NCBI GenBank assembly: GCA_048938855.1
Contig: JBHLLT010000001.1
Span: 384,124-448,123 of the forward strand
Length of the DNA stretch: 64,000 nucleotides
Direction: 5' to 3'
Origin: Promethearchaeota archaeon
GTDB taxonomy: Archaea > Asgardarchaeota > Lokiarchaeia > Sigyniarchaeales > SOKP01
In this document: one piece after another, positions 1 through 64,000 of the stretch
Layout of the letters: each line of letters opens with the position of its first letter
Numbering within the stretch: position 1 is the first letter of the stretch
Notes under the pieces: generated by a model
Told to the model about the DNA's origin: nothing
Databases searched by the model: none
What the model saw: the letters and a program-made list of their open reading frames with translations, nothing else
Position numbers and translations under genes: made by a program

Positions 1-378
1 GCAGGGCAAGATTCATTTGAAGCGTTACGTCAAAGGTTCTATACTGGTAGTAGCGGAGGAATTATCGTTTTTTCTCACGCTCCAGATCAAATTGAGAGTT
101 ATCGTGGTGTTAATAAATGGATTAATGATCTTCAAACACATTGTGGAAACATTCCAATAGTGTTATTTGGAAATAAAGTAGACTTAGTTGATGATGGAGA
201 ATTAGCCTCAAATCCAAATTTACCAACTTCTGATGCCATTGTTGATCAATTTGCGAAACAAAATAGATTTGTTGGATACTATAAAACGAGTGCTTTAACT
301 GGCCAAGGAGTAACTGATGCTTTTAAAGCACTTGTAAGAAAACTGTATATGATTGCAAAAGTATCAAACTACACCTAA
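1..378 (+). CDS. Rab/Ras-like small GTPase, 5'-truncated by the window edge
   Basis: Frame 1 is open from base 1: AGQDSFEALRQRFY (G3), ...GNKVD (G4), TSA (G5). The ORF track shows only 160..378. Confidence 0.88.
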   Translation, partial: AGQDSFEALRQRFYTGSSGGIIVFSHAPDQIESYRGVNKWINDLQTHCGNIPIVLFGNKVDLVDDGELASNPNLPTSDAIVDQFAKQNRFVGYYKTSALTGQGVTDAFKALVRKLYMIAKVSNYT

Positions 379-425
379 ATTTAGCTATAACTATAATTTT
401 ATTAAAAAAAGTATCAAAAAAAAAA

Positions 426-2678
426 TTAGGTCCTTTTGTAAATAAACCTTTCCCAACTCTTCTTGGAAGGCATTTCTTCGGGCATTCCTTTTCTCTTGCG
501 AATTTCCATAATAAGGCTCTCTTCCATGGACCCTGGTACCTTTTCAAATCCTAAAAACTCGTAACCGAAAAATGCTCTCCCTTGAGTCGAACCCCTAATG
601 TCATCCGCTATTCCAATGGTTTCAGCGGCCGGAATCTGTCCTTGGATTCTCACGTATTCTCCTTCTGGAATTACATTTGTTATTCGCCCACGTCTTTTTG
701 TTACTATTGTTGAGACACTTCCTTCAGTTCCTTGCGGTGATTTTACATCAATTCTTTGGATTGGCTCAAAAAGATGTGGTTTTGCGTCCAACATGGCTAA
801 GGAAACAGCAGAGAAGAACATACCGGCAATCTGCCCATATTGCGTATGGCGTGGGTCTTCATGGATTGTCATGTCTGTAAATACTATTTTGATTCCTGTA
901 GCTGGTTCTTTAGCAATAATACAATTCCCAACCCAATCCCTAAAAGCAGCGCTTAAATAAGATTTCACTCGGTCAAATCTTTGTAGTCCAGTTGCACCAT
1001 TCACCAAAGCACATCCTTGATATACATCAACAATACGTCTAGCTTCTTTAGCGTCCCATCCGGCTTCATCTCTGAGTATTTGAGCTCTGTCTTTTTCATT
1101 TTGTAAATCATTAACTTTTCCTGTTTCGATTAAATGTTCAGTTGTTTCATCCAATGGCTCGATATATAAAAGGATTCGATTATGTGTATTTGCCGATTTC
1201 GTATAATAATCAGGACTTTTTTCTGTAATTTTTTCTCGATAAACAATAATGGGTTCTCCAATATTAATTTGAACTTGATTATTTATCCTTTTTACTAAAA
1301 TTTCTATCTGTAATGGATCGATTCCAGATAAAATAAACTCTCCTGACTCTTCATCCCTTCTATATTCTGCTGTTGGATCTGCTTTCAGCCACTTGCTTAC
1401 AACTTCATCTAATTTATCAATTTCATGTGGATCTTTCGGTTTTATACTCCTTGAAACGACCGCTTCACACGCATAATGAATTTTTTCAAATGAAGGTAAT
1501 CTCTTTCTTTCTTCTTTATCCTTAGGTATATCATTTGTTAACATAAATGTCTCACCAGAGGGACAAATAAAACCGAATAAAGCGAAGAGATTTCCTGCAG
1601 GAATCTTAGGTATATCTAAAATATCTGTAATTTCCATAACACCCAATCTTTTCACTCTATTGCTTGAATCACTATTTATAAGATAAATTGAATCAGTCTG
1701 ATCAAAAGTTCCAGAAAAAACACGACCAATTAGTGTTGCTTGGTAATTTCTTTTAGGATCGAGAAATATTTTTGTAATCATACCGTATAGAGGTCCATTA
1801 GGATCGCTTTTTTGGAGTGACTGTCCAAGTTCAGAATTTAAATTGTGATCCCAAATATGAGGGATTCTATACTTAGAAGCCGTAATAGGATCAGGAAGAT
1901 GATCAACAATCATTCTTAACATTGGTTCATCTAAAGGTAGATTATCTCTTAACCATTGAATATCCCCTTCATTATACTTTTCAAAAACGTCTTGAGGCTT
2001 CAAGTCCTTTTCAAGTAAAATTTCATAGGTAAAACCCCATCCATGCTTCGCTGAACCAACGGCAACGGAATTTTTGGCAAAATCAATACTCCAATCCGAT
2101 CCTTCTGGCCTTACCTTTTTGATTAAATCATTCACTTCTCTTGTGATTTTATCGATTTTTGCGAATGTTTCCTGAGGACTGAGTTTTAATTCACTAATCA
2201 ATCTGTCGACTTTATTTATGAAGAGGACAGGTTTACAGTATTCTTCACCAACAGATAACCTAATATTAGTTTCTGTTTGAGTCATGACGCCTTCAAGTGC
2301 ATCCACTAATACTATAGCACCATCACTGCCTCTTAAAGCTCTTGATACTTCTCCTGTAAAACTTATATGACCAGGCGTATCATTTAGCTGAATGATGTAA
2401 GGCTCTTCATCATCAGGTTTTCTTGGGTCATTGAATGCGAGGAGGACAACACTAGTGAATATTGTTATTCCGCGCTCTTGCTCTTCATCATCACTGTCGG
2501 TCATCTGTAGTTGACCAGCATCTTCAGGCCTCATAAGTCCAGCTCTCCGCAATAAGTAATCTGTGGCAGTAGTTTTACCATGATCGATATGAGCGGTTAT
2601 ACTAAAGATTCTTTTTTTCTCATAGGAACCCTCAGTGACCAATTTTGCTATTGTCTCGGGGTTTTTCACTTTAACCAT
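426..2678 (-). CDS. fusA: Divergent translation elongation factor 2 (aEF-2 or its paralog aEF-2p)
   Basis: AHIDHGKTT, ERGITI, DTPGH and NKVD motifs, with EF-2 domain III-V layout. The diphthamide loop reads HEDPRHTQYGQ. Confidence 0.9.
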   Translation of the reverse strand: MVKVKNPETIAKLVTEGSYEKKRIFSITAHIDHGKTTATDYLLRRAGLMRPEDAGQLQMTDSDDEEQERGITIFTSVVLLAFNDPRKPDDEEPYIIQLNDTPGHISFTGEVSRALRGSDGAIVLVDALEGVMTQTETNIRLSVGEEYCKPVLFINKVDRLISELKLSPQETFAKIDKITREVNDLIKKVRPEGSDWSIDFAKNSVAVGSAKHGWGFTYEILLEKDLKPQDVFEKYNEGDIQWLRDNLPLDEPMLRMIVDHLPDPITASKYRIPHIWDHNLNSELGQSLQKSDPNGPLYGMITKIFLDPKRNYQATLIGRVFSGTFDQTDSIYLINSDSSNRVKRLGVMEITDILDIPKIPAGNLFALFGFICPSGETFMLTNDIPKDKEERKRLPSFEKIHYACEAVVSRSIKPKDPHEIDKLDEVVSKWLKADPTAEYRRDEESGEFILSGIDPLQIEILVKRINNQVQINIGEPIIVYREKITEKSPDYYTKSANTHNRILLYIEPLDETTEHLIETGKVNDLQNEKDRAQILRDEAGWDAKEARRIVDVYQGCALVNGATGLQRFDRVKSYLSAAFRDWVGNCIIAKEPATGIKIVFTDMTIHEDPRHTQYGQIAGMFFSAVSLAMLDAKPHLFEPIQRIDVKSPQGTEGSVSTIVTKRRGRITNVIPEGEYVRIQGQIPAAETIGIADDIRGSTQGRAFFGYEFLGFEKVPGSMEESLIMEIRKRKGMPEEMPSKKSWERFIYKRT

Positions 2679-2743
2679 AATATATTCACGTTGTATTAAT
2701 TAAATTTAATTCTCATGTTATAATTGAGGAAAAGAATACAAGA

Positions 2744-2764
2744 AATCATAAAAGTTTTATGATT
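2744..2764. promoter_or_regulatory. Perfect 21-bp palindrome upstream of the EF-2 gene (possible operator)
   Basis: AATCATAAAA-G-TTTTATGATT, 66-86 bp upstream of the EF-2 start. It is AT-rich, so it could be chance. Confidence 0.3.
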
Positions 2765-2830
2765 CTAATAAAAAAATTAACTTATTCATAAATAAAATAA
2801 ATATAATGCATTCTTGGATTTTTAATAAGA

Positions 2831-4288
2831 TTAGATATACAGAGGAAGGATTATAGCTTTTAATATATTTATTGTTTTTTTTCCGGAGGAAGTAATAGCA
2901 TCAAAAGAATTTGAGCAATTGATAATTTCAAAATTGTCTGGAATCTTATTTTTTATAAATTGAGTTAAGAAATCATAGAAATTATTAAATTCTCTTGAAG
3001 TTTCTACCCATAAATAGCCGTCTTTTTCAAAATAAGATGGATTTTTTCGTTTAAAATTATTGGAATGAATTTTTTCTTCAATTGGAGGCCCCCTACGTAT
3101 ATAATTATCAGAGATGTAAGGTTTTTCACAATAGAATGCGAGATTATATTGGTTATTTTCATCTTCAAAATATGATTCAAAAATTATCTTTCCAAATCGA
3201 TCAGTATGAGAAAACTCTTTTTCACCATTAGCTTTAATACTGTCTCCTAAAGAATAGAGTTTATCTCTATTTATAGTATAGTGGATTTTATGGTCTGTAT
3301 TTAGTAATTCTAGTATGAATATTTTAGAAAGTAATGGATCTTCTTTACTTTTTAAACTAACTTCTGGAATTGGTTTAATTGTAAAAAATCCTGGGTCTGG
3401 ATTTTTTAAAAATTCACTAATTTGTTGATTGCAGTATTTATATGCTCTCTCAGATATTGATGATGCCACATTTCGATTTTTGTCTATAGGATCTATTATG
3501 ATAAGATAATCATTTTGAAAATGGACAATCTCGCTCAATTCTTTTTTACTTCTGTTATAGTAGTCTAATGGTTTTTCACATAACTCATTAAAATTCTCAA
3601 AAAGGTCTTTAAGGTTATTATAATAATAAATTAATAATTCAGCGCTATAACCTATAAAACCAACTTTACCTACTGCACTCTTATCACCATAACTATGACA
3701 AGCTTTAAAAAATTGTTTTAACAGTCGGACTTCATTTTTTTGTTGAGGCGTTAACTTAATTCTAACAAAATCACCATGCCAAGGTGATCTATCAACTGCG
3801 GTAATTGGCCCATTTTTCTTAATATATTCTAAATCTAATTCGAAATATAACACAATATCAATTTTAACTTTTTTATCTTTTGAAATGTAATCGACTGTAA
3901 CGTATGGATGTTCTGCATATAAAAGACGAGGATTATGGAATTCATCTAAAGTTAAGCTTTGAAGAATCCAATTATTACATAATGACAAAAAGTCTTTTTT
4001 TGACTCGACTTTTAATTTATTTCTACTCAAACCTTGATATTTAGATTTATAATGCTTATAATCTAATCCAATAAAATAATCAATATCAAAATCATTGCGT
4101 AATTGAGTTTGTTTAATTCCAGTCGAGCCTTGTGGTTCCATTCGCTTAAATTTTATTCCTAATTTATCAGCTCTTTTCTCTAATAATTTCCTTAGTTTCT
4201 CAGTTATTCCATTTATTAATTCCAGTTCTTCATTTGTTGGAATTATTCTGCTTAAAACTTCTTCAAAAATTTCATTGATTGAATTCAT
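2831..4288 (-). CDS. cca: Class I CCA-adding tRNA nucleotidyltransferase
   Basis: GS...DFDIDYF nucleotidyltransferase motif, YAEHPYV, TAVDRSPWH, DPIDKNRNVAS. Confidence 0.92.
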   Translation of the reverse strand: MNSINEIFEEVLSRIIPTNEELELINGITEKLRKLLEKRADKLGIKFKRMEPQGSTGIKQTQLRNDFDIDYFIGLDYKHYKSKYQGLSRNKLKVESKKDFLSLCNNWILQSLTLDEFHNPRLLYAEHPYVTVDYISKDKKVKIDIVLYFELDLEYIKKNGPITAVDRSPWHGDFVRIKLTPQQKNEVRLLKQFFKACHSYGDKSAVGKVGFIGYSAELLIYYYNNLKDLFENFNELCEKPLDYYNRSKKELSEIVHFQNDYLIIIDPIDKNRNVASSISERAYKYCNQQISEFLKNPDPGFFTIKPIPEVSLKSKEDPLLSKIFILELLNTDHKIHYTINRDKLYSLGDSIKANGEKEFSHTDRFGKIIFESYFEDENNQYNLAFYCEKPYISDNYIRRGPPIEEKIHSNNFKRKNPSYFEKDGYLWVETSREFNNFYDFLTQFIKNKIPDNFEIINCSNSFDAITSSGKKTINILKAIILPLYI

Positions 4289-4395
4289 TTAATTAATATG
4301 ATTACAGTAAATTAATATTATTAATTCTTTTTTTCTATTGAATTTTAATTTTAATTTGTAAGGAATCTCGTTTAAGAGATTAATATATGAAAATA

Positions 4396-6198
4396 CTACA
4401 TGCCCCACCAAGGATGCGTTGTCTTACGCATTAAAGTAATAAATTCTCTAAGAGCCTGTTTTTGATCTGTGGTTAATTCATCAATAAATTTTCCCATTAG
4501 TTGCCTTACATGAGATTCAGGAACTAAAACAAATAAGGTTTCATCTTTTTCTAAATCTCGCCCAATTTCGATACCACGAATAGAAATAGCTACTTCTGAA
4601 TCTTTAGGTGCTTTATCTAGTGTCTGTCCTTTATCTTGGATTTGATGTACTCTTCTAACTCGTTTGCCTTTATCAGTAATTAATTGAACTTTTGGATATA
4701 AAGTCCCTGCTTCGACGTAAACTCCAAAAACAGCAGGATCTGAATTTCGAAATATAAATTCAGGAAACATTTTAATTTTAGCGGGTAAAATCAGCTCACT
4801 TAAACCTTTTGCGGTATCTTCTGCTTTTCTAGTTTCTGCATATTCTATATAATCCTCTAATAATCGATAGATTACATTATTAGTGAAGATCCTGATGTTA
4901 TCCTTAATAGCTTGTTCATTGGCTTCAGGTAAAATGGGTACATTAAAACCTAGTACTGTTGCAGAATATGGATCCAACTGTTTTACTATATTTGCATTAA
5001 TAATATCTTCTTTCTTTATCGGACCTACATCAGCTATGCTAATTTTTACTCCATTTTTAGTAAAATGATTTTCAAGAGCTTCAAGAGAACCTAAAGTATC
5101 CGCTTTTAATACGACCCCAGCTTTCTCAGTTTTTATCCTAATACTTTCTACTTCAGATTCAATTTCGCTATAGATTTGATCTTCTTCAGAGGGATCCATT
5201 ATTCCTCTAAACGGAGAACCGGCTACCACATCTTCGATATTTGGAGCAAGAATTTTAATACCCGCAGCGGCACTTATAGTATCAACAGAATCAAATTTTT
5301 GTCTTGGATCTCGAATTTCATCTAAAGGCTTTGGTATTAGTAATGCTCTTACTTTAGATTTAATAGGTTTTTCTAAACCACCAACAATAAACTCGTCCCC
5401 TTTATTAATAAGTCCGTCATAAATAAGAACATCCATAGTTTTTCCCTGACCCTTTTCTTTCTTAACTTCTAATACAACTCCTTTAGCGGATCCTTCAGAA
5501 TACTTAAGATTTGTAGTTAAATATTGTTGAACTAATCCCATCAAAATCATGAGAAGTGTCGATATTCCTTCACCTGTTTTTCCACTTGTTGGTACTATTG
5601 CTATTTTTTTAGTAAAATCTTTTATTTTATCATAGCGATCAATTCCCTTAAAACCCTCTTCTAAAAAGTTACCTACAATCTGTAATAGCTTTTCATCTAA
5701 AAAATCTTTTACATGCGGCTTTTGAAAATTATAGGAATCAAGAAAATCAGCATCTGTTTTTGATTTCCATCCTGAAATTCTATCTATCTTATTTGCTGCA
5801 ATTACAAATGGTGTTTTCCTTTCTCGTAGTATCCTAACAGATTCCCAAGTTATTGGCATTGTCCCCGCTGTAACATCTATTACTAGAATTGCTATATCAG
5901 CTACAGCACCGCCTCTTTTTCTCAGATTTAGAAAGGCTGCGTGGCCTGGAGTATCTACAACTAAAATACCAGGAAGTTTAATTTCTTTTTCAGCAAATTC
6001 TTGTTTAGATTTTTTCAAAAATTCTCTGATATCTTTAGTTGGGAAATAAGAAGCACCTATATGTTGTGTAATTCCTGCAGCTTCTCTTTGCTGTACTACT
6101 GTACCTCTTATATAATCTAGGATAGTCGTTTTACCATGGTCAATATGACCAAGTATACACACAATCGGTGCTCTAATTATTTTGTTTTCTTCAGTCAT
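4396..6198 (-). CDS. infB: Translation initiation factor aIF5B (IF-2)
   Basis: GHIDHGKTT, GITQHIGA, DTPGH, KADTLGSLEAL, C-terminal WWGM. Confidence 0.97.
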   Translation of the reverse strand: MTEENKIIRAPIVCILGHIDHGKTTILDYIRGTVVQQREAAGITQHIGASYFPTKDIREFLKKSKQEFAEKEIKLPGILVVDTPGHAAFLNLRKRGGAVADIAILVIDVTAGTMPITWESVRILRERKTPFVIAANKIDRISGWKSKTDADFLDSYNFQKPHVKDFLDEKLLQIVGNFLEEGFKGIDRYDKIKDFTKKIAIVPTSGKTGEGISTLLMILMGLVQQYLTTNLKYSEGSAKGVVLEVKKEKGQGKTMDVLIYDGLINKGDEFIVGGLEKPIKSKVRALLIPKPLDEIRDPRQKFDSVDTISAAAGIKILAPNIEDVVAGSPFRGIMDPSEEDQIYSEIESEVESIRIKTEKAGVVLKADTLGSLEALENHFTKNGVKISIADVGPIKKEDIINANIVKQLDPYSATVLGFNVPILPEANEQAIKDNIRIFTNNVIYRLLEDYIEYAETRKAEDTAKGLSELILPAKIKMFPEFIFRNSDPAVFGVYVEAGTLYPKVQLITDKGKRVRRVHQIQDKGQTLDKAPKDSEVAISIRGIEIGRDLEKDETLFVLVPESHVRQLMGKFIDELTTDQKQALREFITLMRKTTHPWWGM

Positions 6199-6317
6199 TT
6201 TAAATCACAAATCTAATTTGATGATTTCGAAAAAACTTTCACTTATAATAAAATTATTTTCTATAAGTTTAGAATTTTATTTTAAAACTTTAAAAAAAAT
6301 CTAAGACATTTGAAATA

Positions 6318-9191
6318 TTAATTCTTATTGAGGTATGGTTTTAAATATTGCGCAGTAAAAGAATGACTTTTTTTAACAATTTCTTCAGGAGATCCCATTA
6401 CCACAATATTACCTCCTTTCTCACCGCCTTCAGGACCCAGATCAATAATATAATCTGTAGATTTTATTATATCCATATTGTGTTCAATTATAATTACTGT
6501 ATTACCTTTATCAACTAATTTTTGAAGAACTTTAAGTAAATAATTAATATCGAAAGAACTTAATCCTGTTGTAGGCTCATCTAAGATATAAAGAGTATTT
6601 CCTGTACTCGTTTTTCTTAATTCTCTAGCGATTTTTAACCGTTGGGACTCTCCCCCACTTAGAGTGGTGGAAGATTGACCTAATTCTAAATAACCTAAGC
6701 CTACATCTACCACTGTTTTTATAGTACGTTTTAAATTCGGAATTTTGTCAAAAAATTCTAAAGCTTGATGAAAGGTCATCTTAAGAACATCATAAATTGA
6801 TTTGCTATGATATTTAATTTCTAAAGTTTCAGCATTGTATCTTTTACCCTTACATAAATCACATTTTATATAAACGTCCGGCAAAAAATACATTTCTTTT
6901 AGGATATATCCTGTTCCCTTGCACTTTTTGCAATGCCCAGAGGTAGTATTAAAACTAAATCTTCCTTTATTATAACCTCGTTCTTTAGCTTCCGGTAATC
7001 CAGCAAAAATTTCCCTGATATAATCAAGCGCTTTTGTATAAGTAGCAGGGACTGACCGTGGAGTTCTTCCGATAGGAGATTGGTCAATATTAATAATTTT
7101 ATCTATTTTTTCATATCCTTTTATTTTATCAAATTTACCTTCGGTAACTTTGGAACTCCTAGTATTTATTAAATTATGAAGTCCATTATGTAAACAATCA
7201 ATTATAAGGCTAGTTTTCCCCGCTCCTGAAACTCCAGTTATACAAGTGAAAATCCCTAACGGTATTTTAACATCAATGCCTTTTAAATTATTTTCTTTAG
7301 CCCCTAATACTTCAATGAACTCATTATTTACCTTTCGTCTAATTTTTGGCAGAACAATTTTTCTTTTTCCTGATAAATATTCTCCTGTTAATGATTTCGA
7401 ATTAAGTATTTCTTCAATAGGCCCTTCAGCAACGATTTCACCTCCATTTTCTCCTGCTAATGGCCCTAAATCTATTATATGATCGGCACTGCGCATTATT
7501 GCTTCATCATGTTCAACTACTATTACTGTATTTCCTAAATCCCTTAACTTTTTTAACATATCAATAAGACGATTAATATCTCTTTGATGAAGTCCTATAC
7601 TAGGTTCATCTAAAACATACAATACTCCTACTAAACTAGAACCTAATTGAGTAGCTAATCTAATTCTCTCAGCTTCTCCTACAGAGAGAGTATCTGAACG
7701 ACGGTTTAATGAAATATAATCTAAACCAACATTTTCAAGAAAAGATAATCTGTTAAATATCTCTTTTAATACTTCTTTAACTATTATCTTTTCAGTTTCA
7801 TTTAATTTAAGTTCTTTAAAAAATTTTAAAGAATCTTTTACTGAGTGTGCTGTTATTTGTGCTATATTGAGATTATTAACTGTTACTGCTAAACTTTCAG
7901 GTTTTAATCTTTGACCATTGCATTGTGGGCAATTTATTCTATTCATAAAACTTTCATAAACATCACGAGCCCATTCAGAACGAGTTTCCATATATCTTCT
8001 ATGCAGGATTGGAATTATACCCTCAAAAGGTCTCACAACTTGCCAAGAAGATTTGAATTCACCATTATAGTTTTTGTATCCATTATTTTCGCTTTTAAAA
8101 TGAAAATCAATTGATTCATTTTCAGAACCAAATAATATTTTTTGTAATTTTTTGGGGTCGATATCCTTGATTGGCGTTTTGTCAGTGTCAAATCCATAAT
8201 GTTTTGCAACTTGAACTATTGTTTGCCATGAATAACCATTGTCAGAACCAAATCCAGGAATGTCTCTAATTGGAGTTTCTTGGATTGGAATATCCATATC
8301 ATTTCCTAATAGCAAACCATAATCAAATTCCATAACTGTTCCTAATCCACTACAATATTTACAACTGCCATGTGGAATGTTAAAAGAAAACATTTTATGA
8401 TCCAATGGAGGAAATGATATCCCACAATCTATACAAGCAAGATGTTCAGAATATATCTGCTCCTTCTCTTCTAATACTTCAACAATTACAAGTCCATCAG
8501 TTAACTTTAACGAAGTTTCGACAGAGTCGGCTAATCTAGATTTAATATCCTTATTCATAACTAATCTATCAATAATAACGTTGATATTATGTTTTACATT
8601 TTTTTCCATTGAGATTTCTTCATCTAAAGTATATTGAATACCATCAACTTCCACTCGTAGATATCCTTGTCTCTTTAAATCTTCTAGAAGCTCTTTATAT
8701 TCTCCCTTTCTGTCTCTTATCACAGGTGCTTTAATAATAAATTTTTGACTTTCCTTGACAGTATCTAAGACTTGTTGGATTATTTGTTGAGGAGTTTGAG
8801 GTTTAATCTCTTTTCCACAATTAGGACAATGTGGAATTCCAATGTTAGCAAATAATAACCTATAGTAATCATAAATCTCAGTTACAGTGCCAACTGTACT
8901 TCTTGGGTTTTTTGATAAGGGTTTTTGCTCAATTGCTATTGCGGGAGATAATCCTTCTATAGAATCTACATCAGGCTTATCCATTTCACCTAAAAATTGT
9001 CTAGCATAACTAGATAATGATTCTAGAAATCTTCGCTGACCCTCAGCATATAATGTATCCATTGCTAGACTACTTTTTCCACTACCACTGATACCTGTAA
9101 TAACCACCAACTTATTTCGTGGAATTACAACATCAATGTTCTTTAAATTATTCTGCCTTGCTCCTTTTATTATTATTGAATTTTCAGTCAT
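6318..9191 (-). CDS. uvrA: Excinuclease ABC subunit A
   Basis: Two ABC ATPase modules (GISGSGKSS, GVSGAGKTS), Zn fingers, LDEP motifs. Confidence 0.97.
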   Translation of the reverse strand: MTENSIIIKGARQNNLKNIDVVIPRNKLVVITGISGSGKSSLAMDTLYAEGQRRFLESLSSYARQFLGEMDKPDVDSIEGLSPAIAIEQKPLSKNPRSTVGTVTEIYDYYRLLFANIGIPHCPNCGKEIKPQTPQQIIQQVLDTVKESQKFIIKAPVIRDRKGEYKELLEDLKRQGYLRVEVDGIQYTLDEEISMEKNVKHNINVIIDRLVMNKDIKSRLADSVETSLKLTDGLVIVEVLEEKEQIYSEHLACIDCGISFPPLDHKMFSFNIPHGSCKYCSGLGTVMEFDYGLLLGNDMDIPIQETPIRDIPGFGSDNGYSWQTIVQVAKHYGFDTDKTPIKDIDPKKLQKILFGSENESIDFHFKSENNGYKNYNGEFKSSWQVVRPFEGIIPILHRRYMETRSEWARDVYESFMNRINCPQCNGQRLKPESLAVTVNNLNIAQITAHSVKDSLKFFKELKLNETEKIIVKEVLKEIFNRLSFLENVGLDYISLNRRSDTLSVGEAERIRLATQLGSSLVGVLYVLDEPSIGLHQRDINRLIDMLKKLRDLGNTVIVVEHDEAIMRSADHIIDLGPLAGENGGEIVAEGPIEEILNSKSLTGEYLSGKRKIVLPKIRRKVNNEFIEVLGAKENNLKGIDVKIPLGIFTCITGVSGAGKTSLIIDCLHNGLHNLINTRSSKVTEGKFDKIKGYEKIDKIINIDQSPIGRTPRSVPATYTKALDYIREIFAGLPEAKERGYNKGRFSFNTTSGHCKKCKGTGYILKEMYFLPDVYIKCDLCKGKRYNAETLEIKYHSKSIYDVLKMTFHQALEFFDKIPNLKRTIKTVVDVGLGYLELGQSSTTLSGGESQRLKIARELRKTSTGNTLYILDEPTTGLSSFDINYLLKVLQKLVDKGNTVIIIEHNMDIIKSTDYIIDLGPEGGEKGGNIVVMGSPEEIVKKSHSFTAQYLKPYLNKN

Positions 9192-9230
9192 TCTATACTA
9201 CGATTTTCAATTAAAAGTATTAGAAAAAAT

Positions 9231-11243
9231 TCACGCTTTTATTTTATTTGTTTGTTTTATTTCCTTAATTTTGTCCCTTAAATAAGCAGCATCTTCAAAT
9301 CTTAACTCTTTAGCTGCCATGAACATTTTATCCTCCAAATATTGAATAACTATATCAATATCTCCTTCTGCTCTTAACCGATTTATTTTATCTTTAACTG
9401 TTTGTTTTAGTTTCTTCACTTCTTTGTCTTTAAATTCTTGTTCTTCTGAAAGAGATTGTAAGATATTCTTCTTAATTGTCTGAGGTGTGATATTATGTTC
9501 TTCATTATATTTAATCTGTTTATTTCTTCTTCTATTAGTCTCATCTATTGCTGCTCTCATTGATGGCGAAATCCTATCTGCATATAATATCGCTTTTCCA
9601 TCAACATTTCTGGAAGCTCTACCGATGGTTTGTATTAATGATCGAGTGTCTCTTAAAAATCCCAGCTTATCTGCATCAAGAATGGCAACTAATTGAACTT
9701 CAGGCAAGTCAAGCCCCTCTCTCAAAAGATTAATTCCTACGAGGACATCAAATGTACCGTCTCTCAATTGACGTAAGATCTCAAATCTTTCAACAGTATC
9801 CACTTCTGAATGTAAATATGTTATTTTCAATCCTAATTCATTGTAATATTCAGCGATATCTTCAGACATTCTTTTAGTAAGAGTGGTTATAAGAGTCCTT
9901 CCGTTGTTCTTTATGACTTTTCTAACCTCACCTAACAAATCATCTATTTGATTTTTAGCAGGCCTTATCTCCACTTTCGGATCAACAAGACCAGTTGGTC
10001 GAATAATTTGTTCGGCAGAAATACCCCCACTTCTTTCTAACTCATAATCTCCGGGAGTTGCACTCATAAAAATTATGGTATCAATTTTCTTCTCCCATTC
10101 TTCAAATGTAAGAGGTCTATTATCATACGCACTTGGTAATCGCCATCCATAATCTACAAGGTTTTTCTTACGTGACCGATCTCCCCCAATCATTCCATGA
10201 ATTTGCGGAATTGTAATATGGGATTCATCCACAACTATTAGGAATTCATCTGGAAAATAATCCATTAAAGTCATCGGAGGTGTCCCAGGAGGTCTTCCAT
10301 CCAAGGGTCTAGAATAATTCTCTACACCTTTACACCATCCCATCTCTTTCATCATTTCCATATCAAATTTAACTCTCCTCTCGATTCTTTGAGCTTCAGC
10401 ATACTTTTTCTGATCTTTGAAGAATTTTACACGATCTTCCAGTTCCTCACTTATTAAATCAAGTGCTTTTATCTTATTTTCATCAGGAATGATGAAATGC
10501 GTTGCAGGGAATACTCTATAATTCGGAACCTTATTGATTGGACTATTTGTCAATGGATGAATTTCGGTAATAGATTCAATTTCATCCCCAAATAAAGAAA
10601 TCCTAACTCCATTATTCAAATACGCTGGATATATATCAACAATATCTCCTTTAACTCTTACAATTCCAGGTTTAAATTCAATTTCATTCCGTTCATAATT
10701 CATTTTTACCAATTTCTTTAAAATTTCAGATCGCTTAATTTTTAAACCGGTTTCAACATAGAGGGCTATCTTTTCCCAGAGATCAGGGTTTCCAAGTCCA
10801 TAAATACACGATACAGTTGCAACAACTATTACATCTCTTCGAGTTCTGACAGCATGAGCAGCAGCAAGTCTCAATCGTTCAATTTCTTCATTAACATTAA
10901 AATCTTTTTCTATATATAATCCTGAAATTGGCATATATGCTTCTGGTTGGTAATAATCATAATAAGATACAAAATAATGGACTGCATTTTGAGGAAATAA
11001 CTCTTTGAGTTCATTATATAACTGAGCAGCTAATGTTTTATTCGGTGCCATTACTAACGTCGGTTTTTGAATTTCCTGAATAATATTTGCTATTGAAAAA
11101 GTTTTTCCTGTCCCAGTTGCTCCTAATAAGGTTTGAAATTGTTTCCCATCCTTTATGTTCTTTGCAAGTGCGGAGATTGCTGAAGGTTGATCCCCTGCAG
11201 GTTTGAACTCTGTGTGTAATTTAAAACCAACGCTCATAAACAA
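9231..11243 (-). CDS. uvrB: Excinuclease ABC subunit B
   Basis: GATGTGKT, YYDYYQPEAY beta-hairpin, DESH, C-terminal UVR domain (FEDAAYLRD). Confidence 0.97.
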   Translation of the reverse strand: MFMSVGFKLHTEFKPAGDQPSAISALAKNIKDGKQFQTLLGATGTGKTFSIANIIQEIQKPTLVMAPNKTLAAQLYNELKELFPQNAVHYFVSYYDYYQPEAYMPISGLYIEKDFNVNEEIERLRLAAAHAVRTRRDVIVVATVSCIYGLGNPDLWEKIALYVETGLKIKRSEILKKLVKMNYERNEIEFKPGIVRVKGDIVDIYPAYLNNGVRISLFGDEIESITEIHPLTNSPINKVPNYRVFPATHFIIPDENKIKALDLISEELEDRVKFFKDQKKYAEAQRIERRVKFDMEMMKEMGWCKGVENYSRPLDGRPPGTPPMTLMDYFPDEFLIVVDESHITIPQIHGMIGGDRSRKKNLVDYGWRLPSAYDNRPLTFEEWEKKIDTIIFMSATPGDYELERSGGISAEQIIRPTGLVDPKVEIRPAKNQIDDLLGEVRKVIKNNGRTLITTLTKRMSEDIAEYYNELGLKITYLHSEVDTVERFEILRQLRDGTFDVLVGINLLREGLDLPEVQLVAILDADKLGFLRDTRSLIQTIGRASRNVDGKAILYADRISPSMRAAIDETNRRRNKQIKYNEEHNITPQTIKKNILQSLSEEQEFKDKEVKKLKQTVKDKINRLRAEGDIDIVIQYLEDKMFMAAKELRFEDAAYLRDKIKEIKQTNKIKA

Positions 11244-11380
11244 TAAACAAATTTTTATAAATAAATTATAAATTAACTTATGCGAATATATATAAGATAA
11301 GTCTATAGATATTCTAATGAAACATTATCTTATGATTTTTACTAAAAATAGAAAAGGTAAAAAATAGAAAAAGTTAATAT

Positions 11381-14300
11381 CTATGATATCACTGTTTCTT
11401 GGTGAATATCCTCTGCTCCTTCTATAGTACGGACTAAAAATTCTAAAATGTCGTTAACATTAATAATTCCAAGTCTGGATTCGATTGTAGCCATACTAAT
11501 TGTTAATTCTATCGTACTACCACTTGCAATTTCATACCCATTGTCCGATGTAAATGCATTTGCAGAAAAGTATGTGTTATTAATATAAACTGAATCAACA
11601 GTAACATTGAAATCTCCATTATTTTCAATTAAAATGGTCACATCTCCTGAATCAGACGCAGATGTACCTCCATCATTAATATTTATATTATAATATTCGG
11701 AATCTACGAAAGCAGTAAGAGTTTCGTTTGTCTCTGCTAAGGAAGTTGTTGTGACTCTAATATTACACTCATCTGACTTATTTATCATTAAGTCTGGAAT
11801 ATCAAATGTTACAATCGCGCATTCTTGTATATCTAAAGAGGAATCTCCATAAATATAATCAGTATTATTCACTAATGTGTTATTTACATAAATATCACTT
11901 AAAGTAACTGGTTGATTTCCCGTATTTTTAATTAATAGTTTTCCGGTTTCATTTGCATAAATAATGGATGAACTAACACCTTGCACATTTTTCAGTATTT
12001 TAATACTTGGTTCATCTTTAATAGTCTGTATGTATCCGATATCAGAAGCGACAGTGCCGAATTCTCCAAAAGCCCCAGTGATACATACTAATATATCTTC
12101 ATTTTCTTCTCCAGTTAGTCCATATTTCGCATCACCAGGATCATTTGTGTCAACATTTATTACAATTACATCTTCTTCATTACTTTCTAGGTTTAGAAAT
12201 CCACTCCTTGTATGGAAATCATCGCTGTCAACTTCGATCAGTGATTCTTTTAAATATACAGAATCTAAACCAAATATGATATCGCCAGTATTTTTTACAT
12301 ATATATTCAACTCAATAGTACCATTATCATATGTATAAGCTACAGATTTGTTGAAATCAATTGGTATTTGTTTCCTATAATTTGTGCTAAGCATCGCTAA
12401 TTCTTCAGGCGATGCAATCCGATCTGGTCTTAAAATTGATAATGAATAGTCTTCTGTATTTGATGTAAACAGTATTTCGTCAAATATATTATTTGGAGTT
12501 GCTACCCCTATTTTATTATATTCTTTGATAGGGAAGAAGTCTATTGTGGCATCTTCTATTTTGACAAAAGCTTTATCACTAGGCGCAAGAGTAGGAGATC
12601 CACTCAGATATGTTACTTTTTCTGGATCAATCCTATTTTCCACAGTATCACTATTAGCATAAAATCTATCTAATACTACAATTGATTCTCCTGTATTTTC
12701 TACCTCAAGGTATAGATCAACGGTAGAAGGATCTTTTTGAATAACTATGCTATTTTCTTTATTGATTTTAATTTCTCCTTCTTGTGCTTCTCTAACAAAG
12801 AAATTGCTTGTACTGTTGGAAAACGAATAATCCCTATTGAATAATGCCTGTGATTGAGCGTCTACATCAATTGTAACAACATCATCTATTTGAAAATTTG
12901 CATCTGTAGTATTAACCCAAACAAGTGCTTCAGAACCTGGTTCAACATAATTATCCGCTATGAAAAAATCATAATTTGTTTTATTAATAGCGACGTTTTT
13001 TATGTATAATTCTTTTTTACCTGTATTTATGAGTTTGAATGTAGCATATCCTTTATCAGTAACCCTTGGATTTTTTATAACAAAACTGGAATCCAATATT
13101 GTATAATCCACTCTATACAATTTTACCAAATGGGCATGAGAAAAATATGTAGGGATAAATATCATGGAATCATATAATCCATTCTCTGGGATATGATCAG
13201 ACCATAGATCTCCATCATTATCTCGCCTATTAGTAATTACATTTACATAATTTTGCTCAAAATAGTTTAATGTATCCTGAGTACCGGATGTTTTTTCACC
13301 TCCAAATAAAAGGTGAATCAATTGACTGTTAAACCATGCATCCTTCATGGCCCCTGTAGTTTGATTTATATAATCATTCATATCAAAAACAGCATTATCA
13401 GCCCAGTTATCTTCTTCCCAGCCGAACTGTTTATATTTTTCATAATTATCGTTACAAATCTGGACCATCCAAGTCCACTTACCCTCATCTCCGCCCAAAT
13501 TATTAATCAGATAACCCCAGTATACTAAAACATAATCAGCATGTAATCTTCGCAATGCCTTAAGGCTATATCGCTCATTGGTTTGCATCAACGCCATTCC
13601 AGTTAAACCTATTCGAGTTGAGTTTTTGGTAGCATTATCATTCACGGTTGTTACGTTACCTATAGGAGTGAGCCAATAACCATAATCCCACCACGATACT
13701 ACCACATTTGTCCCTTTAAGATTAGTTCTCATCCATGTTAAGCTTTCTTCCCAATCGTGAAGTTGCCCTCCAGGTGCAATTTGAGCAAATGACATTTGTG
13801 TTATTGCTATATTTGTGGTATGAGCCACCTGGGCATATAATAAAACTCCTACAAGAAGGTAAACAACTAACACTTCAGAACTTCCTAAAGTTCCTTTTAG
13901 TTGTCTTTTTCTTTTTCTGCTAATACCAACTTTTCTTTCTCCAATGAAACTCCCAAAAATTTTTAATACGCTAGCTAAACCATAGGCTCCTGCTAATGAT
14001 GCTGCTGGAGCAAAAATCAGTATGATACGAATCATACTACCTGTAAAATAGTACATTAAAATAATGAAGACGATAACAAAAATATCAGCAGCATTTAATC
14101 TTTTAAAACAAAAATAAATACCCAACGGTACAAGAATCAATGGAATTAATGTATTATAATAAAATACAGCCCAATTACTAGGCATTTGTTCTGCTACTGA
14201 AGCTACAAGGCTAACATCTTCTCGAAAAAGCGGATTAAGAATTGTCCAAAATCGTGAACCAAATCCAAAAGGTAATATATGAGGCGCAACCCAAAGAATT

Positions 14301-15268
14301 ACGGCAAAAATTAGAACAGTAGGAATTGCTCCCCATTTTATCGTATTTATTAATCGATAATAAAAATTTGGATGTTCAGTCCTTTTGGTATGTATGATAT
14401 GGAATATAAGTAAAATAATAGTGAAGAAAAAAATACCACCAATATCTAGATCTGTAAATAAACTTCCAGGATTAAACCTTTTATATAAAGCAAAAATCAA
14501 TAAACCAGTTCCTTGAACTCCGGCGTAAGATATTAAAACATTTTCGCTATATTTATTTGTTAATATTAAGATAATGCTTATTATAGGAATTACTAAATAA
14601 ACAAACTGATATCCACCCCAACTTAAAGAGAGATATCCTAAAAATATACCAGCAATAACGGAATGTGAAAACCTGCCCGTTCTTAAAGCTTTTAAGAAAA
14701 ATAAAAATATCATTAATGTAGCAAAAACACCAATAGTTTCATTATCAAAAAATCCCGCGGTAGTCCGTTGTAAATATCCAGGATTGAAAGCTAAAAAGAA
14801 TGCTGCAAATAGTCCAGTCGCCCGATTGTTCACTTCTTTGCCTAAAAAATATATCACTAATACAGTTAATCCTCCCATAAATGCTGGAAAATAGAAACAT
14901 ACATCATACATTGAAATATTGAATCCAAAGAAATTAAAGATTTTATGGAAAATAACTACTGTAAATGTTAATCCGGGTCGTAAACCACCTCTAAAATGAC
15001 CCTGAGGAAACCAACTTTTATAGTCAACCCAATGGAAATATTGATACATTGTATGTGTATCTAAATATTCGGCATTATACCACTGAATCCAAGGATCGAA
15101 AGCTTTAATCAGAGTAATATCTCTTATGAGGGGGCTTAATCTAACGATTATGGCTAAAACTACTATTAGAAATATTGCTGTAAAGAATAAGATATTTCTT
15201 GTTTTTATTGATACCGAAGTTTTGATTCGATCTCGGAAGTTTCTAAGTGAAGTGCCGATTTTAGCCAT
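11381..15268 (-). CDS. aglB: Oligosaccharyltransferase AglB/STT3 with a long repetitive C-terminal extracellular extension
   Basis: FDPW, FFDNE, SVAEQ, WWDYG, DNAT and DEGKWTWM motifs. Multi-pass transmembrane N-terminal half. Confidence 0.93.
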   Translation of the reverse strand: MAKIGTSLRNFRDRIKTSVSIKTRNILFFTAIFLIVVLAIIVRLSPLIRDITLIKAFDPWIQWYNAEYLDTHTMYQYFHWVDYKSWFPQGHFRGGLRPGLTFTVVIFHKIFNFFGFNISMYDVCFYFPAFMGGLTVLVIYFLGKEVNNRATGLFAAFFLAFNPGYLQRTTAGFFDNETIGVFATLMIFLFFLKALRTGRFSHSVIAGIFLGYLSLSWGGYQFVYLVIPIISIILILTNKYSENVLISYAGVQGTGLLIFALYKRFNPGSLFTDLDIGGIFFFTIILLIFHIIHTKRTEHPNFYYRLINTIKWGAIPTVLIFAVILWVAPHILPFGFGSRFWTILNPLFREDVSLVASVAEQMPSNWAVFYYNTLIPLILVPLGIYFCFKRLNAADIFVIVFIILMYYFTGSMIRIILIFAPAASLAGAYGLASVLKIFGSFIGERKVGISRKRKRQLKGTLGSSEVLVVYLLVGVLLYAQVAHTTNIAITQMSFAQIAPGGQLHDWEESLTWMRTNLKGTNVVVSWWDYGYWLTPIGNVTTVNDNATKNSTRIGLTGMALMQTNERYSLKALRRLHADYVLVYWGYLINNLGGDEGKWTWMVQICNDNYEKYKQFGWEEDNWADNAVFDMNDYINQTTGAMKDAWFNSQLIHLLFGGEKTSGTQDTLNYFEQNYVNVITNRRDNDGDLWSDHIPENGLYDSMIFIPTYFSHAHLVKLYRVDYTILDSSFVIKNPRVTDKGYATFKLINTGKKELYIKNVAINKTNYDFFIADNYVEPGSEALVWVNTTDANFQIDDVVTIDVDAQSQALFNRDYSFSNSTSNFFVREAQEGEIKINKENSIVIQKDPSTVDLYLEVENTGESIVVLDRFYANSDTVENRIDPEKVTYLSGSPTLAPSDKAFVKIEDATIDFFPIKEYNKIGVATPNNIFDEILFTSNTEDYSLSILRPDRIASPEELAMLSTNYRKQIPIDFNKSVAYTYDNGTIELNIYVKNTGDIIFGLDSVYLKESLIEVDSDDFHTRSGFLNLESNEEDVIVINVDTNDPGDAKYGLTGEENEDILVCITGAFGEFGTVASDIGYIQTIKDEPSIKILKNVQGVSSSIIYANETGKLLIKNTGNQPVTLSDIYVNNTLVNNTDYIYGDSSLDIQECAIVTFDIPDLMINKSDECNIRVTTTSLAETNETLTAFVDSEYYNININDGGTSASDSGDVTILIENNGDFNVTVDSVYINNTYFSANAFTSDNGYEIASGSTIELTISMATIESRLGIINVNDILEFLVRTIEGAEDIHQETVIS

Positions 15269-15399
15269 AATTTCTCAATCTGACTTAATAATACTCATAA
15301 TTAAATTTTGTTTATAAAAAAAATCCTTAAGATTAAAATGTTTTTCTTTATTCCAACATTTTGTAAAGATCAAAATGCTTAAAATATAGATAACAAAAA

Positions 15400-16278
15400 G
15401 TGAAATATTTTGATAGAAAAAGATTATATAAGATGTTAAATTCTAAGTTTCTTTTCAAAATCTATTATATTGGAACAAATGAATATTTTGGATCCCAAAG
15501 ACAACCGAATTTAAAGACAATTGAAGAATGCATATTAAACGCTTTAATAAGTAAAGGTTACATCCAAGATACTGAAAAATCCAAGTTTGAGTTTGCAAGT
15601 AGAACAGATAGATATGTCTCTGCTAGGGGAGCTTGTTTTACGTGCATAACAGAAAGGGAACCAACTCTTATGGAAATTAATACTGCTTTACCTAAAGAGA
15701 TTGGAATTTGGGCTTATTCAGAAGTACCAATGGAGTTTATTTCTAGATTTGGAGCAATTTTGCGCCATTATGTATATATAGTACCTTACCCTATTTCCTA
15801 TTTTAAAAAAACGTCAGGAATTGATATAGATCTAATGAAAAAGGCTTGTAAAGATTTAGAAGGCAACCATGATTTTGAAAATTTTTCGAAAAAAGAAGAT
15901 GATAAGATAGTTACTATAAGAGATATGAATTTAGTAAGCTTATCAATATACGATGGGTATCTTGTCTTTCAATTTAAAAGTAGAGCATTTTTAAGACAGC
16001 AAGTTAGAAGAATGGTTAAAAAAGTTTTAGAATTAGGAATAAATGAAATATCTTATAAGGAGTTTTTAGATCTGTTTGATGTATCAAATAAATTCTCTTA
16101 TCAACCTGCTGATCCACAGGGATTGATTTTATGGGACATAAAATTTAATGAGAATATTGATTTTATTGTAGACCCAAAATCTAAAGAACGAATGGATAAC
16201 TATTTCATTAAGAAAAAATTAGATTATAATCTAAAATATCATTTATTCAGAGCTTTGCAACAAAACGATTTTAGCTAA
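15400..16278 (+). CDS. truA: tRNA pseudouridine(38-40) synthase
   Basis: GSQRQP, ASRTD (catalytic Asp), G.HDF.NFS, FLRQQVRRMV. The true start may be the downstream ATG. Confidence 0.9.
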   Translation: MKYFDRKRLYKMLNSKFLFKIYYIGTNEYFGSQRQPNLKTIEECILNALISKGYIQDTEKSKFEFASRTDRYVSARGACFTCITEREPTLMEINTALPKEIGIWAYSEVPMEFISRFGAILRHYVYIVPYPISYFKKTSGIDIDLMKKACKDLEGNHDFENFSKKEDDKIVTIRDMNLVSLSIYDGYLVFQFKSRAFLRQQVRRMVKKVLELGINEISYKEFLDLFDVSNKFSYQPADPQGLILWDIKFNENIDFIVDPKSKERMDNYFIKKKLDYNLKYHLFRALQQNDFS

Positions 16279-17214
16279 TAATGCTTGAAGTTGAATTTCC
16301 TCAGTTCCCCCTTGGCTCAGTCGATATTCAAATTCCGCTAACAATTTCAAAATCTCAATTTTCATATCTTCTGGAATATTTAAATCGTAAATTTCTCGAT
16401 ATATATTTTTAATGATATTTTGCCCAGAAAGTCCATACTCTTTAATTAATTCATTCAAAAGTTTAATAGACAGTTGTAGTTGGGCTTCTAATGCAGTGTT
16501 CAAAATTTCTTTTATTTTTTCAGGAGGAACTTCTCCTGCAACACGAAATACAATATCTTGATCAATTTTTTTGGAAATTGTGCCGCAAGATTGTAAATAA
16601 TTTATTGCTCTTCTACAATCACCTCGAGAAACATTAACAATGGCATTTAATCCTCCAGAGGTAAAGGTAATATTTTCTTGTTTAGCTACATATTTTACTC
16701 TTAACTTTATATCTTCATTATTTAAAGATGCAAATCTGAACACTACACATCTTGATTGTATTGGTGGTATGATTTTATTAGAATAATTACATATCAAAAT
16801 CATTCGACAATTCTTTGTATATTTCTCCATTGTTCTCCTTAAAGCTTGTTGAGCGGGAGCTGTCATATTATCAGCTTCATCAAGAATTAGTACTTTGAAT
16901 GTGATATCTGTAGGCGGTCGTGCTCGAGCAAAATCTTTTATATAAGTCCTAATTACATCAATTCCACGGGCATCACTCGCATTTAGTTCTAAATATGTCT
17001 TATTTACAGCCATTTTTCTTTCATACAATTCTCTTACCATTGCCAATGCGGATGTAGTTTTTCCGGTTCCTGCAGGTCCAGCAAAAATGAGATGGGGCAT
17101 TGATTTGTCAAGTACAAATTGCTTTAAACGTCTGATTATTCCCTTTTGATTTACAATATCATCCAGCACTCTTGGTCGATATTTCTCAACCCATGGTCTA
17201 TTCTCAAAAGACAT
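16243..17214 (-). CDS. rfcS: Replication factor C small subunit
   Basis: PWVEKYRP, GPAGTGKT, ELNASD, DEAD, SRC. Confidence 0.96.
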   Translation of the reverse strand: MSFENRPWVEKYRPRVLDDIVNQKGIIRRLKQFVLDKSMPHLIFAGPAGTGKTTSALAMVRELYERKMAVNKTYLELNASDARGIDVIRTYIKDFARARPPTDITFKVLILDEADNMTAPAQQALRRTMEKYTKNCRMILICNYSNKIIPPIQSRCVVFRFASLNNEDIKLRVKYVAKQENITFTSGGLNAIVNVSRGDCRRAINYLQSCGTISKKIDQDIVFRVAGEVPPEKIKEILNTALEAQLQLSIKLLNELIKEYGLSGQNIIKNIYREIYDLNIPEDMKIEILKLLAEFEYRLSQGGTEEIQLQALLAKIVLLQSSE

Positions 17215-17315
17215 ACTTTTTAGATATACTTTAAATTTTATATTATTATCTTAAGAATTAAATTTTCTTAATTCTTTATTAATATTCATATCTATAAAAA
17301 AACAATGAGATATGT

Positions 17316-18620
17316 ATGACTGATTTTAAAATAACCAAAATTAAGGCAAGATGGATTTTAGATTCTCGGGGAAATCCAACTGTAGAATCTGATGTTTTTG
17401 CTGGAAAGCAATTTTCAAGAGCCGCTGTTCCTTCGGGAGCATCTACCGGTCTGTTAGAAGCATTGGAATTACGGGACGGAGGAAAAGATTTCTTGGGAAA
17501 ACATGTACTAAAAGCAGTTAACAATGTAAATGAAACATTGGGCAAAAAATTAATTGGATTTGATGTTAGAGAGCAGGATATAATAGATGCAGAAATGATC
17601 TCGCTTGATGGTACAGAAAATAAGAGTAATTTGGGTGCTAATGCAATATTATCAGTTTCATTAGCGACAGCTAGATTAGCTGCCCAACTATCTGACGTAC
17701 CTTTATTTGAATACCTTTATAAGCTAGCATATAATAAAACCAGAAATGATTTCTTGCTTCCAATTCCTTGTTGTAATATCATAAATGGAGGTGAACATGC
17801 AGGTAATAACCTATCAGTTCAAGAGTTTATGGTTTTACCGGTAGGAGCTAATTCCTTTTCTCAGGCAATACAAAATGTAGCTGAAGTATATCAAACTTTA
17901 AAGAAATTGTTACTTAAGGAGTATGGACCATCTTCAATCAATGTTGGAGATGAAGGGGGATTTGCGCCAAATTTAAAACTGACATCCGAAGCTGTAGATA
18001 TAATTATTGAAGCAATTGAAACCGCAGGATTTTTAATGGGCACTGATTTTGTCTTGGGTATGGATGCTGCTGCTAGTGAATTTTTTGAAGAAGATTTTTA
18101 TAATATTGATGGTAGAAGGCTCTCTAAAGATGAATTATTAGAATATTATATGGAGTTAATCCGTGAATATCCTTTCAAATCAATTGAGGATCCTTTTGAC
18201 GAAGAAGACTTTGGGAGCTTTGCAAAGATCTCAGCAAAAGTCGATAATTCTATTCAAATTGTTGATGATGATATAACCGTAACTAATATTAAGATTTTAG
18301 AGAAGGCCATTAATCAAAAAGCTGGAAATGCTTTATTACTTAAAGTAAATCAAATAGGTTCTTTAACTGAAGCCATTAAGGCCGCAAAAATGTCTTTTAA
18401 TAATGGTTTTAATGTTATGGTTTCTCATCGTTCTGGTGAAACAGAAGATACTTTCATCGCAGATTTAGCAGTTGGACTATGTACAGGTCAAATGAAGAGT
18501 GGCGCTACTTGTCGCTCAGAACGAACCTGCAAGTTTAATCAATTACTCAGAATTGAAGAAATGTTAGGAGAAAATGCGAAATTTCCCAAAAAATTAGATT
18601 CTTGGAAAAGCTTCATATAA
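17316..18620 (+). CDS. eno: Enolase
   Basis: DSRGNPTVE, PSGASTG, GDEGGFAP, SHRSGETED. Confidence 0.97.
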   Translation: MTDFKITKIKARWILDSRGNPTVESDVFAGKQFSRAAVPSGASTGLLEALELRDGGKDFLGKHVLKAVNNVNETLGKKLIGFDVREQDIIDAEMISLDGTENKSNLGANAILSVSLATARLAAQLSDVPLFEYLYKLAYNKTRNDFLLPIPCCNIINGGEHAGNNLSVQEFMVLPVGANSFSQAIQNVAEVYQTLKKLLLKEYGPSSINVGDEGGFAPNLKLTSEAVDIIIEAIETAGFLMGTDFVLGMDAAASEFFEEDFYNIDGRRLSKDELLEYYMELIREYPFKSIEDPFDEEDFGSFAKISAKVDNSIQIVDDDITVTNIKILEKAINQKAGNALLLKVNQIGSLTEAIKAAKMSFNNGFNVMVSHRSGETEDTFIADLAVGLCTGQMKSGATCRSERTCKFNQLLRIEEMLGENAKFPKKLDSWKSFI

Positions 18621-18622
18621 CT

Positions 18623-19288
18623 TTAATAATCAAAATCCTTGTTATTTTTTTTTAAAAACCGGTATACATCAACATTAATTTGCTTAAGCTTTTTTTTGTG
18701 GAATGGAAATGTTCTTTCTAAAACCATATTGAAAGGAAGAACATTATCAATTTTCCAGTTATATTGGTTTATATAATTTGAAATAAATTTGTGGACTTTT
18801 GGATTTCTTAGATGAATTGAATAGACAACATCTGAAAAATCAAATGATTTACCTAGAAAGATTCTATCTGCAAAACTCTTTTGAACTCCAAAAGGAGGAT
18901 TCATAATTGTTGTTATTTTCATATCAATTGGTAAAAATCTTCTTGATATCTCAAAATATTCAATATCTGCACATATAGGAAATATGACATGATTTAACCC
19001 TAAAGATAATACATTTCTTCTTAAAGTATTTAAAGCAAGTATATCAATATCAACACTTAATACGAAATTTGCTTTAAGAAAAGCACTAGCTATTGACAAT
19101 CTTCCAGTTCCAGCACCTAGATCAATTATAAAAGCGTTATTAATATCATTATATTCAAAACCTGCATAATAAATTATATCTACAGCACAATTTGCATCGA
19201 TACAATACTGTTCTAATTTAATTTTAGGAGTAATGAAAGATTCGGTTTTCTGTATAATAGAGATTAATTCTTTTTTGCTAAATTTCAT
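18623..19288 (-). CDS. METTL5-like N6-adenine RNA methyltransferase
   Basis: LEQY, DLGAGTG SAM-binding motif, MNPPFG, VYSIH. Confidence 0.88.
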   Translation of the reverse strand: MKFSKKELISIIQKTESFITPKIKLEQYCIDANCAVDIIYYAGFEYNDINNAFIIDLGAGTGRLSIASAFLKANFVLSVDIDILALNTLRRNVLSLGLNHVIFPICADIEYFEISRRFLPIDMKITTIMNPPFGVQKSFADRIFLGKSFDFSDVVYSIHLRNPKVHKFISNYINQYNWKIDNVLPFNMVLERTFPFHKKKLKQINVDVYRFLKKNNKDFDY

Positions 19289-19390
19289 CCAAAAAAATGT
19301 TTGCTCTTTTAAAATTAATACATTAAATTTATTTATCTTATTTAATAATATTTACTTAAATTAGAAAGAGTTTGAGAAATTAAAAAACTA

Positions 19391-20002
19391 TTGCTGATAA
19401 TATTGAGTAAGAAATCCCTAAAAGATGGAGAGATAGTTTTAACCGGGGAAAAACTTGGAGTAGTCGAGGAATTCCTCCCTGATAAACAATCTACATTCAC
19501 TAAAGATGGTAAAATCTTTGCAAGTAAATCAGGTATGATTAGTATTAACGAAAAAGAAAGGAAAATTGAAATTAGTACACATCAAGAAAAAGATCGAAAA
19601 GTCGTAAAAATCGGAGATATAGTCATTGGCTCAATTCTTTTTTTACGTCAATATTCTGTTGGAATAAATTTTTATACAATTAATAAAAAGATACATTTTA
19701 ATTCAAGTTATTTTGGTAATATACATGTCTCACAGATTTCAGATAGATATGTAGAAAAAATTAGTGATGCTTTTCAAATAACGGATATTGTAAGAGCTCG
19801 TGTAATAGAGCAAGATTATAATGAATATAAATTAAGTACAGCTGGTAAGGATTTAGGTGTTATTTATGCAGATTGTGTAATCTGTGGAGATCCGCTTCAA
19901 AAAATAGGTCACAATAAATTAAAATGTGATCGTTGTGGTAATGTGGAAAGTAGAAAAATTGCTGAGGATTATGGAAATGTGAGAAATAATCTACGGTTCT
20001 AA
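19391..20002 (+). CDS. csl4: Exosome RNA-binding subunit Csl4
   Basis: GEKLGVVEEF, S1 domain (IHVSQI...DIVRARV), C-terminal CxxC...CxxC-ESRK Zn ribbon. Confidence 0.92.
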   Translation: MLIILSKKSLKDGEIVLTGEKLGVVEEFLPDKQSTFTKDGKIFASKSGMISINEKERKIEISTHQEKDRKVVKIGDIVIGSILFLRQYSVGINFYTINKKIHFNSSYFGNIHVSQISDRYVEKISDAFQITDIVRARVIEQDYNEYKLSTAGKDLGVIYADCVICGDPLQKIGHNKLKCDRCGNVESRKIAEDYGNVRNNLRF

Positions 20003-20039
20003 TATTTTTCTTAATACAAAATTTGTAAGGGTTTATCAA

Positions 20040-20258
20040 GTGAGAAAGTTAGGAAAAAAGGTCATTCATTTTTATAATAACAGCGGTTCATTGGAGAACA
20101 CTATTAAATTTCTTGAAAATGTTCAAAAAAAAGTTAATTATTTAAATTTGAACGTTTCTGTTGAAGGAAAAAGCATTAAAGTAACGCTTTTTGGTTCAAG
20201 GGATCTTCAACATTTAGCAACTGAAAGATTAAAAGATTTAGCAAATCAATTTTTGTAA
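20040..20258 (+). CDS. Small conserved archaeal protein (DUF2067-like)
   Basis: 72 aa in the csl4-X-rpoL position where this small gene commonly sits. Confidence 0.55.
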   Translation: MRKLGKKVIHFYNNSGSLENTIKFLENVQKKVNYLNLNVSVEGKSIKVTLFGSRDLQHLATERLKDLANQFL

Positions 20259-20335
20259 AATCTTTTAAAAACCATAAAAAATTTATTTTATTTTAAATAC
20301 TTTTTATTAAGTCCTTATCGTTGGGAGTAATAATA

Positions 20336-20839
20336 ATGGCAAAAAAAAAAGTACCAAAAAAAGAAGAGGATACCGAAGAAGATCTAGATGAATTTATGGA
20401 AGAATTATTAGAAGACGAGGAAGTTGAGAGTGTTTACCCTAAAGTAGAAGATAAAAAAGAAGTAAAATCAGTTCCTCCTCCAGATGAAGAGATTATTGAA
20501 GAAGGAGAAGAAGAAGAATTTGAATTAGAAGAAGAACCATTATTTCCAGATTATAAATATCTTAATCTAAGCTTAAATAAGGGCAAAGGTGAAAATGATT
20601 ACGAATTAATTGTTGAGGGACAATCCCATGGATTTTGTAATATCCTTGTAAAACATTTATTAAATATTGAGGGTGTAAATATTGCTGCCTATAAAGCAAC
20701 TAATATATTCCCTGCACAAATTTTCATACGCCTTGAAAATTCTAAAAATTATAAAATTAAAGATATTTTACATAAAGGTATTGAATCATTGAGAGAAGAA
20801 GTTCTCGAAACTCAAAAAATATTTAAAAAGCTTACTTAA
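20336..20839 (+). CDS. rpoL: RNA polymerase subunit L (Rpo11) with an acidic N-terminal extension
   Basis: C-terminal EGQSHGFCNIL...AAY Rpo11-like core, syntenic with csl4. ATG at 20336 (track start 20321). Confidence 0.8.
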   Translation: MAKKKVPKKEEDTEEDLDEFMEELLEDEEVESVYPKVEDKKEVKSVPPPDEEIIEEGEEEEFELEEEPLFPDYKYLNLSLNKGKGENDYELIVEGQSHGFCNILVKHLLNIEGVNIAAYKATNIFPAQIFIRLENSKNYKIKDILHKGIESLREEVLETQKIFKKLT

Positions 20840-20896
20840 CACATTTTTCTCTTTTTTATGAAAACTTTATAAGAGGTTTTAATTCAACTTATCATA

Positions 20897-21349
20897 ATGG
20901 ATTACGAGTTTTTAATTTCAGATTTAACCCTTAATAAAACACAAAAAGCTATCGGAACTGATAAAGGGTTGGCAAAAATTGGAGATGCAATTATCAATTT
21001 ATCCTATTCAGTAGCAAAGTCTATATATTTAACGAAAAATAATCTGAGCCATAAAGTGATTCGAACTGGAAAAAAAGTAAGTAAAAATGTTTTAGAAACA
21101 GCATTAAAAAATGCCAATATGAAAAGCTTTGCAAGAACAAGAGCTGATGCTCACGATCTTGCAGATACAGTTGAAGCGATAGTGGCATATGTGTGGTTTA
21201 TCAATAAAATGTCTGTAAAAGAGATTATAAATTTCTTGGCTGATAATCTCTCAGGAGATCTTCTTAATAGGGCTGAGGAGATTAAAAATGCTACAGTTGC
21301 ATTTACTAATCTATTAAATCATATTAAACAATTTCTACCCAATAATTAG
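20897..21349 (+). CDS. Archaeal stand-alone RNase III-like domain protein
   Basis: DKGLAKIGDAIINL and ADTVEAIVAY resemble RNase III signature helices. Conserved position after rpoL. Confidence 0.75.
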   Translation: MDYEFLISDLTLNKTQKAIGTDKGLAKIGDAIINLSYSVAKSIYLTKNNLSHKVIRTGKKVSKNVLETALKNANMKSFARTRADAHDLADTVEAIVAYVWFINKMSVKEIINFLADNLSGDLLNRAEEIKNATVAFTNLLNHIKQFLPNN

Positions 21350-21356
21350 TAAGACT

Positions 21357-21917
21357 ATGAAAGAAAATCCTATTGTAATTGGAATAGATGATGCAACCTT
21401 TGAATTAAAGACAATTGCAAAAACTACTCAGTTAATTGGTGTTGTATGTCAAGGAATTAGACCTGTTAGCGTTTTTCGAACAGAAATTGAAATTGATGGA
21501 CAAAATGCAACTGAAAAGCTAATAGAATTAGTAACAAATAACGATAAACATGTTCAATTTATATTAACTCATAGTATTACTTTCGGAGGATTTAACCTAA
21601 TTAATTTAAACAAGATTTATAATGAAGTAGGGAAACCAATAATTGCCGTTAATGAACGAAATGTTGATATCGATTTAGTAATAAAAACTATCAAACAGAA
21701 ATTTCCAATTAGATTTAAACAAAAAATTCAAAACATTATTGATGCAGGAAATTTATTTCATACTCAAATTGAGACTGCGGGAGGTATATCAGATATTTAT
21801 TTCCACTCTAAAGGAATTGAAAATGATAAAGTAGAATCACTGTTGCAAAAGGTCTGTATTGACTCTAAATTACCAGAGTGTGTCCGACTTGCTCATTTAA
21901 TAGGAAAAATATTTTAA
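21357..21917 (+). CDS. DUF99 / endonuclease V-like protein
   Basis: IGIDDA, DG.NAT, ITFGGFN, KLPECVRLAHLIG. Confidence 0.85.
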   Translation: MKENPIVIGIDDATFELKTIAKTTQLIGVVCQGIRPVSVFRTEIEIDGQNATEKLIELVTNNDKHVQFILTHSITFGGFNLINLNKIYNEVGKPIIAVNERNVDIDLVIKTIKQKFPIRFKQKIQNIIDAGNLFHTQIETAGGISDIYFHSKGIENDKVESLLQKVCIDSKLPECVRLAHLIGKIF

Positions 21918-21935
21918 GAACTACTTTTAAATCTT

Positions 21936-22409
21936 CTATTTTGACTCAATCTCGTATTCTAAAATATCTCGTATTCTGTCTCTTAAATCCAACCTAATAG
22001 CAGACATACCATAAGTACGTATGCCTAATTTTTTCTGGACTTTTTTTGCAGTCAAAGCATCTGGAAGATCTTGTTTATTAGCAATTGCTATGATTTTGGT
22101 ATCGAGATATCGTGAAAATTTCTTGTAGATCTCTTTAGTTTCTTTAATATTATCTTCTGTGGAATCACAGACTAAAACTGCTAATCCTGCTCCTCTTAAA
22201 AAATCCTGCCACATGAATCTAAACCGTTCTTGTCCTCCAAAATCCCATATATTGACTTTTTTTCCATTTAAAATTGAATCTTCTATTTCTAAACCTACTG
22301 TTGGGTTTCTCTCCTTTGATATTTCACGACCTTGAAGTAAGTTTAACAAAGATGACTTTCCAACACTACTTAACCCAAAAATACAAATTTTTGTTTTAGT
22401 CGAAAGAAC
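21936..22409 (-). CDS. Small GTPase (Arf/Rab-like), with a probable non-canonical start
   Basis: The frame continues upstream of the track's TTG (22349) through the P-loop KICIFGLSSVGKSS to a TGA at 22416-22418. PTVG, WDFGGQ, NKQD and SA motifs are present. Confidence 0.88.
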   Translation of the reverse strand, partial: VLSTKTKICIFGLSSVGKSSLLNLLQGREISKERNPTVGLEIEDSILNGKKVNIWDFGGQERFRFMWQDFLRGAGLAVLVCDSTEDNIKETKEIYKKFSRYLDTKIIAIANKQDLPDALTAKKVQKKLGIRTYGMSAIRLDLRDRIRDILEYEIESK

Positions 22410-22614
22410 CTTAAATCAACCTTTTCTAAATACAACCTATTAAGAAGAAAAGGCAAATAATTCTTCAAAAAAGAAAATATCATTCATGTATCATGGGAGT
22501 ATTCTAATAAAACATAAAGTTAAATAAAAACTAGCTTGATTTAAATGAATTAGTATCAAAAAAATATTCAAGTAAAAATAAGAATTTAAGAAAAAATTTC
22601 AAATATAGTAAGAT

Positions 22615-23916
22615 TTATGCTCCTGGTACAATATCTTTAACTATACCCACAGCGACGGTTCTGCCCATATCGCGTACAGCAAATCGACCCATCTCAGGAA
22701 TATCCTCATATTTTTCAAGACACATTTTCTTAATTGGTGTTAACTCAACGATAGCAGACTCGTTCTTTTTCAGAAACTTTGGTGAATCTTCAATCACTGC
22801 TCCAGTCTTCTGATCTAACTTCTTAACTAAAGCAGAGAATCTTGCAGCTACTTGTGCTGTATGTGCATGAATAACTGGAGTATATCCTTGTGCAACTGCA
22901 GTAGGATGCCAAATAACAATAATTTGTCCCGTCCATTTTCCCTTTGGTGTTATTACTGTTGGTGGATCTTTAGGATGTCCTAAACAATCACCCCGACTTG
23001 CATCTTCCATTGTAATACCTCGAATACTAAATCCAACATTGTCTCCTGGGATAGCTTGTGGAATCTCCTCATGATGCATTTCAATTGATCGAATTTCTCC
23101 TTTAAATCCAGTAGGCATAATTATTATTTGATCGCCTTTCTTCAAAATTCCAGTTTCTACTCTTCCAACGGGTACGACTCCAGTACCTTTAATTCTATAA
23201 GCATCTTGGATAGGAAGTCTTAAAGGTTTACCAGTTGGCTTTTCAGGAAGTGTAAACTCATCAATGGCATCAATCAATGTTGGTCCATCATACCAGGGCA
23301 TTTTATCACTTTTCTTTGAGAGATTTTCCATTTGCATGCCACTTGTAGGAATGAATTTCACGCCCTTAAAGCCTATACTCTTAAGTAAGTCTCCTACTGA
23401 TTCTTTGCATTCATTAAATCGATCTTCTGAGTAATCATAGATATCTGCTTTATTGACAGCAACTACTATCTGTTTGATCCCCAGAGTTTGTGCTAAATAC
23501 GCATGTTCACGAGTTTGTCCATTAGCAGCGATGCCAACTTCCATTTCCCCTTTTTTACCAGAAACAACAAGAATAGCAGCATCAGCCTGGCTGGCGCCGG
23601 TTATCATATTCTTGACAAAATCTGCATGACCAGGCGCATCGATGATAGTAAAGTATTTTGTCTTGGTTTCGAACTTTCTAAATGCCAAATCAATGGTAAT
23701 CCCCCTTTGTCGTTCCTCTTTTAGTCTGTCAAAGACAAAAGCATATGACCAAGAATCTCTGTCGTATTCCTTTGCGAGTTTTTCCAATTCACGGGCTTCT
23801 CTGTCAGTTACAGCTCCAGTTTCAATGAGCATTGCGCCCATCATAGTACTCTTACCGTGATCAATGTGTCCGATTATAACCAAATTCAGGTGGTCTTTAT
23901 CAGCCATTTTCATCAA
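22615..23916 (-). CDS. tuf: Translation elongation factor 1-alpha
   Basis: GHIDHGKST, RGITID, DAPGH, NKAD, GRFAVRDMG. Confidence 0.98.
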   Translation of the reverse strand: MMKMADKDHLNLVIIGHIDHGKSTMMGAMLIETGAVTDREARELEKLAKEYDRDSWSYAFVFDRLKEERQRGITIDLAFRKFETKTKYFTIIDAPGHADFVKNMITGASQADAAILVVSGKKGEMEVGIAANGQTREHAYLAQTLGIKQIVVAVNKADIYDYSEDRFNECKESVGDLLKSIGFKGVKFIPTSGMQMENLSKKSDKMPWYDGPTLIDAIDEFTLPEKPTGKPLRLPIQDAYRIKGTGVVPVGRVETGILKKGDQIIIMPTGFKGEIRSIEMHHEEIPQAIPGDNVGFSIRGITMEDASRGDCLGHPKDPPTVITPKGKWTGQIIVIWHPTAVAQGYTPVIHAHTAQVAARFSALVKKLDQKTGAVIEDSPKFLKKNESAIVELTPIKKMCLEKYEDIPEMGRFAVRDMGRTVAVGIVKDIVPGA

Positions 23917-24278
23917 TTTCCTTTATTTTTTTTGATTTAATTATTCTGAATATAATATTAAATATTAAAATTATTTTTATTAGATGTTAATTGTAAATGT
24001 TGTTGAATTTATATTTTTTACTATATTACCGCAGAATTATCGAGTATTAAATTAATGTATTGACTAAATATCGATCCTTAGATTAACACTATATAAAAAG
24101 GCAAATAAATAGGTAAAACCCGAAATTGGACTTCGGATGTAGTTCAAAAATTCAAACTATAAATTTATTCAATTCTATATTGAATACAATTTTGGACTTT
24201 TGAATCAAATAAGAAATTTAAGTAAGACGAAATTTACCTAAATAACATATCAATTTAATTCTAGTAAAGGAGTTTCAA

Positions 24279-26144
24279 ATGGTTAATGGATATACGGGAA
24301 ATATACTCCGCGTAGATTTGACAAATAAAGAAATCTCAATTGAGAATCCTGATGAAATTTTTTACCGTCGATATATTGGTGGTGAAGGTTTTGTAGCCTA
24401 TTATCTTTTACAAGAAGTTTCAAGAGGGATCGACCCATTAGGACCAGAGAATAAATTAATCTTTGCTACGGGCCCTTTAACGGGATATGCAATTCCAGGA
24501 ACCGGTAGAAATAGTGTAGGGGCAAAATCCCCTTTAACGGGTGGCTTTGGTGAAGCTGAGGTTGGAGGTCACTGGGGGGCTGAATTAAAACATGCAGGTT
24601 TTGATGCGATAATAGTTGAAGGAAAAGCAAAAAGTCCGGTGTATTTATGGATAAAGGATGGAGTGGCAGAAATAAAGGATGCTAGTCATCTTTGGGGTAA
24701 GGTTACTGGAGAAGTAGAGTCAATTATTAAAAATGAGTTGGGGGATGAATTAATCCGTGTTGCTCAAATTGGACCAGGAGGAGAACGATTAGTGCGTTAT
24801 GCTTGTGTTATTAATGATCTTAGAAATGCTGCTGGTCGAACTGGTATGGGAGCTGTTATGGGTTCTAAAAATTTAAAAGCGATAGCAGTTAGAGGTCATA
24901 AGAGACTAGAAGTCAAGAATAAAGAAAAGTTAAGGGAAAAAATTAAAGAATTCAATGAATTAGCTTATAAACCTGTTAGAGGATATTTTGAATATGGTAC
25001 TGGAGGGGGTATTATGGAACCATTTGCTAAGTCTGGAAATCTTCCAACGCGAAATTTTCGGGATGGTAATTTTTCTGGTGCAAGGCGTTTAGATCCTGGT
25101 ATTATGAAAGAAGAAATTGGACTTAAGATGGAAGCATGTTATGCTTGTTCAATTCGGTGTAAAAAAATAGTAGATATTAAGGAACCATGGACAGTTGATC
25201 CAATTTATGGGGGTCCCGAATATGAATCGATTGCAGCGTTTGGCTCTAATTGTGGTGTGGATGATATAAAAGCAGTTTGTAAAGCTAATGAGATTTGTAA
25301 TCAATATTCTTTAGATACGATTTCTGTAGGAGTTTCTGTTGGATTTGCAATGGAGTGTTATGAGAAGGGGATCTTATCTGATAAAGATACAGATGGGTTA
25401 AAGCTTAATTTTGGAAATGCTGAAGCTATGGTTAAGATGGTTGAAAAAATAGCTAAACGTGAAGGATTAGGCGATATTTTAGCTGAAGGTGTCAAAAAAG
25501 TTGCTGAAAAATTTGGTAATGGTGCAAATAAATTTGCTATGCATGTAAAAGGGCAAGAAATTCCAATGCATGAACCTCGTTTAAAACAGGGATTAGGAAT
25601 CGGTTATACAATTTCTCCGACGGGAGCAGAACACATGGCAAATTTACATGATACTTCAATTGCGAGTGAACGAGCAATAGAATCTCATAAAGCAATTGGA
25701 ATTTTAGAACCTCTTGAGCTAAATGATCTAGGAGAAAAGAAGATTAAAGCATTGGTATATTATAGTAATTGGCGCAATCTATACAATGCTTTATTAATAT
25801 GCTATTTCTTGCCTTGGGATTATGTTGATGCGCCTGAAATCTTAGCAGCGGTAACGGGGTGGTATACTTCAACTTGGGAATTAATGAAAGTAGGAGAGAG
25901 GATAATAACTATGGCAAGAGCATTTAATATTAGGGAAGGACTTACAAAAGAAGATGATTGGTTACCAGAAAGATTTTTCGAACCTCATACATCAGGAGCT
26001 CTCGCGGAGACTTTTATTAAACCGGATGAACTTAAAAATGGGATAGTTACTTATTATAAAATGATGGGATGGAATGAAGCCGGAAAGCCTACAAAATCAA
26101 AATTAGCAGAATTGGATATAGGATGGGTTTCTCAATATCTATAA
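24279..26144 (+). CDS. aor: Tungsten-containing aldehyde:ferredoxin oxidoreductase family protein
   Basis: KSPLTG, GRTGMGAVMGSKNLKA, CYAC...C Fe-S ligands, EYES, DTIS, D.LPERF. Confidence 0.93.
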   Translation: MVNGYTGNILRVDLTNKEISIENPDEIFYRRYIGGEGFVAYYLLQEVSRGIDPLGPENKLIFATGPLTGYAIPGTGRNSVGAKSPLTGGFGEAEVGGHWGAELKHAGFDAIIVEGKAKSPVYLWIKDGVAEIKDASHLWGKVTGEVESIIKNELGDELIRVAQIGPGGERLVRYACVINDLRNAAGRTGMGAVMGSKNLKAIAVRGHKRLEVKNKEKLREKIKEFNELAYKPVRGYFEYGTGGGIMEPFAKSGNLPTRNFRDGNFSGARRLDPGIMKEEIGLKMEACYACSIRCKKIVDIKEPWTVDPIYGGPEYESIAAFGSNCGVDDIKAVCKANEICNQYSLDTISVGVSVGFAMECYEKGILSDKDTDGLKLNFGNAEAMVKMVEKIAKREGLGDILAEGVKKVAEKFGNGANKFAMHVKGQEIPMHEPRLKQGLGIGYTISPTGAEHMANLHDTSIASERAIESHKAIGILEPLELNDLGEKKIKALVYYSNWRNLYNALLICYFLPWDYVDAPEILAAVTGWYTSTWELMKVGERIITMARAFNIREGLTKEDDWLPERFFEPHTSGALAETFIKPDELKNGIVTYYKMMGWNEAGKPTKSKLAELDIGWVSQYL

Positions 26145-26169
26145 GTTTTTTTATAAGTAACAAACGATT

Positions 26170-26640
26170 TCAATCTTCATCTGTATTTGCATTTTCTAAA
26201 TCTTCAGCATAATGTCCTTTTATGTCCTCATACAATTCTCTTTTATTATCTTTTAATAGTTTAAAGATTTCTTCCACATCCTTTCGAAAATTAACTTTTT
26301 TTCCCTCAGAATCAGTAATTTCAATAATAACTTTATTTTGTAAAAATTTTTTAAAAACTAAATCAATATCATAGATATTTACATGAGTTTCTTTAAAAAA
26401 ATCTAATAGATGATGCAAATAAAGAGCTTTAATATAACCTTTCTTATCTTTGTACTTTTCACAGAAATATTTGAGTTGTTGTGAAATGATGCTCTCATCA
26501 TCATCTTCAGGTTCTATATTATCTTCTTTATAAAGAGCCCAATCAAAACCATAATCTAAAGCTCTATTTACTAAATCAGCTACATTCTTGCGAATACCTG
26601 CCTTTTCAGCCCATTTTGTATGAATAAACCAATTTGGTAT
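26170..26640 (-). CDS. Hypothetical protein (156 aa), probable ATA start
   Basis: The frame is open for 74 codons upstream of the track's TTG (26418), reading (I/M)PNWFIHTKWAEKAGI...; it also contains YLHHLLDF. Confidence 0.7.
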   Translation of the reverse strand: MPNWFIHTKWAEKAGIRKNVADLVNRALDYGFDWALYKEDNIEPEDDDESIISQQLKYFCEKYKDKKGYIKALYLHHLLDFFKETHVNIYDIDLVFKKFLQNKVIIEITDSEGKKVNFRKDVEEIFKLLKDNKRELYEDIKGHYAEDLENANTDED

Positions 26641-26759
26641 TTTTCATCAACCTTAGTCTGATTTTTATGTGAAAGATAAAAAAAATAAAAAATTATAGTT
26701 CGTTATTACAAATAATAATTTTAAAAAATTAAATAATAAACAATAACCTTATCAAAACA

Positions 26760-27581
26760 ATGGTAAAAAGTAAAACAAAGTTTCCACATGAAGGAGAATT
26801 TGTGGTTGCTAAAGTAACAGAGGTTCAAAATCAATATGTTTATGTTGATTTAATAGATTATGATGGATTAGATCATGAATCTAACGCACGTGGTATGATT
26901 CACATATCAGAAATTAGTTCTAGATGGATTAAAAATATACGTAATTATGTAAGAATTGGTCAAAGAGTTGTTTTACGAGTATTAAGAGTAGATGTGGATA
27001 AAGGGCATGTAGATTTATCATTGCGCAGGGTTAATTCTGCTCAAAAAGAAAATCGAATAAAAGAATGGAAATATGCACTCAAATTTGAAAATTTATTACA
27101 ATTTCTTATTGAGTCCGAAGGAATTAATATGACACTTGATGAAGTTTATGATCTAATAGGATTTCCAATCTTAGAAATGTTTGAAACACACCAAGAAGCT
27201 ATTGAAACTTTAAAAGAAAGTGGTGAAGAAATTTTGTCAGATTTACCAGGGATAACAGATGATATTAAGGAAAATCTGTTAAAAATTATTGATGAAAATG
27301 TAAGTATATCGACAGTAAGTATATCTGGTAAGGTTAAACTTTCATTTACTTCAGAAAATGGCATAGATTATATTAAAGAATCCCTCTTGGACGCATTAAA
27401 AGTAATAGAACAAAAGAAAACAAGAAATATTAATATTAATTACATTGCTGCCCCTTTTTATCGATTAGAAGTTGTCTCAAAAGACTACTTGGATGCTGAA
27501 AATATCTTGTCTACTGCTCTCGAAGTCATTGAACATAAAGCTAATGAATACAAAGGATCTTTTGAATTTATTAGAGATTAA
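26760..27581 (+). CDS. eif2a: Translation initiation factor 2 alpha subunit
   Basis: S1 domain (HISEISSRWIKNIR, HVDLSLRRV), APFYRL. Confidence 0.95.
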   Translation: MVKSKTKFPHEGEFVVAKVTEVQNQYVYVDLIDYDGLDHESNARGMIHISEISSRWIKNIRNYVRIGQRVVLRVLRVDVDKGHVDLSLRRVNSAQKENRIKEWKYALKFENLLQFLIESEGINMTLDEVYDLIGFPILEMFETHQEAIETLKESGEEILSDLPGITDDIKENLLKIIDENVSISTVSISGKVKLSFTSENGIDYIKESLLDALKVIEQKKTRNININYIAAPFYRLEVVSKDYLDAENILSTALEVIEHKANEYKGSFEFIRD

Positions 27582-27589
27582 TATATAAA

Positions 27590-27790
27590 ATGTTGATTTT
27601 TCTCATGACAAAATACCTTCTAAAATGCAAAGACTGTAATAAATATGGACTACATAATTCCGAATTAAAGTGCCGTTATTGTGGAGGGCAATTAGTAAAT
27701 CCAAGACCTCCTAAATTTTCTTTAATTGATAAGTATGGAAAATATCGATTGAAATATTTTAAAGAAGAGTTTGATAAGAAGTTCAAGTAA
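27590..27790 (+). CDS. nop10: H/ACA RNP protein Nop10
   Basis: CxxC...CxxCGG, PPKFS..DKYGKYR. Follows aIF2a. Confidence 0.92.
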   Translation: MLIFLMTKYLLKCKDCNKYGLHNSELKCRYCGGQLVNPRPPKFSLIDKYGKYRLKYFKEEFDKKFK

Positions 27791-27792
27791 CG

Positions 27793-28458
27793 TTAGTTAA
27801 TTTCTATTTTTTCGGCAAATTTTTCAAATATGAGAATTTTTGCATTTTTTTGAGGGAGATGTGCTATATCTTCTACTTGAAATGGGCCATAGTTAACAAG
27901 ATCAATACCTACTAAAGGAGGGGTATCCTTTAAGAATCTTACTAAAATATAATCAATTTCTTCTTCACTTCTCTCTTTTTTAGAGTCAAGAATTTTAGTA
28001 GGTATTTCATCCTTCGAAATTGGAGTTTCTTCAAATGCAGCCTTAATTTTCTCTCTCACTTCATTCAAGTTTAGGGTTTTAATTTCATCCTCTTCATAGA
28101 GAGAAATTGCTTTTACTTTTTTATAACCCTTAATAGAACTTACCAAATTTTCATAAAGTAACTTCTCTGCTTCAATTACACTGTCCAAATTGATTTCTTT
28201 AAGTGCTAAGGCGAAGTTTATTATTTTAAGTTCTCTAATCTTCAAAAAATCTTTAAACAGATAATTCATATTCTCTTTATATGATTTTATTAGCTGATCT
28301 TTTAGATCATCTTTTATTTCTTCGTGATAATTGTTTATAAAATCCAAATTCTTTTTATATTCATTGAATTCTTTTTGATTTAACTCAGTTAACTTAGTAT
28401 TCTGAAATTCTTTAAGCCAATGCTGGTAAAGTTTTTCGTAATCTTTTTGTAATTCCAT
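27793..28458 (-). CDS. GINS subunit (Gins51/15 type)
   Basis: Helical A domain (RELKII) plus C-terminal B domain (VGIDLVNYGPF..EDIA.LP..NA). Downstream of priS. Confidence 0.85.
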   Translation of the reverse strand: MELQKDYEKLYQHWLKEFQNTKLTELNQKEFNEYKKNLDFINNYHEEIKDDLKDQLIKSYKENMNYLFKDFLKIRELKIINFALALKEINLDSVIEAEKLLYENLVSSIKGYKKVKAISLYEEDEIKTLNLNEVREKIKAAFEETPISKDEIPTKILDSKKERSEEEIDYILVRFLKDTPPLVGIDLVNYGPFQVEDIAHLPQKNAKILIFEKFAEKIEIN

Positions 28459-28518
28459 AAATTTCGAATTTTTCAGTTTGATATAATAAGAAGGTGTTCT
28501 AAGTTTAAAATTGTTGAG

Positions 28519-29868
28519 TTAGATAGATTTAGCAACCCCTTTACATAACAAAAATATAGCAATATGATGAGGAACTTCAATCTTTTCTCCAATTTTATAT
28601 GGCCCATATGTTTCACCTTTAATTATTGTTGCTGGTACAATTGGTTCGGTTATTTCTAGCTTTTGAATCGTTTGAACCTTGCTTAAAAAAACAATCGGAT
28701 CTAATTTCTCGGTTTGTTCATCTAAAGGATTAAATAGATCAAGTTCATCAACCAATATCTCTTGAACCTTAAATCCTGTACTACCATGTAAGGATCCGGG
28801 ATATCTTATCAGCCTATGGATATCTATTGAAACAGGTGCATCAAGTTTAATTCCAATCTCTTTAACTATTGCCTCTAAAAACTTATACCACATATTAAGA
28901 TTCGAACTCACGAGAGTCCAATTGTTATTCTCATCTTTCCTAATAGTGGACAATAATTGATCCTTATAATTTACTAAATTTTCTATAAATTTTAGAGATA
29001 AATTATATACATTTTTATTTGATAATAACGATTCGATTGCTAAATTAGGCATATTTAATATTTCTTCAATTTTACTTATTATTTTTTGAGACCATCCTAA
29101 AGTTTGTTTAGATAATCCAAAAACGTTTCCTCCAATCTCTCGTAAACCTAGAATTTCAAATGATATATTTTCTCCTGTAAGATAATCTACAATTTCCCTC
29201 CTTTCATCACTCGATAAGGATCTAAGGTCCGCATCTTCAACTTTTAAATGGTATCCTCTATGCCCAGAAAATGCTATCCGTATGTTTTCAATATCAATAT
29301 TAAAATCGTTTAGTAAGAAATCATTGATCTTCATTATTTCTCTCTTAGCAATATTTAAACATTTTTCACAGATCCATGTTAATTTCTTCAATTTTGATTT
29401 TCCGCAATCTGGACATTTTTCCACCATTCCGTTTCCGTTTTTTCCACATTCTTTACAATACCAAAAATCATGTTCATTCTTACATGGTGTATAAAAATGA
29501 TCTACGTCAATATCGACAATGAAATCACAACCGAGGTAGTCTTTATGTTCCATGTTTTGAATTTCTGGTTTTGAGTAGAGAGAACCACTTGCGTAAACAT
29601 GTCTAGGCCCATTATTGGTTAATTCTATTAAAAGTTGGTCAAATTTTGAATAACCTATATGTCTTATCATCCTTATCTGTTGATCCCAAGGAATAAAACC
29701 AAATTCTCGTTGCTTAAAAGAATTGACTTTTGGTATTTTGGTTTTATTTTCGTTATAAAATTCTTTGAATTGACGCTGTAAGTAATTTAGATCATTCATT
29801 TTCTTCTTGAAATTGTTTTTTAGTATTTTTTTCTTCTTTAGATTCACGGTATTGTCTAACTCTGACAT
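28519..29868 (-). CDS. priS: DNA primase small (catalytic) subunit
   Basis: REFGF, DIDVD, FSGHRGYH, D..RLIRYPGSLH. The likely start is the ATG at 29799. Confidence 0.94.
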   Translation of the reverse strand: MSELDNTVNLKKKKILKNNFKKKMNDLNYLQRQFKEFYNENKTKIPKVNSFKQREFGFIPWDQQIRMIRHIGYSKFDQLLIELTNNGPRHVYASGSLYSKPEIQNMEHKDYLGCDFIVDIDVDHFYTPCKNEHDFWYCKECGKNGNGMVEKCPDCGKSKLKKLTWICEKCLNIAKREIMKINDFLLNDFNIDIENIRIAFSGHRGYHLKVEDADLRSLSSDERREIVDYLTGENISFEILGLREIGGNVFGLSKQTLGWSQKIISKIEEILNMPNLAIESLLSNKNVYNLSLKFIENLVNYKDQLLSTIRKDENNNWTLVSSNLNMWYKFLEAIVKEIGIKLDAPVSIDIHRLIRYPGSLHGSTGFKVQEILVDELDLFNPLDEQTEKLDPIVFLSKVQTIQKLEITEPIVPATIIKGETYGPYKIGEKIEVPHHIAIFLLCKGVAKSI

Positions 29869-31036
29869 ACTGTACAGGATTAGAAATAAATTTTTGCTCT
29901 TCTTGCATTTTTGAATAATATCCCTCTACACATATTTTTAATTTGTCTTGATTTGCTAAACACAAATCATAAGATTTCAAAGATTTGCAGGAATATGGGA
30001 TATATCCTTTTTTAATAGCATATTTTACTTGATAAGTCGTTTTTTCCCTGTCAAAATCGGGTAATGTTGAAAATACATCGATTATTTCTTCTTCACTATA
30101 ATTAAGTGCATTTAGGAACCATAAAATATACAATCGTTCAGTATGAATCAAATTGCGTCCTTCTTTCGCTTTAGAAAGAATTTCTTGCACACAAGGCGGA
30201 AATAATTTTCGGCTTCCCTTTTCTTTTTCAAACTCAATATCTAATCTAGTTTTAAATTCATCTTTCTTTTTTTCCCATAGAGTAGTGATCTCATCAAATA
30301 TTTCTTTAAAACTAGAAATTTTCAATAACTTCTCCTTTAGGATTTTGATATTAGCAAGATTTCTATCTTTTTCTGATAAGATTTTCGTTCTTACATGTTC
30401 TTGTATTAATCTATTAAGGTTTTCTGGTCTCAAATATACGTAACCACCCAATAGAGCATTATTAATTAATTTACGATATTCATCTTTCAGCTTTGATGCA
30501 AGTTTAATGTAATCTATATATGAAATTTTGAAATTAGTTGAATGAATTTCTTGTAAATCTTTTACTGTCTTCTTTTTATATATTGTAGGTTGTGCTTCAT
30601 AAAGAATTTTATAATCCAAATCTTTATAAATGAAGTCTAAGATGAAATCATTTTCTTTATTCAATTGATTGTAAGTTGCTTTTGAATAGAGGTTAGCAAC
30701 TCGATTTGAAATTGATTTATTATCTAAAACATAAAGTAAAATTCGTAGAATTATATAGAGATCAATATTAAGATCGTCTTCAATACCTTCTGGTATAGTT
30801 TCAATATTATCGAAAGCAGCGAGGAAGATATTCAAGGTTTTAGCTCTCAGAATATCAATTTCATCAGATGAAAAAATTTCTTTGATGAAATCTGCAGCAT
30901 CTCCAAATGAATCATCAGCTTCAATTTCTTGGTTTAAAGTCCCTTCTTCGTTAACATTTGATTTTGCTCTATTGTAGTATTTATCTTTAGATGGGAGCCA
31001 AGGGTATCGTTTTATTATATCGAAAATATTACTCAT
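29792..31036 (-). CDS. priL: DNA primase large subunit
   Basis: YPWL, FPPC, H.ER, PDFD...T.YQV, YSC..L...LC Fe-S cysteines. Confidence 0.9.
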   Translation of the reverse strand: MSNIFDIIKRYPWLPSKDKYYNRAKSNVNEEGTLNQEIEADDSFGDAADFIKEIFSSDEIDILRAKTLNIFLAAFDNIETIPEGIEDDLNIDLYIILRILLYVLDNKSISNRVANLYSKATYNQLNKENDFILDFIYKDLDYKILYEAQPTIYKKKTVKDLQEIHSTNFKISYIDYIKLASKLKDEYRKLINNALLGGYVYLRPENLNRLIQEHVRTKILSEKDRNLANIKILKEKLLKISSFKEIFDEITTLWEKKKDEFKTRLDIEFEKEKGSRKLFPPCVQEILSKAKEGRNLIHTERLYILWFLNALNYSEEEIIDVFSTLPDFDREKTTYQVKYAIKKGYIPYSCKSLKSYDLCLANQDKLKICVEGYYSKMQEEQKFISNPVQYVRVRQYRESKEEKNTKKQFQEENE

Positions 31037-31185
31037 TATCTAAAATTTCTCTGCTTTGTTTATAAAATGATTTGGTGTTTTAAACCATTAATAGATTAAG
31101 AGTAGATTAATTTACTGATAATTTTAATAAATCTATTAACAAACTAATAAATCATAAAGGGGGAAAGTTCCGACTATAATCATTT

Positions 31186-32160
31186 TCATGTTGAATGATG
31201 TTTTATCTTGAGTGCGTCATATCCTAATTTGTTGAATTGACACTCTTTTATACAAACCGAGCAGCCATGATTCTCTACAAAATAAGGAAAGCATTTTTCG
31301 GTTTCTATATGGCTTATTAATCCATTGTTTTGTTCAATTGAAACGGTTTTTATTGCTGATGTAGGACATTTACTGATACATACTCCGCATTTTTTACACC
31401 AATCTTCAATCCAGCTATGAGGGTTATCAATTGAGTAGGGTAAATTCTCAATAGATGTAAATACCGTAGCTATCCGCATCCTAGGGCCATATTTAGGGGT
31501 AATTATCATTCCATGACGTCCCTGCCATCCTAAGCCAGCGATTTTTGCGATTGGAGGAGTGAGTACTGCACCACCTAAAGGATGTATTGGATGCGCTCCG
31601 AATCCATTTTTTCTTAGATAATTTGCGATCTTATTCGTAGCTATTCCAAGATCCCTATATGTACGATGAACCTCATGAAAAGTGTCGTAACTTGGTGCCT
31701 TATCTATTTTCTCCTTATTCATTTCCATTATTAAAACGATACAATTTTTGTATAAGATGTCTTTATTTTGAAAAATATATTTTGGAGGTAGCTCACAATA
31801 CCCAATCATCCCAATTCCCAATGACATAATGAATTCCTGTAATTTTTGAAGTTCATGATTTGATATTGTGGTTTTTGGATTTGAAGGATTTTTATCAATC
31901 TCCTTAAATCCTTTTAAAATTCCTCTTATACTTCCAATTAAAACAGGCAGAATCTTGAATCTGAAGAATTTAGTAGGTTTTCCCTCTTCAATACGTTTAA
32001 TTGCTTCCAGAGGAATCTCAAATCGTACAGGTGATTCTGGAGTAAATGAAATACAATTATATAACTCCTTGATTTTTCCTTCTTTTTCTAATATTTTCAA
32101 ATACCGAGGTTTACCGAATTTTATCAGAGTAGCTTCTTTGATACGTTGTCGTATTCCCAT
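31186..32160 (-). CDS. Reductive dehalogenase / QueG-like cobalamin and 2x[4Fe-4S] protein
   Basis: AGLGWQGRHGMIITPKYGPRMRI, CKKCGVCISKCP, C...CSVCIKEC. No Tat signal seen. Confidence 0.8.
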   Translation of the reverse strand: MGIRQRIKEATLIKFGKPRYLKILEKEGKIKELYNCISFTPESPVRFEIPLEAIKRIEEGKPTKFFRFKILPVLIGSIRGILKGFKEIDKNPSNPKTTISNHELQKLQEFIMSLGIGMIGYCELPPKYIFQNKDILYKNCIVLIMEMNKEKIDKAPSYDTFHEVHRTYRDLGIATNKIANYLRKNGFGAHPIHPLGGAVLTPPIAKIAGLGWQGRHGMIITPKYGPRMRIATVFTSIENLPYSIDNPHSWIEDWCKKCGVCISKCPTSAIKTVSIEQNNGLISHIETEKCFPYFVENHGCSVCIKECQFNKLGYDALKIKHHST

Positions 32161-32292
32161 ATATATTATAAAGCTCCGTTATCTAAAAAATATTATTAAA
32201 GACCGTAAATCTCTCCTTAATTTCTGATAATGATAATTCTATTTCCAAATAGATGCAGACATATTAATGATGTAAAATTAAAATAATATACC

Positions 32293-32880
32293 ATGACAAA
32301 GATGAATCCTAAGGTTGATGAATATTTAAGTAAAGTTGAAAAGTGGCATGAAGAAATGGAGAAATTGAGAATGATCATTCTAGACTGTGGGCTTGCCGAA
32401 GAATTGAAGTGGGGCAAACCTTGTTACACGTTTCAGAAAAGCAACATAGTTATAATACAAGGATTTAAAGGATACTGTGCGATTATGTTTTTCAAAGGTG
32501 TCTTGTTAAAAGATATCAATGGCATTCTAATCAAACCTGGAGAGAATACACAGGCAGGGCGCCAGGTTCGGTTCACTAATGTTCGGGAAATAGTTGAAAT
32601 GGAACCCATCTTGAAAGCCTATATTTATGAAGCTGTTGAAGTGGAAAAAGCGGGTTTGAAAGTGAATTTTAAAAAGACTACAGAATTCATAATTCCTGAA
32701 GAATTTCAAAACAAATTAGATGAAATCCCTGGCTTGAAAACTGCTTTTGATGCATTGACGCCGGGACGGCAAAGAGCATACATTTTTTATTTTTCCCAAC
32801 CCAAACAATCCAAAACTCGGGAGTCAAGGGTTGAAAAATATATACCACAAATTCTCAATGGAAAGGGATTAAATGATTAG
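32293..32880 (+). CDS. YdeI/OmpD-associated DUF1801 family protein
   Basis: LKWGKPCY, FFKG.LL.D, LTPGRQRAY, KQSKTR..R...I..GKGLND. Confidence 0.9.
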   Translation: MTKMNPKVDEYLSKVEKWHEEMEKLRMIILDCGLAEELKWGKPCYTFQKSNIVIIQGFKGYCAIMFFKGVLLKDINGILIKPGENTQAGRQVRFTNVREIVEMEPILKAYIYEAVEVEKAGLKVNFKKTTEFIIPEEFQNKLDEIPGLKTAFDALTPGRQRAYIFYFSQPKQSKTRESRVEKYIPQILNGKGLND

Positions 32881-33053
32881 TATATTCGATGAGAAAATAA
32901 ATTAATCAAACTTTAAGATAATACTTTGAAATCTATAATAGCTTATATACAAGATTCTAATTTTCTTTAAAAAATACAAAATTGGGTGATTTTTTTAAAG
33001 AAAGAATTAATAACTAGTAGGAGATTTAATTATTTCTTCGTAGTTTCACTTAT

Positions 33054-33857
33054 TTAAAACTCATCCATATCATCATCATCTTCAAATTCTGCTTCTTCTA
33101 CTCGAGGTGCTAAAAAGTAGCTTAATTCTCCACCTTCCAGAAGGTTGAAGATCATTTTTAAGGGGTGATCAGTTTTCAATGAAATTTCTAACTTTTCCGT
33201 GATAGAAGCTATTTTAAGAATTGCTTTCAAAAAGGTCAATGAATATGCTCCACTACTCGTACCACTGATATCAGTCTCAATTAAATCATCTTCATTCAGA
33301 TCATATTCCATTTCACCAATCTGTCCTGTAGAACTGAATACTAAGCCTTGTCCTTCTGTTGCAATCATATTTAAGATTTCAGAATAGATTTCAGCGTCTT
33401 TAATGGCTTCAACTAAAAATTCAGGGTCAAGTACCCATTTTGCAGGGTATTCAATCTTTAAAAGGTTATCCATTGGAATTTCTTCTATCTCAATATCTAG
33501 TAATGCTAAGCTGAATGTTCTTGTGCGTGATACACCCTCACGTTGCATCTTTATTTTTATTTTCTGATCTGCTTCATTAAATTCAATTTCAACTGAATCG
33601 TTTGCTGCACTTCGTTTTAAGATCTTGTCTAAGTCATCTAAGTTCAATCCAACTTTTGTTTCTTTATCACACTGATAATCATCAAAATTCTCTTTATTAA
33701 TTGAGAGTTTTAGCAAACAAATTCTACTTGGATCCATAGCAGAGATGGTAAAGTTTTTAGGAGTGACTCGAAACTCTGTTTCGTCTATAATACTCGCGAG
33801 AGTTTCAACTATCCCTTTCAATATCCGACTATTTTCCAATTTTAATGTAAAAGTCAT
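33054..33857 (-). CDS. pcn: DNA polymerase sliding clamp PCNA
   Basis: AMDPSRICL, YFLAPRVE, acidic tail. Confidence 0.95.
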   Translation of the reverse strand: MTFTLKLENSRILKGIVETLASIIDETEFRVTPKNFTISAMDPSRICLLKLSINKENFDDYQCDKETKVGLNLDDLDKILKRSAANDSVEIEFNEADQKIKIKMQREGVSRTRTFSLALLDIEIEEIPMDNLLKIEYPAKWVLDPEFLVEAIKDAEIYSEILNMIATEGQGLVFSSTGQIGEMEYDLNEDDLIETDISGTSSGAYSLTFLKAILKIASITEKLEISLKTDHPLKMIFNLLEGGELSYFLAPRVEEAEFEDDDDMDEF

Positions 33858-34037
33858 AATCTTTCAGTATCTTTATTGAATGGTAATTAAGATAAATATG
33901 TTTTATTCACATTATTAATAATGTTTGATATTAGTCTTTTAATAATACCAATTTTAGGTATTAAATTAATTATTTATACTTATCCTAAATTTTCAAACAT
34001 GTATTATTTAATTAAATGATTCATATTTAAAAAAAAA

Positions 34038-34364
34038 ATGTCTTTTCAATACGCTAAGCAAAGAATAATTAAAGATATTTCTCTTGACGATGAACGAATT
34101 CAAGTAACTGGATACATTAAGAGTAAATCGAGTGAAAAGCAAATAGTTTTAGATGACAAAACTGGTGAAATTAATGTCAATCTTATGAATATTGATGATT
34201 TCAAATTCAAGGAAAATGATTTAATTAATATAATAGGAGATATCGAGTTCCAATCTTCTGGGGAAAAAGTACTTAATGCGGATATAGTCCAAGATATGAA
34301 TAAATTGAATTTTGAATATTATCAAAAGATATATAAAATTAAAAAGGAACTGAATTTAGATTAG
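34038..34364 (+). CDS. Single OB-fold protein, RPA3/RPA14-like
   Basis: R.I.DI..DERIQVTG...LDDKTG...IIG...ADIVQD plus a C-terminal helix, matching the pattern of archaeal RPA small subunits. Confidence 0.7.
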   Translation: MSFQYAKQRIIKDISLDDERIQVTGYIKSKSSEKQIVLDDKTGEINVNLMNIDDFKFKENDLINIIGDIEFQSSGEKVLNADIVQDMNKLNFEYYQKIYKIKKELNLD

Positions 34365-34390
34365 ATGATATTTACCTTGTTCTATAAGTA

Positions 34391-34756
34391 CTAATCTAAA
34401 AATCTTTGAATTTCAATAGTATAACCATTAGGATCTTCAAAGAAAAAATGGTATATGTTAAATTTTTGATTAATCTTAGGTTTTTCTGGAATACTAGCTC
34501 CTTTTTTGATTAATCTGATATAGAAGTCATCAACATCTTCAGTTACAAGAGTCAAAATTGGACTTTTTTTATTATGGATAATTTGCATATGTTCACAAAA
34601 ACCAATTTTACTTTTACTATTTATGTTAAAAATTAGACAAACACCTTGATCTTTATATAAAGATAACCCAAGTAAATTTTTGTAAAAATTAGATGTGACA
34701 GTGAGATCATCAGTACCCAAAAATGTAATAAATTCTTTAAATTCCATATATATCAC
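34391..34756 (-). CDS. VOC/glyoxalase family protein
   Basis: FY..LLGL, FFFEDPNGYTIEI. Confidence 0.88.
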   Translation of the reverse strand: MIYMEFKEFITFLGTDDLTVTSNFYKNLLGLSLYKDQGVCLIFNINSKSKIGFCEHMQIIHNKKSPILTLVTEDVDDFYIRLIKKGASIPEKPKINQKFNIYHFFFEDPNGYTIEIQRFLD

Positions 34757-34910
34757 TTAATTTTAATAGAATTTTTACTATACTTAAAATTTTTAAAAAT
34801 TTATACAATTATTTAAAAAATTAATATACTATAATTCAAGATCATAAAATTTTTTAATTTTTTATGTTTTAATTATATAAATTTTACTTAAGTTTAGTGA
34901 TATTGGTAAT

Positions 34911-35249
34911 ATGGTTGAATTTTGTCCTGAATGTTCAAATCTCTTACGTAAAAAGATAATGAACGGTAAGTCATTTTTAGCATGTAAATGTGGTTATGAA
35001 AAACAACTAAACTCTGATAAAAAAAAAATTGAAAAATCTATCCAAAAGAAAAAAAAAGATTTGGAACAAAATTTAGTTATCATATCTGAAGAAAACAAAA
35101 TTACACCGAATCCGATCACTAGAAAAGAATGTCCTAAATGTAATAATATGGAAGCTGAAACGTGGCAAGTGCAAATTAGGAGTTCTGATGAACCCAGTAC
35201 CCATTTTTTCAAATGTACAAGTTGTAAATACACCTGGCGTGAGCAATAA
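34911..35249 (+). CDS. tfs: Transcription factor S (TFS/RpoM)
   Basis: N-terminal FCPEC..C Zn ribbon; C-terminal CPKC...QIRSSDEP.T.FFKC..C...W. Confidence 0.93.
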   Translation: MVEFCPECSNLLRKKIMNGKSFLACKCGYEKQLNSDKKKIEKSIQKKKKDLEQNLVIISEENKITPNPITRKECPKCNNMEAETWQVQIRSSDEPSTHFFKCTSCKYTWREQ

Positions 35250-35296
35250 TAATAATTGACTCTATATTTCATATTACTGAGATATCGCAAAATCTA

Positions 35297-35316
35297 CGTG
35301 AAAGAACAGTTTCACG
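35297..35316. promoter_or_regulatory. Inverted repeat (operator or terminator hairpin)
   Basis: CGTGAAA-gaacag-TTTCACG between tfs and the next gene, followed by a T-rich tract. Confidence 0.3.
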
Positions 35317-35358
35317 AATTATTTTTTAGTAAATGAGACTTAATAATTTAATAAATCA

Positions 35359-35859
35359 TTGAATGATAAATTCAATTTGGAAATTAGAACATATGAGAGG
35401 GAAAAAATGAAGAAATCAAAATTAGAAATTGGATCATTTCTGATACTTTTTATGGGAATGTATACTGCAGTATTGGCATTACTTTGGATATTTGTTACTG
35501 AGATAATGTTTGTAAGTGATTTTGCATATTATACAGGTTTTACATACCAACAATATTTAGCTATTGATCTTGAAGTTGCGCAGATTTACATTATAACAAA
35601 AAAGCTGGTGGGGTGTATCCTTTTAGCTAATGCTATTATGATTGTATTGATAAATCGAAAAAGTTATCGTAAAGCTGAAAAATGGTCTTGGTATGCAATT
35701 CTTATAGGTGGTGGGATATCTTGGTGCACTTTTATCATCTATAAAATTTACATAGGGTATATTGGAGCTAGTATGATAACATTTGTTGTGGGGATTACAC
35801 TTCTCGTGGTTGGTTTAGTTCTTCCTGTGAAAGAAATATTAACTAAAAAAACCGCATAA
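35359..35859 (+). CDS. Four-TM membrane protein of unknown function
   Basis: Hydrophobic segments, YRKAEKWSWY. The likely start is the ATG at 35407, after GAGAGG. Confidence 0.75.
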   Translation: MNDKFNLEIRTYEREKMKKSKLEIGSFLILFMGMYTAVLALLWIFVTEIMFVSDFAYYTGFTYQQYLAIDLEVAQIYIITKKLVGCILLANAIMIVLINRKSYRKAEKWSWYAILIGGGISWCTFIIYKIYIGYIGASMITFVVGITLLVVGLVLPVKEILTKKTA

Positions 35860-35997
35860 ATAACATATAAATTTTTGAGTAAGAAAAAAGTATCAAAGAA
35901 CGCTTAATTTAAAATTGCAAATTATTTTCTTTTTATTGTTTCAAATATCTTATGAGTTAAATTAAACTATAATGAGAATTTAATGAAAATTTTAAGT

Positions 35998-36204
35998 TTA
36001 AGAAAGAACTTCTAATATTTTAGTGAGAATACGAGCTTTGCCCCCTGTGGATTGAAGTAAAGTTTTTCCACAGACTAAACATTCTACATCAGTAGCAGAA
36101 CACCCAAAAATTATTTGTTGGTTTCCACAATTTAAACATTTTACACGTAAAAATCTACTTTTTGGTTGAGGGATAAGGTCCTTTTCTTTTTTTTTATGCA
36201 CCAT
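35998..36204 (-). CDS. rps27e: 30S ribosomal protein S27e
   Basis: [14 protein letters not shown]....C..CG..L...TGGKA. Confidence 0.96.
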
Positions 36205-36259
36205 AATTTTTCAGTTCTTTCATACTTTTTGTAATTCGAGTTGTTTGATTATACCTCAC

Positions 36260-36550
36260 TTATGTTTCAGAGATTTCTAAACGTTTGACTCTATATGATT
36301 TAGCATATTGCTTTTTTCCACATTCAGAGCATTCCAATAAAGGAGTAGATCTCTTATTAATTTTAGCATTCTTGTGAAATATTTCTTTCGGAAATGAGCC
36401 ATATCCTCTCTTTTTTCGTTCAACTCTTCTGCGTCCATGATTTAACATACGTTCTTTACCTTTCTTATACAGAGCCACTGTATGCATTTGATGTGACCGG
36501 CATGTTGGGCAGTATCTTCGTACTGTGCGAGGGTATTTCAAATTTATCAA
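36260..36550 (-). CDS. rpl44e: 50S ribosomal protein L44e
   Basis: YCPTC..H..H.V..YKKGK, GYG, CSECGK. The likely start is the TTG at 36541. Confidence 0.95.
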   Translation of the reverse strand: MINLKYPRTVRRYCPTCRSHQMHTVALYKKGKERMLNHGRRRVERKKRGYGSFPKEIFHKNAKINKRSTPLLECSECGKKQYAKSYRVKRLEISET

Positions 36551-36702
36551 ACCAATTTTATATGATAACCTAAAATAATTATTTATAAATTTTAAATTTT
36601 ATTAGTTCTGGTTAGTTCTTTTTGAAGAGCATCTTTATAATAAAAAATAATTTAAATCTTATTTACATAATGTTAATAAAAACATATTAATTGAGATTAT
36701 AA

Positions 36703-37620
36703 ATGTTCAAAGAGAAATTTAGCGAAGGAGTCATTAGTGCTAAGCAATTTGATAGAGAAGATATTGAATATATTTTAAAGAAAGGCAAAGAAATGATTAA
36801 TATAAAGAATTCCAATCTTCTTCAAGGAAAAATTTTAGCTACACTATTTTTTGAACCCTCTACTCGAACTCGTCTTAGCTTTGAATCTGCGATGTATAGA
36901 TTAGGTGGAAGTGTAATTGGATTTCATTCTGGAGATGTGTCTTCAATAAAAAAAGGCGAAAGTATCGCTGATACAATAAGAACTGTAGAAAATTATAGTG
37001 ATTGTATTGTTATGAGGCATTCGCTTGAAGGGGCAGCACGAATGGCATCTAAATTTTCTAAAGTTCCTATAATTAATGCAGGTTCTGGAAGTGGAGAACA
37101 TCCAACTCAAGCCTTATTAGATCTTTTAACGATTACAGAGGAAGTTGGTTCATTAGATGGTTTAAATATCGGTTTGATGGGAGATTTAAAATATGGAAGG
37201 ACAGTTCATTCCCTTTCAATTCTTTTATCGAATTTTGATATAAATGTTTATTTTATTAGTCCTATTGAATTGAGAATGAGAAATCGAGATAAAGATTTTC
37301 TACAACAGCAACAAGTCAAATATAAAGAAATCACTGACTACCGAAAAATTCTAAATATTCTAGATGTACTTTATATGACTCGGATTCAAAAAGAAAGGTT
37401 TGCTGATTTAGAGGATTATGAAAAAATAAAAGAGTACTATATTTTCAATGAAGATGACCTTAATGATACAAAAGATAATTTCAGATTGTTGCATCCCCTT
37501 CCAAGAATCACAGAAATTTCTCCATATGTTGATAGTTCCGAAAAAGCAATTTACTTCAAACAGACTTATTATGGAATCCCTATGAGAAAGGCTCTCTTAG
37601 CAGAATTGATGACAGATTGA
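36703..37620 (+). CDS. pyrB: Aspartate carbamoyltransferase catalytic subunit
   Basis: FFEPSTRT, HPTQALLD, GDLKYGRTVHSL, HPLPR. Confidence 0.97.
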   Translation: MFKEKFSEGVISAKQFDREDIEYILKKGKEMINIKNSNLLQGKILATLFFEPSTRTRLSFESAMYRLGGSVIGFHSGDVSSIKKGESIADTIRTVENYSDCIVMRHSLEGAARMASKFSKVPIINAGSGSGEHPTQALLDLLTITEEVGSLDGLNIGLMGDLKYGRTVHSLSILLSNFDINVYFISPIELRMRNRDKDFLQQQQVKYKEITDYRKILNILDVLYMTRIQKERFADLEDYEKIKEYYIFNEDDLNDTKDNFRLLHPLPRITEISPYVDSSEKAIYFKQTYYGIPMRKALLAELMTD

Positions 37621-37656
37621 TTTTTAAAATGTTCTTTTTCTTTTCAATTCAATCAA

Positions 37657-39609
37657 TTATTGAATAGAATCTTTTAGTAAAACAGCACTAATTTTGGATT
37701 CAATAACACTTTTTAGAGAATTTAGTAAAGTTTTTTCGTTTCTTTTTGTTTCTAGAGTAAACAAAGATCCTCTGTCGAAAATCTTTTGAAATTTTTTGAA
37801 TAACGCAATTTTTTTATTAAAAGAAAGATTGGACGTATCTCTTATTAAACTTGAAGAATAGCTTCTCATTTTCGTGTTATATTGTTTATCCCCATCATAC
37901 AGTTGATTGTTTAAATAAGAATCATAATGAGGCTGGCTTAGAACAAAATTTTTATCATGAGTGTTATTTTTTTCCATTATTATCATCTTCATTAGATTAA
38001 GTATTCTTAGGGCAAAAGATTCGCTATTTTCTGTTTTATCAAGTTCAATTCCACAATGATTACAAATAGCTTCATTAAGACCAAAAAAACTAATAGATTT
38101 TAAAGCATTTTTTAATATTTCGTTTTTATCACTTTTCAAAAGATTTGAAACAATGAAATTCCATTGTTTTAGTGAATTTAGTTTCTTCTGTACTAATTTT
38201 TCTTTATAATTGAACAATTCAAAAACAAGATTAATTTTTTCTTGTAAGAGTTCTAAAAATTTTTCATCATTTTGCTTAGCTTCTTCGGATATGCTGTGTA
38301 AGTTAATTAGAATTTTATCTAAGATTACCTGATCTATTTGCGGATTTGCTATTTGAATTATGGATGAATTAAAGAAATCTGAATTGGACTTATTATATAA
38401 AATAACATTATTTTTCAGATTATTAGTAATTAGATTTAGAATATTTTGATTTCGAGAATATTCGAATATGAAAAAAGGTGTGACACCGTTTTTACATCTT
38501 GAATTTATTGACTTAAGAAATGCTTCATCAATAAATCTTTGATCTGCAGGACACTCATCGTAACTAAACTCAAGAGTTACAGAAGATTTTATCTTATCAT
38601 TATTATTATTAAAACTAATAATTTGTGATGTTAAGATTGGGAAATCAGAAGATATTGCTTTTGTCAATGAAAATCTAGAAAGGAATTGGTTATTAAAATT
38701 CCCTAGTACTAAATCCTCAGAGCAAAATTGTCTCAAATTATACAGCAGATCTGAGAGAAAAATAATTAATTCTGAATGGCCTAGCTTCTCCTTTAATTTA
38801 TTTTTTAAATCGTTATGTTCATTAAGTAGATAATCCATTATTGTTTTAGAATCGATGTATATACTTAAAGGTCTTAAAGCCCAATAATTTAAATGCAAAA
38901 GAGCAATTTCTCCAGATAAATATAAATCAGCTAAATTTTTAGGAATAAGATTAAGAAGTAAAAACTGCTCTGAAACATCAGAACCTAATTTTTCAATAAA
39001 TGTAACAGGATTTATATCTATAGATTTAGATTCAAATAATTTAAATACTTCAAAAGGGGGCGTTCCCAGTCGAGTTAATTTATGCCTTACTTCTTCTAAA
39101 CCATTTTCTAGTAAAATTGCATTAATATATTCCCGCATTAATGGAGCAGTTAGATATTCTATATTTGTCTTAGAAAGACGTTCTTCTACTTCACGAGCAA
39201 TTTGTCGAGCCAAATATTGCTCCAATTCTCCCTCTGTTACTAAATATTCCTCAATTTTTCTAGTATCAAAAAGTTCCTTAGAATATTTTGAAGTTCTGAT
39301 CATTTTAGTTTGATATTGCTGATCTATAATCTCTTCAATAGATAAGATCTTATCGATAATTTGCGCTCCTAAAATTGTAATTGTATAACCTTCTTCAGAA
39401 GAATCTATCAATTCACTTTTTTTTAGCGTGTTTAAATGAAATGACAAATTTACTGAAGAAAGATCGTTTCCTAAAACCTCTTTTTGTATCACTGAAAATG
39501 GCAAAGGTGTTTGCATGTTTTTCAGCCTTTTTAGAATATCGATTCTAACCTTCTGACCTAAAGTTTTTAGTTGTTTTTCTAAGAGATTAGGATTTTTGTC
39601 GGTATCCAC
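37657..39609 (-). CDS. ArsR-type wHTH + ATP-cone + degenerate class III ribonucleotide reductase (NrdD)-like protein
   Basis: wHTH (RIDILKRL...LSFHLNTL...Y.IT..G), ATP cone (IRTS...FD..KI...IAREVE...LTAPLMREYINAILLE), NrdD-like TRLG.P, ADLYLSGEI and GLNEA. No glycyl-radical motif. Confidence 0.75.
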   Translation of the reverse strand: MDTDKNPNLLEKQLKTLGQKVRIDILKRLKNMQTPLPFSVIQKEVLGNDLSSVNLSFHLNTLKKSELIDSSEEGYTITILGAQIIDKILSIEEIIDQQYQTKMIRTSKYSKELFDTRKIEEYLVTEGELEQYLARQIAREVEERLSKTNIEYLTAPLMREYINAILLENGLEEVRHKLTRLGTPPFEVFKLFESKSIDINPVTFIEKLGSDVSEQFLLLNLIPKNLADLYLSGEIALLHLNYWALRPLSIYIDSKTIMDYLLNEHNDLKNKLKEKLGHSELIIFLSDLLYNLRQFCSEDLVLGNFNNQFLSRFSLTKAISSDFPILTSQIISFNNNNDKIKSSVTLEFSYDECPADQRFIDEAFLKSINSRCKNGVTPFFIFEYSRNQNILNLITNNLKNNVILYNKSNSDFFNSSIIQIANPQIDQVILDKILINLHSISEEAKQNDEKFLELLQEKINLVFELFNYKEKLVQKKLNSLKQWNFIVSNLLKSDKNEILKNALKSISFFGLNEAICNHCGIELDKTENSESFALRILNLMKMIIMEKNNTHDKNFVLSQPHYDSYLNNQLYDGDKQYNTKMRSYSSSLIRDTSNLSFNKKIALFKKFQKIFDRGSLFTLETKRNEKTLLNSLKSVIESKISAVLLKDSIQ

Positions 39610-39918
39610 TTTAATTATTAACCCTGTTCTAATTTGTTAATTTTGTATAACATAATATTATATCTTTTATATATATAAAAATTTAGAAATATTCTTCATG
39701 TTCTGTGGATAAGGATAATACGTGGGTGATATTAAACCACAATTTAAAAGAATTGATTTATATCTCAATCATTTTCATATTTTTGGCATTCAAATTTCTA
39801 AATTTTAATTCAATTTTTTAACTATAAAAACTGGACTACAAATAGCTTTAATAATTATATACCAATTTTTTAGATATTAACTAATTTTAAAGTATAGGTT
39901 GATAACAGAATCTTAAAA

Positions 39919-40602
39919 GTGTATTTTATGAAGCCTAATGACATTAATAGAAAAATTAGATTAGGAACAATAGGATTGTGGACTATTTTTGCCATTGTTA
40001 CTATAGTAATGATCGCTCTAGTTTTTGGTCAAGTCTTTATGCCTTATGATTATTGGATTCCTATTATTCCTATTGGAGTATTATTAATATTATCAATTAT
40101 GGCTACAATTGTAGATTTTAGATCTGAGCAGAGGATTAAAATGGGGATAATTGGAGCATGGACCATATTTTTAATAGTTGTTGTTGTAATGGTTGCTCTT
40201 ATCTATGGTGGTATTTTCACCTCTGAAGAATATTGGATTCCTGCAATTCCAATTGGCACATTAGCTGTGCTAGCAATTATTGCCACCATTAGTGAATATG
40301 TGAGAGGAGAGATAAGATATTGTCATAAATGTGGAAAACGATTTGATAAAAAATGGGATTATTGCCAAGAATGTGGTGCTAGGGTACTCTTGGCGTGTCC
40401 TACATGTGGAATGAAAGTTAAGGGAAATCCCAAGTACTGTTATAAATGTGGAACTGATTTAAGTGAAATCAAGATCGCTCCAGTTTATAGACCCCCTGCA
40501 AAACCAAAAATAGATAATCACGCTAATTTCTGTCGTGAATGTGGGAGTATCAAAAATCCGGAAGCTAAGTATTGTGGTTATTGCGGCGCTGCTCACGCCT
40601 AA
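39919..40602 (+). CDS. Membrane protein with a duplicated 2-TM unit and C-terminal double zinc ribbons
   Basis: Two ~60-aa repeats (IG.WTIF...YWIP.IPIG.L), then six CxxC motifs. Confidence 0.8.
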   Translation: MYFMKPNDINRKIRLGTIGLWTIFAIVTIVMIALVFGQVFMPYDYWIPIIPIGVLLILSIMATIVDFRSEQRIKMGIIGAWTIFLIVVVVMVALIYGGIFTSEEYWIPAIPIGTLAVLAIIATISEYVRGEIRYCHKCGKRFDKKWDYCQECGARVLLACPTCGMKVKGNPKYCYKCGTDLSEIKIAPVYRPPAKPKIDNHANFCRECGSIKNPEAKYCGYCGAAHA

Positions 40603-40655
40603 ATCTTTTTACTTTTTTTTCTCTTTTAAGAATTTTAGATTAAGAAGGAGTAATA

Positions 40656-41273
40656 TTATCTTGCAGAAACAGCAATTCGTTCAATCTCATCTTTACGTTT
40701 TACAGCTCTAGATTCTTGGCTATTATTTGCTGCTAATATTAATTCTTGTGCTAAATTTTCTTCAAACTGTTTCTCATTAGAATGGGATCTGGCACCTATT
40801 GCTTGAACGAGATACTTGATAGCTAAATCAATTCGACGCTGAGGCGCGATATCTACTGCTGATGCATAGGAAATACCACCCATTGCGATTTTGGTAGTTT
40901 CTTCTCTAGGTGCTGTATTAATTATTGCGTTTACTAAGATTTGTATAGGATTTTGACCTGTTATCAACTCAATTAATGTGAAGGCATTCTCCAAACTTCT
41001 TAACAGTTTCACTTTTTTACCAGAATTATATGAACTTTTATGACCTCTAATTTTTCCACTAATAAATCCGGGAGAAAGTAATCTATTATTAAACCTTTCA
41101 ATTATTGAGACTTTAGATGATTTCCAAAATCTTTTATGTTCATGTTTCCCAGCTGAATGCGGTACTATGATAGGCTTCAAATTGATATAATTTTCAAGTG
41201 TTATATCATCAACATTAATGTTTTCAAAAGACCATTTATTAAATAATTTTATTTCGTTCTTTGCTTTACTCAT
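40656..41273 (-). CDS. rps7: 30S ribosomal protein S7
   Basis: NPIQILVNAI..APREET, VDIAPQRR, A..KDEIERIA.SAR. Confidence 0.96.
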   Translation of the reverse strand: MSKAKNEIKLFNKWSFENINVDDITLENYINLKPIIVPHSAGKHEHKRFWKSSKVSIIERFNNRLLSPGFISGKIRGHKSSYNSGKKVKLLRSLENAFTLIELITGQNPIQILVNAIINTAPREETTKIAMGGISYASAVDIAPQRRIDLAIKYLVQAIGARSHSNEKQFEENLAQELILAANNSQESRAVKRKDEIERIAVSAR

Positions 41274-41287
41274 AGCTTAATACCTCT

Positions 41288-41731
41288 TTAACGAAGCGGT
41301 TTCTCTTTCTTCCCTGCTAAAAGAGCGTCCAGGCTTACGCCATTAACTTTTACTACTTTATAACGAACACCTGGGAGATCTCCAATAGAACGTCCTTTTG
41401 CTCCTCCAATTCCTTCCACAATCACTCTATCATGCTCTTCTATGAAATTTAGTGCTCCATCTCCTGGAAGGAATGCCGTTACACCTTTTCCATTCTTTTT
41501 CAATTGCACTCTTACACATTTTCTTATTGCTGAGTTTGGTTGTTTGCTCTCACGTCCAACTTTTTGAAGAACAATACCTAGCGCTTGGCACGATCCTTCT
41601 AAGGGATCTACTCTTTTTTTCAATTGAAGCTTTCTTCTTTTATATTTTGTTTTGGACCATCGAAACTTCTTTCGATTTGTTTGAAGCTTTCGAGCAGCAT
41701 AAAGTCCTTTTGGGCTACCTATATAAAACAC
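41288..41731 (-). CDS. rps12: 30S ribosomal protein S12 (uS12); probable true start ATA at 41722
   Basis: [36 protein letters not shown]. Confidence 0.97.
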
Positions 41732-41813
41732 CTTAATATATTATTTGATAGAACTTAAGTAGTAGAAAAAATGTTTCCTTAAACTTAAAATTTATGTATA
41801 GGTAGAGTTATTT

Positions 41814-42290
41814 TTAGATATTTTTAGTATTAATAATTACATTATCCACTTCAAAATATCTCAGAACTAGTTCTTTTATTTTTCTTATCATGGAGCCGTC
41901 TTTACCAATTGCTTTTCCACGATCTTGAGGTCTAACAGTTATAACAACAGTTTTCTTTAGGTTTCTATTTTCTTTGATTTCAATATTTTGAACCATTATT
42001 GTATTTTTTGTTGTTTGTAAGATATTTTGGATAAATTTATCTAACTTTTCTGAGAAAGCGATGACATCAATCTTCTTTTGGAGTTTAGATTTTAGGTCTT
42101 TAACATGTTCACCAGATTTTCCAATTGCTTTTCCAACATCTTCTTCTTTTACTAAAAAAATAATGATTTCAGAGCCATTTTCAGGAGATTTAAAGATAAG
42201 ACAATCTTTAATGATGGCACCAGAGATATTATTAAATAGGGAAATAAGTTCCATTGCTTCCCTGTCAATTTTTATATTTTTTTTTAACAT
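41814..42290 (-). CDS. nusA: Archaeal NusA
   Basis: Two KH domains (GKAIGKSG, GKAIGKDG) in the rpoA''-L30e-nusA-S12 context. Confidence 0.93.
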   Translation of the reverse strand: MLKKNIKIDREAMELISLFNNISGAIIKDCLIFKSPENGSEIIIFLVKEEDVGKAIGKSGEHVKDLKSKLQKKIDVIAFSEKLDKFIQNILQTTKNTIMVQNIEIKENRNLKKTVVITVRPQDRGKAIGKDGSMIRKIKELVLRYFEVDNVIINTKNI

Positions 42291-42321
42291 GAAAAAATCA
42301 AGTCTCTACTGTTTGTTAATA

Positions 42322-42696
42322 TCATTTAGTTTTTAAAGTAATTAAATCTGAATCTCCAAAATCAATTACTCCTATAATAGAGATCATATAAGGTTTAGCA
42401 CATGCTAAACCTAAATCCCAACTTGAACCTTTATATTTATAAATAAAAAGTTTATCCTTAAGAAGATAATTGTGATTATCTAACTCATTAATCAAATCTG
42501 TTGGACAATTATTGCTGACAATTAACATTTTATAGGGATTTTCTCTTCGTAGACTCTTAAGAACTTGTTCCTTGCCAAAAATAATTTTACCAGTTTTATA
42601 AGCGACTTTGATATTGGTATCTACATCAAATTCTTTCGTTTTTTTCCTACTAAGATCTACTTTCTCAACGGAAGTTTTAGTTTTTCTTTTTGGCAT
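42322..42696 (-). CDS. rpl30e: 50S ribosomal protein L30e
   Basis: KTGK..FG, NNCP, G.S.DLG.ACAKPY, D.GDSD. Confidence 0.93.
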   Translation of the reverse strand: MPKRKTKTSVEKVDLSRKKTKEFDVDTNIKVAYKTGKIIFGKEQVLKSLRRENPYKMLIVSNNCPTDLINELDNHNYLLKDKLFIYKYKGSSWDLGLACAKPYMISIIGVIDFGDSDLITLKTK

Positions 42697-42803
42697 GATA
42701 TATTCAAACAGTTTCTATATAATAAGTAATAAGAACAATACTTTTTTAATTTTTTTAGGCACACTTAAGTTATTTCGTCTTAATTAAAAGTTTTCGATTG
42801 ATT

Positions 42804-44003
42804 TTATTTTTTTTTCTTCTTCCTTAATAAATCTAAATTAGCATCAAGATCAAACATTACATTAACACGGCCAGAACCTATTGGACTAATTTGTCCTACA
42901 ATTACATTTTCGGGAATGCCCAAAAGACGTTCTTCCTCACCATAGAGCCCTGCATCAAGAAGTTGATTGACGGTAACTTCAAAGGCAGCTCGTGCAAAAA
43001 CACTTGATTTTGATCCTGAGATTCCATGTCTTCCAATGGACTGAATTGATCCAGAATAACACATTAGATCAGCTAAGATTAGAAGATGCCTTAGATCTAC
43101 ATCTAATCCTTGTTGTTCAAGCACTTTTTGAGATTCTAATATGATCATTTGACGTGCTGCTTCAATCCCATACAATTTTTCTATTTCATGAATATGGTTT
43201 GAAACAGTTCTAGTTATGTCAACTCCTTCTATTTGAATGACACTTTGCATGTTCGTTCCTTCGGTTTTTATTATCCATTCTTCCCCATCATCTGAGGGTG
43301 TTAATAAACCTCTTTTTACACCTCTTATTCCTTTTACAACTTTCTTAAGAATCTTCTCCCTTAATTTTTGTAAACTTTGTAGATCTTCTATCCCTGGATC
43401 AATAATAATCGAATTTCCTTCGCGTCTTATCGTCCCTTTCTTCTTATAACGCTTTAAAATTTCAGGTATTTCATCAATATCAATTCCCTTTTTTTCACAA
43501 ATTTCAGGGATTAAATTTATAACTATATTCCAATTTACAAAATCTAAATCAATATCATGTATAATTTGTTCTATACGAATTTGCTCAATTCGATTATGTA
43601 CATCAATTGCTTTTTCTTCAGATTCTGAATATGGTTTTTCAAGATATACAGACATTTGTGGGGTACTTGGAAAACGACGCGCATCTACAATCTCAATTAG
43701 TCGAGGTAGTCCTTGGGTAACAGAGAATTCTTCTACTCCTGCATAATGAAAAGTTCTTAGAGTCATTTGGGTTCCAGGTTCACCAATTGATTGTGCTGCA
43801 ACTGTACCAACAGGTTCTGAAGTTTCTACAAGAGCATTATTAAAATTGATATAAATCTTATTTAAAAGGTATTCCAGTTGTTCTTCTTCCAAATCTTCAT
43901 CAATAACTTTATTTCTTATTTTAACAATTAAATCTTCAGGAATACCATCTTGTTTTAGTATTTGTAATTGATCATCTAATAATTTTGGATTAACTTTTAC
44001 CAT
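42804..44003 (-). CDS. rpoA2: RNA polymerase subunit A'' (Rpo1C)
   Basis: [33 protein letters not shown]. Confidence 0.97.
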
Positions 44004-44033
44004 TTATATCTTCCTACACGTTCAAAAATTATT

Positions 44034-46961
44034 TTATTTATTTTGGTTTTCTTTCCATTCTTTATAAGCGTTGGTTTCTTTACCACGCCATATTGCCTTT
44101 TTTCCTGTTTCTTCTTCAAATTTTTGTTGTAAAGTTTCTTCATCAATTACTTTTTCAGCTGATTTTTTAGCAGATTCAACTTTTTTTGCTGGTTTTTTCT
44201 CAGAATCTATTTTTTCCTTAGATGTGGCTTTTTTTGAGGATGAGCTTTTTTTAATCTCTTCTCGTACCTCATTAACATTAAGAGCTTTTGCTTTTAGTAA
44301 CAAAACATCTAGATTCACTGCAGCACCATGATCAGTGTGCATTGCATCAATGCCATCGTCTCCAAAACAGAATTGAATGACATTTTTATCAGAGTTTCTC
44401 ACAGTACCATCATTTTCTACCACCATGTCCTGTAAAGCATTTACTAATCTGCGTTGCATATATCCAGATGTGGAGGTTCTTACAGCTGTATCAACTAATC
44501 CTTCTCTTCCTCCCATTGCATGAAAGAAGAATTCCACGGGTTTTAATCCATTTCTATACGAGGAAGAAACAAAACCTCTAGATTTAGGAGAGAGATCATT
44601 TATTTTAAAATGAGGAAGTGTTCTCATACTATATCCTCTATTAATTCTCTCCCCTCTGATTGCTTGTTGTCCTACCACAGCAGACATTTGTCCAAGATTT
44701 AATATGTTCCCTCTCGCTCCAGATTTAGTCATAATAACTGAATGAGCTTCATCTCCAATGAATTCAGCTGCAGTTTCTTCTGCTTTTTTTCTAGCCTCTG
44801 CTAATACTTGTCGGATTCTTAACTCCAGTGTTTCTCTCATTGAACGACCGGGAGCTCTTCGAAGGATTGTTGTATCATCCTCATAAAATGCTTTAATTAA
44901 TCTTTCAGATTCTTTATTTGCTTCCTTTAATATATTTTGGATAGCTTCATATGCATGCCCATGAACATAAACTTCATCAAGCCCCATTGTCATTCCATTC
45001 TGCCGAATAACATATAAAAGCATTTTTGTAGCGCTATCCAAAAATTTCCTACCTGTTGCATTACCATGATCCTTAATAATTCGTTGTAAAATACTATTGG
45101 ATTGCATAGCACCAAAAGAATTTTCATCAATAGTGCCTGTTATTAAATGTCCATTTCTGATTACAACATAAGCATCATATGGGCAGTTTTCTTCCTCACA
45201 TACTTCACATTTTTTACAGAATTTTGATTTAACTTTTATATTGAGATCATCTGGAAATAAAGTACTGAATATGTCCTTTCCAGAATACATTGGTTCTGGA
45301 TCAACAACTACAGGAATAAGTTGTTCCAAACTAAAATTAGGATGGTTTTCGAAAACATCACCAATATATAATAATTTTAAAGTGTCCATTTTAGTATATA
45401 AAGAATCTTTACTGGTAAATTGGAAAACACTTGAGATAAAATCCTGGATGCCACCTAAAATTGGACCACCAAATCTTGGAGATAATATATGTTCTTGAAC
45501 TTTTAGAAGCAGTTCTGCTTCTGTTCGAGCTTCTTCACTTTGAGGCACATGTAAATTCATTTCATCTCCATCAAAATCAGCGTTATATGGGGGACATACA
45601 GTTAAATTTAAGCGGAATGTTCTTCCTTCCATTATTTTTACTTCATGAGCCATTATTGACATTCGATGAAGAGAAGGTTGACGGTTAAATAAAACTAGAT
45701 CTCCGTTGTTTAAATGACGTTCAATTGTAAAACCGGGTGCAAGCATGTCTGCTATAATTTTTCTGTTTTTTACATATCGCAGGTCAATCCTTCTACGATC
45801 ATTCCGAATAATATAATTAGCTCCAGGATGTTTAAATGGTCCATTTAATACCATCTGTTTCATTTCTTCAATATTCCAATCATTAACATTAGTAGGAATA
45901 GTTAATATTTTAGCGATTTCTATAGGAACACCTACTTCATTAATACTAATATAAGGATTTGGAGATATTACACTACGAGCTGAGAAATCAACTCTTTTTC
46001 CACTTAAATTGCTTCTAAACCTGCCTTCTTTACCTTTTAATCTCTGAGTTAAAGTTCTAAGTGCTCTACCTGATCGATGTCTAGCTGGAGGTATACCTGA
46101 CACTTGATTATCAAAATATGTAGTGATATGATATTGCAATAATTCCCAAAGGTCTTCAACTATTAGATGAGGGGCTCCAGCATCAATATTTTCTCTTAAT
46201 CTTTGGTTAATTCTAATAACATCAACTAATTTATGTGTTAAATCATCTTCAGAGCGAATACCACTATCCAATGTAATAGAGGGTCTAGCACACACAGGGG
46301 GTATTGGCAATACGGTAAAAATAACCCATTCAAGACGAGCATTCTCGGGGGAAATACCAAGGATCCTAAGATCAACATCACTCATCTTTTTTAAACGTTC
46401 TAAAATCTCAATAGGAGTTATTCTTCGCGATCCTTTTCCTTCTTCTTCTTCGTAAAAAGTCGTTGGTTTTTCAATAATAATTTTTTTCTTTTTTGCTTCA
46501 CAATAAGGGCAAGTTTTTGCTTTTCTTGCTCGTTTAAAGACAATTTTTGCAGCATCTTCATCTCCTTCGAAAAAGATTTTTCGATGCTTAATCTGTTCTT
46601 CTCTGAACTTATCCTTTTCGTCTTCTGTAAGCATTAACCGAGAACATTCTGGACATATACTTCTCAATACTTTTAAAACTTTTTTGGCATAACCTACATG
46701 AATAACTGGTCGAGCTAATTCAATATGTCCGAAGTGTCCCATACAATTACTTACAAGATTGCCACATGTTTGACAGCGTTGACCTGGCTCGATTGTGCCC
46801 AATCGTTGATCCATTAATCCAGAAGGTATAGGTAATCCATCTTCATCATAAGTGTCAGCTGTTATTATTCTTGCTGCTGACATTTTACGGATCTCATCCG
46901 GGCTCAAAAGGCCAAATTTGATTTTTTCAATCATTTTTGTTCTTGAAAACGTATAGCTCAT
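44034..46961 (-). CDS. rpoA1: RNA polymerase subunit A' (Rpo1N)
   Basis: NADFDGD active site, Zn sites, GGREGLVDTA.RT..SGY.QRRL. Confidence 0.98.
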   Translation of the reverse strand: MSYTFSRTKMIEKIKFGLLSPDEIRKMSAARIITADTYDEDGLPIPSGLMDQRLGTIEPGQRCQTCGNLVSNCMGHFGHIELARPVIHVGYAKKVLKVLRSICPECSRLMLTEDEKDKFREEQIKHRKIFFEGDEDAAKIVFKRARKAKTCPYCEAKKKKIIIEKPTTFYEEEEGKGSRRITPIEILERLKKMSDVDLRILGISPENARLEWVIFTVLPIPPVCARPSITLDSGIRSEDDLTHKLVDVIRINQRLRENIDAGAPHLIVEDLWELLQYHITTYFDNQVSGIPPARHRSGRALRTLTQRLKGKEGRFRSNLSGKRVDFSARSVISPNPYISINEVGVPIEIAKILTIPTNVNDWNIEEMKQMVLNGPFKHPGANYIIRNDRRRIDLRYVKNRKIIADMLAPGFTIERHLNNGDLVLFNRQPSLHRMSIMAHEVKIMEGRTFRLNLTVCPPYNADFDGDEMNLHVPQSEEARTEAELLLKVQEHILSPRFGGPILGGIQDFISSVFQFTSKDSLYTKMDTLKLLYIGDVFENHPNFSLEQLIPVVVDPEPMYSGKDIFSTLFPDDLNIKVKSKFCKKCEVCEEENCPYDAYVVIRNGHLITGTIDENSFGAMQSNSILQRIIKDHGNATGRKFLDSATKMLLYVIRQNGMTMGLDEVYVHGHAYEAIQNILKEANKESERLIKAFYEDDTTILRRAPGRSMRETLELRIRQVLAEARKKAEETAAEFIGDEAHSVIMTKSGARGNILNLGQMSAVVGQQAIRGERINRGYSMRTLPHFKINDLSPKSRGFVSSSYRNGLKPVEFFFHAMGGREGLVDTAVRTSTSGYMQRRLVNALQDMVVENDGTVRNSDKNVIQFCFGDDGIDAMHTDHGAAVNLDVLLLKAKALNVNEVREEIKKSSSSKKATSKEKIDSEKKPAKKVESAKKSAEKVIDEETLQQKFEEETGKKAIWRGKETNAYKEWKENQNK

Positions 46962-47243
46962 AAGTTAAAAACCTCTAAAAAAATACTTATATAATCTGAA
47001 GAAGAAGTACAAATCATGGGAGAAAACATCCTTTATAATGGTTATAATGTGCTATATTTAAAAAATAAGAATACGAGTCTTCCACTGTATATTAATTAAG
47101 GTAGCAATTTTTAAAAATTTTACTATTTTGGGCATTTCAAATAGAAATCTTTATACAATCAAGATACCAAATTTTATTTAATACCTAAATTTAAGATAAG
47201 GATTTGGAAGAGTTTAATTTTTTGAAATATTTAGTAAACATAA

Positions 47244-47861
47244 ATGAAAATAATTGAAATTATTAGAAGTAGGATTGTTCTTTTTATAATTCAAATATCA
47301 ATTTTATTTTTAATAATACAACTCTTAGGATATAAATTCGATTTAAATCTTTTATCAATCCACCGACCTGATAACACTACAGACGTGCAAATAGGTATAA
47401 TTGAGTGGTTGGTCACCTATCTTATGTATCAAGAATTGACAGAGTTAATTTTTATATTTATAATCTGGATTTTAATATCTACAATTCCAATAATTATCTA
47501 TAATAATTATAGAAAAGCGTATTCTATGAATTTAATGACATTTTTCTTTCCCAATTTCTTTTTTTATGTTTTTCTTTTTAACTATTATCAACCATATTTC
47601 AGTATTTATTTCCTCGCCCTTTTTATAAAAACTGTAATGCTTGGAACAACAATTATACTATATTCAATTGGTCTTTCTTTAATTTTAAAGAAGATTCTAG
47701 ATTTTAGAGGCGAAAAAAAAGGTATAGATTTAAGTGAAATTGCTAGTTCGGGAAAATTAATTTGCCCAAAATGTGGAGTTGAGTTTGAATCTATTCCAAA
47801 AGTATGTTATAATTGTAACACTGATTTAACAGTAAAAAGTGAAAACACAGTTGGAAAATGA
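47244..47861 (+). CDS. Membrane protein with a C-terminal zinc ribbon
   Basis: About 4 hydrophobic segments, CPKC...CYNC. Confidence 0.7.
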   Translation: MKIIEIIRSRIVLFIIQISILFLIIQLLGYKFDLNLLSIHRPDNTTDVQIGIIEWLVTYLMYQELTELIFIFIIWILISTIPIIIYNNYRKAYSMNLMTFFFPNFFFYVFLFNYYQPYFSIYFLALFIKTVMLGTTIILYSIGLSLILKKILDFRGEKKGIDLSEIASSGKLICPKCGVEFESIPKVCYNCNTDLTVKSENTVGK

Positions 47862-47870
47862 GTCTAATCA

Positions 47871-48836
47871 ATGCTAGGAGAACTCGTCGCAATTTCAGCA
47901 GTACTTACATTTGTTGTGTCTAATGTTATTTTTCGTAAAACGGAAAAAGAAGTAAGTCCAATTTACATTAACTTTTTTCGAACTGCAATAGGAACTCTAA
48001 CATTTTTCTTGATTGGACTATTTTTAAATCAGTTTACTCTTATTTTTATTATTCCTTGGCAATTATGGATTTTATTGATTATAAGTTTTGTATTTGGTCA
48101 AGTTATTGGAGATACTGCATATTTTGTTGCTCAAAAAGAACTAGGTACCACGATAGCTCTTGCAATTTCAATGACATTTCCTCTTTTTACCTTTATATTA
48201 TCTTTAATATTTCTTAATCACCTATTTAAGCTCAATTTAGTATTTTCTCTAATTTTAATTGGTTTTGGAGTAATAATAATAGGAAAATCTAAGAACAAGT
48301 CTAAGAATGTAAAACAGGATGACAATTTTCTCCAAGATCAATCTAAACAGGAAAAGGTAAAGCAGAAATATATTAAAGCGATTGGGTTTTGTTTTACGGC
48401 TTCTTTAGGGTGGGCTATTGGTGCAGTTTTAATTGAATATGCAACTGATCAAATAGATCAGATTATTCTCATTAAAGAATTAAGTTCTATTATAGGAAAT
48501 ATAATTAGATTCCCTTTTGCGTTGATGATTTTAGGTTCAATGGTATTAAGGGAAAAAATTTTAACAAAAAAAAATAATAATGTTTTTTTTAAAAAGATTT
48601 CAGCAATGTCATGGGTATATTTATTAGTTGCTTCTTTAATTGGGACATCATTAGGAGCATATCTATATACTGAGTCAGTACATATTGCAGGAGCTAATGT
48701 AGTCTCATTAATAGCGACTACAAGCCCATTATTCGCCCTTCCATTGACATTCTTTATAAATAAAGAGAAAATATCTAGATTCGGTCTTATTGGAGTTATA
48801 TTAACTATTTTAGGTGTAGTTATTATTTTAATATAA
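47871..48836 (+). CDS. DMT/EamA family transporter
   Basis: Two EamA repeats, about 10 TM segments, SPLFAL...KEKI. Confidence 0.88.
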   Translation: MLGELVAISAVLTFVVSNVIFRKTEKEVSPIYINFFRTAIGTLTFFLIGLFLNQFTLIFIIPWQLWILLIISFVFGQVIGDTAYFVAQKELGTTIALAISMTFPLFTFILSLIFLNHLFKLNLVFSLILIGFGVIIIGKSKNKSKNVKQDDNFLQDQSKQEKVKQKYIKAIGFCFTASLGWAIGAVLIEYATDQIDQIILIKELSSIIGNIIRFPFALMILGSMVLREKILTKKNNNVFFKKISAMSWVYLLVASLIGTSLGAYLYTESVHIAGANVVSLIATTSPLFALPLTFFINKEKISRFGLIGVILTILGVVIILI

Positions 48837-48847
48837 TTTAAATTAGA

Positions 48848-49927
48848 CTATTCGAAATATTGTTCAAATAGTTTTATTTCTTCTGAAATTTTTTTTAATT
48901 CTAATAATTCTGCTTCTGTCGGGGGATCTTCTTCATAAATATCATAGAGTTTTAACTTTAGGCTTTTTCTCACTTGCTTTTCTAATTTATTGATCTTTTG
49001 TTTTGTTGCGAAATACTTTATCATTTTAAATTTCAATTTAGTAATTTTTTTCTCCCATTCTTTAGTAAATTCCCCGCTTTGAATTTCTTTTAAAATTGTT
49101 TCGAATTTATTACGAAGGGGGAGTTTCCTAAACCTTATTCCTCTACTCATAGCGCCATATTGACTTGTCTGAGAATGGAAATCTACCTGCTTAACTAGTC
49201 CTACATCTGCCATTTTTTTATATGTATAGGACATTTCATTGCTCATATACATTTCAATTAATACCGCTTCTGGAGGATAACCTGCATCAATTAAAGTATA
49301 AATACTTGATAATAAAACTCTTCCAAAAGCAGGTCCAAACCCTTGTTCATTAAATAAATCTAATTCGGCTTCTTGTTTAAAAGTCAACATTATTGCTCCC
49401 TTTCTTAAAGTTCCAATTCCTTTAGCTAAAGCGAGTAAAATCTGTTTTGCTTGCCCTGAAGCATCTTGATCAATAGCAACAAAACTAAAATAACCTATAT
49501 CTCTCAGAAAGTTCTCTCTAACGCCTACTCCAATCATTCTAGGAGCGATTAATATAATATCTATATCTTCTGGAGGCTTTAGTAAGTCGAAACCAATATT
49601 ATACCCACTAGCAAACACAATTGCGGATTTTGGCTTTAAATTAGGTTTAATATTACTCTCAAATACGTCATTCATTATCTCATCTGGAAGAAGCAAAAAG
49701 ATTATATCAGACTTTTCTGTTGCTTCTTGGATTGTAAAAACAGAAAAATTATCATGTAAAGCTATATTCTTGTATCGATCTTCAACATTCCCTACAATAA
49801 CATTTAACCCTGAATCTCTCAAATTAAGAGCTTGTGCTCTACCTTGGTTTCCATACCCTATGATCCCTATTGTTTTATCTTTCAGTATTGAGAGATCTCC
49901 ATCGTTATCATGAAAAACGTCAACCAT
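48848..49927 (-). CDS. Ketol-acid reductoisomerase (KARI)-family protein, non-canonical
   Basis: GYGNQGRAQALNLRDSG, LLPDE, DLFNEQ. It has APRMIG and SQTSQYG in place of the usual APKGPG and SxTAEYG. Confidence 0.85.
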   Translation of the reverse strand: MVDVFHDNDGDLSILKDKTIGIIGYGNQGRAQALNLRDSGLNVIVGNVEDRYKNIALHDNFSVFTIQEATEKSDIIFLLLPDEIMNDVFESNIKPNLKPKSAIVFASGYNIGFDLLKPPEDIDIILIAPRMIGVGVRENFLRDIGYFSFVAIDQDASGQAKQILLALAKGIGTLRKGAIMLTFKQEAELDLFNEQGFGPAFGRVLLSSIYTLIDAGYPPEAVLIEMYMSNEMSYTYKKMADVGLVKQVDFHSQTSQYGAMSRGIRFRKLPLRNKFETILKEIQSGEFTKEWEKKITKLKFKMIKYFATKQKINKLEKQVRKSLKLKLYDIYEEDPPTEAELLELKKISEEIKLFEQYFE

Positions 49928-49997
49928 ATTAAAACCACATCATAAATTATCTAAAGTCTATATATAAGCCTAAAAAAATTCAAAATATATAATTTCT

Positions 49998-50606
49998 TTA
50001 TGGTATTTTATCAAAATCTAATTTATTTTTCTCTAATATTTTAACAACAAGGTTTTTAAATACTACGTCAATATTGTAATTTTCTTTTGAAGAAGTTTTA
50101 TAAAAATCCTTCTCATCATGTCTTTCCATGAATCTTTTAACTACTAAATCATCTACTTTAGATTTCTCATCAGCATTTTTCACTAGATCATTCTTAGCTC
50201 CAATACACATTCTTGGAGTGTCTCCATGATTATAATCTCCTAATTTTTCATACCACCAATCTAATCTTAATAATGTTTGAAGATTGATTAGATCAAAAAC
50301 CATAAAAATTCCATTCGCACCATTAATATAATATGGAAACAACTTTTTGAATTGTTCTCGTCCACCAAAATCCCATATACTCAGTCGTACAAAAGAGTCT
50401 TCACCATTAACAATTATAGGTATATCTTTTGTGTAAAATTCGATTCCTAAAGTTTCTTTAGTATTTACATCAAAGGTATCAAAACACAACCTTTTTGCAA
50501 TGCAAGTCTTCCCTACCCGTTCCTGACCTAAAATTGTGATTTTAAAGATATATGATGGCTTTCCTTTAATATTCAACTCAGAAAGAGTATTTATAGGCTC
50601 ATGCAT
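49998..50606 (-). CDS. Rab-like small GTPase
   Basis: GQERVGKT, TLGIEF, WDFGGRE, GAKND, TSSK. Confidence 0.9.
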   Translation of the reverse strand: MHEPINTLSELNIKGKPSYIFKITILGQERVGKTCIAKRLCFDTFDVNTKETLGIEFYTKDIPIIVNGEDSFVRLSIWDFGGREQFKKLFPYYINGANGIFMVFDLINLQTLLRLDWWYEKLGDYNHGDTPRMCIGAKNDLVKNADEKSKVDDLVVKRFMERHDEKDFYKTSSKENYNIDVVFKNLVVKILEKNKLDFDKIP

Positions 50607-50734
50607 GGCGTTAAAAGATAAATTAAATTTATAAAAATATAAGTTTATTATTTAAAAATAAAAGCTGTATTTTATAGGTTATGAACATTTAAAAATAATT
50701 TAATGTTGAGAAGCAAAAAGCCTTATAACATTTC

Positions 50735-51805
50735 TTAAGATTTAATGATATTAGAAAAAGCTTTCAATTTCAATATTCCTTCTGATAAAATTTCGACATA
50801 GGAAGGCTGCACATGTTGCCAAGCACCATCATTTATTATTTCTACTCTTCGATTATTAATATTTCCATAAGCAATTCCACTGTGGTGAGAATGACCATAT
50901 ATTAGATGATTAATATTTGAAAAATCATAATTATTTTCTTCTAAAAATGCCTTGATTTCATCAAAATAATAATCTGGTTTACTTGCATGATGCCATCGCT
51001 TCATTACACGCATGTTCGCTTTAATTAAATTAAATTCAATATTACTCATTGTTGCAAATAAGTTATTGACAAATTCAAATGATTTATTTTTTAACTTAGC
51101 TAATTCAAATTTCATCAATTCATAAGTAATGGGTTTAATTTTTCTTCCATTCTTTATTATATAATTCCAAAAATAATCATAAGTCTCCTTTACTCCAAAA
51201 TTCTCATTGATAATTAGTGATTTCCATATTTGCCCTATAAAGAATCTATATACTTCACTATCAAACTGATACCCATGCGTCATAAGACATTCATAATCGT
51301 TATCTAAATCAAATCCCTTAATTTTTACTTGGTTAAGAGGATTAGCTCCAATTTCCTTTCTCTCATCGTACAATAAAAGTGTGTCCTCATTATTCCATTT
51401 TTTTAAGACTAGATATTGACTACACCATTCTTTATCAAAAATTTCGTTGTAATCAGTATTGTCAAACCTTTTTAAAAATCTTTCTTTTCGACGAAAAAAT
51501 TTCTCATCGTAATCTCCAGTAACAGGGATTTCATGATTTCCAAGTACTAAAATGAGATTAAATTTCTTTTTAATTTCTAATAATGTATTTAAAATTTCTT
51601 GGACTTTTTCTCTTTTTAATAGAGTTTCTATAACATCGGTACATAAATCAATAAAATCCCCTAAAATTATTAGCGCTTGAACCTTACTTCCATACTCTCC
51701 ATTCACAATACCGTTTAAAAATTGTAAAAATAACTCCCTTTCACAATCCAAAGAACCTAGATGAATGTCGGATACTACTAAGAGTTTAGAATTAATTTCT
51801 ATCAT
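50735..51805 (-). CDS. Calcineurin-like metallophosphoesterase (LpxH-like)
   Basis: SDIHLG, LGDFID, GNHE, THG, GHSH, NDGAW. Confidence 0.88.
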   Translation of the reverse strand: MIEINSKLLVVSDIHLGSLDCERELFLQFLNGIVNGEYGSKVQALIILGDFIDLCTDVIETLLKREKVQEILNTLLEIKKKFNLILVLGNHEIPVTGDYDEKFFRRKERFLKRFDNTDYNEIFDKEWCSQYLVLKKWNNEDTLLLYDERKEIGANPLNQVKIKGFDLDNDYECLMTHGYQFDSEVYRFFIGQIWKSLIINENFGVKETYDYFWNYIIKNGRKIKPITYELMKFELAKLKNKSFEFVNNLFATMSNIEFNLIKANMRVMKRWHHASKPDYYFDEIKAFLEENNYDFSNINHLIYGHSHHSGIAYGNINNRRVEIINDGAWQHVQPSYVEILSEGILKLKAFSNIIKS

Positions 51806-51860
51806 TTCTAAAAATGTAAAATTAATATTTTATATTTATATTTGGTTAAAATAAAATATA

Positions 51861-52538
51861 ATGCAAGTAATAAGTAAATTCGCTACAATTTTAATAAAGT
51901 ATATAATGAATATAGAAAATAAAATGAAACACTTAGACCAGTTAAAAAAAAAGGGAGTGAATGAAATGAGGGAAATTTTAGAAGATTTTACAAGTCCTGA
52001 CAAAATATTTCACCTCTCTATTGTAATGAGTGAAGATATTGAAATTGAGCTATTCAGAAAATGGGTTTCTTCTTTTGGGGAAAGTTACATCAAATCTGTA
52101 GGCGTTGAGCCTTATAGTAAAAATGTAGAAATTGATGGAAAAAACATAAAGTTAGTATTGCGATTATGTTCTTTAGAAGCAAGATTTTTTAGTATTGTTG
52201 AAGGTGTTATGAGAAATTTGCCATTAATTTTACTCTATAATGTCAGCAATAACAAAACTTTAAACAAATTACTTGAGAATCAATTTATCAAAAATCTAAA
52301 ACAAGATGTACCAATTTTATTAGTAGGAAATAAATCAACTTTAGAACAAAATAGAGAGGTTTCAAAAGAACAAATAGAAATGCTAAAAGAACAGTACAAT
52401 ATTTTAGCTTCTATGGAGATATCTTTAAACACAGGAGAAAATGTAGAAGAAATGTTTAGGACAACAGCAAAAATTCTATTGAAAGAATGTGAGGAAAGAA
52501 AGAAAAAAAAGAAAGGAAGAAAGAAAAGAAAGAAATAA
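51861..52538 (+). CDS. Degenerate Ras-like pseudo-GTPase with a polybasic C-terminus (likely start ATG at 51966)
   Basis: SVGVE..SK.VEIDGK.IKL, PILLVGNKS, REVS and EIS..TGENVEEMF are retained; there is no GxxxxGKS/T or DxxG. Confidence 0.75.
   Translation: MQVISKFATILIKYIMNIENKMKHLDQLKKKGVNEMREILEDFTSPDKIFHLSIVMSEDIEIELFRKWVSSFGESYIKSVGVEPYSKNVEIDGKNIKLVLRLCSLEARFFSIVEGVMRNLPLILLYNVSNNKTLNKLLENQFIKNLKQDVPILLVGNKSTLEQNREVSKEQIEMLKEQYNILASMEISLNTGENVEEMFRTTAKILLKECEERKKKKKGRKKRKK
51866..51895 (+). repeat. 30-bp direct repeat, copy 1
   Basis: AGTAATAAGTAAATTCGCTACAATTTTAAT. Confidence 0.85.
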
Positions 52539-52599
52539 ATAGAATTTATAAAAAAATATCTTGTTTTGAATCCTTCTCCTCCCTAATTGAATTTTTTAT

Positions 52600-52629
52600 A
52601 GTAATAAGTAAATTCGCTATAATTTTAAT
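52600..52629 (+). repeat. 30-bp direct repeat, copy 2 (29/30 identical to copy 1)
   Basis: AGTAATAAGTAAATTCGCTATAATTTTAAT. Confidence 0.85.
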
Positions 52630-53018
52630 TAGTACAAAAAAGGATAAACTGATGTGTCAGAATTATTAAAATGTAAAAATTTGACATAAATTAATGCCCA
52701 TTTTTTTATCTCATATAATATATATAATGGTTGGGAGAAAATGTTCCACCAGAATATATTCATTCATCTAGTGTTAAAATTTGAATTTTTTATCTGAAAT
52801 CAAAAATTGATCCTTTTATAGTAATAGATTTTAATAGTAAATAATTACTCAATTTTTTTCGTCAATTTTTTTTGTCGACTACATTTGAGTGATCACATAC
52901 ATCGGATTAACATTGATCAACCAACACATTTAAATATAAGAAATACTAATTAAAATTTAAATACTCTTTAAAAAAAAGGTTAAAAAAATAATTATTAATA
53001 AAGTGGAGGAAAAATAAA

Positions 53019-53225
53019 ATGGCTGCATTTGCATGGAGTCCACTACGGGCTCTAATGAAAAAAGCTGGAGCGGAAATTGTAAGTCGAGCCGCAGTTGATA
53101 AATTAATGGATTATTTAGAAGAATATGCTAAGAGTTTAACTGGTTGTGCGCTTGATATTGCTAAACACTCCGGTAGAAAGAAAGTTACCGCTGCAGATAT
53201 GAAAATCGCTATTGGGTTAATTTAA
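53019..53225 (+). CDS. Archaeal histone (HMf family), tail-less
   Basis: P.RALMKKAGAE.VS..A...L...LEE......A...AKHSGRKKV...D. GGAGG ribosome-binding site upstream. Confidence 0.95.
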   Translation: MAAFAWSPLRALMKKAGAEIVSRAAVDKLMDYLEEYAKSLTGCALDIAKHSGRKKVTAADMKIAIGLI

Positions 53226-53368
53226 AACCAAAATTAAGGTTTAAATTTATGCGATTTTATTATTTTCAGCTCTTATTTTTTTTTTATTTTTAAATTTGTT
53301 CAAAACAGCTTCTATTGAGTTTAGATTGGATTTTGTTTCCCTTCTTCTTCTTTGTTCATAATTAAAGA

Positions 53369-53635
53369 CTATTTTTCTGCTGTATAGTCTTTTAAAAAGA
53401 TTTTTCCATTATTACTTTCAAGAATGGACAAAGTTCCATTTTTATCTTTTCCTTCCAACACCAGTATCTCATCTTCAGCTTCTATTAGAATTCTCTTTAA
53501 TGTTCCACAACCATATTCTTTTACAAATTTCTCAGAGATATGTAGAACTGCTGCACTTATTGCAGCTATTAGTTTATCACCTTTATCTTCTGAATCAAGG
53601 GGGAGGCCTTCTTTAGTAAAATTAAAAGATTTCAT
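53369..53635 (-). CDS. Roadblock/LAMTOR2-like domain protein (short)
   Basis: T.EGLPL.S, IAAISAAVL..SE....E...G.LKRILIE.E. Confidence 0.65.
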   Translation of the reverse strand: MKSFNFTKEGLPLDSEDKGDKLIAAISAAVLHISEKFVKEYGCGTLKRILIEAEDEILVLEGKDKNGTLSILESNNGKIFLKDYTAEK

Positions 53636-53874
53636 AAATTACTCAAATAGTAATTATTTTTTTTACATATTTATCCTTTTTCTTTAGAATCGGGACTTTT
53701 GAAGAAAAAGTGATTTTTATATTTGTAAAGGCATATACATTTATGTATAGATTTAGAGATATCACATTCAGTAAAGATGATAAATATAAGAAATAAATTT
53801 TCTACTTCTTCTATTTTATTACAAAATCATCCTACTTAATTGATTTAAATATGGTTTGAAGTGTAATTTTAAAT

Positions 53875-54057
53875 ATGTTGTCAAATATCAAATGTGATAT
53901 ATGTGGAGACTTTTTGAATGCCAATTTTATAAATCGTGAGGGTTGCTCAGAGTGTACACAACACTATTGTTCTAAGTGTGGTTATCAATATGAAACAGGA
54001 TTTAGATATAATTTATTAATCAAACAATTTATTAGATATGTAAGATTCAACCCTTAA
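53875..54057 (+). CDS. Small Cys-rich zinc-ribbon protein
   Basis: CDIC, CSEC and CSKCGY in 60 aa. Confidence 0.45.
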   Translation: MLSNIKCDICGDFLNANFINREGCSECTQHYCSKCGYQYETGFRYNLLIKQFIRYVRFNP

Positions 54058-54088
54058 GTTACTAGTTATTATTTAAAAAAAATAAGGA

Positions 54089-54178
54089 CAATTATAATCC
54101 CAAAAAACCTTTGCTCGGTTGTCCTTAAACGTCTCCTTTTTATACGCTTAATTCATTCTTTATTGGGATTTACAATTA
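54089..54178 (-). promoter_or_regulatory. Eukaryote-type SECIS element
   Basis: AUGA-A-UUAAGCGU-AU-AAAAA-GGAG-ACGUUUAA-G-GA-C, closed by a lower helix UAAUUGUAAAUCCCAA/UUGGGAUUAUAAUUG. Lies at the 3' end of a gene with an in-frame UGA. Confidence 0.75.
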
Positions 54179-54692
54179 ATTTATCAATAACATCAGTCAT
54201 CATTTCAATTGAAGGTCTATCTGTTTTATCATTTCCAATATATTTCCAAACGATCTTCTCATCTTTATTAATTAGAAATTTGCTTGGAACCGCTTGTTTA
54301 ATTTTATAATCTTTTCCTCCTCCAGGTGCGTACCAATAAACATCGTATAATTTTGCTATTTTAGCACCTCTATCAGAAATCATATCAACATGAAAATTGT
54401 TTTCTTCTTTAAATTTACTCAAAAGTCTTACACTGTCGCTTGCAATAGATATTAATTTAATATTTCTTTTTTCAAATTCAGAGATTTTCTCTGTTAACAA
54501 CGCTAAATGTTTTTTACAGTGACTTCACCAATTTCCTCGGAAAAAGTCGATCATAACTCCATCATATGTTTTTAGAAGATCAGTTAGATTTATAGAATTC
54601 TCATAAATATCTTTTGTATCAATTAATGGTGCTGTTGTATTTAGATCCAAACCTTCAGGTCTTGGAGGTTCTTCTGGGTTAGCATTTATCAT
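54153..54692 (-). CDS. Peroxiredoxin-like (AhpC/TSA) selenoprotein, 179 aa, Sec at codon 56 (UxxC)
   Basis: ATG at 54692 ...DFFRGNW-TGA(54525-54527)-SHCKKHL, in frame with track ORF 54153..54500 (SD....A..Y.V, P..FLI....I.W.Y, DRP). Confidence 0.9.
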
Positions 54693-54797
54693 TTGAATAG
54701 CCTTTTTTTAGTGTAAATTAATGAATTTAGCATTTTAAACATATGTCTATTGATAAATAAATAGTTATTTTAAAGTAAGAAGATTTGGTAGAATTTC

Positions 54798-55334
54798 TTA
54801 CTCACTTGAAAACCTATCGAAGAGAATTTCTGTCATTACATTAAAAGTTTTTTCAACATTAGCCCCGGTTTTGGATGAAAGTTCCAAAAAGGATGCTAGA
54901 TTATACTTTTTTGTTGCTAATATCCCTTCCTCTCTGGGGATTACCCTAAATTCATCAAGATCTGCTTTTGAGCCAATTAACATAATCGGAATATCACCTG
55001 TGTGTTCTCTAATCACTTGGGTCCAATCAGGAAGATGATTTAATGATGATTGATTAGTGATGTCATATAAAAAAAGAGCACCATTAGCTCCTTTACAATA
55101 CTGGGAGAGTAAGAATCGAAATCTTTCTTCTCCTCCAAAATCCCATATTTGTAGCTTTACTTTTTTATTATTAAAGGTTGTTGTTTTGGAATAGAAATCT
55201 ACTCCAATTGTTAACTTTAAATCTTCTTGAAAAAACCCCGAAATATATCTTATTGTGAGTGATGTTTTACCCACAGAAGCATCACCTAACATTAGAATTT
55301 TAAACGTATAATCGTATAGTGTCAATTTAATCAA
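54798..55334 (-). CDS. Rab-like small GTPase
   Basis: GDASVGKT, TIGVDF, WDFGGEERF, GSKAD, LSSKTG. Confidence 0.93.
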   Translation of the reverse strand: MIKLTLYDYTFKILMLGDASVGKTSLTIRYISGFFQEDLKLTIGVDFYSKTTTFNNKKVKLQIWDFGGEERFRFLLSQYCKGANGALFLYDITNQSSLNHLPDWTQVIREHTGDIPIMLIGSKADLDEFRVIPREEGILATKKYNLASFLELSSKTGANVEKTFNVMTEILFDRFSSE

Positions 55335-55489
55335 TAAATTTATATTTTTAGGTCATAAATTCAATAGGAATTTTGATTGGTTAAAGTCCAGTATAAGGGA
55401 GATTAAATTTTGATTTATAATATAAATATACCTAATAGTAATTAATTTTTATTTAATTTAAAAATAATAATTTCATCATAAAGCAGAAT

Positions 55490-56131
55490 TTATATAACCA
55501 TTACTAAGATATTAAAAAGTGAATGAGCAATAGAATTGGGAATTATTGAATAATTAAAGTATATATAAATTGAAGATAGTAAAAGTCCAAAAGTAAAGTA
55601 ATACCCAAAAAAAGTTATAATTGTTGAGAACGGGACTAAAAAAGGTGGAACATGATATAAAGCAAAAATGATTGAGGAAATAAGAATTGAGTATATTGAT
55701 TTCAATTTTAGATTAAACTTTTTAATAAGAAATCCCCTAAAAAAAGCTTCTTCACATGGCCCTGTTATAATGATTTGTAAAATAATTAGGATAGACATTT
55801 GAATTACATCAGGTTGAACAGGTGTAGTATCTATGATTCCCTCTTGAGCAGATTCAACAAATTCACTACCAAGTAAATTCCTAATAATAAAATCTCGAAA
55901 AAAAAGGATAAGATAACCACTTAAGAAAAAGAAGATTATACCGAAACATAGCCCAGATATGATTTTTCTAACCAATCTGTCATTCATTTGAAAACCCATC
56001 TCATTAATTTCAGTCATAAATGATTTCTTCTTCAAATTACTCAAAAATAAAGCTGGTAAAATAACAAAAAGAAGTTCAAAAAATATTAATCCAATTAAAA
56101 TCCATGGATTTTCTCCTAATTGTACAGTCAT
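55490..56131 (-). CDS. CPBP/Abi (Rce1-like) intramembrane glutamic protease
   Basis: EEAFFRG, FALYH, H...N motifs. Confidence 0.9.
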   Translation of the reverse strand: MTVQLGENPWILIGLIFFELLFVILPALFLSNLKKKSFMTEINEMGFQMNDRLVRKIISGLCFGIIFFFLSGYLILFFRDFIIRNLLGSEFVESAQEGIIDTTPVQPDVIQMSILIILQIIITGPCEEAFFRGFLIKKFNLKLKSIYSILISSIIFALYHVPPFLVPFSTIITFFGYYFTFGLLLSSIYIYFNYSIIPNSIAHSLFNILVMVI

Positions 56132-56224
56132 TTTATAATATTATGCTTTCCTTTCTCTGTGTTAAAAATCAAAAAATTATAGATCTCATTATTATTAATA
56201 TTAATAAGATTATTTGAACTTTTA

Positions 56225-57502
56225 ATGACAATTCGGGATAAATTCATCAATCCTGATGATAGGAATTTAAAAAATGCAATAAATAGTAATAAAATAGAGA
56301 AAAATGGTCTAACAAAAGAGCAAATTCTCTATGAGCACCTTAAAATTATTGCAAGGGAATATCTAGCGCTTGAAAAAATAAAGAATTCCTTTATAAAAGT
56401 CCTTCTTAAAAATGTGGATGATTTAGATTTTTCTCAATTTATTAATTATCCCAAATTTTATATTAAGGAAGACTCTTTGATAAAAGCGGTTCAATCTGCA
56501 AATATAAGAGGATTGAATGTAGTAAGTGTTGATGGAAGTTCTGTAACTAAGAAATATGTTAATGTAGATTTTTCATTTCTAAAAGCGATTGCAGTTAACT
56601 ATTATTTTAAAGAAAATCATGTTGCACATATTGCTTATTATCCTGATCTTAGTGGTTTTAATAATTATTTAGTGCAAGGCAATTTATTTAATCGAGATGA
56701 GACTCTGGTTGATACAAATATATCTATTGATATGACCTTTATGGAAATCAACCTCTTAAATAATATGATCGAGAGGATTTCTAATATTGATATGATAATA
56801 ATAGATGGATCGATTGTCATTATGCCTATAAATTTAGTATTTTCTAAGGACATTGAAACCTCAAAGAAGTATGACAGATTATTGAAAGAATATCATAAGT
56901 TATATTTGAATTGTAAGGAAAAGGGAATATTGTTAATTGGTTCGATCAAGGATACTAGAACTTCTGCTTTATGCCATTTATTAAGAGATTCTATTCAATT
57001 ATTAAAGCCAAACTATACAAGATTAACTGATTTTATTAAAGCTGATTATCGAAAAGTCATGGAATATTTTTCAGACATAGATTTATTCAATAGATTGATG
57101 AAAAAATCTGAGAGAACATGTATCTTCAATTGTAAAAGAGAAATTGATAAAATTAGAGATACTGGAATTAAAAAGGAAATACCTTATTACTTTCCTCTTT
57201 CATTTTATGCATTCTATCTAAAAACTGTCAAATATGATACTCCTTGCAGAATAGAATTTTTTATGGATGAGAAGCACTCATTTAAAAAGGCTTCGGAAAA
57301 AGCAGATTTAATTACTTCTATTTTATTGCCAATTTCAAGTCTAAATGAGAATTACGGTCTACCAATCCCTCAAATTGAAGCCCATAGAAGGGCTGTTTTT
57401 AAACCAACAGAAGTAGATATATTACTCAATAATTTGACAAGGACTCTTAATACACATGGTATATCTCTTTTAGAAAAAAGAAGAAATAGAAGACCATTTT
57501 AG
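56225..57502 (+). CDS. nurA: NurA-family nuclease
   Basis: SVDGS, MEI, IIDGS, IGSIKD, YGLPIPQIEAHRRA. Confidence 0.82.
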   Translation: MTIRDKFINPDDRNLKNAINSNKIEKNGLTKEQILYEHLKIIAREYLALEKIKNSFIKVLLKNVDDLDFSQFINYPKFYIKEDSLIKAVQSANIRGLNVVSVDGSSVTKKYVNVDFSFLKAIAVNYYFKENHVAHIAYYPDLSGFNNYLVQGNLFNRDETLVDTNISIDMTFMEINLLNNMIERISNIDMIIIDGSIVIMPINLVFSKDIETSKKYDRLLKEYHKLYLNCKEKGILLIGSIKDTRTSALCHLLRDSIQLLKPNYTRLTDFIKADYRKVMEYFSDIDLFNRLMKKSERTCIFNCKREIDKIRDTGIKKEIPYYFPLSFYAFYLKTVKYDTPCRIEFFMDEKHSFKKASEKADLITSILLPISSLNENYGLPIPQIEAHRRAVFKPTEVDILLNNLTRTLNTHGISLLEKRRNRRPF

Positions 57503-58182
57503 TGTTGAGTGTATATGAGTCTATTTAAATGAAGATCTTCAAAGAAGATGTGTATTTTGTAAACAATTTCATTCACATAACCTAGTTTATTAATTTCCTT
57601 ATTAAATGCTTTTAAATTAGTCCTACTAGATGTAGTGCAATAAATATAATGATCATGTTTTAAATTTAAAAATGGAACTACACTTTTTAGAAAATCTATT
57701 AAAATTTCATATCCTTTATTCCCGCCATCCCAACTATAATCAATAACTTCTTTCTCTTCTTTTTTTATCAACTGAGAGGAGGGTAAATAAGGTGGATTGA
57801 AAACAATAATATTAAATGATGCTTTTAATTGATTTGGAAAAGATTTAAACAAGTTTGATTTTATAAAAAATATTTCATCATCAATTCCATTTTCAATTTG
57901 GTTTAATTCTGAACATTTTATTGCTTCTTCTAAGATATCAGAAGCATAAATTTTTGGATTAAAATCTTGGAATTTATTTTTAATTAATTGAAAGAAAATA
58001 GCAATTATTCCAGTCCCAGTACCTAAATCAAGAATGTTTCTTATTTCACTTAATTTTATCCCATCAAAAGATGTAGAATTAATATGAGATTTGAAATAAT
58101 CTAATAACATATATGTATCATCAGAAGGAGTATAAACATTTTTATAATCACAGTTAATAATTGGATCTGGAAATGCTGACAT
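57499..58182 (-). CDS. HemK2/Mtq2-like release-factor glutamine methyltransferase
   Basis: VY.PSDDTY.L, DLGTGTG, FNPPYLP, WDGG..G. Confidence 0.9.
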   Translation of the reverse strand: MSAFPDPIINCDYKNVYTPSDDTYMLLDYFKSHINSTSFDGIKLSEIRNILDLGTGTGIIAIFFQLIKNKFQDFNPKIYASDILEEAIKCSELNQIENGIDDEIFFIKSNLFKSFPNQLKASFNIIVFNPPYLPSSQLIKKEEKEVIDYSWDGGNKGYEILIDFLKSVVPFLNLKHDHYIYCTTSSRTNLKAFNKEINKLGYVNEIVYKIHIFFEDLHLNRLIYTQH

Positions 58183-58200
58183 ACTTTAATCCTATTTTAA

Positions 58201-59052
58201 TTAGCTTTTTGAATAAAAAAGTTTACAAATTTCAATATAGTCATCAATTTCAAAAGTAAATACCTTTCTATTTTCAAAACTATTCTTATGCAAAATCAAG
58301 AGAATATCATCTTTTGAATATTGAATATTTGTGTGATTTTTAAAAAATAACTCAATTGCATTTGCGATATTTCTATTCTTATAGGGCATTATTCCTGATA
58401 AAAATTTCAAAAAAAATTTAATTGCTTCATTCTCCAAGAAGAAGGCATTAGGTTCTTCTATAGGAATAAGTTTAATAAGTGATATGTCAATTTTTGGAAT
58501 AGGCCAAAAGCTTTTTCTTGGTACAGGTGATTTCAGAACAGGTTTCATGAAAGCATTCACATTAATACTAATTCGAGAGAATTTTTTATAAATTGAAGTT
58601 AAAAATATGCGATCTGCTATACTTTTTTCAATAGTTAATACTCCTATAGGGGGATTTAATCTAAAAAATATCTTTTCTAATATAAGCCCTGTAATAGTAT
58701 AAGGAATATTAGAAATTACTTTATCATGTTTTGGGAGATCAATTTTAAGAATATCACCATGAATAATTTCTATATTATCATATATAGAGAATTCATTGTC
58801 TAGATATGCATATAATCGGTGATCAATTTCAACAGCATATAATTTTTTTACTAATTTTATTAATTCTTGAGTTAAGCTTCCTAATCCGGGCCCAATTTCT
58901 AAAACAACATCATTCTGAGATGGTTTAGAGAGATTGATGATTTTCTTTGTAATATTTTTATCAATTATAAAATTCTGACCTAGATATTTGTTAGGTTCTA
59001 TTTTCAGTTGTTTTAAAATCAGTTGAGGTTCTTTAATTTTCATTTGATTCAT
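58201..59052 (-). CDS. rsmA: 16S rRNA dimethyladenosine transferase KsgA/Dim1
   Basis: LGQNF, LEIGPGLG.LT, EID, SNIPY, F.P.PK.D. Confidence 0.93.
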   Translation of the reverse strand: MNQMKIKEPQLILKQLKIEPNKYLGQNFIIDKNITKKIINLSKPSQNDVVLEIGPGLGSLTQELIKLVKKLYAVEIDHRLYAYLDNEFSIYDNIEIIHGDILKIDLPKHDKVISNIPYTITGLILEKIFFRLNPPIGVLTIEKSIADRIFLTSIYKKFSRISINVNAFMKPVLKSPVPRKSFWPIPKIDISLIKLIPIEEPNAFFLENEAIKFFLKFLSGIMPYKNRNIANAIELFFKNHTNIQYSKDDILLILHKNSFENRKVFTFEIDDYIEICKLFYSKS

Positions 59053-59690
59053 TCATACTTTTGAGTCTTGCTAAAGAGGTAATATTTTACATCTCTTTGA
59101 AGTTCTTTAATAATTCTCTGTGCAATCAATTTAGCAGGATGAGAAATACTTGTTCTATCCGCAATATCTTGAAATGTTACAAATTTTTGTCTTTCTCTAG
59201 CATCAAGGATTTCCCACATATGCTTCTGACCAACACCGGGTAACAATTTTAAAGCGTGCATTCTAGGAGTAATTGAAGTAGAGTTATTAAAGAATTTGAT
59301 GAATTCCTCCTCATATTTTAATACTTCTTTTTCAAGAATTGGCAAAATTAATGCTTTAGAAGTACTAGTTAATTCATTATAGTCTATTTTCTTTAAAACT
59401 TCTTTTAACTTTTCTTCATTTAAAAATTCTTCATAGGTTTTATGTTCTTGAACTGCAATATCAGAATTTTTATTAAATTTAACCTCATAAAGGACAAAAT
59501 CTGGAAAAGTAAGAACTTGAGCTATTGGAGTTTTGGCCCAACTAGGTTTATCATCTTCGGGATGGCCATGTAATAATAGATCTAGGATTATAATTTCCCG
59601 AAATTTCTTTATGAATTGTTTCTTCTTCTTCGGCCCTCCACGATAATCTCTTCTGCGTGGAAGGTCTCTGTAACGCTCTCTTCTTTCCAT
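59049..59690 (-). CDS. DUF655 family putative RNA-binding protein
   Basis: FFN....ITPRMH.L.LLPGVG.K, F..F.DI..R, KYYLF. Conserved rpoF-DUF655-ksgA order. Confidence 0.88.
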   Translation of the reverse strand: MERRERYRDLPRRRDYRGGPKKKKQFIKKFREIIILDLLLHGHPEDDKPSWAKTPIAQVLTFPDFVLYEVKFNKNSDIAVQEHKTYEEFLNEEKLKEVLKKIDYNELTSTSKALILPILEKEVLKYEEEFIKFFNNSTSITPRMHALKLLPGVGQKHMWEILDARERQKFVTFQDIADRTSISHPAKLIAQRIIKELQRDVKYYLFSKTQKYE

Positions 59691-59847
59691 TATTACTAAC
59701 TTTTCTGTTTTTAACTTTTCCGATTACCATTTCAAAATTTTTATTTTAATAAACTACATAATTAGATGGGATTGCTCATTGAATTTAAAACAAAACAGAC
59801 TTATAAATTTTATTTGAATTTTATAGAATAGAATCGAAATTTAATAA

Positions 59848-60213
59848 TTAAGCGGATTTTAGTTCTTCCATCTCTTCAATTATAACTTCTAATTGATCAT
59901 CTGTTAATGTTTTACCTGTAAAACTTTTTTCTAATATAGGTCTAAGTTCTAAAATTGTCTTTGGATCGATATTAATAATGTTAATTGCGTAAAGTTCTTC
60001 AATCTCATACTTATCCATTAATAATTTTTTTATTTTTTTTGCAGTTTTTGCATCATACTTCGCAAATTTATTCACATAATTATAGGTAATTTCCTGAAAA
60101 TGAGACATACCTTCCTCTGAATCAATTTGTAATAATTGATCCTTTAAATTTTCCATTATTTCTTTCACTTCAGGGATAGAAACACTTTTTTCTTCTTTCT
60201 TGCGACCAGACAT
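59848..60213 (-). CDS. rpoF: RNA polymerase subunit F (Rpo4)
   Basis: VSIPEVKEI, Y.NKFAK, IINI.P....ELR.IL. Synteny supports the call. Confidence 0.9.
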   Translation of the reverse strand: MSGRKKEEKSVSIPEVKEIMENLKDQLLQIDSEEGMSHFQEITYNYVNKFAKYDAKTAKKIKKLLMDKYEIEELYAINIINIDPKTILELRPILEKSFTGKTLTDDQLEVIIEEMEELKSA

Positions 60214-60235
60214 TTTAATTCAAATCATTTTTAAA

Positions 60236-60562
60236 TTATTCTTTAACAGAAACAGAATTTAACCTAAGATGCTCCTTCCCAATTATTAGCGTTTTTTTAG
60301 AATTCCCCAATTTTACTTCTACTAAATAACAGCGTCCTCTCTGAGCAATGATAGTACCAGTACGCCCGTGGTATCTACTATTTGGCATTCCTCGCTTATG
60401 TTGAGAAGGATCAGTGATAACATCCACTTTATCTCCTTGATTATAGTCAATTAAATATTTCTCGATGGAGCCAAGCCCTCTATCTCGTACATTTTTCCTG
60501 TGTTTATGTCTTGTTTTCTTACGGTATCCACGATGCTTTACCAGTTTCAAGCACCTACACAA
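60236..60562 (-). CDS. rpl21e: 50S ribosomal protein L21e (true start probably 60544 or 60550)
   Basis: GYRKKTR, GDKV....DPS..RGMP..RYHGRTG, EHL. Confidence 0.95.
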   Translation of the reverse strand: MCRCLKLVKHRGYRKKTRHKHRKNVRDRGLGSIEKYLIDYNQGDKVDVITDPSQHKRGMPNSRYHGRTGTIIAQRGRCYLVEVKLGNSKKTLIIGKEHLRLNSVSVKE

Positions 60563-60660
60563 TTTTCATAATTATAACTAATCAATTGATTTGGTAGAAT
60601 TATGTATTATAATTTATTTATTTTTTGATTTTGACTATATAAAATTGAATAAAATCAACA

Positions 60661-62019
60661 TTAAATAGAAATTTTTAGAACATCTAATTCTATACAATTT
60701 AGAGGAATTTTAAAGACTTCTGAAAAAGAAGGAGTAGTGCGCCCTTCATCACCACTAATAAGCTCCTTTATATAAGTTCCACCTTGAGTTTCTATAATAA
60801 ACTCATATAAATTTGATTTTTTGAATTTTCCATCAATTTTGTAAATAGATTTTTCTCGTACTTTATCACTCCGCCGATGAGATACTCTATTTGGTGTTCT
60901 TTGCTGAATATTTTTATTTTCGAATATGCTTTTCAGAATGATTACTTTTTGGTCAAAATCCTCTTTATTTAGTTTAGTTTCAGATTTGATAACAGCTTTA
61001 TATATTTTTCTTGTGTTTCTTGCTTCTGTTTTAAGATTTATTACTTCTTTTTTGTTACTATATCTTAAATCAAAAATTCTCACTTTTTTTCTATTAATTT
61101 TATTGATCTTATTTTGGATTTTATCCAAATTTAAATCTCTAATTTCAGGATTTCTTAATTCAAGAATAAACGGTCTTCCATCGCCTAACATTCTTACATC
61201 AATATCCTCTCTTCCAGCACCGTGAAACTTCAAATCGGTAGCATTCGATTCCTTAATAAATTCGGAGCTTATTAAATCCTCTACGCTTGTTAAATATTGT
61301 TTACCAGTATAATTACACAGTTCACATCCAGCACCCTTACATTTTTTGCAAAACCAATGAGTTTGAGGGATCCCTCGTATTAATTTATTATATCTCCCAT
61401 AAATAAAGAGAGATTTTAGGATTAATTCAATTGAATAGTCATCATAGTCAAATGAGTAAATTAATAATACTTCGGGGTTAGAAAACTCTGGATTTTGATT
61501 TAAAACCGGTATTAACGCTTTACCTACAACACGATTAAAATGACTTTTAAAAGACTCTGCTCCTAAAAGATTGAACTCTGATTTGAATTTATCTTCTTGA
61601 TTAATAATTATAGAATCTGGCTTGGATCCAATTAAAAAGCTATTAAATTCTATTTTTTCAAGTTCTTCAATTGCTTTAGATGTATAATTATCAATATTAG
61701 AAAAAATGTTATGACATAAATAACAAATTTGATTTGAAGTACCATTCACATCACCTAACCCTTCATTTTCTAAAACTTTCTGGGCAGGAATAAAATTCGC
61801 ATTCTTAGCCAATAACTTTAGATTTTTGATTGACTGTTTTTGAATAGCTCCATTTCCTGATAGATAATTTCTATGATTTTCCATCGTTATTGTGAGCAGT
61901 AAAGAATATCCTCTATCATAGTTCGTCGTACTAGTTCCTAATAGAGAAAACATTCTACCAAGACAATGAATACATATCTGGTATCGCTGATAAATTTCTA
62001 AAACTTTATCAAAAATCAT
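60661..62019 (-). CDS. pus10: tRNA pseudouridine(54/55) synthase Pus10
   Basis: C..CLGR, GRY.K..RGIPQT.W, GREDIDVRMLG.GRPF, GGTYIKELISGD.GRT. Confidence 0.95.
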   Translation of the reverse strand: MIFDKVLEIYQRYQICIHCLGRMFSLLGTSTTNYDRGYSLLLTITMENHRNYLSGNGAIQKQSIKNLKLLAKNANFIPAQKVLENEGLGDVNGTSNQICYLCHNIFSNIDNYTSKAIEELEKIEFNSFLIGSKPDSIIINQEDKFKSEFNLLGAESFKSHFNRVVGKALIPVLNQNPEFSNPEVLLIYSFDYDDYSIELILKSLFIYGRYNKLIRGIPQTHWFCKKCKGAGCELCNYTGKQYLTSVEDLISSEFIKESNATDLKFHGAGREDIDVRMLGDGRPFILELRNPEIRDLNLDKIQNKINKINRKKVRIFDLRYSNKKEVINLKTEARNTRKIYKAVIKSETKLNKEDFDQKVIILKSIFENKNIQQRTPNRVSHRRSDKVREKSIYKIDGKFKKSNLYEFIIETQGGTYIKELISGDEGRTTPSFSEVFKIPLNCIELDVLKISI

Positions 62020-62194
62020 AACTACGTAAATTAAGTAAACTATTATTTATTGATTTTATCCAAGAATAAAGTGTCTTTAAAAAGATTTTAAAATAAAAAT
62101 TGATTTTTTTATATATTCTAATAAATTTTACTATTATTAAAACAAGAGTATACGAGTTGTATTTATTTTTTAATTAAAAACAAGAGAGTTACAT

Positions 62195-62437
62195 ATGGCT
62201 AAAAAAAAGAATATCGAAAAAGGAATCGTCAAATGGTTTGATGCGAAAAAAGGTTTTGGATTCATAAGTGTTGTGGATCAAGAGGATGTCTTTGTACATT
62301 TCTCAAATATTGACATGTCTGGCTTTAAAAAACTGGATATGGGAGATGAAGTTGAGTTTGAAATTAAAAACTCAAATGATGGAAAAGGTCCTGAAGCTTT
62401 AAAAGTAAAAATCGTTTCAAAAGATAGACGATATTAA
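62195..62437 (+). CDS. cspA: Cold-shock domain protein
   Basis: G.VKWF..KKGFGFI, DVFVHFS.I, GP.A..V. Confidence 0.93.
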
Positions 62438-62501
62438 TATTAGATTTTTGAGTTCTGTTTACTATTTTTATTTATTTTTATTATATTAATCATTAAAAGA
62501 G

Positions 62502-63839
62502 TCACTTGAATTCTTTTTTGTGTTCCCAATCAAAATCAACTTTAATAAACCTTCTGGAATATAAATAAGCACCAATTAAAATCAATGAGCAAATAGGACC
62601 CCACCAGATAAAAAATAGATTTCCTAGAAGAAAGCTTAAACCCGATGAAAAAAGTAAGCCTATCGCTTGGAAAATATTAAGTATTATACTAGAAAACCCA
62701 CGATATAAACCTGCTTTTAACTCCCCAGTCGATTTTTCATCATCTTCTGCGAGATCTGCATAGATTATATAAGGGAATAAATTCCAACCGCCAATAGAAG
62801 CAACTACTCCAATTATAAAGATAATTCCATATATTAGATATGTTTCCATTGGAATTAAACTTATTAATGTAAAGGGTAGCACAATAATTGCGAAGAGAAA
62901 AAGATATAGCAGACTCTTTTTTTTACCCAACCTTTCTATCAGTTTTCGCCAAAGATAAAGGAAAAAAAGAACCCCGAAAATAATGATTGAACCTCCAATT
63001 ATGAACTGCAAATTATCAAAATTTAAAATATCGGTTAAAAAGGCTAGCATCGTTGGTGTTACAATTGACCATGCAATACTCGCAAATCCTTGCATGAAAT
63101 TAAAAGACAAATAGTTTTTATTTTTAATAATAGCCTTTAAATTACTAATTAGAGTCGTTTTGATTTTGTAATATGGTTCTGTTGGCATCAAAATAGCTAC
63201 AAGATAAAATAATGGAATTGTGATAATTCCAAATATTAATACACCAAGTAAAAAATTATAAGGTAAAACACTTGGATTTAATTCTACTTGAGCAGCAAAA
63301 TCTGTTAATACCAATAAAGTAAAAATTTCGCCTATTCCTGCACCAAGATAGATAAAAAGATTTATGAACTGTGAAGCTTTAGGACGATCACCAACTTGGA
63401 ACTGCTCCGCCATCCATGCATTATGTACTGTTGTCACTCCATAACTTGCTTGAAAAAGTACATCCCATACCAATAACCAAGTAAATAAGGCGGTTGTATT
63501 TGAAATTGATAAAAACTGATTAGGAATTAGTAAGAATATAAATGAAATTGCGAGGAGAGGGCTTAATATTATTAAATATGGTTTTCTTCTTCCCCATTTA
63601 GTATATTTAGCATCACTTAACCAACCTAAAAGAAATTGAGAAAGGGCAATACTGAGTTTTCCTAAACTAGTAGCCAAGAAGGTTTGCCAAGCAGGCAAAT
63701 TAAACCCTATACTGTAAAGGGTTAGTAAGGCAAAATCTACTATAGTCAAAAGAATATTTGTTCCTAGTCGAGGTGTACCAAAAAGTATAAATTTTTTTAG
63801 TTTTCCACTATTTCTTTGTTCTATATCAAATTCAGTCAT
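62502..63839 (-). CDS. MFS transporter, GPH/MelB-like sugar:cation symporter
   Basis: GWLSD...TKWGRRKPY, about 12 TM segments, AD..E.D....G....G.Y. Confidence 0.88.
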   Translation of the reverse strand: MTEFDIEQRNSGKLKKFILFGTPRLGTNILLTIVDFALLTLYSIGFNLPAWQTFLATSLGKLSIALSQFLLGWLSDAKYTKWGRRKPYLIILSPLLAISFIFLLIPNQFLSISNTTALFTWLLVWDVLFQASYGVTTVHNAWMAEQFQVGDRPKASQFINLFIYLGAGIGEIFTLLVLTDFAAQVELNPSVLPYNFLLGVLIFGIITIPLFYLVAILMPTEPYYKIKTTLISNLKAIIKNKNYLSFNFMQGFASIAWSIVTPTMLAFLTDILNFDNLQFIIGGSIIIFGVLFFLYLWRKLIERLGKKKSLLYLFLFAIIVLPFTLISLIPMETYLIYGIIFIIGVVASIGGWNLFPYIIYADLAEDDEKSTGELKAGLYRGFSSIILNIFQAIGLLFSSGLSFLLGNLFFIWWGPICSLILIGAYLYSRRFIKVDFDWEHKKEFK

Positions 63840-64000
63840 AATAGTTCATAGAACTTGTAACATTAATTTTAAAATTATATATAGATTGGAGTCAAAATTA
63901 TTTAAAAGTTTAAAAATTAAATTAATTTTAGCAAAAAAACTGTAATTGTAGCACCGTAGAAAGTATGTAAGATTAATCCTCTTCTTCCCATCCAAGATCT

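Follow-up and report, generated by a model that had tools for sequence, protein, structure and literature searches.

The question raised by this locus is what role a protein could serve that joins a DNA-binding domain to an ATP-cone-like domain and to the body of a class III ribonucleotide reductase (RNR), NrdD, whose catalytic features are missing. The coding sequence occupies positions 37657..39609 on the minus strand of the window, the whole stretch of 64,000 nucleotides that we analysed, and encodes 650 amino acids arranged as a winged helix, an ATP-cone-like domain and a non-catalytic NrdD body. It opens with a GTG codon, at the same position as in the orthologues, and its stop codon lies at 37657-37659. 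Databases label many members of the family 'anaerobic ribonucleoside-triphosphate reductase'. This name is probably wrong for the 650-aa protein, which is instead a probable regulator of genes for DNA and pyrimidine precursors. A literature search found no paper on the architecture that combines a winged helix, a cone and an NrdD core.

The first-pass annotation had placed an ArsR-like winged helix at the N-terminus, and profile searches agree with it. Residues 14-88 (39346..39570, minus strand) match the Pfam family DUF7347 (PF24038), an ArsR-type winged helix-turn-helix, with 37.4 bits against a cut-off of 27.6; weaker HTH_20 and ArsR-type matches cover the same domain, and the NCBIfam ArsR/SmtB match scored below its cut-off. 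In the family alignment, N54, S56, F57, H58, L59, L62 and K63 of the recognition-helix motif SSVNLSFHLNTLKK are invariant, SFHL..LKK being the invariant motif of the winged helix. As judged from the alignment, its recognition helix is of the canonical ArsR type. Over its first 90 residues, the protein matches ArsR/SmtB regulators (DUF7347, HTH_20, HTH_5), including the S..S.HL..L recognition helix, but unlike these regulators the protein has no metal-site motifs and is fused to an RNR-derived body of ~560 residues (aa 89-650).

Behind the winged helix lie, all on the minus strand, an ATP-cone-like domain of the 'IRTS' type (aa 103-185, 39055..39303), delimited with PF03477 and by alignment to true NrdDs; the N-terminal helical region of the NrdD core (aa 186-252, 38854..39054), delimited by alignment; and a remnant alpha/beta barrel (aa 253-650, 37660..38853), delimited by alignment and an AF2 model. 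The NrdD-like nature of the body is borne out by a partial PF13597 match (aa 433-637, 2.5e-15), by an hhalign comparison of the family with the genome's own NrdD (probability 98.4, aa 112-629 against 38-617) and by a Foldseek search with the AF2 model (pLDDT 75.8), whose top matches were all class III RNR NrdD proteins (E 4e-15 to 1e-8). Residues 180-217 were modelled with low confidence although they are highly conserved. The protein retains the ten-stranded alpha/beta barrel of the RNR and glycyl-radical-enzyme type, homologous to PF13597. It is homologous to NrdD enzymes of known structure (T4, 1H7A; T. maritima, 4U3E; P. copri, 8P23; S. thermophilus, 9D3X), with which it has in common the fold, the cone-to-core junction TRLG.P, a GLNEA block and an INLPR-like strand; it differs from them in its extra N-terminal winged helix and in having no activase nearby. 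NrdD works with an NrdG activase that is often encoded in its vicinity. Our searches found no NrdG within the 64-kb window, as the first reading of the locus had noted, and only NrdG2, on contig C66, above its cut-off. Elsewhere in the genome, NrdG2 is accompanied by a separate intact NrdD and a class II RNR.

Comparison with true NrdDs revealed the loss of the features that define the enzyme. The two body motifs singled out earlier, YLSGEIALLHLNYWALRPLSI and QPHYDS, were quoted exactly and correspond to aa 230-250 and 559-564, respectively. The first (38860-38922) aligns to HLYGDIHIHMLRYFDLRPFCQ of true NrdD, and the second (37918-37935) stands in place of the TPAE(S) loop, aligned to the QPAES loop of true NrdD. 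HxHD reads ALLH, TPAES reads QPHYD, a deletion has removed the NxN flap, and Ser stands in place of the Cys that follows RP(F/L) in true NrdD. In NrdD, HxHD and the TPAE(S/G) loop are substrate-triphosphate motifs, and the NxN flap is likewise a substrate motif (PMC11226230). The finger loop (38332-38394) reads FNSSIIQ, with conserved Asn414-Ser415 at the site of the Cys motif ([GC]C[RA]) of true NrdDs. Among 117 family representatives, Cys occupies the aligned thiyl-radical column in 3 (4/4 in true NrdDs) and the second active-site column in 1; at the position of the radical Gly, 28 have Gly and 53 have a deletion. The 650-aa protein itself terminates with the last strand of the barrel, short of the Zn ribbon and the Gly loop; a search of its sequence for the CxxC...CxxC ribbon and the RxxGY loop found neither, in line with the original description and with the alignment. 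Without the defining catalytic features of NrdD, the protein cannot, by these criteria, reduce nucleotides, and on sequence grounds RNR chemistry is largely refuted. With HxHD, the TPAE loop and the NxN flap all missing, there is likewise no support for the dead active site acting as an NTP sensor by the canonical mode of binding.

Some relatives have kept more of the catalytic apparatus. Long-form relatives retain the Zn ribbon, with its four Cys invariant, and have a radical Gly that is unconserved or replaced by Ala; one Bathyarchaeia subgroup also keeps the GCR Cys of the finger loop. This subgroup, the enzyme name given to many members and the persistence of invariant barrel residues such as HCGIELD and QPH could be taken to mean that the protein is still an enzyme, with RNR or some other radical or non-radical activity. 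Yet the GCR subgroup has Ala for the radical Gly, and the 650-aa protein lacks the thiyl Cys, Gly loop, Zn ribbon, HxHD and NxN flap together. The converse idea, a decaying pseudogene, is rejected by reading frames that are intact in 30/30 loci and by dN/dS values below 1. We give both possibilities, residual enzyme or decaying gene, hardly any credence.

The per-domain dN/dS analysis proposed with the first-pass annotation indicated where selection acts. Pairwise values for the whole gene are ~0.18-0.37, and every domain is under purifying selection except for a noisy C-terminal stretch in one pair. With its fold kept, its tested catalytic features absent and its sequence under purifying selection, the protein is the RNR-derived pseudoenzyme that had been proposed. 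The cone (aa 103-185) is the most conserved part, with 86% mean pairwise identity, 47/83 invariant columns and dN/dS values of 0.00-0.34 between pairs, as low as 0.00-0.06. Mean identity is 0.80 in the N-terminal helical region, 0.71 in the winged helix and 0.39-0.62 in the barrel, conservation being lowest where the protein corresponds to the NrdD specificity site. Constraint focused on the winged helix, the cone and the post-cone helices would fit a ligand-sensing DNA binder.

The cone itself was described as well conserved, a statement that holds within the family but not for the canonical Lys-Arg pair. PF03477 scores aa 103-174 at 16 bits (cut-off 25.8), the genome's own true NrdD at 18.3 bits and long-form relatives at 27.9-31.4 bits. 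In an alignment with the cones of true NrdDs from archaea, each column of the segment finds its counterpart. One of these NrdDs has a double cone that scores 70 bits as a whole, and the segment is, by an estimate made by eye from the alignment, ~45% identical to its inner cone; a phmmer search of the PDB with the cone alone gave chance matches only. In the cones of EcRNR and StNrdD, a hairpin Lys-Arg pair adjoins the nucleotide phosphates (K9/R10 and K19/R20, respectively; PMC12662201). Mapped onto the 650-aa protein via a true archaeal NrdD, these columns read T106-S107 (IRTSKY), and the hairpin is flanked by R105, K108 and K111, all of them basic. ATP or dATP binding is therefore not assured. 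The missing pair and the Pfam score below cut-off, together with the loss of HxHD, the NxN flap and TPAE and the poor conservation of the specificity-site region, could indicate a DNA binder without nucleotide sensing, whose cone and barrel are an oligomerization scaffold or a sensor of another ligand. That the cone is the most conserved domain of the protein, with more than half of its columns invariant and dN/dS down to 0.00-0.06, is hard to reconcile with a mere linker, and the flanking basic residues also speak against such a role; we regard it as highly improbable. Our preferred reading, which we hold to be rather probable, is that of a predicted nucleotide-sensing transcription factor for nucleotide-precursor genes, built from a non-catalytic NrdD paralogue.

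The family extends well beyond Lokiarchaeia, the scope within which it had initially been considered. Relatives of the 650-aa protein are present in at least 586 species genomes of TACK and Asgard archaea, mostly Bathyarchaeia but also Methanomethylicia and several Asgard classes. In the tree, the winged-helix proteins form one clade beside true NrdD, and the short form represented by the 650-aa protein is nested deep within it. This spread, the single clade beside true NrdD, the linkage to pyrB and nrdD and the persistence of the gene in genomes that have no NrdD are the new observations of this analysis.

The conserved neighbour in Asgard archaea is pyrB. pyrB, for the catalytic chain of aspartate carbamoyltransferase (36703..37620, plus strand; TIGR00670, 362.6 bits against a cut-off of 236.95), lies tail-to-tail with the 650-aa gene, as first reported, and 36 nt separate the two stop codons. 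The two genes adjoin each other in 29/29 loci of close relatives (same family), in 12/22 loci of other Asgard families (5/7 families) and, when the scan was widened, in 26/80 loci. Their arrangement is convergent or co-directional, most commonly tail-to-tail, and in the closest cases of pyrB followed by the gene the two abut or lie 43-48 nt apart. Regulators do not usually lie tail-to-tail with their targets, and this layout may be what is left of an ancestral gene-grx-nrdD-pyrB cluster. pyrB is the only conserved partner in this genome and its family. The wider scan also recovered the gene followed by a glutaredoxin-like ORF and a true nrdD, all on one strand, in 20/80 loci, each labelled Bathyarchaeia or Thermoproteota; in one Asgard genome (L036) the gene is convergent with nrdD. 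Where nrdD is a neighbour, a past tandem duplication could be the reason. In this genome and in 29/29 relatives, nrdD lies on another contig or locus. Furthermore, some genomes have a gene of the 650-aa type as their only NRDD match, still linked to pyrB, and the same gene is the only NRDD match in a closed genome of 4.4 Mb from the same order. Genomes that keep the gene without a true NrdD do have a class II RNR.

It is common for an inactive paralogue to act as a regulator of its active relative. By this general rule, the adjacency to nrdD or pyrB and the highly conserved N-terminal helical region could reflect a pseudoenzyme partner that, via the retained NrdD dimer surface, heterodimerizes with true NrdD or docks on aspartate carbamoyltransferase, tunes that enzyme and uses its winged helix for protein contacts. 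Persistence of the gene where NrdD is absent, the canonical ArsR-type recognition helix with its invariant residues and the variation among gene neighbours make this explanation decidedly improbable.

Upstream sequences provided candidate regulatory sites. The gene's own promoter has a TATA-like element conserved in orthologues, AAATTTTTATAT (39673..39684, minus strand), which starts 75 nt before the GTG and has 28 copies genome-wide. The 12-mer common to this promoter and that of nrdD was dismissed as an operator, being a generic TATA element that is also upstream of unrelated genes. Approximately 30 nt upstream of the TATA element, a comparison of upstream regions identified the near-invariant block AATATCACC(C/T)ACATATTATC(C) (39713..39733, minus strand), a candidate autoregulatory site that recurs in most of the upstream regions compared among 22 orthologues and is itself the best match in a genome-wide scan. 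Between the TATA-like element and the start codon of pyrB is the candidate operator TTACATAATGTTAATAAAAACATATT (36663..36688, plus strand), near-invariant in the genus, more variable across the rest of the family and unique in the genome. A near-invariant block of ~125 nt precedes nrdD in this family, and analysis of this conserved leader gave no consensus RNA structure and no covariation; Rfam had no match at any of five loci. Genome-wide scans with the conserved promoter blocks recovered only the sites themselves, and no operator common to the candidate promoters (own, pyrB, nrdD and nrdJ) was found by scanning. GTTAATAA, present in the pyrB, nrdD and own promoters, was also set aside as an operator, having been noticed post hoc and having 503 genome copies, and the pyrB-pyrI intergenic regions of other lineages gave no cross-lineage motif. 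As for palindromic boxes of the NrdR kind, the region upstream of nrdD has its near-invariant block but, apart from the generic TATA element, no motif in common with the other promoters.

These results bear on the earlier proposal of an archaeal analog of NrdR, the bacterial repressor of nrd operons that combines a Zn ribbon with an ATP cone (PMC9110341, PMC12176259). NrdR is rare in archaea (PMC9110341), so the winged-helix NrdD family could fill its role. In its strict form, the proposal describes an RNR-specific repressor whose cone senses ATP/dATP and controls nrd genes only, the adjacency to pyrB being functionless synteny. The RNR ancestry of the protein, its retained cone, the nrdD links in Bathyarchaeia- or Thermoproteota-labelled loci and in one Asgard genome, and the near-invariant nrdD leader, free of RNA structure or Rfam matches, are all consistent with it. 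Against it stand the location of nrdD away from the gene in this genome and all 29 relatives, the retention of the gene beside pyrB where true NrdD is missing, though the class II RNR could be the target there, and the failure to find a box common to the nrdD, nrdJ and own promoters. We consider the strict form unlikely; what stands of the analogy is the nrdD linkage, while the pyrB partnership, the persistence without NrdD, the operator search and the absent Lys-Arg pair count against it. The two proteins also share the joining of a DNA-binding domain to an RNR-type cone, but NrdR has ~150 aa rather than 650, a Zn ribbon rather than an ArsR-type winged helix, the Lys-Arg pair and no homology beyond the cone to the ~465 residues of NrdD core (aa 186-650); its partners are nrd genes, whereas the conserved Asgard partner here is pyrB, and NrdR-like boxes were not found.

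In the nucleotide-sensing transcription factor that we favour, an ArsR-type winged helix would have been fused ahead of the inner ATP cone of a class III NrdD paralogue, after which all radical chemistry would have been lost (thiyl Cys, second Cys, substrate-phosphate motifs and NxN flap), this lineage losing the entire Zn-ribbon and glycyl-radical domain as well. The barrel may have been kept as a dimerizing scaffold, and the cone and adjoining helices would sense an adenine or deoxy nucleotide. A ligand-driven change in shape or oligomeric state could then govern DNA binding by two winged helices, as in NrdR. In this genome the putative target is the adjacent pyrB, and possibly also nrdD, at a distance, and the gene's own promoter; in Bathyarchaeia the putative targets are the glutaredoxin-like gene and nrdD that lie downstream. 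More tentatively, and with less likelihood than the predicted factor itself, the family could be a TACK and Asgard master regulator that reads nucleotide pools via the cone, perhaps also via the old specificity site, and coordinates pyrB/pyrI with nrdD/nrdH-like genes and nrdJ.

Regulators derived from enzymes have precedents. PyrR is a phosphoribosyltransferase-like regulator of pyr genes, and NrtR is a Nudix-related transcription regulator (PMC2330246). As in these cases, a metabolic-enzyme fold would have been reused as the effector-sensing module for a regulator of the same pathway, and the product is routinely mis-annotated as the enzyme; the folds and ligands are different, and the donor here is a radical RNR fused to an ArsR-type winged helix, with a function that is predicted.

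Hundreds of archaeal genomes carry the gene under the misnomer 'anaerobic ribonucleoside-triphosphate reductase' and, where no other NRDD match exists, a metabolic reconstruction would mistakenly assign a class III RNR to the organism. The family also displays a stepwise loss of catalytic parts, nearly all representatives being without the conserved thiyl Cys, and would provide a clean case of an enzyme turned regulator, as predicted here, in which allosteric sites have outlived catalysis. To our knowledge, the regulation of nrd and pyr genes in archaea is largely unknown, and a candidate regulator this widespread, set among clearly defined neighbours, opens the subject to testing. Were the master-regulator reading true, one protein would span roles that are split between NrdR and PyrR in bacteria.

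The winged-helix NrdD paralogue is a minus-strand ORF of 650 codons with a GTG start (37657-39609) in an AT-rich window (G+C ~26-35%). Its start codon (39607-39609) and the orthologous starts (loci L004-L032) were nearly always GTG or TTG, with ATG in 1 of the 22 shown. Pfam placed a DUF7347 winged helix at aa 14-88 (37.4 bits, over the cut-off), a weak ATP-cone match (aa 103-174) whose 16 bits fall short of the 25.8 cut-off, and an NRDD match (2.5e-15) covering part of the profile at aa 433-637, and NCBIfam returned only far sub-threshold NrdD matches plus one ArsR/SmtB match. A 29-member family profile aligned to the NrdD of the same genome with a probability of 98.4 (aa 112-629 against 38-617 of 711), spanning the cone through the last barrel strand. 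Further, the AF2 model of the protein (pLDDT 75.8, pTM 0.71) retrieved with Foldseek only class III RNRs as top matches (S. thermophilus, T. maritima, P. copri and T4; E 4e-15 to 1e-8). Compared with true NrdD, the homology was retained but the motifs of radical and substrate chemistry were gone. Where the genome's own NrdD (contig C81) carries HLYGDIHIHML, RPFC, a CC finger loop, QPAES, CPHC...CPQC and RITGYY, the aligned columns of the window protein read YLSGEIALLHL, RPLS, FNSSIIQ and QPHYDS, and then the chain ends. The NxN flap (ENAN..NPE of true NrdDs) is deleted as well. In P. copri NrdD, the substrate triphosphate is held by HxHD and a loop at 577-581 and the active site is closed by the NxN flap (PMC11226230); the window protein lacks all three features. 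The dead NrdD-like body described in the first-pass annotation, ending without Zn ribbon and glycyl-radical loop, was thus borne out by profile alignment and structural search.

The possibility, raised in the same annotation, that the gene is a decaying pseudogene was ruled out by open frames in 30 of 30 loci from the window's archaeal family and by pairwise whole-gene dN/dS values of 0.18-0.37. The ratio was also below 1 for each domain, save that one pair gave a noisy value for the short C-terminal stretch. Mean pairwise identity was 0.86 in the cone (47 of 83 columns invariant), 0.80 in the helices after it, 0.71 in the winged helix and 0.62, 0.39 and 0.43 in the barrel segments, an uneven constraint that would fit a sensor and DNA binder on a scaffold. 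We are nearly certain that the window protein is an NrdD paralogue without catalytic function that is conserved, under selection and equipped with a DNA-binding domain.

The cone is of the 'VRTS' type, which is also found in archaeal true NrdDs with one cone and, in NrdDs with two, at the inner position; the outer cone of the latter often has the canonical Lys-Arg. This hairpin pair adjoins the nucleotide phosphates in EcRNR and S. thermophilus NrdD (PMC12662201), whereas the window protein has Thr-Ser (T106-S107) in its place, with R105, K108 and K111 close by. Nucleotide binding by the cone, as predicted from sequence, is therefore plausible but not assured. The 'well-conserved' ATP cone of the first-pass annotation stands as regards identity within the family, but not as regards the Lys-Arg pair.

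A 90%-cluster search identified 491 close homologues of the same architecture (~650-665 aa), many of which databases list as 'HxlR regulator' or 'anaerobic ribonucleoside-triphosphate reductase', and a profile search of 50% representatives gave 202 clusters at E<=1e-30. Of 301 genomes examined from the phylum, 68 belong to the window's family, and 64 of these have the short form (the ~650-aa type) at full length, and long forms (710-780 aa) with matching winged helix, cone and N-terminal core occurred in seven other families. In species-representative genomes, a long-form profile recovered at least 586 loci, mostly in Bathyarchaeia and also in Methanomethylicia, Hecatellales and Jord-, Atabey-, Hel-, Odin- and Baldrarchaeota. 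Thus, the winged-helix NrdD family is one of TACK and Asgard archaea and is not specific to Lokiarchaeia. A literature search found no paper on the combination of winged helix, cone and NrdD.

The long forms have four invariant Zn-ribbon cysteines; their Gly and finger-loop Cys are unconserved. Of 117 representatives, 3 had Cys at the thiyl position and 1 at that of the second Cys, and the radical-Gly column was Gly in 28 and deleted in 53. A Bathyarchaeia-labelled subgroup (L097, L100, L105, L106, L112-L114, L116, L131, L135, L146, L149 and L159) keeps the finger-loop GCR cysteine and, in all but L149, the Zn ribbon. None has RxxGY: the subgroup reads FSR(V/M)SAK(H/Y), with Ala at the radical Gly position, where true NrdDs have SRITGYY, and of four sequences (L097, L106, L131, L146) two had this Ala and two a diverged or truncated loop. 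From these motifs, the subgroup looks like an intermediate stage of inactivation. A FastTree phylogeny of cone-plus-core columns placed every winged-helix protein in one clade against true NrdDs, with those long forms that most resemble NrdD at the base and the window's short clade deeply nested on long branches.

Whether a separate intact nrdD or nrdJ exists in the genome, as the first-pass annotation had asked, was answered by finding both an intact NrdD (471.6 bits) and a class II-type RNR. The latter (C63:6039 onward; L047:1447-3210, open at the locus 3' end) combines RNR_Alpha (114 bits), an RNR-II (B12-RNR) insertion domain and its own N-terminal ATP-cone (27 bits); a whole-genome PF02867 search did not pick it up. 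Because these enzymes and an NrdG2 activase (contig C66, 153 bits) are present elsewhere, the genome has no need of the paralogue as an enzyme. A stand-alone 141-aa ORF on the minus strand ~61 kb before the window (C34:322614-323039; L050:1342-1767) resembles the NrdD cone and cone-to-core junction (…LITSPLIREIVNVHLLQNGFEQERLQYTRVGLPVYD…; weak ATP-cone, 18 bits) and may be another NrdD-derived fragment protein. In the representative library, four ~690-aa double-cone NrdD-like proteins (P0234, P0244, P0249, P0262) group with true NrdDs, although neither Zn ribbon nor Gly loop is seen in their aligned sequences; truncation, a split gene or a further inactive lineage may account for this.

The surrounding genes are for information processing (PCNA, TFS, L44e, S7, RNA polymerase), except for pyrB (36703-37620, plus strand), an aspartate carbamoyltransferase gene (TIGR00670, 362.6 bits). 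The tail-to-tail arrangement with pyrB noted earlier was confirmed, with 36 nt between stop codons, and recurred in 29 of 29 loci of the window's family. The divergent gene for a 227-aa double-zinc-ribbon protein (39919-40602, plus strand) was found in some genomes of the genus only, so its product is probably not a functional partner. In seven other Asgard families, pyrB was adjacent or within ~1 kb in 12 of 22 loci (five families), either convergent or co-directional as pyrB -> gene, the closest pairs abutting (L036) or separated by 43-48 nt (L041, L076). pyrI was often divergent from pyrB at these loci; in other lineages with the winged-helix gene this was usual, rather than a pyrBI operon, and in the source genome pyrI lies far from pyrB (C45:46654-47166; L051:1480-1992). 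A wider scan found pyrB within the 3-kb flank of 26 of 80 loci, including Bathyarchaeia, Odin-, Baldr- and Atabeyarchaeia. True nrdD lay downstream on the same strand in 20 of the 80, all labelled Bathyarchaeia or Thermoproteota, often with a glutaredoxin-fold ORF (PF00462; 18/80 loci overall) in between and a convergent pyrB after nrdD. The Asgard order of gene and convergent pyrB looks like this Bathyarchaeia-type cluster minus grx-nrdD. In one Asgard genome (L036), pyrB -> gene is followed by a true nrdD in convergent orientation. For three genomes from the order of the source genome, one of them closed (4.4 Mb), the sole NRDD match was the winged-helix gene itself, and two further, less complete genomes of that order had zero matches. 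A class II RNR is encoded in each of the five, and pyrB adjoins the gene in four; in the remaining genome the contig stops next to the gene. Since the gene is kept where it is the only NRDD match, its function cannot depend on NrdD.

The upstream blocks of the gene, pyrB and nrdD were near-invariant among relatives differing by 10-50% in protein, that of pyrB within the genus only. The TATA-like element of the winged-helix gene starts 75 nt ahead of the GTG, and the conserved block lies ~30 nt further upstream, and the pyrB block lies between its TATA-like element and start codon. A second intergenic block in the divergent L44e/pyrB promoter region (36575-36625, TAATTATTTATAAATTTTAAATTTTATTAGTTCTG) was kept family-wide. 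Upstream of nrdD, ~125 nt (L001:3715-3840, C81) around a TATA-like element starting 162 nt before the start were almost invariant among 21 genomes of the family, as implied for either a long leader or closely packed sites of protein binding; consensus RNA structure, covariation and an Rfam match were all absent from this block. Promoter comparisons and scans found no operator common to the three promoters, and we infer the regulon from gene neighbourhood only. On balance, we favor a role for the protein as a transcription factor that senses nucleotides and acts on genes of nucleotide-precursor synthesis; its target would be pyrB and/or the nrd genes.

Follow-up and report, generated by a model that had tools for sequence, protein, structure and literature searches.

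A probable Prx-like selenoprotein gene of a Lokiarchaeia-type Asgard archaeon, with its stop codon in the core of a lokiSECIS element

Does a TGA in the middle of an Asgard redoxin frame end the gene, or is it read as selenocysteine (Sec)? The question arises on the minus strand of the window analyzed here, a stretch of 64,000 nucleotides (C34:384124-448123) from a 3.95 Mb genome assembly with 30% GC and 93 contigs. A sequence-only reading of this DNA had proposed one frame running from an ATG at 54692 to a TGA at 54153 through a single TGA at 54525-54527, and both its coordinates and its translation are reproduced by our analysis. The frame comprises 179 codons, from ATG 54692-54690 to the last sense codon GAA at 54158-54156 (coding sequence 54156-54692), followed by the TGA stop codon at 54153-54155. 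With the internal TGA translated as U the product has 179 residues and contains the motif ...VMIDFFRGNW-U-SHCKKHL..., in which U56 (54525-54527) and Cys59 (TGT, 54516-54518) occupy the first and second positions of a UxxC redox box; Cys59 is the only cysteine in the translation. Under translation table 11 the same stretch is divided into a 115-residue ORF with a TTG start (54153-54500) and a 55-residue ORF (54525-54692), which are on the same strand and in frame with each other, the TGA at 54525-54527 being all that separates them.

The answer that we reach is that the locus is very probably one gene, encoding a 179-residue, single-Sec UxxC protein of the PrxL family in a Lokiarchaeia-type Asgard archaeon, and that UGA56 would be decoded with the help of a lokiSECIS element. 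The assignment of the full coding sequence draws on its translation, a domain match, orthologs and an AlphaFold2 model. A single AhpC-TSA domain (Pfam PF00578; E-value 1.3e-21, 77 bits against a cut-off of 26) covers residues 19-149 and so lies on both sides of the TGA. In a comparison with four orthologs, the differences fall mostly at third codon positions, in codons 1-55 and codons 57-175 alike. This third-position bias both upstream and downstream of the TGA indicates that both halves of the frame are coding.

The gene lies among a NurA gene, a gene for an Rce1-like protease and a set of genes (window 51861-55334) that together make up a typical Asgard 'eukaryotic signature' neighborhood: Ras-family GTPase genes at 54798-55334 (minus strand) and 51861-52538 (plus strand), a Roadblock/LC7-like gene at 53369-53635 (minus strand) and an archaeal histone gene at 53019-53225 (plus strand). 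Oligo-T tracts terminate archaeal transcription, and a run of eight T residues downstream of the SECIS (54075-54082, minus strand) is likely to mark the end of the PrxL transcript. Converging on this 3' end is a 60-residue, Cys-rich ORF on the plus strand (53875-54057) with a zinc-ribbon-like CxxC...CxxC...CxxC pattern, for which a Pfam search returned no match.

We sought orthologs of the gene by scanning GTDB species genomes, which yielded 27 Asgard PrxL loci with 67-87% identity over residues 1-179, the closest of them in Promethearchaeota (Loki-type) metagenome-assembled genomes (MAGs). The site of interest is readable in 26 of these loci, the remaining one (L044) running into a contig end. 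In every readable locus the codon that follows FFRGxW is TGA. Three codons further on there is either TGT or TGC, as in the gene studied here, or a second TGA in UxxU paralogs (L018, L021, L023 and L043). Three relatives carry such a double-Sec UxxU paralog, with a lokiSECIS of its own, ~700 nt 3' of the UxxC gene (L018:2031-2797, L021:2037-2772 and L023:2037-2811); a tblastn search of the present genome for a second, UxxU PrxL returned the UxxC copy only. One ortholog with the TGA and a perfect lokiSECIS, on the 8.1-kb contig DATKTW010000172.1 (L035), is filed under an actinobacterial MAG, 'Candidatus Nanopelagicaceae bacterium'; the contig is in all likelihood Asgard DNA that was wrongly binned with bacterial sequences.

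More distant homologs reveal which residue the UGA replaces. An exhaustive phmmer search was reduced to the best 150 representatives at 50% identity, 131 of which span the site. The redox box reads CxxC in 121 of these 131 sequences, SxxC in four and CxxS in one, with W at the first position in the other five, which are likely to be further miscalls of TGA. The CxxC homologs share the context F-[YF]-R-G-x-W-C-x-x-C. Since 121 of the 131 have CxxC at the site, it is Cys that aligns with the UGA, as the sequence-only reading had anticipated.

The genome also appears equipped to insert Sec. Lokiarchaeota are reported to encode Sec machinery and Prx-like selenoproteins, as the sequence-only reading had pointed out; the PrxL selenoproteins and their SECIS are described for this lineage in PMC4989117 and PMC11227280. 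In the present assembly a tRNA-Sec with anticodon TCA (C49:41348-41440) lies directly upstream of a SepSecS gene (C49:41507-42808; 464 bits against a cut-off of 225), the start of which follows the tRNA gene by 67 nt. Two tandem selD genes (C34:253707-255755) score above their cut-off and have one in-frame TGA each; multiple selD copies are mentioned for Loki and Thor genomes (PMC11227280). An EFSec/SelB-like gene (C49:35767-36657), 5 kb from the tRNA-Sec, reaches 232 bits against a cut-off of 242, and a PSTK-like gene on contig C1 reaches 133 bits against 290; both scores are below curated cut-offs of models trained on other lineages, and we regard the two genes as plausible orthologs. The EFSec/SelB-like gene, tRNA-Sec and SepSecS form a loose Sec-machinery cluster (C49:35767-42808). 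Contamination of the MAG is put at 7%; the TGA-containing selD genes are nevertheless on the window's own contig.

Decoding of UGA as Sec calls attention to the RNA downstream of the gene. The lokiSECIS has been defined as an AUGA preceding a 9-bp stem, an 11-nt apical loop and a GA (or AA) following the stem; the loop has an A-rich stretch in its first five bases and closes with an ultraconserved G, before which there is usually an A (PMC4989117). All of these features are present on the minus strand at 54122-54156, where pattern scan, alignment and covariation converge on an Asgard type I eSECIS-like element. The AUGA (54156-54153) is followed by the 5' stem AUUAAGCGU (54152-54144), an A-rich 11-nt loop AUAAAAAGGAG that ends in AG (54143-54133), the 3' stem ACGUUUAAG (54132-54124) and the GA (54123-54122). 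Eight of the nine stem positions are standard pairs and the ninth, at the base, is an A.G mismatch. The SECIS lies ~370 nt downstream of the Sec codon. The element overlaps the end of the gene: the UGA stop codon is itself the UGA of the AUGA core (a stop-to-AUGA offset of 0), with A54156 of the last sense codon supplying the first base. This arrangement is found in three of 26 gene copies with a detected SECIS (the present gene, L019 and L041), and it recurs after one VhuD gene of the present genome.

Alignment of 24 PrxL-associated elements shows the AUGA, the GA, three loop A residues and the final loop G to be invariant. Within the stem, eight of the nine pairs have changed on both sides, and 90.7% of all cells in the alignment are paired. 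The bottom position is unpaired in 11 of the 24 elements; the other eight pairs are well kept, and seven of them covary. None of 500 shuffles reached the observed covariation score, and sliding the register reduces pairing to 27-61%. Single-sequence folding of the 3' region gives an unremarkable z-score of -0.9, and we therefore base the SECIS call on motif and covariation rather than on stability.

The same pattern recurs elsewhere in the genome. A whole-genome scan gave 16 matches, nine with an A-rich loop, and the strictest form of the pattern gave eight matches, compared with none in each of 20 local shuffles. The nine A-rich matches consist of these eight and one more with a loop ending in UG, and all nine stand directly behind TGA-containing frames: three HdrA-VhuD pairs, one HdrA gene, PrxL, a gene for a UU protein and three small membrane-protein genes. 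At C70:123373-125000 there are three tandem lokiSECIS elements, each preceded by one or two ORFs of ~70 residues, for which two transmembrane helices are predicted and which contain one in-frame TGA, set in an A-U-G-type motif. At C49:284803-285279 (L050:504-980, plus strand) a 158-codon frame carries a tandem TGA-TGA (...VVHAD-U-U-ADVMK...); a lokiSECIS whose 3' core is AA comes within ~10 nt after it. Pfam returned no match to this frame.

In public databases the family appears in two forms, which bears out the expectation that gene callers would truncate it. One consists of C-terminal pieces of 100-119 residues from MAGs of Lokiarchaeota, Promethearchaeota or Thorarchaeota, which go by the name 'redoxin domain-containing protein' (about 112-119 residues) or 'peroxiredoxin family protein'. 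The other is full-length and has Trp in place of Sec (WSHC, or WxxW in UxxU proteins), and some of these entries also read past the terminal TGA (...NPNKEW...). Because every locus with readable DNA has TGA at the site, we infer that the W entries are miscalls of the code 4 type (TGA as Trp) on short contigs.

These data bear on three ways of accounting for the TGA without selenocysteine. A Cys codon may have been misread during sequencing or assembly, or may recently have mutated to a stop, the gene then being an ordinary CxxC redoxin or a pseudogene; TGA is indeed one base away from TGT and TGC, and distant homologs have Cys at this place. Yet the TGA recurs at the same codon in 26 independently assembled Asgard loci, which excludes a read error or a private mutation, and the gene is followed by a covarying SECIS and is under coding constraint on both sides of the TGA, so that we give this explanation practically no credence. 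Translation of the TGA as one of the standard amino acids, such as Trp under genetic codes 4 and 25, would agree with the WSHC of some public gene calls and with those full-length homologs that also continue through the terminal TGA. We consider it extremely unlikely: TGA ends 215 of the 1634 stop-to-stop frames of at least 300 codons in this genome and is thus otherwise a normal stop, the homologs align Cys rather than Trp with it, the GTDB ortholog loci have TGA wherever their DNA is readable, and the genome encodes a Sec pathway with a tRNA-Sec that has the matching anticodon TCA. Termination at UGA56, leaving the 115-residue C-terminal ORF from TTG 54500, the 55-residue peptide, or both, is what standard gene calling delivers and what most public records contain. 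The C-terminal piece, however, would have neither the redox box nor the initial beta strands of the fold, conservation of the N-terminal part shows the same third-position bias, a single Pfam domain spans the TGA, and the SECIS would be left without a role; we judge this outcome very improbable.

None of the three outcomes that the sequence-only reading had named as refuting it (missing Sec machinery, a misread TGT or TGC codon, a residue other than Cys in homologs) was borne out. Within the selenoprotein reading, which we favor over these three rivals, there are two candidates for the attacking residue of the active site, Sec56 and Cys59. The AlphaFold2 model, computed from a 40-sequence alignment (pLDDT 92, pTM 0.88), has a Prx/BCP-like thioredoxin fold and places U56 immediately before helix 57-68, the classical active-site position of thioredoxin folds. 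Its best match in the PDB is the archaeal Bcp4 (3hjp; TM-scores 0.79/0.89), followed by the BCP/PrxQ structures 4gqf, 2ywn and 2cx3 and then by other peroxiredoxins and ResA. In the alignment to the A. pernix BCP (2cx3), the active-site Ser corresponds to U56 and the peroxidatic Cys to C59. From this standpoint the protein could be a true peroxide-reducing Prx in which Cys59 attacks and Sec56 has an auxiliary or resolving part, and the fact that its best structural matches are BCP/PrxQ peroxidases speaks for such a chemistry. The canonical Prx motif P-x3-T/S-x2-C is, however, replaced by R52, U56 and C59, the box W-U-S-H-C (residues 55-59) being of the C/U-x-x-C/U type where peroxiredoxins have T/S-x-x-C. 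Arg122 of 2cx3 (in 'KRAV'), which from Prx spacing we take to be the catalytic Arg, aligns with Q133; this Gln is invariant among the 20 close PrxL homologs that were aligned, and across the CxxC family the position is variable, with Arg in one of about 100 members. In CxxC enzymes of the thioredoxin fold the nucleophile is at the N-terminal position of the box, which is where Sec lies in PrxL and where the first Cys of ResA aligns. Attack by Cys59 thus seems to us an improbable, though not negligible, variant. Since the Pro, Thr and Arg of canonical peroxiredoxins are missing, the predicted protein is better described as a CxxC-type Prx-like redoxin with an attacking Sec than as a classical Prx. 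The nearly invariant R52 and R159 could play a role.

The resulting picture of how the gene might work is as follows. The eukaryote-like SECIS ~370 nt beyond UGA56 would serve as the decoding signal, recruiting an EFSec-like factor with Sec-tRNA(Sec) to that codon. UGA180 would most likely still be read as a stop, as an arriving ribosome should already have melted the SECIS around it. In the finished protein the selenolate of Sec56 would attack the oxidized substrate, a peroxide or a disulfide, after which Cys59, one helix turn further on, would resolve the intermediate by forming a selenenylsulfide, and the enzyme would be regenerated by a reductant of the thioredoxin type.

The SECIS may be part of a larger RNA structure. 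The unconstrained minimum free energy (MFE) fold of 54072-54180 has three arms: a closing helix, the SECIS hairpin and a small 3' hairpin. The whole fold, delimited from MFE folds and a helix search, spans 54096-54170 on the minus strand. Its closing helix pairs AAUCCCAA (54170-54163), within codons N175-P176-N177, with UUGGGAUU (54103-54096), and its 3' hairpin is AACC-GAGCAAA-GGUU (54120-54106). Unconstrained folding gives the same three arms for about 14 of the 24 PrxL elements. The helix search finds a closing helix in most orthologs, built on a CCC/GGG core with differing flanks (for example CCCAA/UUGGG, CCCGUA/UACGGG, CCCUUAA/UUAAGGG and CCCCUAU/GUAGGGG), and the 3' hairpin is conserved among PrxL genes as ACC-UUGCNAA-GGU. 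Six of the nine SECIS elements of this genome, from four gene families and differing in sequence, adopt the three-armed layout in their MFE folds. RNAalifold, run on a wide MAFFT alignment, recovered the upper stem alone because the flanks are out of register, and for this reason the closing helix and the 3' hairpin were assessed from folds of the individual sequences and from the helix search, a kind of support weaker than a formal covariation test. An Rfam search of 53000-55500 in E-value mode returned no SECIS family and only sub-threshold snoRNA-like matches, of which a weak match to snoR21 (54096-54170) simply reflects the closing helix of the SECIS.

We tentatively suggest, as a possibility that we would not rate as high as an even chance, that the SECIS is one arm of a conserved three-armed element in which the last codons of the gene make the closing helix and the kink-turn core holds the UGA stop. 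The conserved 3' hairpin could then dock a putative Asgard SECIS-binding factor, and a stop codon placed there would tie termination to the melting of the SECIS. The published descriptions of lokiSECIS and type I eSECIS-like elements that we found mention a lower stem and make no mention of the 3' hairpin; they cover the protein and do not cover the three-armed RNA element.

How new, then, is the gene? Two Loki PrxL genes, a UxxC and a UxxU type, were reported by Mariotti et al. 2016 (PMC4989117), neither with further Cys and each followed by a lokiSECIS, and the family was described there as uncharacterized. Since then, 43.2% of the Asgard genomes that use Sec have been found to encode Prx-like selenoproteins, for the most part with type I eSECIS-like elements (Huang et al. 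2024, PMC11227280). The gene studied here appears to be a straightforward ortholog of the single-Sec UxxC protein, PrxL.2 of PMC4989117 and the 'Prx-like protein' of PMC11227280, and is in that sense already known; PrxL.1 and PrxL.2 were compared through their published description, and orthology is drawn from the 67-87% identity to Promethearchaeota MAG loci with the same TGA and SECIS. The 'hidden selenoprotein' originally proposed is thus supported, and it is mis-annotated in public databases; what has to be amended is its novelty, as the family and its SECIS had been published for this lineage. Knowledge of Asgard selenoproteomes is left unchanged. What the locus still offers is a correction of the annotation, protein databases either lacking or misstating the redox-active residue of this widespread Asgard protein, and a three-armed SECIS whose core holds a stop codon. 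The gene adds a further clean case of the eukaryote-like SECIS system in those archaea that are most closely related to eukaryotes, and its compact UGA and SECIS cassette of ~540 nt could serve as a test construct.

Comparison with known systems places the gene squarely within Asgard PrxL, with which it shares the AhpC/TSA fold, a UxxC box with Sec in first place, the absence of Cys outside the box, a lokiSECIS directly after the coding sequence and an Asgard host. Nothing substantial sets it apart, the differences being a UGA stop within the AUGA core and the absence of the UxxU paralog present in some relatives. Its SECIS likewise corresponds to the lokiSECIS or type I eSECIS-like element in its AUGA, 9-position stem, 11-nt loop with an A-rich start and AG end, and GA; it differs from the element as described in forming part of a three-armed fold, whose closing helix extends into the final codons of the gene and whose 3' hairpin is conserved. 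Like the bacterial and eukaryotic Prx-like UxxC selenoproteins and SelL (UxxU), the protein has Sec in place of the first Cys of a thioredoxin-type box on a Prx-like fold (PMC4989117). SECIS type and lineage differ, however, and no NCBIfam model reaches its cut-off; the best, NF040769 ('SelL-related redox protein'), scores 49.8 bits against 120, which leaves the gene outside that model. Among proteins of known structure, BCP/PrxQ (3hjp, 2cx3 and 2ywn) are closest both in fold (TM-scores 0.7-0.9) and in sequence (E-value 7.6e-14), with C59 in the place of the peroxidatic Cys, but PrxL has Sec56 for Thr/Ser, R52 for the Pro four residues upstream and Q133 for the Arg of 2cx3. ResA/TlpA proteins (4nmu and 1st9) share the fold, and the ResA box W-C-K-P-C matches W-U-S-H-C position by position in the alignment. 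ResA, though, is membrane-anchored, extracytoplasmic and all-Cys, whereas PrxL carries Sec and, as read by eye from its sequence, begins with a Pro/Glu-rich segment that has no evident N-terminal hydrophobic anchor.

Follow-up and report, generated by a model that had tools for sequence, protein, structure and literature searches.

A 64,000-nt stretch of DNA from Promethearchaeota archaeon (GCA_048938855.1, JBHLLT010000001.1:384,124-448,123, forward strand), hereafter the window, carries a gene for a Prx-like selenoprotein, prxL, that ends inside its own candidate SECIS element, the UGA stop codon being part of the AUGA of the SECIS core. The locus raises the questions of whether this element is a SECIS and of which class, how one UGA of the gene could be read as Sec and another, lying in the element itself, as stop, and whether the overlap is a device that couples recoding to ribosome traffic, as the initial annotation had proposed. 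From the comparison of sequences, the 3' end of the prxL mRNA very probably forms a functional Lokiarchaeial SECIS (known as lokiSECIS or as a type I eSECIS-like element), with the stop overlap as an evolutionary by-product. Coordinates of the gene and the element are those of the window and refer to the minus strand (Table 1).

The prxL gene and its product

The prxL product matches the Pfam families AhpC-TSA (1.3e-21) and Redoxin (4.4e-14). It has the features that define PrxL, namely the AhpC/TSA fold with U-x-x-C (or U-x-x-U) replacing the T/S-x-x-C of true peroxiredoxins: its redox box is W-U-S-H-C (U-x-x-C), within G-N-W-U-S-H-C, and the Cys of His-Cys in this box is the sole Cys of the protein. 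PrxL proteins with a UxxC box and a single Cys within His-Cys are known in Lokiarchaeota (Mariotti 2016, PMC4989117), and prxL is among the five widespread Asgard selenoprotein families (Huang 2024, PMC11227280).

A protein search found prxL orthologues spanning the UGA in 74 of the 121 genomes of the family, at 73-83% identity. The internal UGA is always present in the prxL copies of those 74 genomes, and the protein is conserved on both sides of it. The original assignment of the upstream UGA to Sec and of the UGA of AUGA to the stop of the gene is supported.

The 3' end of prxL reads ...AAU CCC AAU AAA GAA UGA, the A of GAA and the stop together making up AUGA. From the stop to the end of the convergent ORF (54057) there are 96 nt, almost wholly occupied by the element, which leaves no room for a further SECIS. 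Among the neighbours of prxL, the translations of the ORFs at 54798-55334 (-), 49998-50606 (-), 51861-52538 (+), and 53019-53225 (+) resemble, by eye, Ras/Rab-like small GTPases and a histone-fold protein, which would be typical Asgard gene content.

Architecture of the element

Table 1. The prxL gene and the parts of its SECIS element in the window
Feature	Coordinates	Strand	Evidence
prxL CDS, Prx-like AhpC/TSA-fold selenoprotein, 179 residues + stop	54153..54692	minus	translation with TGA=U, Pfam
Sec-UGA, codon 56; the AUGA core lies 371 nt downstream	54525..54527	minus	translation; in frame in all orthologues
Lower helix, 5' arm, in the CDS (part of a Leu codon, Ile-Val-Asn-Pro, part of the last Asn codon); conserved core AAAUCCCAA	54163..54178	minus	RNAfold, covariation counts
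AUGA of the SECIS core, with the prxL stop UGA at 54155..54153	54153..54156	minus	sequence; invariant in 35/35 aligned elements
Upper stem, 5' arm, 9 positions: A (54152), then UUAAGCGU (54151..54144)	54144..54152	minus	RNAfold, orthologues, RNAalifold
Apical loop AUAAAAAGGAG, 11 nt, A-rich start, AG end	54133..54143	minus	sequence, orthologues; matches the published lokiSECIS loop
Upper stem, 3' arm: ACGUUUAA (54132..54125), then G (54124)	54124..54132	minus	RNAfold, covariation, RNAalifold
GAC, its GA opposite the GA of AUGA	54121..54123	minus	sequence; GAC in 34/35 elements, AAC in one
Small third hairpin, AACC-GAGCAAA-GGUU, after GAC and ahead of the lower-helix 3' arm	54106..54120	minus	RNAfold, covariation
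Lower helix, 3' arm UUGGGAUUAUAAUUG	54089..54103	minus	RNAfold, covariance model, covariation
U8 run straight after the element	54075..54082	minus	sequence; U-rich tail in the consensus of all orthologues

The AUGA, the 8-bp stem, the GGAC, and the stop-codon overlap described by the initial annotation are all present in the sequence. Its spacing of AUGA, 11 nt, and AAAAA is literally true as well, although in the register of the orthologues the A-run starts 9-10 nt after AUGA. In the upper stem, UUAAGCGU and ACGUUUAA form eight standard pairs, with an A.G at the stem base. The GA of AUGA and the GA of GAC would form tandem sheared G.A pairs, giving the element a kink-turn-like core.

RNAfold yields the 8-bp upper stem and a 15-bp lower helix that pairs 54178..54163 with 54103..54089, its outer ends being precisely the limits, 54178 and 54089, that the initial annotation gave. 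Hence, the helix of about 15 bp that had been proposed between the last codons and the 3' UTR does fold in this sequence, but its outer portion is genome-specific, and only the ∼8 bp of AAAUCCCAA/UUGGGAUU are conserved in the orthologues. Archaeal RNA polymerase terminates at oligo-T, and therefore the transcript probably ends at the U8 run that follows the lower helix.

The folding energy of the single sequence is unremarkable (z = -1.44, that is, 1.4 sd better than shuffles). A lone sequence proves little in this case, and it is the comparative evidence that is decisive.

Conservation and covariation

In the 30 loci compared first, each prxL is followed by AUGA and a 9-position stem closed by an A-rich loop of 11 or 12 nt, with GAC (in one copy AAC) behind the 3' arm of the stem. 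Most of the orthologue loops end with GAG or UAG. The basal position of the stem is variable and often non-standard in the orthologues, while the other eight pairs covary.

We then used a covariance model, R1, comprised of 34 orthologous elements, with the window's own element left out. R1 matched the window at 54178..54083, over its full length, with 73.3 bits and E 6e-17. The only other match in the window, at 49560..49478 (14 bits, E 2), lies inside a 359-aa ORF without UGA and was rejected as a chance match.

In the R1-fitted alignment of 35 elements, 89.6% of the cells were paired, compared with 80.2% in shuffles, and none of 500 shuffles reached the observed values. Both-side changes were seen at 15 of the 21 pairs. 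When the partners were slid as a control, pairing fell to 26-50%. By helix, both-side changes occurred at five of eight pairs in the lower helix (helix 1; 85% of cells paired) and at three of five pairs in the third hairpin (helix 3; 90% of cells paired).

To these values should be added a structure-blind MAFFT alignment, on which RNAalifold recovered the 8-bp upper stem, with compensatory changes at seven of its eight pairs, and a part of hairpin 3. The initial annotation had made its reading depend on conservation and covariation of the stem in orthologues, and the stem is both conserved and covarying. The lower helix was not recovered by RNAalifold on this alignment, as small length differences shift its 3' arms out of register. 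The support for the lower helix comes from the single-sequence folds and from the model-fitted alignment, which leans towards structure; moreover, the Asn-Pro codons could account for some of its conservation in this genus.

Other SECIS elements and the Sec machinery of the genome

A strict lokiSECIS pattern has nine matches in the 3.95-Mb genome, compared with one or two in reversed or Markov-simulated genomes. All nine, and a tenth element found via the covariance model, lie directly 3' of ORFs with an in-frame UGA. Besides prxL, the genes served by these elements are VhuD-like, HdrA-like, and several encoding small membrane proteins. R1 aligns end to end with the nine other elements, scoring 33-48 bits for eight of them and 18 bits for one that lacks a clear lower helix.

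The latter follows an ORF with two adjacent in-frame UGAs (..HADUUADV..) and has no evident lower helix (contig C49 of this genome, G000, position 285288, plus strand; locus L073). Contig C70 has three genes of small membrane proteins in tandem (123373, 124290, and 124984, minus strand; L075), each with a single in-frame UGA and a lokiSECIS of its own, and a fourth gene of a similar kind (..NGSCGUGGF..) is found on a separate contig (C66:27732, minus strand; L078). The VhuD-like gene at C20:90910 (plus strand; L072), with two Sec codons, ends on the UGA of its own AUGA and constitutes the second overlap in this genome; in two other VhuD-like genes (C64, C74), the stop is one nucleotide ahead of AUGA.

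The genome encodes a tRNA-Sec (61 bits, above the Rfam cut-off) adjoined by SepSecS (464 bits, above the cut-off), as well as an EFSec/SelB-like protein (232 bits) and a PSTK-like kinase (133 bits), both below the curated cut-offs. Three of these genes form a cluster within 7 kb on contig C49, with EFSec/SelB-like at 35767-36657 (-), tRNA-Sec at 41348-41436, and SepSecS at 41507-42808. No SBP2-sized ORF with an L7Ae domain was found in the genome, whose L7Ae family comprises just two ORFs, 125 and 130 aa long. The 130-aa ORF, possibly L30e, is located in the window at 42343-42621 (-), ∼12 kb from prxL, and scores 39 bits to PF01248.

The same data bear on the identity of the element. It could be suggested that it is not a SECIS at all but a box C/D-like kink-turn sRNA or a plain terminator hairpin, as the U8 run follows the helix and several C/D snoRNA families give weak Rfam matches, the best with 24.8 bits and E 0.88, below the gathering score. 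We consider this extremely improbable. All the C/D matches are far under their gathering scores, and the C/D snoRNA identity was rejected because the Rfam matches are sub-threshold only. Elements of this type occur in the genome only after ORFs with an in-frame UGA and are present after every prxL orthologue, and a terminator role of the U-run is compatible with a SECIS and hence is no true rival to it. The Rfam scan of 53800..54800, with E up to 10, found no SECIS family either, RF00031 included; likewise, eukaryotic SECIS tools found nothing on the Lokiarchaeota elements (Mariotti 2016, PMC4989117).

Origin of the stop-codon overlap

We surveyed the stops of 75 PrxL genes from 70 loci. The pattern AUGA-9-10/11/12-9-[G/A]A was found near the stop in at least 70 of the 75 genes, and within 23 nt of it in all but one; for five genes, this simple pattern yielded no match. 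Among the 70 genes with a pattern-detected SECIS, 30 have UAA 5 nt before AUGA (UAA-NNA-UGA), which puts the core UGA in frame one codon later. About 30 terminate 13-23 nt ahead of AUGA, immediately 5' of the AAUCCC in the lower helix. Only in five, this window and four other genomes, is the stop the UGA of AUGA itself.

In the maximum likelihood protein tree, the five overlap cases are separate tips, so that a change is required for each. Well-supported sisters with UAA at -5 are L043 for L008 and L041 for L040. The sister of L050, with weak support, has its UAA 16 nt upstream; for L001 and L004 there is no single sister. The window has AAA at the codon where these relatives with the -5 stop have UAA. 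A single substitution, UAA to AAA, therefore adds two codons, Lys-Glu, and passes termination to the invariant UGA. The usual stop of the genus, UAA 5 nt ahead of AUGA, would thus be backed by a second, built-in stop one codon on, to which the frame would run in this genome once the first was lost.

The stop precedes the lower-helix arm in the outlying clades and in the second genus (L020, L023, L029, L042-L049). This suggests that the CDS crept over the SECIS by two successive stop losses, the order of which assumes a midpoint root, and that the last of these steps was recurrent, having occurred at least five times, and was not retained. The AAUCCC (in the region 54161-54172, minus strand) encodes the C-terminal Asn-Pro in this genus, whereas in the sister genus it is non-coding and lies just past the stop. 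In this genus, it seems to be the conserved RNA helix that determines the C-terminal Asn-Pro.

Overall, the overlap looks like a near-neutral by-product of an invariant in-frame UGA behind the stop rather than a conserved regulatory design. Its occurrence at tips only means that it has not been retained over time; a local effect on expression in this organism may exist. Overlaps of this kind have been observed before: the element can overlap the CDS, and the AUGA of VhuU.1 doubles as the stop codon (Mariotti 2016, PMC4989117); UGA stops of Lokiarchaeial selenoprotein genes often overlap AUGA (Huang 2024, PMC11227280). Hence, the type of element, the gene family, and the AUGA/stop overlap were all already published in 2016 and 2024.

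Recoding, termination, and ribosome traffic

We infer the following course of decoding, in which the kink-turn geometry, the binding of factors, and melting by the ribosome would each take part. The folded element would present the kink-turn-like AUGA/GA core, the 9-position upper stem, and the A-rich 11-nt loop, and would recruit the Sec elongation factor with Sec-tRNA(Sec), either directly or via an adaptor. The UGA at codon 56, 371 nt upstream, would then be read as Sec. By the time the terminal UGA reaches the A site, the element would already be melted, and this UGA would be read as stop.

The terminal UGA could, in principle, be recoded as well or read through, producing a C-terminal Sec or an extension of 27 codons to the next UAA. 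The organism decodes Sec, and the frame is indeed open for 27 further codons, but the SECIS should not be able to fold while a ribosome sits on its core, and the same minimal-distance argument has been used to explain why nearby UGAs are read as stop (Mariotti 2016, PMC4989117). Moreover, the orthologues terminate upstream, at UAA or UAG, and what is conserved downstream is the pairing of RNA helices, with compensatory changes, rather than the codons. Recoding or readthrough at this position is very improbable, and the C-terminal Sec was rejected given the stop positions of the orthologues and the RNA-type conservation downstream.

The remaining proposal is that the overlap has been selected, each terminating ribosome melting the SECIS and ribosome traffic thereby tuning recoding at UGA56. 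It is true that the stop lies within the core and that the last codons take part in the lower helix, and a ribosome positioned at the core stop would have to have opened the element. The overlap also recurs, in five PrxL genes, in the VhuD-like gene of this genome, and, in the literature, in VhuU.1 (PMC4989117). However, such recurrence is expected regardless of selection, given that this genus has an invariant AUGA whose UGA is in frame, and the five PrxL overlaps are independent tips, none of them kept in a clade.

The mRNA channel of the ribosome extends about a dozen nucleotides beyond the A site. In the 30 relatives that stop 5 nt earlier and the approximately 30 that stop 13-23 nt earlier, the terminating ribosome would therefore probably unfold both the lower helix and a large part of the core. 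Judging by the size of the ribosome footprint, melting of the SECIS at termination probably takes place in nearly all these genes, and any coupling to traffic would be a property of the class, not of the overlap. Unwinding of the SECIS by the terminating ribosome is a reasonable part of the initial annotation, although it is probably not special to the overlap. Its other part, the overlap as a compact device coupling recoding to ribosome traffic, is not supported: the overlap is seen in five of the 70 PrxL genes, on separate tips, and in this genome the single substitution UAA to AAA explains it. All in all, selection of the overlap for such tuning is improbable, and we retain the by-product of the invariant in-frame UGA as the preferred reading.

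A third hairpin

The third hairpin, typically AACCUUGUGAGGGUU (of the ACC...GGU type), is present in the elements of all PrxL orthologues, L002-L030 included. Of the ten SECIS elements of the genome (the loci other than prxL being L072-L078), nine have it in the RNAfold prediction, and in the tenth an ACC...GGU stem can be recognized by eye. Given its position between GAC and the lower helix, the element is a three-way junction. The hairpin is not mentioned in the texts of Mariotti 2016 and Huang 2024, to which the comparison extended; it may be the only new feature here.

A parallel is the k-junction, with a k-turn core, a third helix in the non-bulged strand, and coaxial C and T helices (Wang 2014, PMC4005666), whose topology the element resembles at the level of secondary structure. 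Still, the loop of the 5' (bulged) strand is ∼8 nt in our case, compared with 3-4 nt in the k-junction, and the likeness is one of secondary structure only; we treat it as a possible lead, not as membership. One could speculate that the Lokiarchaeial SECIS is not the two-helix, eukaryote-like hairpin of the published models but a three-way junction of k-junction topology in which the third helix would let EFSec or L7Ae/L30e read it without SBP2, while melting at termination would make Sec insertion sensitive to load across the class. We regard this combination as unlikely, if somewhat less so than the alternatives considered above.

With the record as published, the locus adds little, and the observation is real but ordinary. 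What is added is a comparative picture of how the overlap originated, with two stop losses and the in-frame core UGA as a back-stop; the C-terminal Asn-Pro of the genus, encoded by an RNA helix that the sister genus leaves non-coding; and a third hairpin conserved in all these elements. If confirmed as undescribed, this hairpin would matter for search models and reporters for Asgard SECIS and would bear on how SECIS elements were read before SBP2 existed.

Comparison with known SECIS classes

In the lokiSECIS as published, AUGA leads directly into a stem of 9 bp; the loop has 11 nt, the first five mostly A and the last one G, usually after A; and GA or AA follows the stem (Mariotti 2016, PMC4989117). 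The assignment of our element to this class follows from the match in every one of these features. The AUGA (54156..54153) directly precedes the stem; the 9-bp stem is represented by eight standard pairs and the basal A.G; the loop has 11 nt, with A at four of the first five positions, and ends with AG; and the stem is followed by the GA of GAC (54123..54121). Its setting is also that of the class: the gene whose end it occupies carries an in-frame UGA, and Sec machinery is encoded in the genome (tRNA-Sec and SepSecS above the cut-offs, EFSec- and PSTK-like proteins below them). As in the elements of Mariotti 2016, it is found at the very end of the CDS, in the same Prx-like UxxC family. It differs from them in that the overlap is in prxL of another genome, the first stem position is A.G, and the loop starts with AUAAA instead of AAAAA.

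The type I eSECIS-like model for Asgard archaea accommodates the element as well; it calls for a GA_[G/A]A core, 7-15 bp in the upper stem, and 8-20 nt in the loop (Huang 2024, PMC11227280). This model is comprised of the core, the upper stem, and the loop only; the text mentions an internal loop and a lower stem, and no third hairpin.

With the eukaryotic type I SECIS (RF00031, bound by SBP2 and L30), the element shares the AUGA/GA quartet, unpaired adenines in the loop, the lower helix, and a 3' site acting at a distance. By contrast, its upper stem, with 9 positions, is not as long, a third hairpin is inserted on the 3' side of the internal loop, and the element touches or overlaps the CDS, in a genome in which no SBP2-like protein was found; SBP2 was undetected in the earlier study as well (Mariotti 2016, PMC4989117). 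From the euryarchaeal (methanogen) SECIS it differs in having neither the GAA_A bulge nor three consecutive G-C pairs in UUAAGCGU/ACGUUUAA, and it gives no match to that class in Rfam. The initial annotation was right in calling the element eukaryote-type as opposed to methanogen-type, as the core of AUGA, A-rich loop, and GA is present and the GAA_A architecture is absent; eukaryote-like is the published description of this class of SECIS.

Bacterial SECIS lie directly 3' of the Sec codon, within the CDS, and are bound by SelB. SECIS elements that function within an ORF are described also for eukaryotic and fowlpox genes (Mix 2007, PMC1802603). The bacterial and the in-ORF eukaryotic and viral elements provide precedents for a SECIS that is unwound by each translating ribosome and yet is functional. 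Those are hairpins of the bacterial SelB type or full eukaryotic SECIS elements, while in prxL the CDS holds only one arm of the lower helix and the AUGA.
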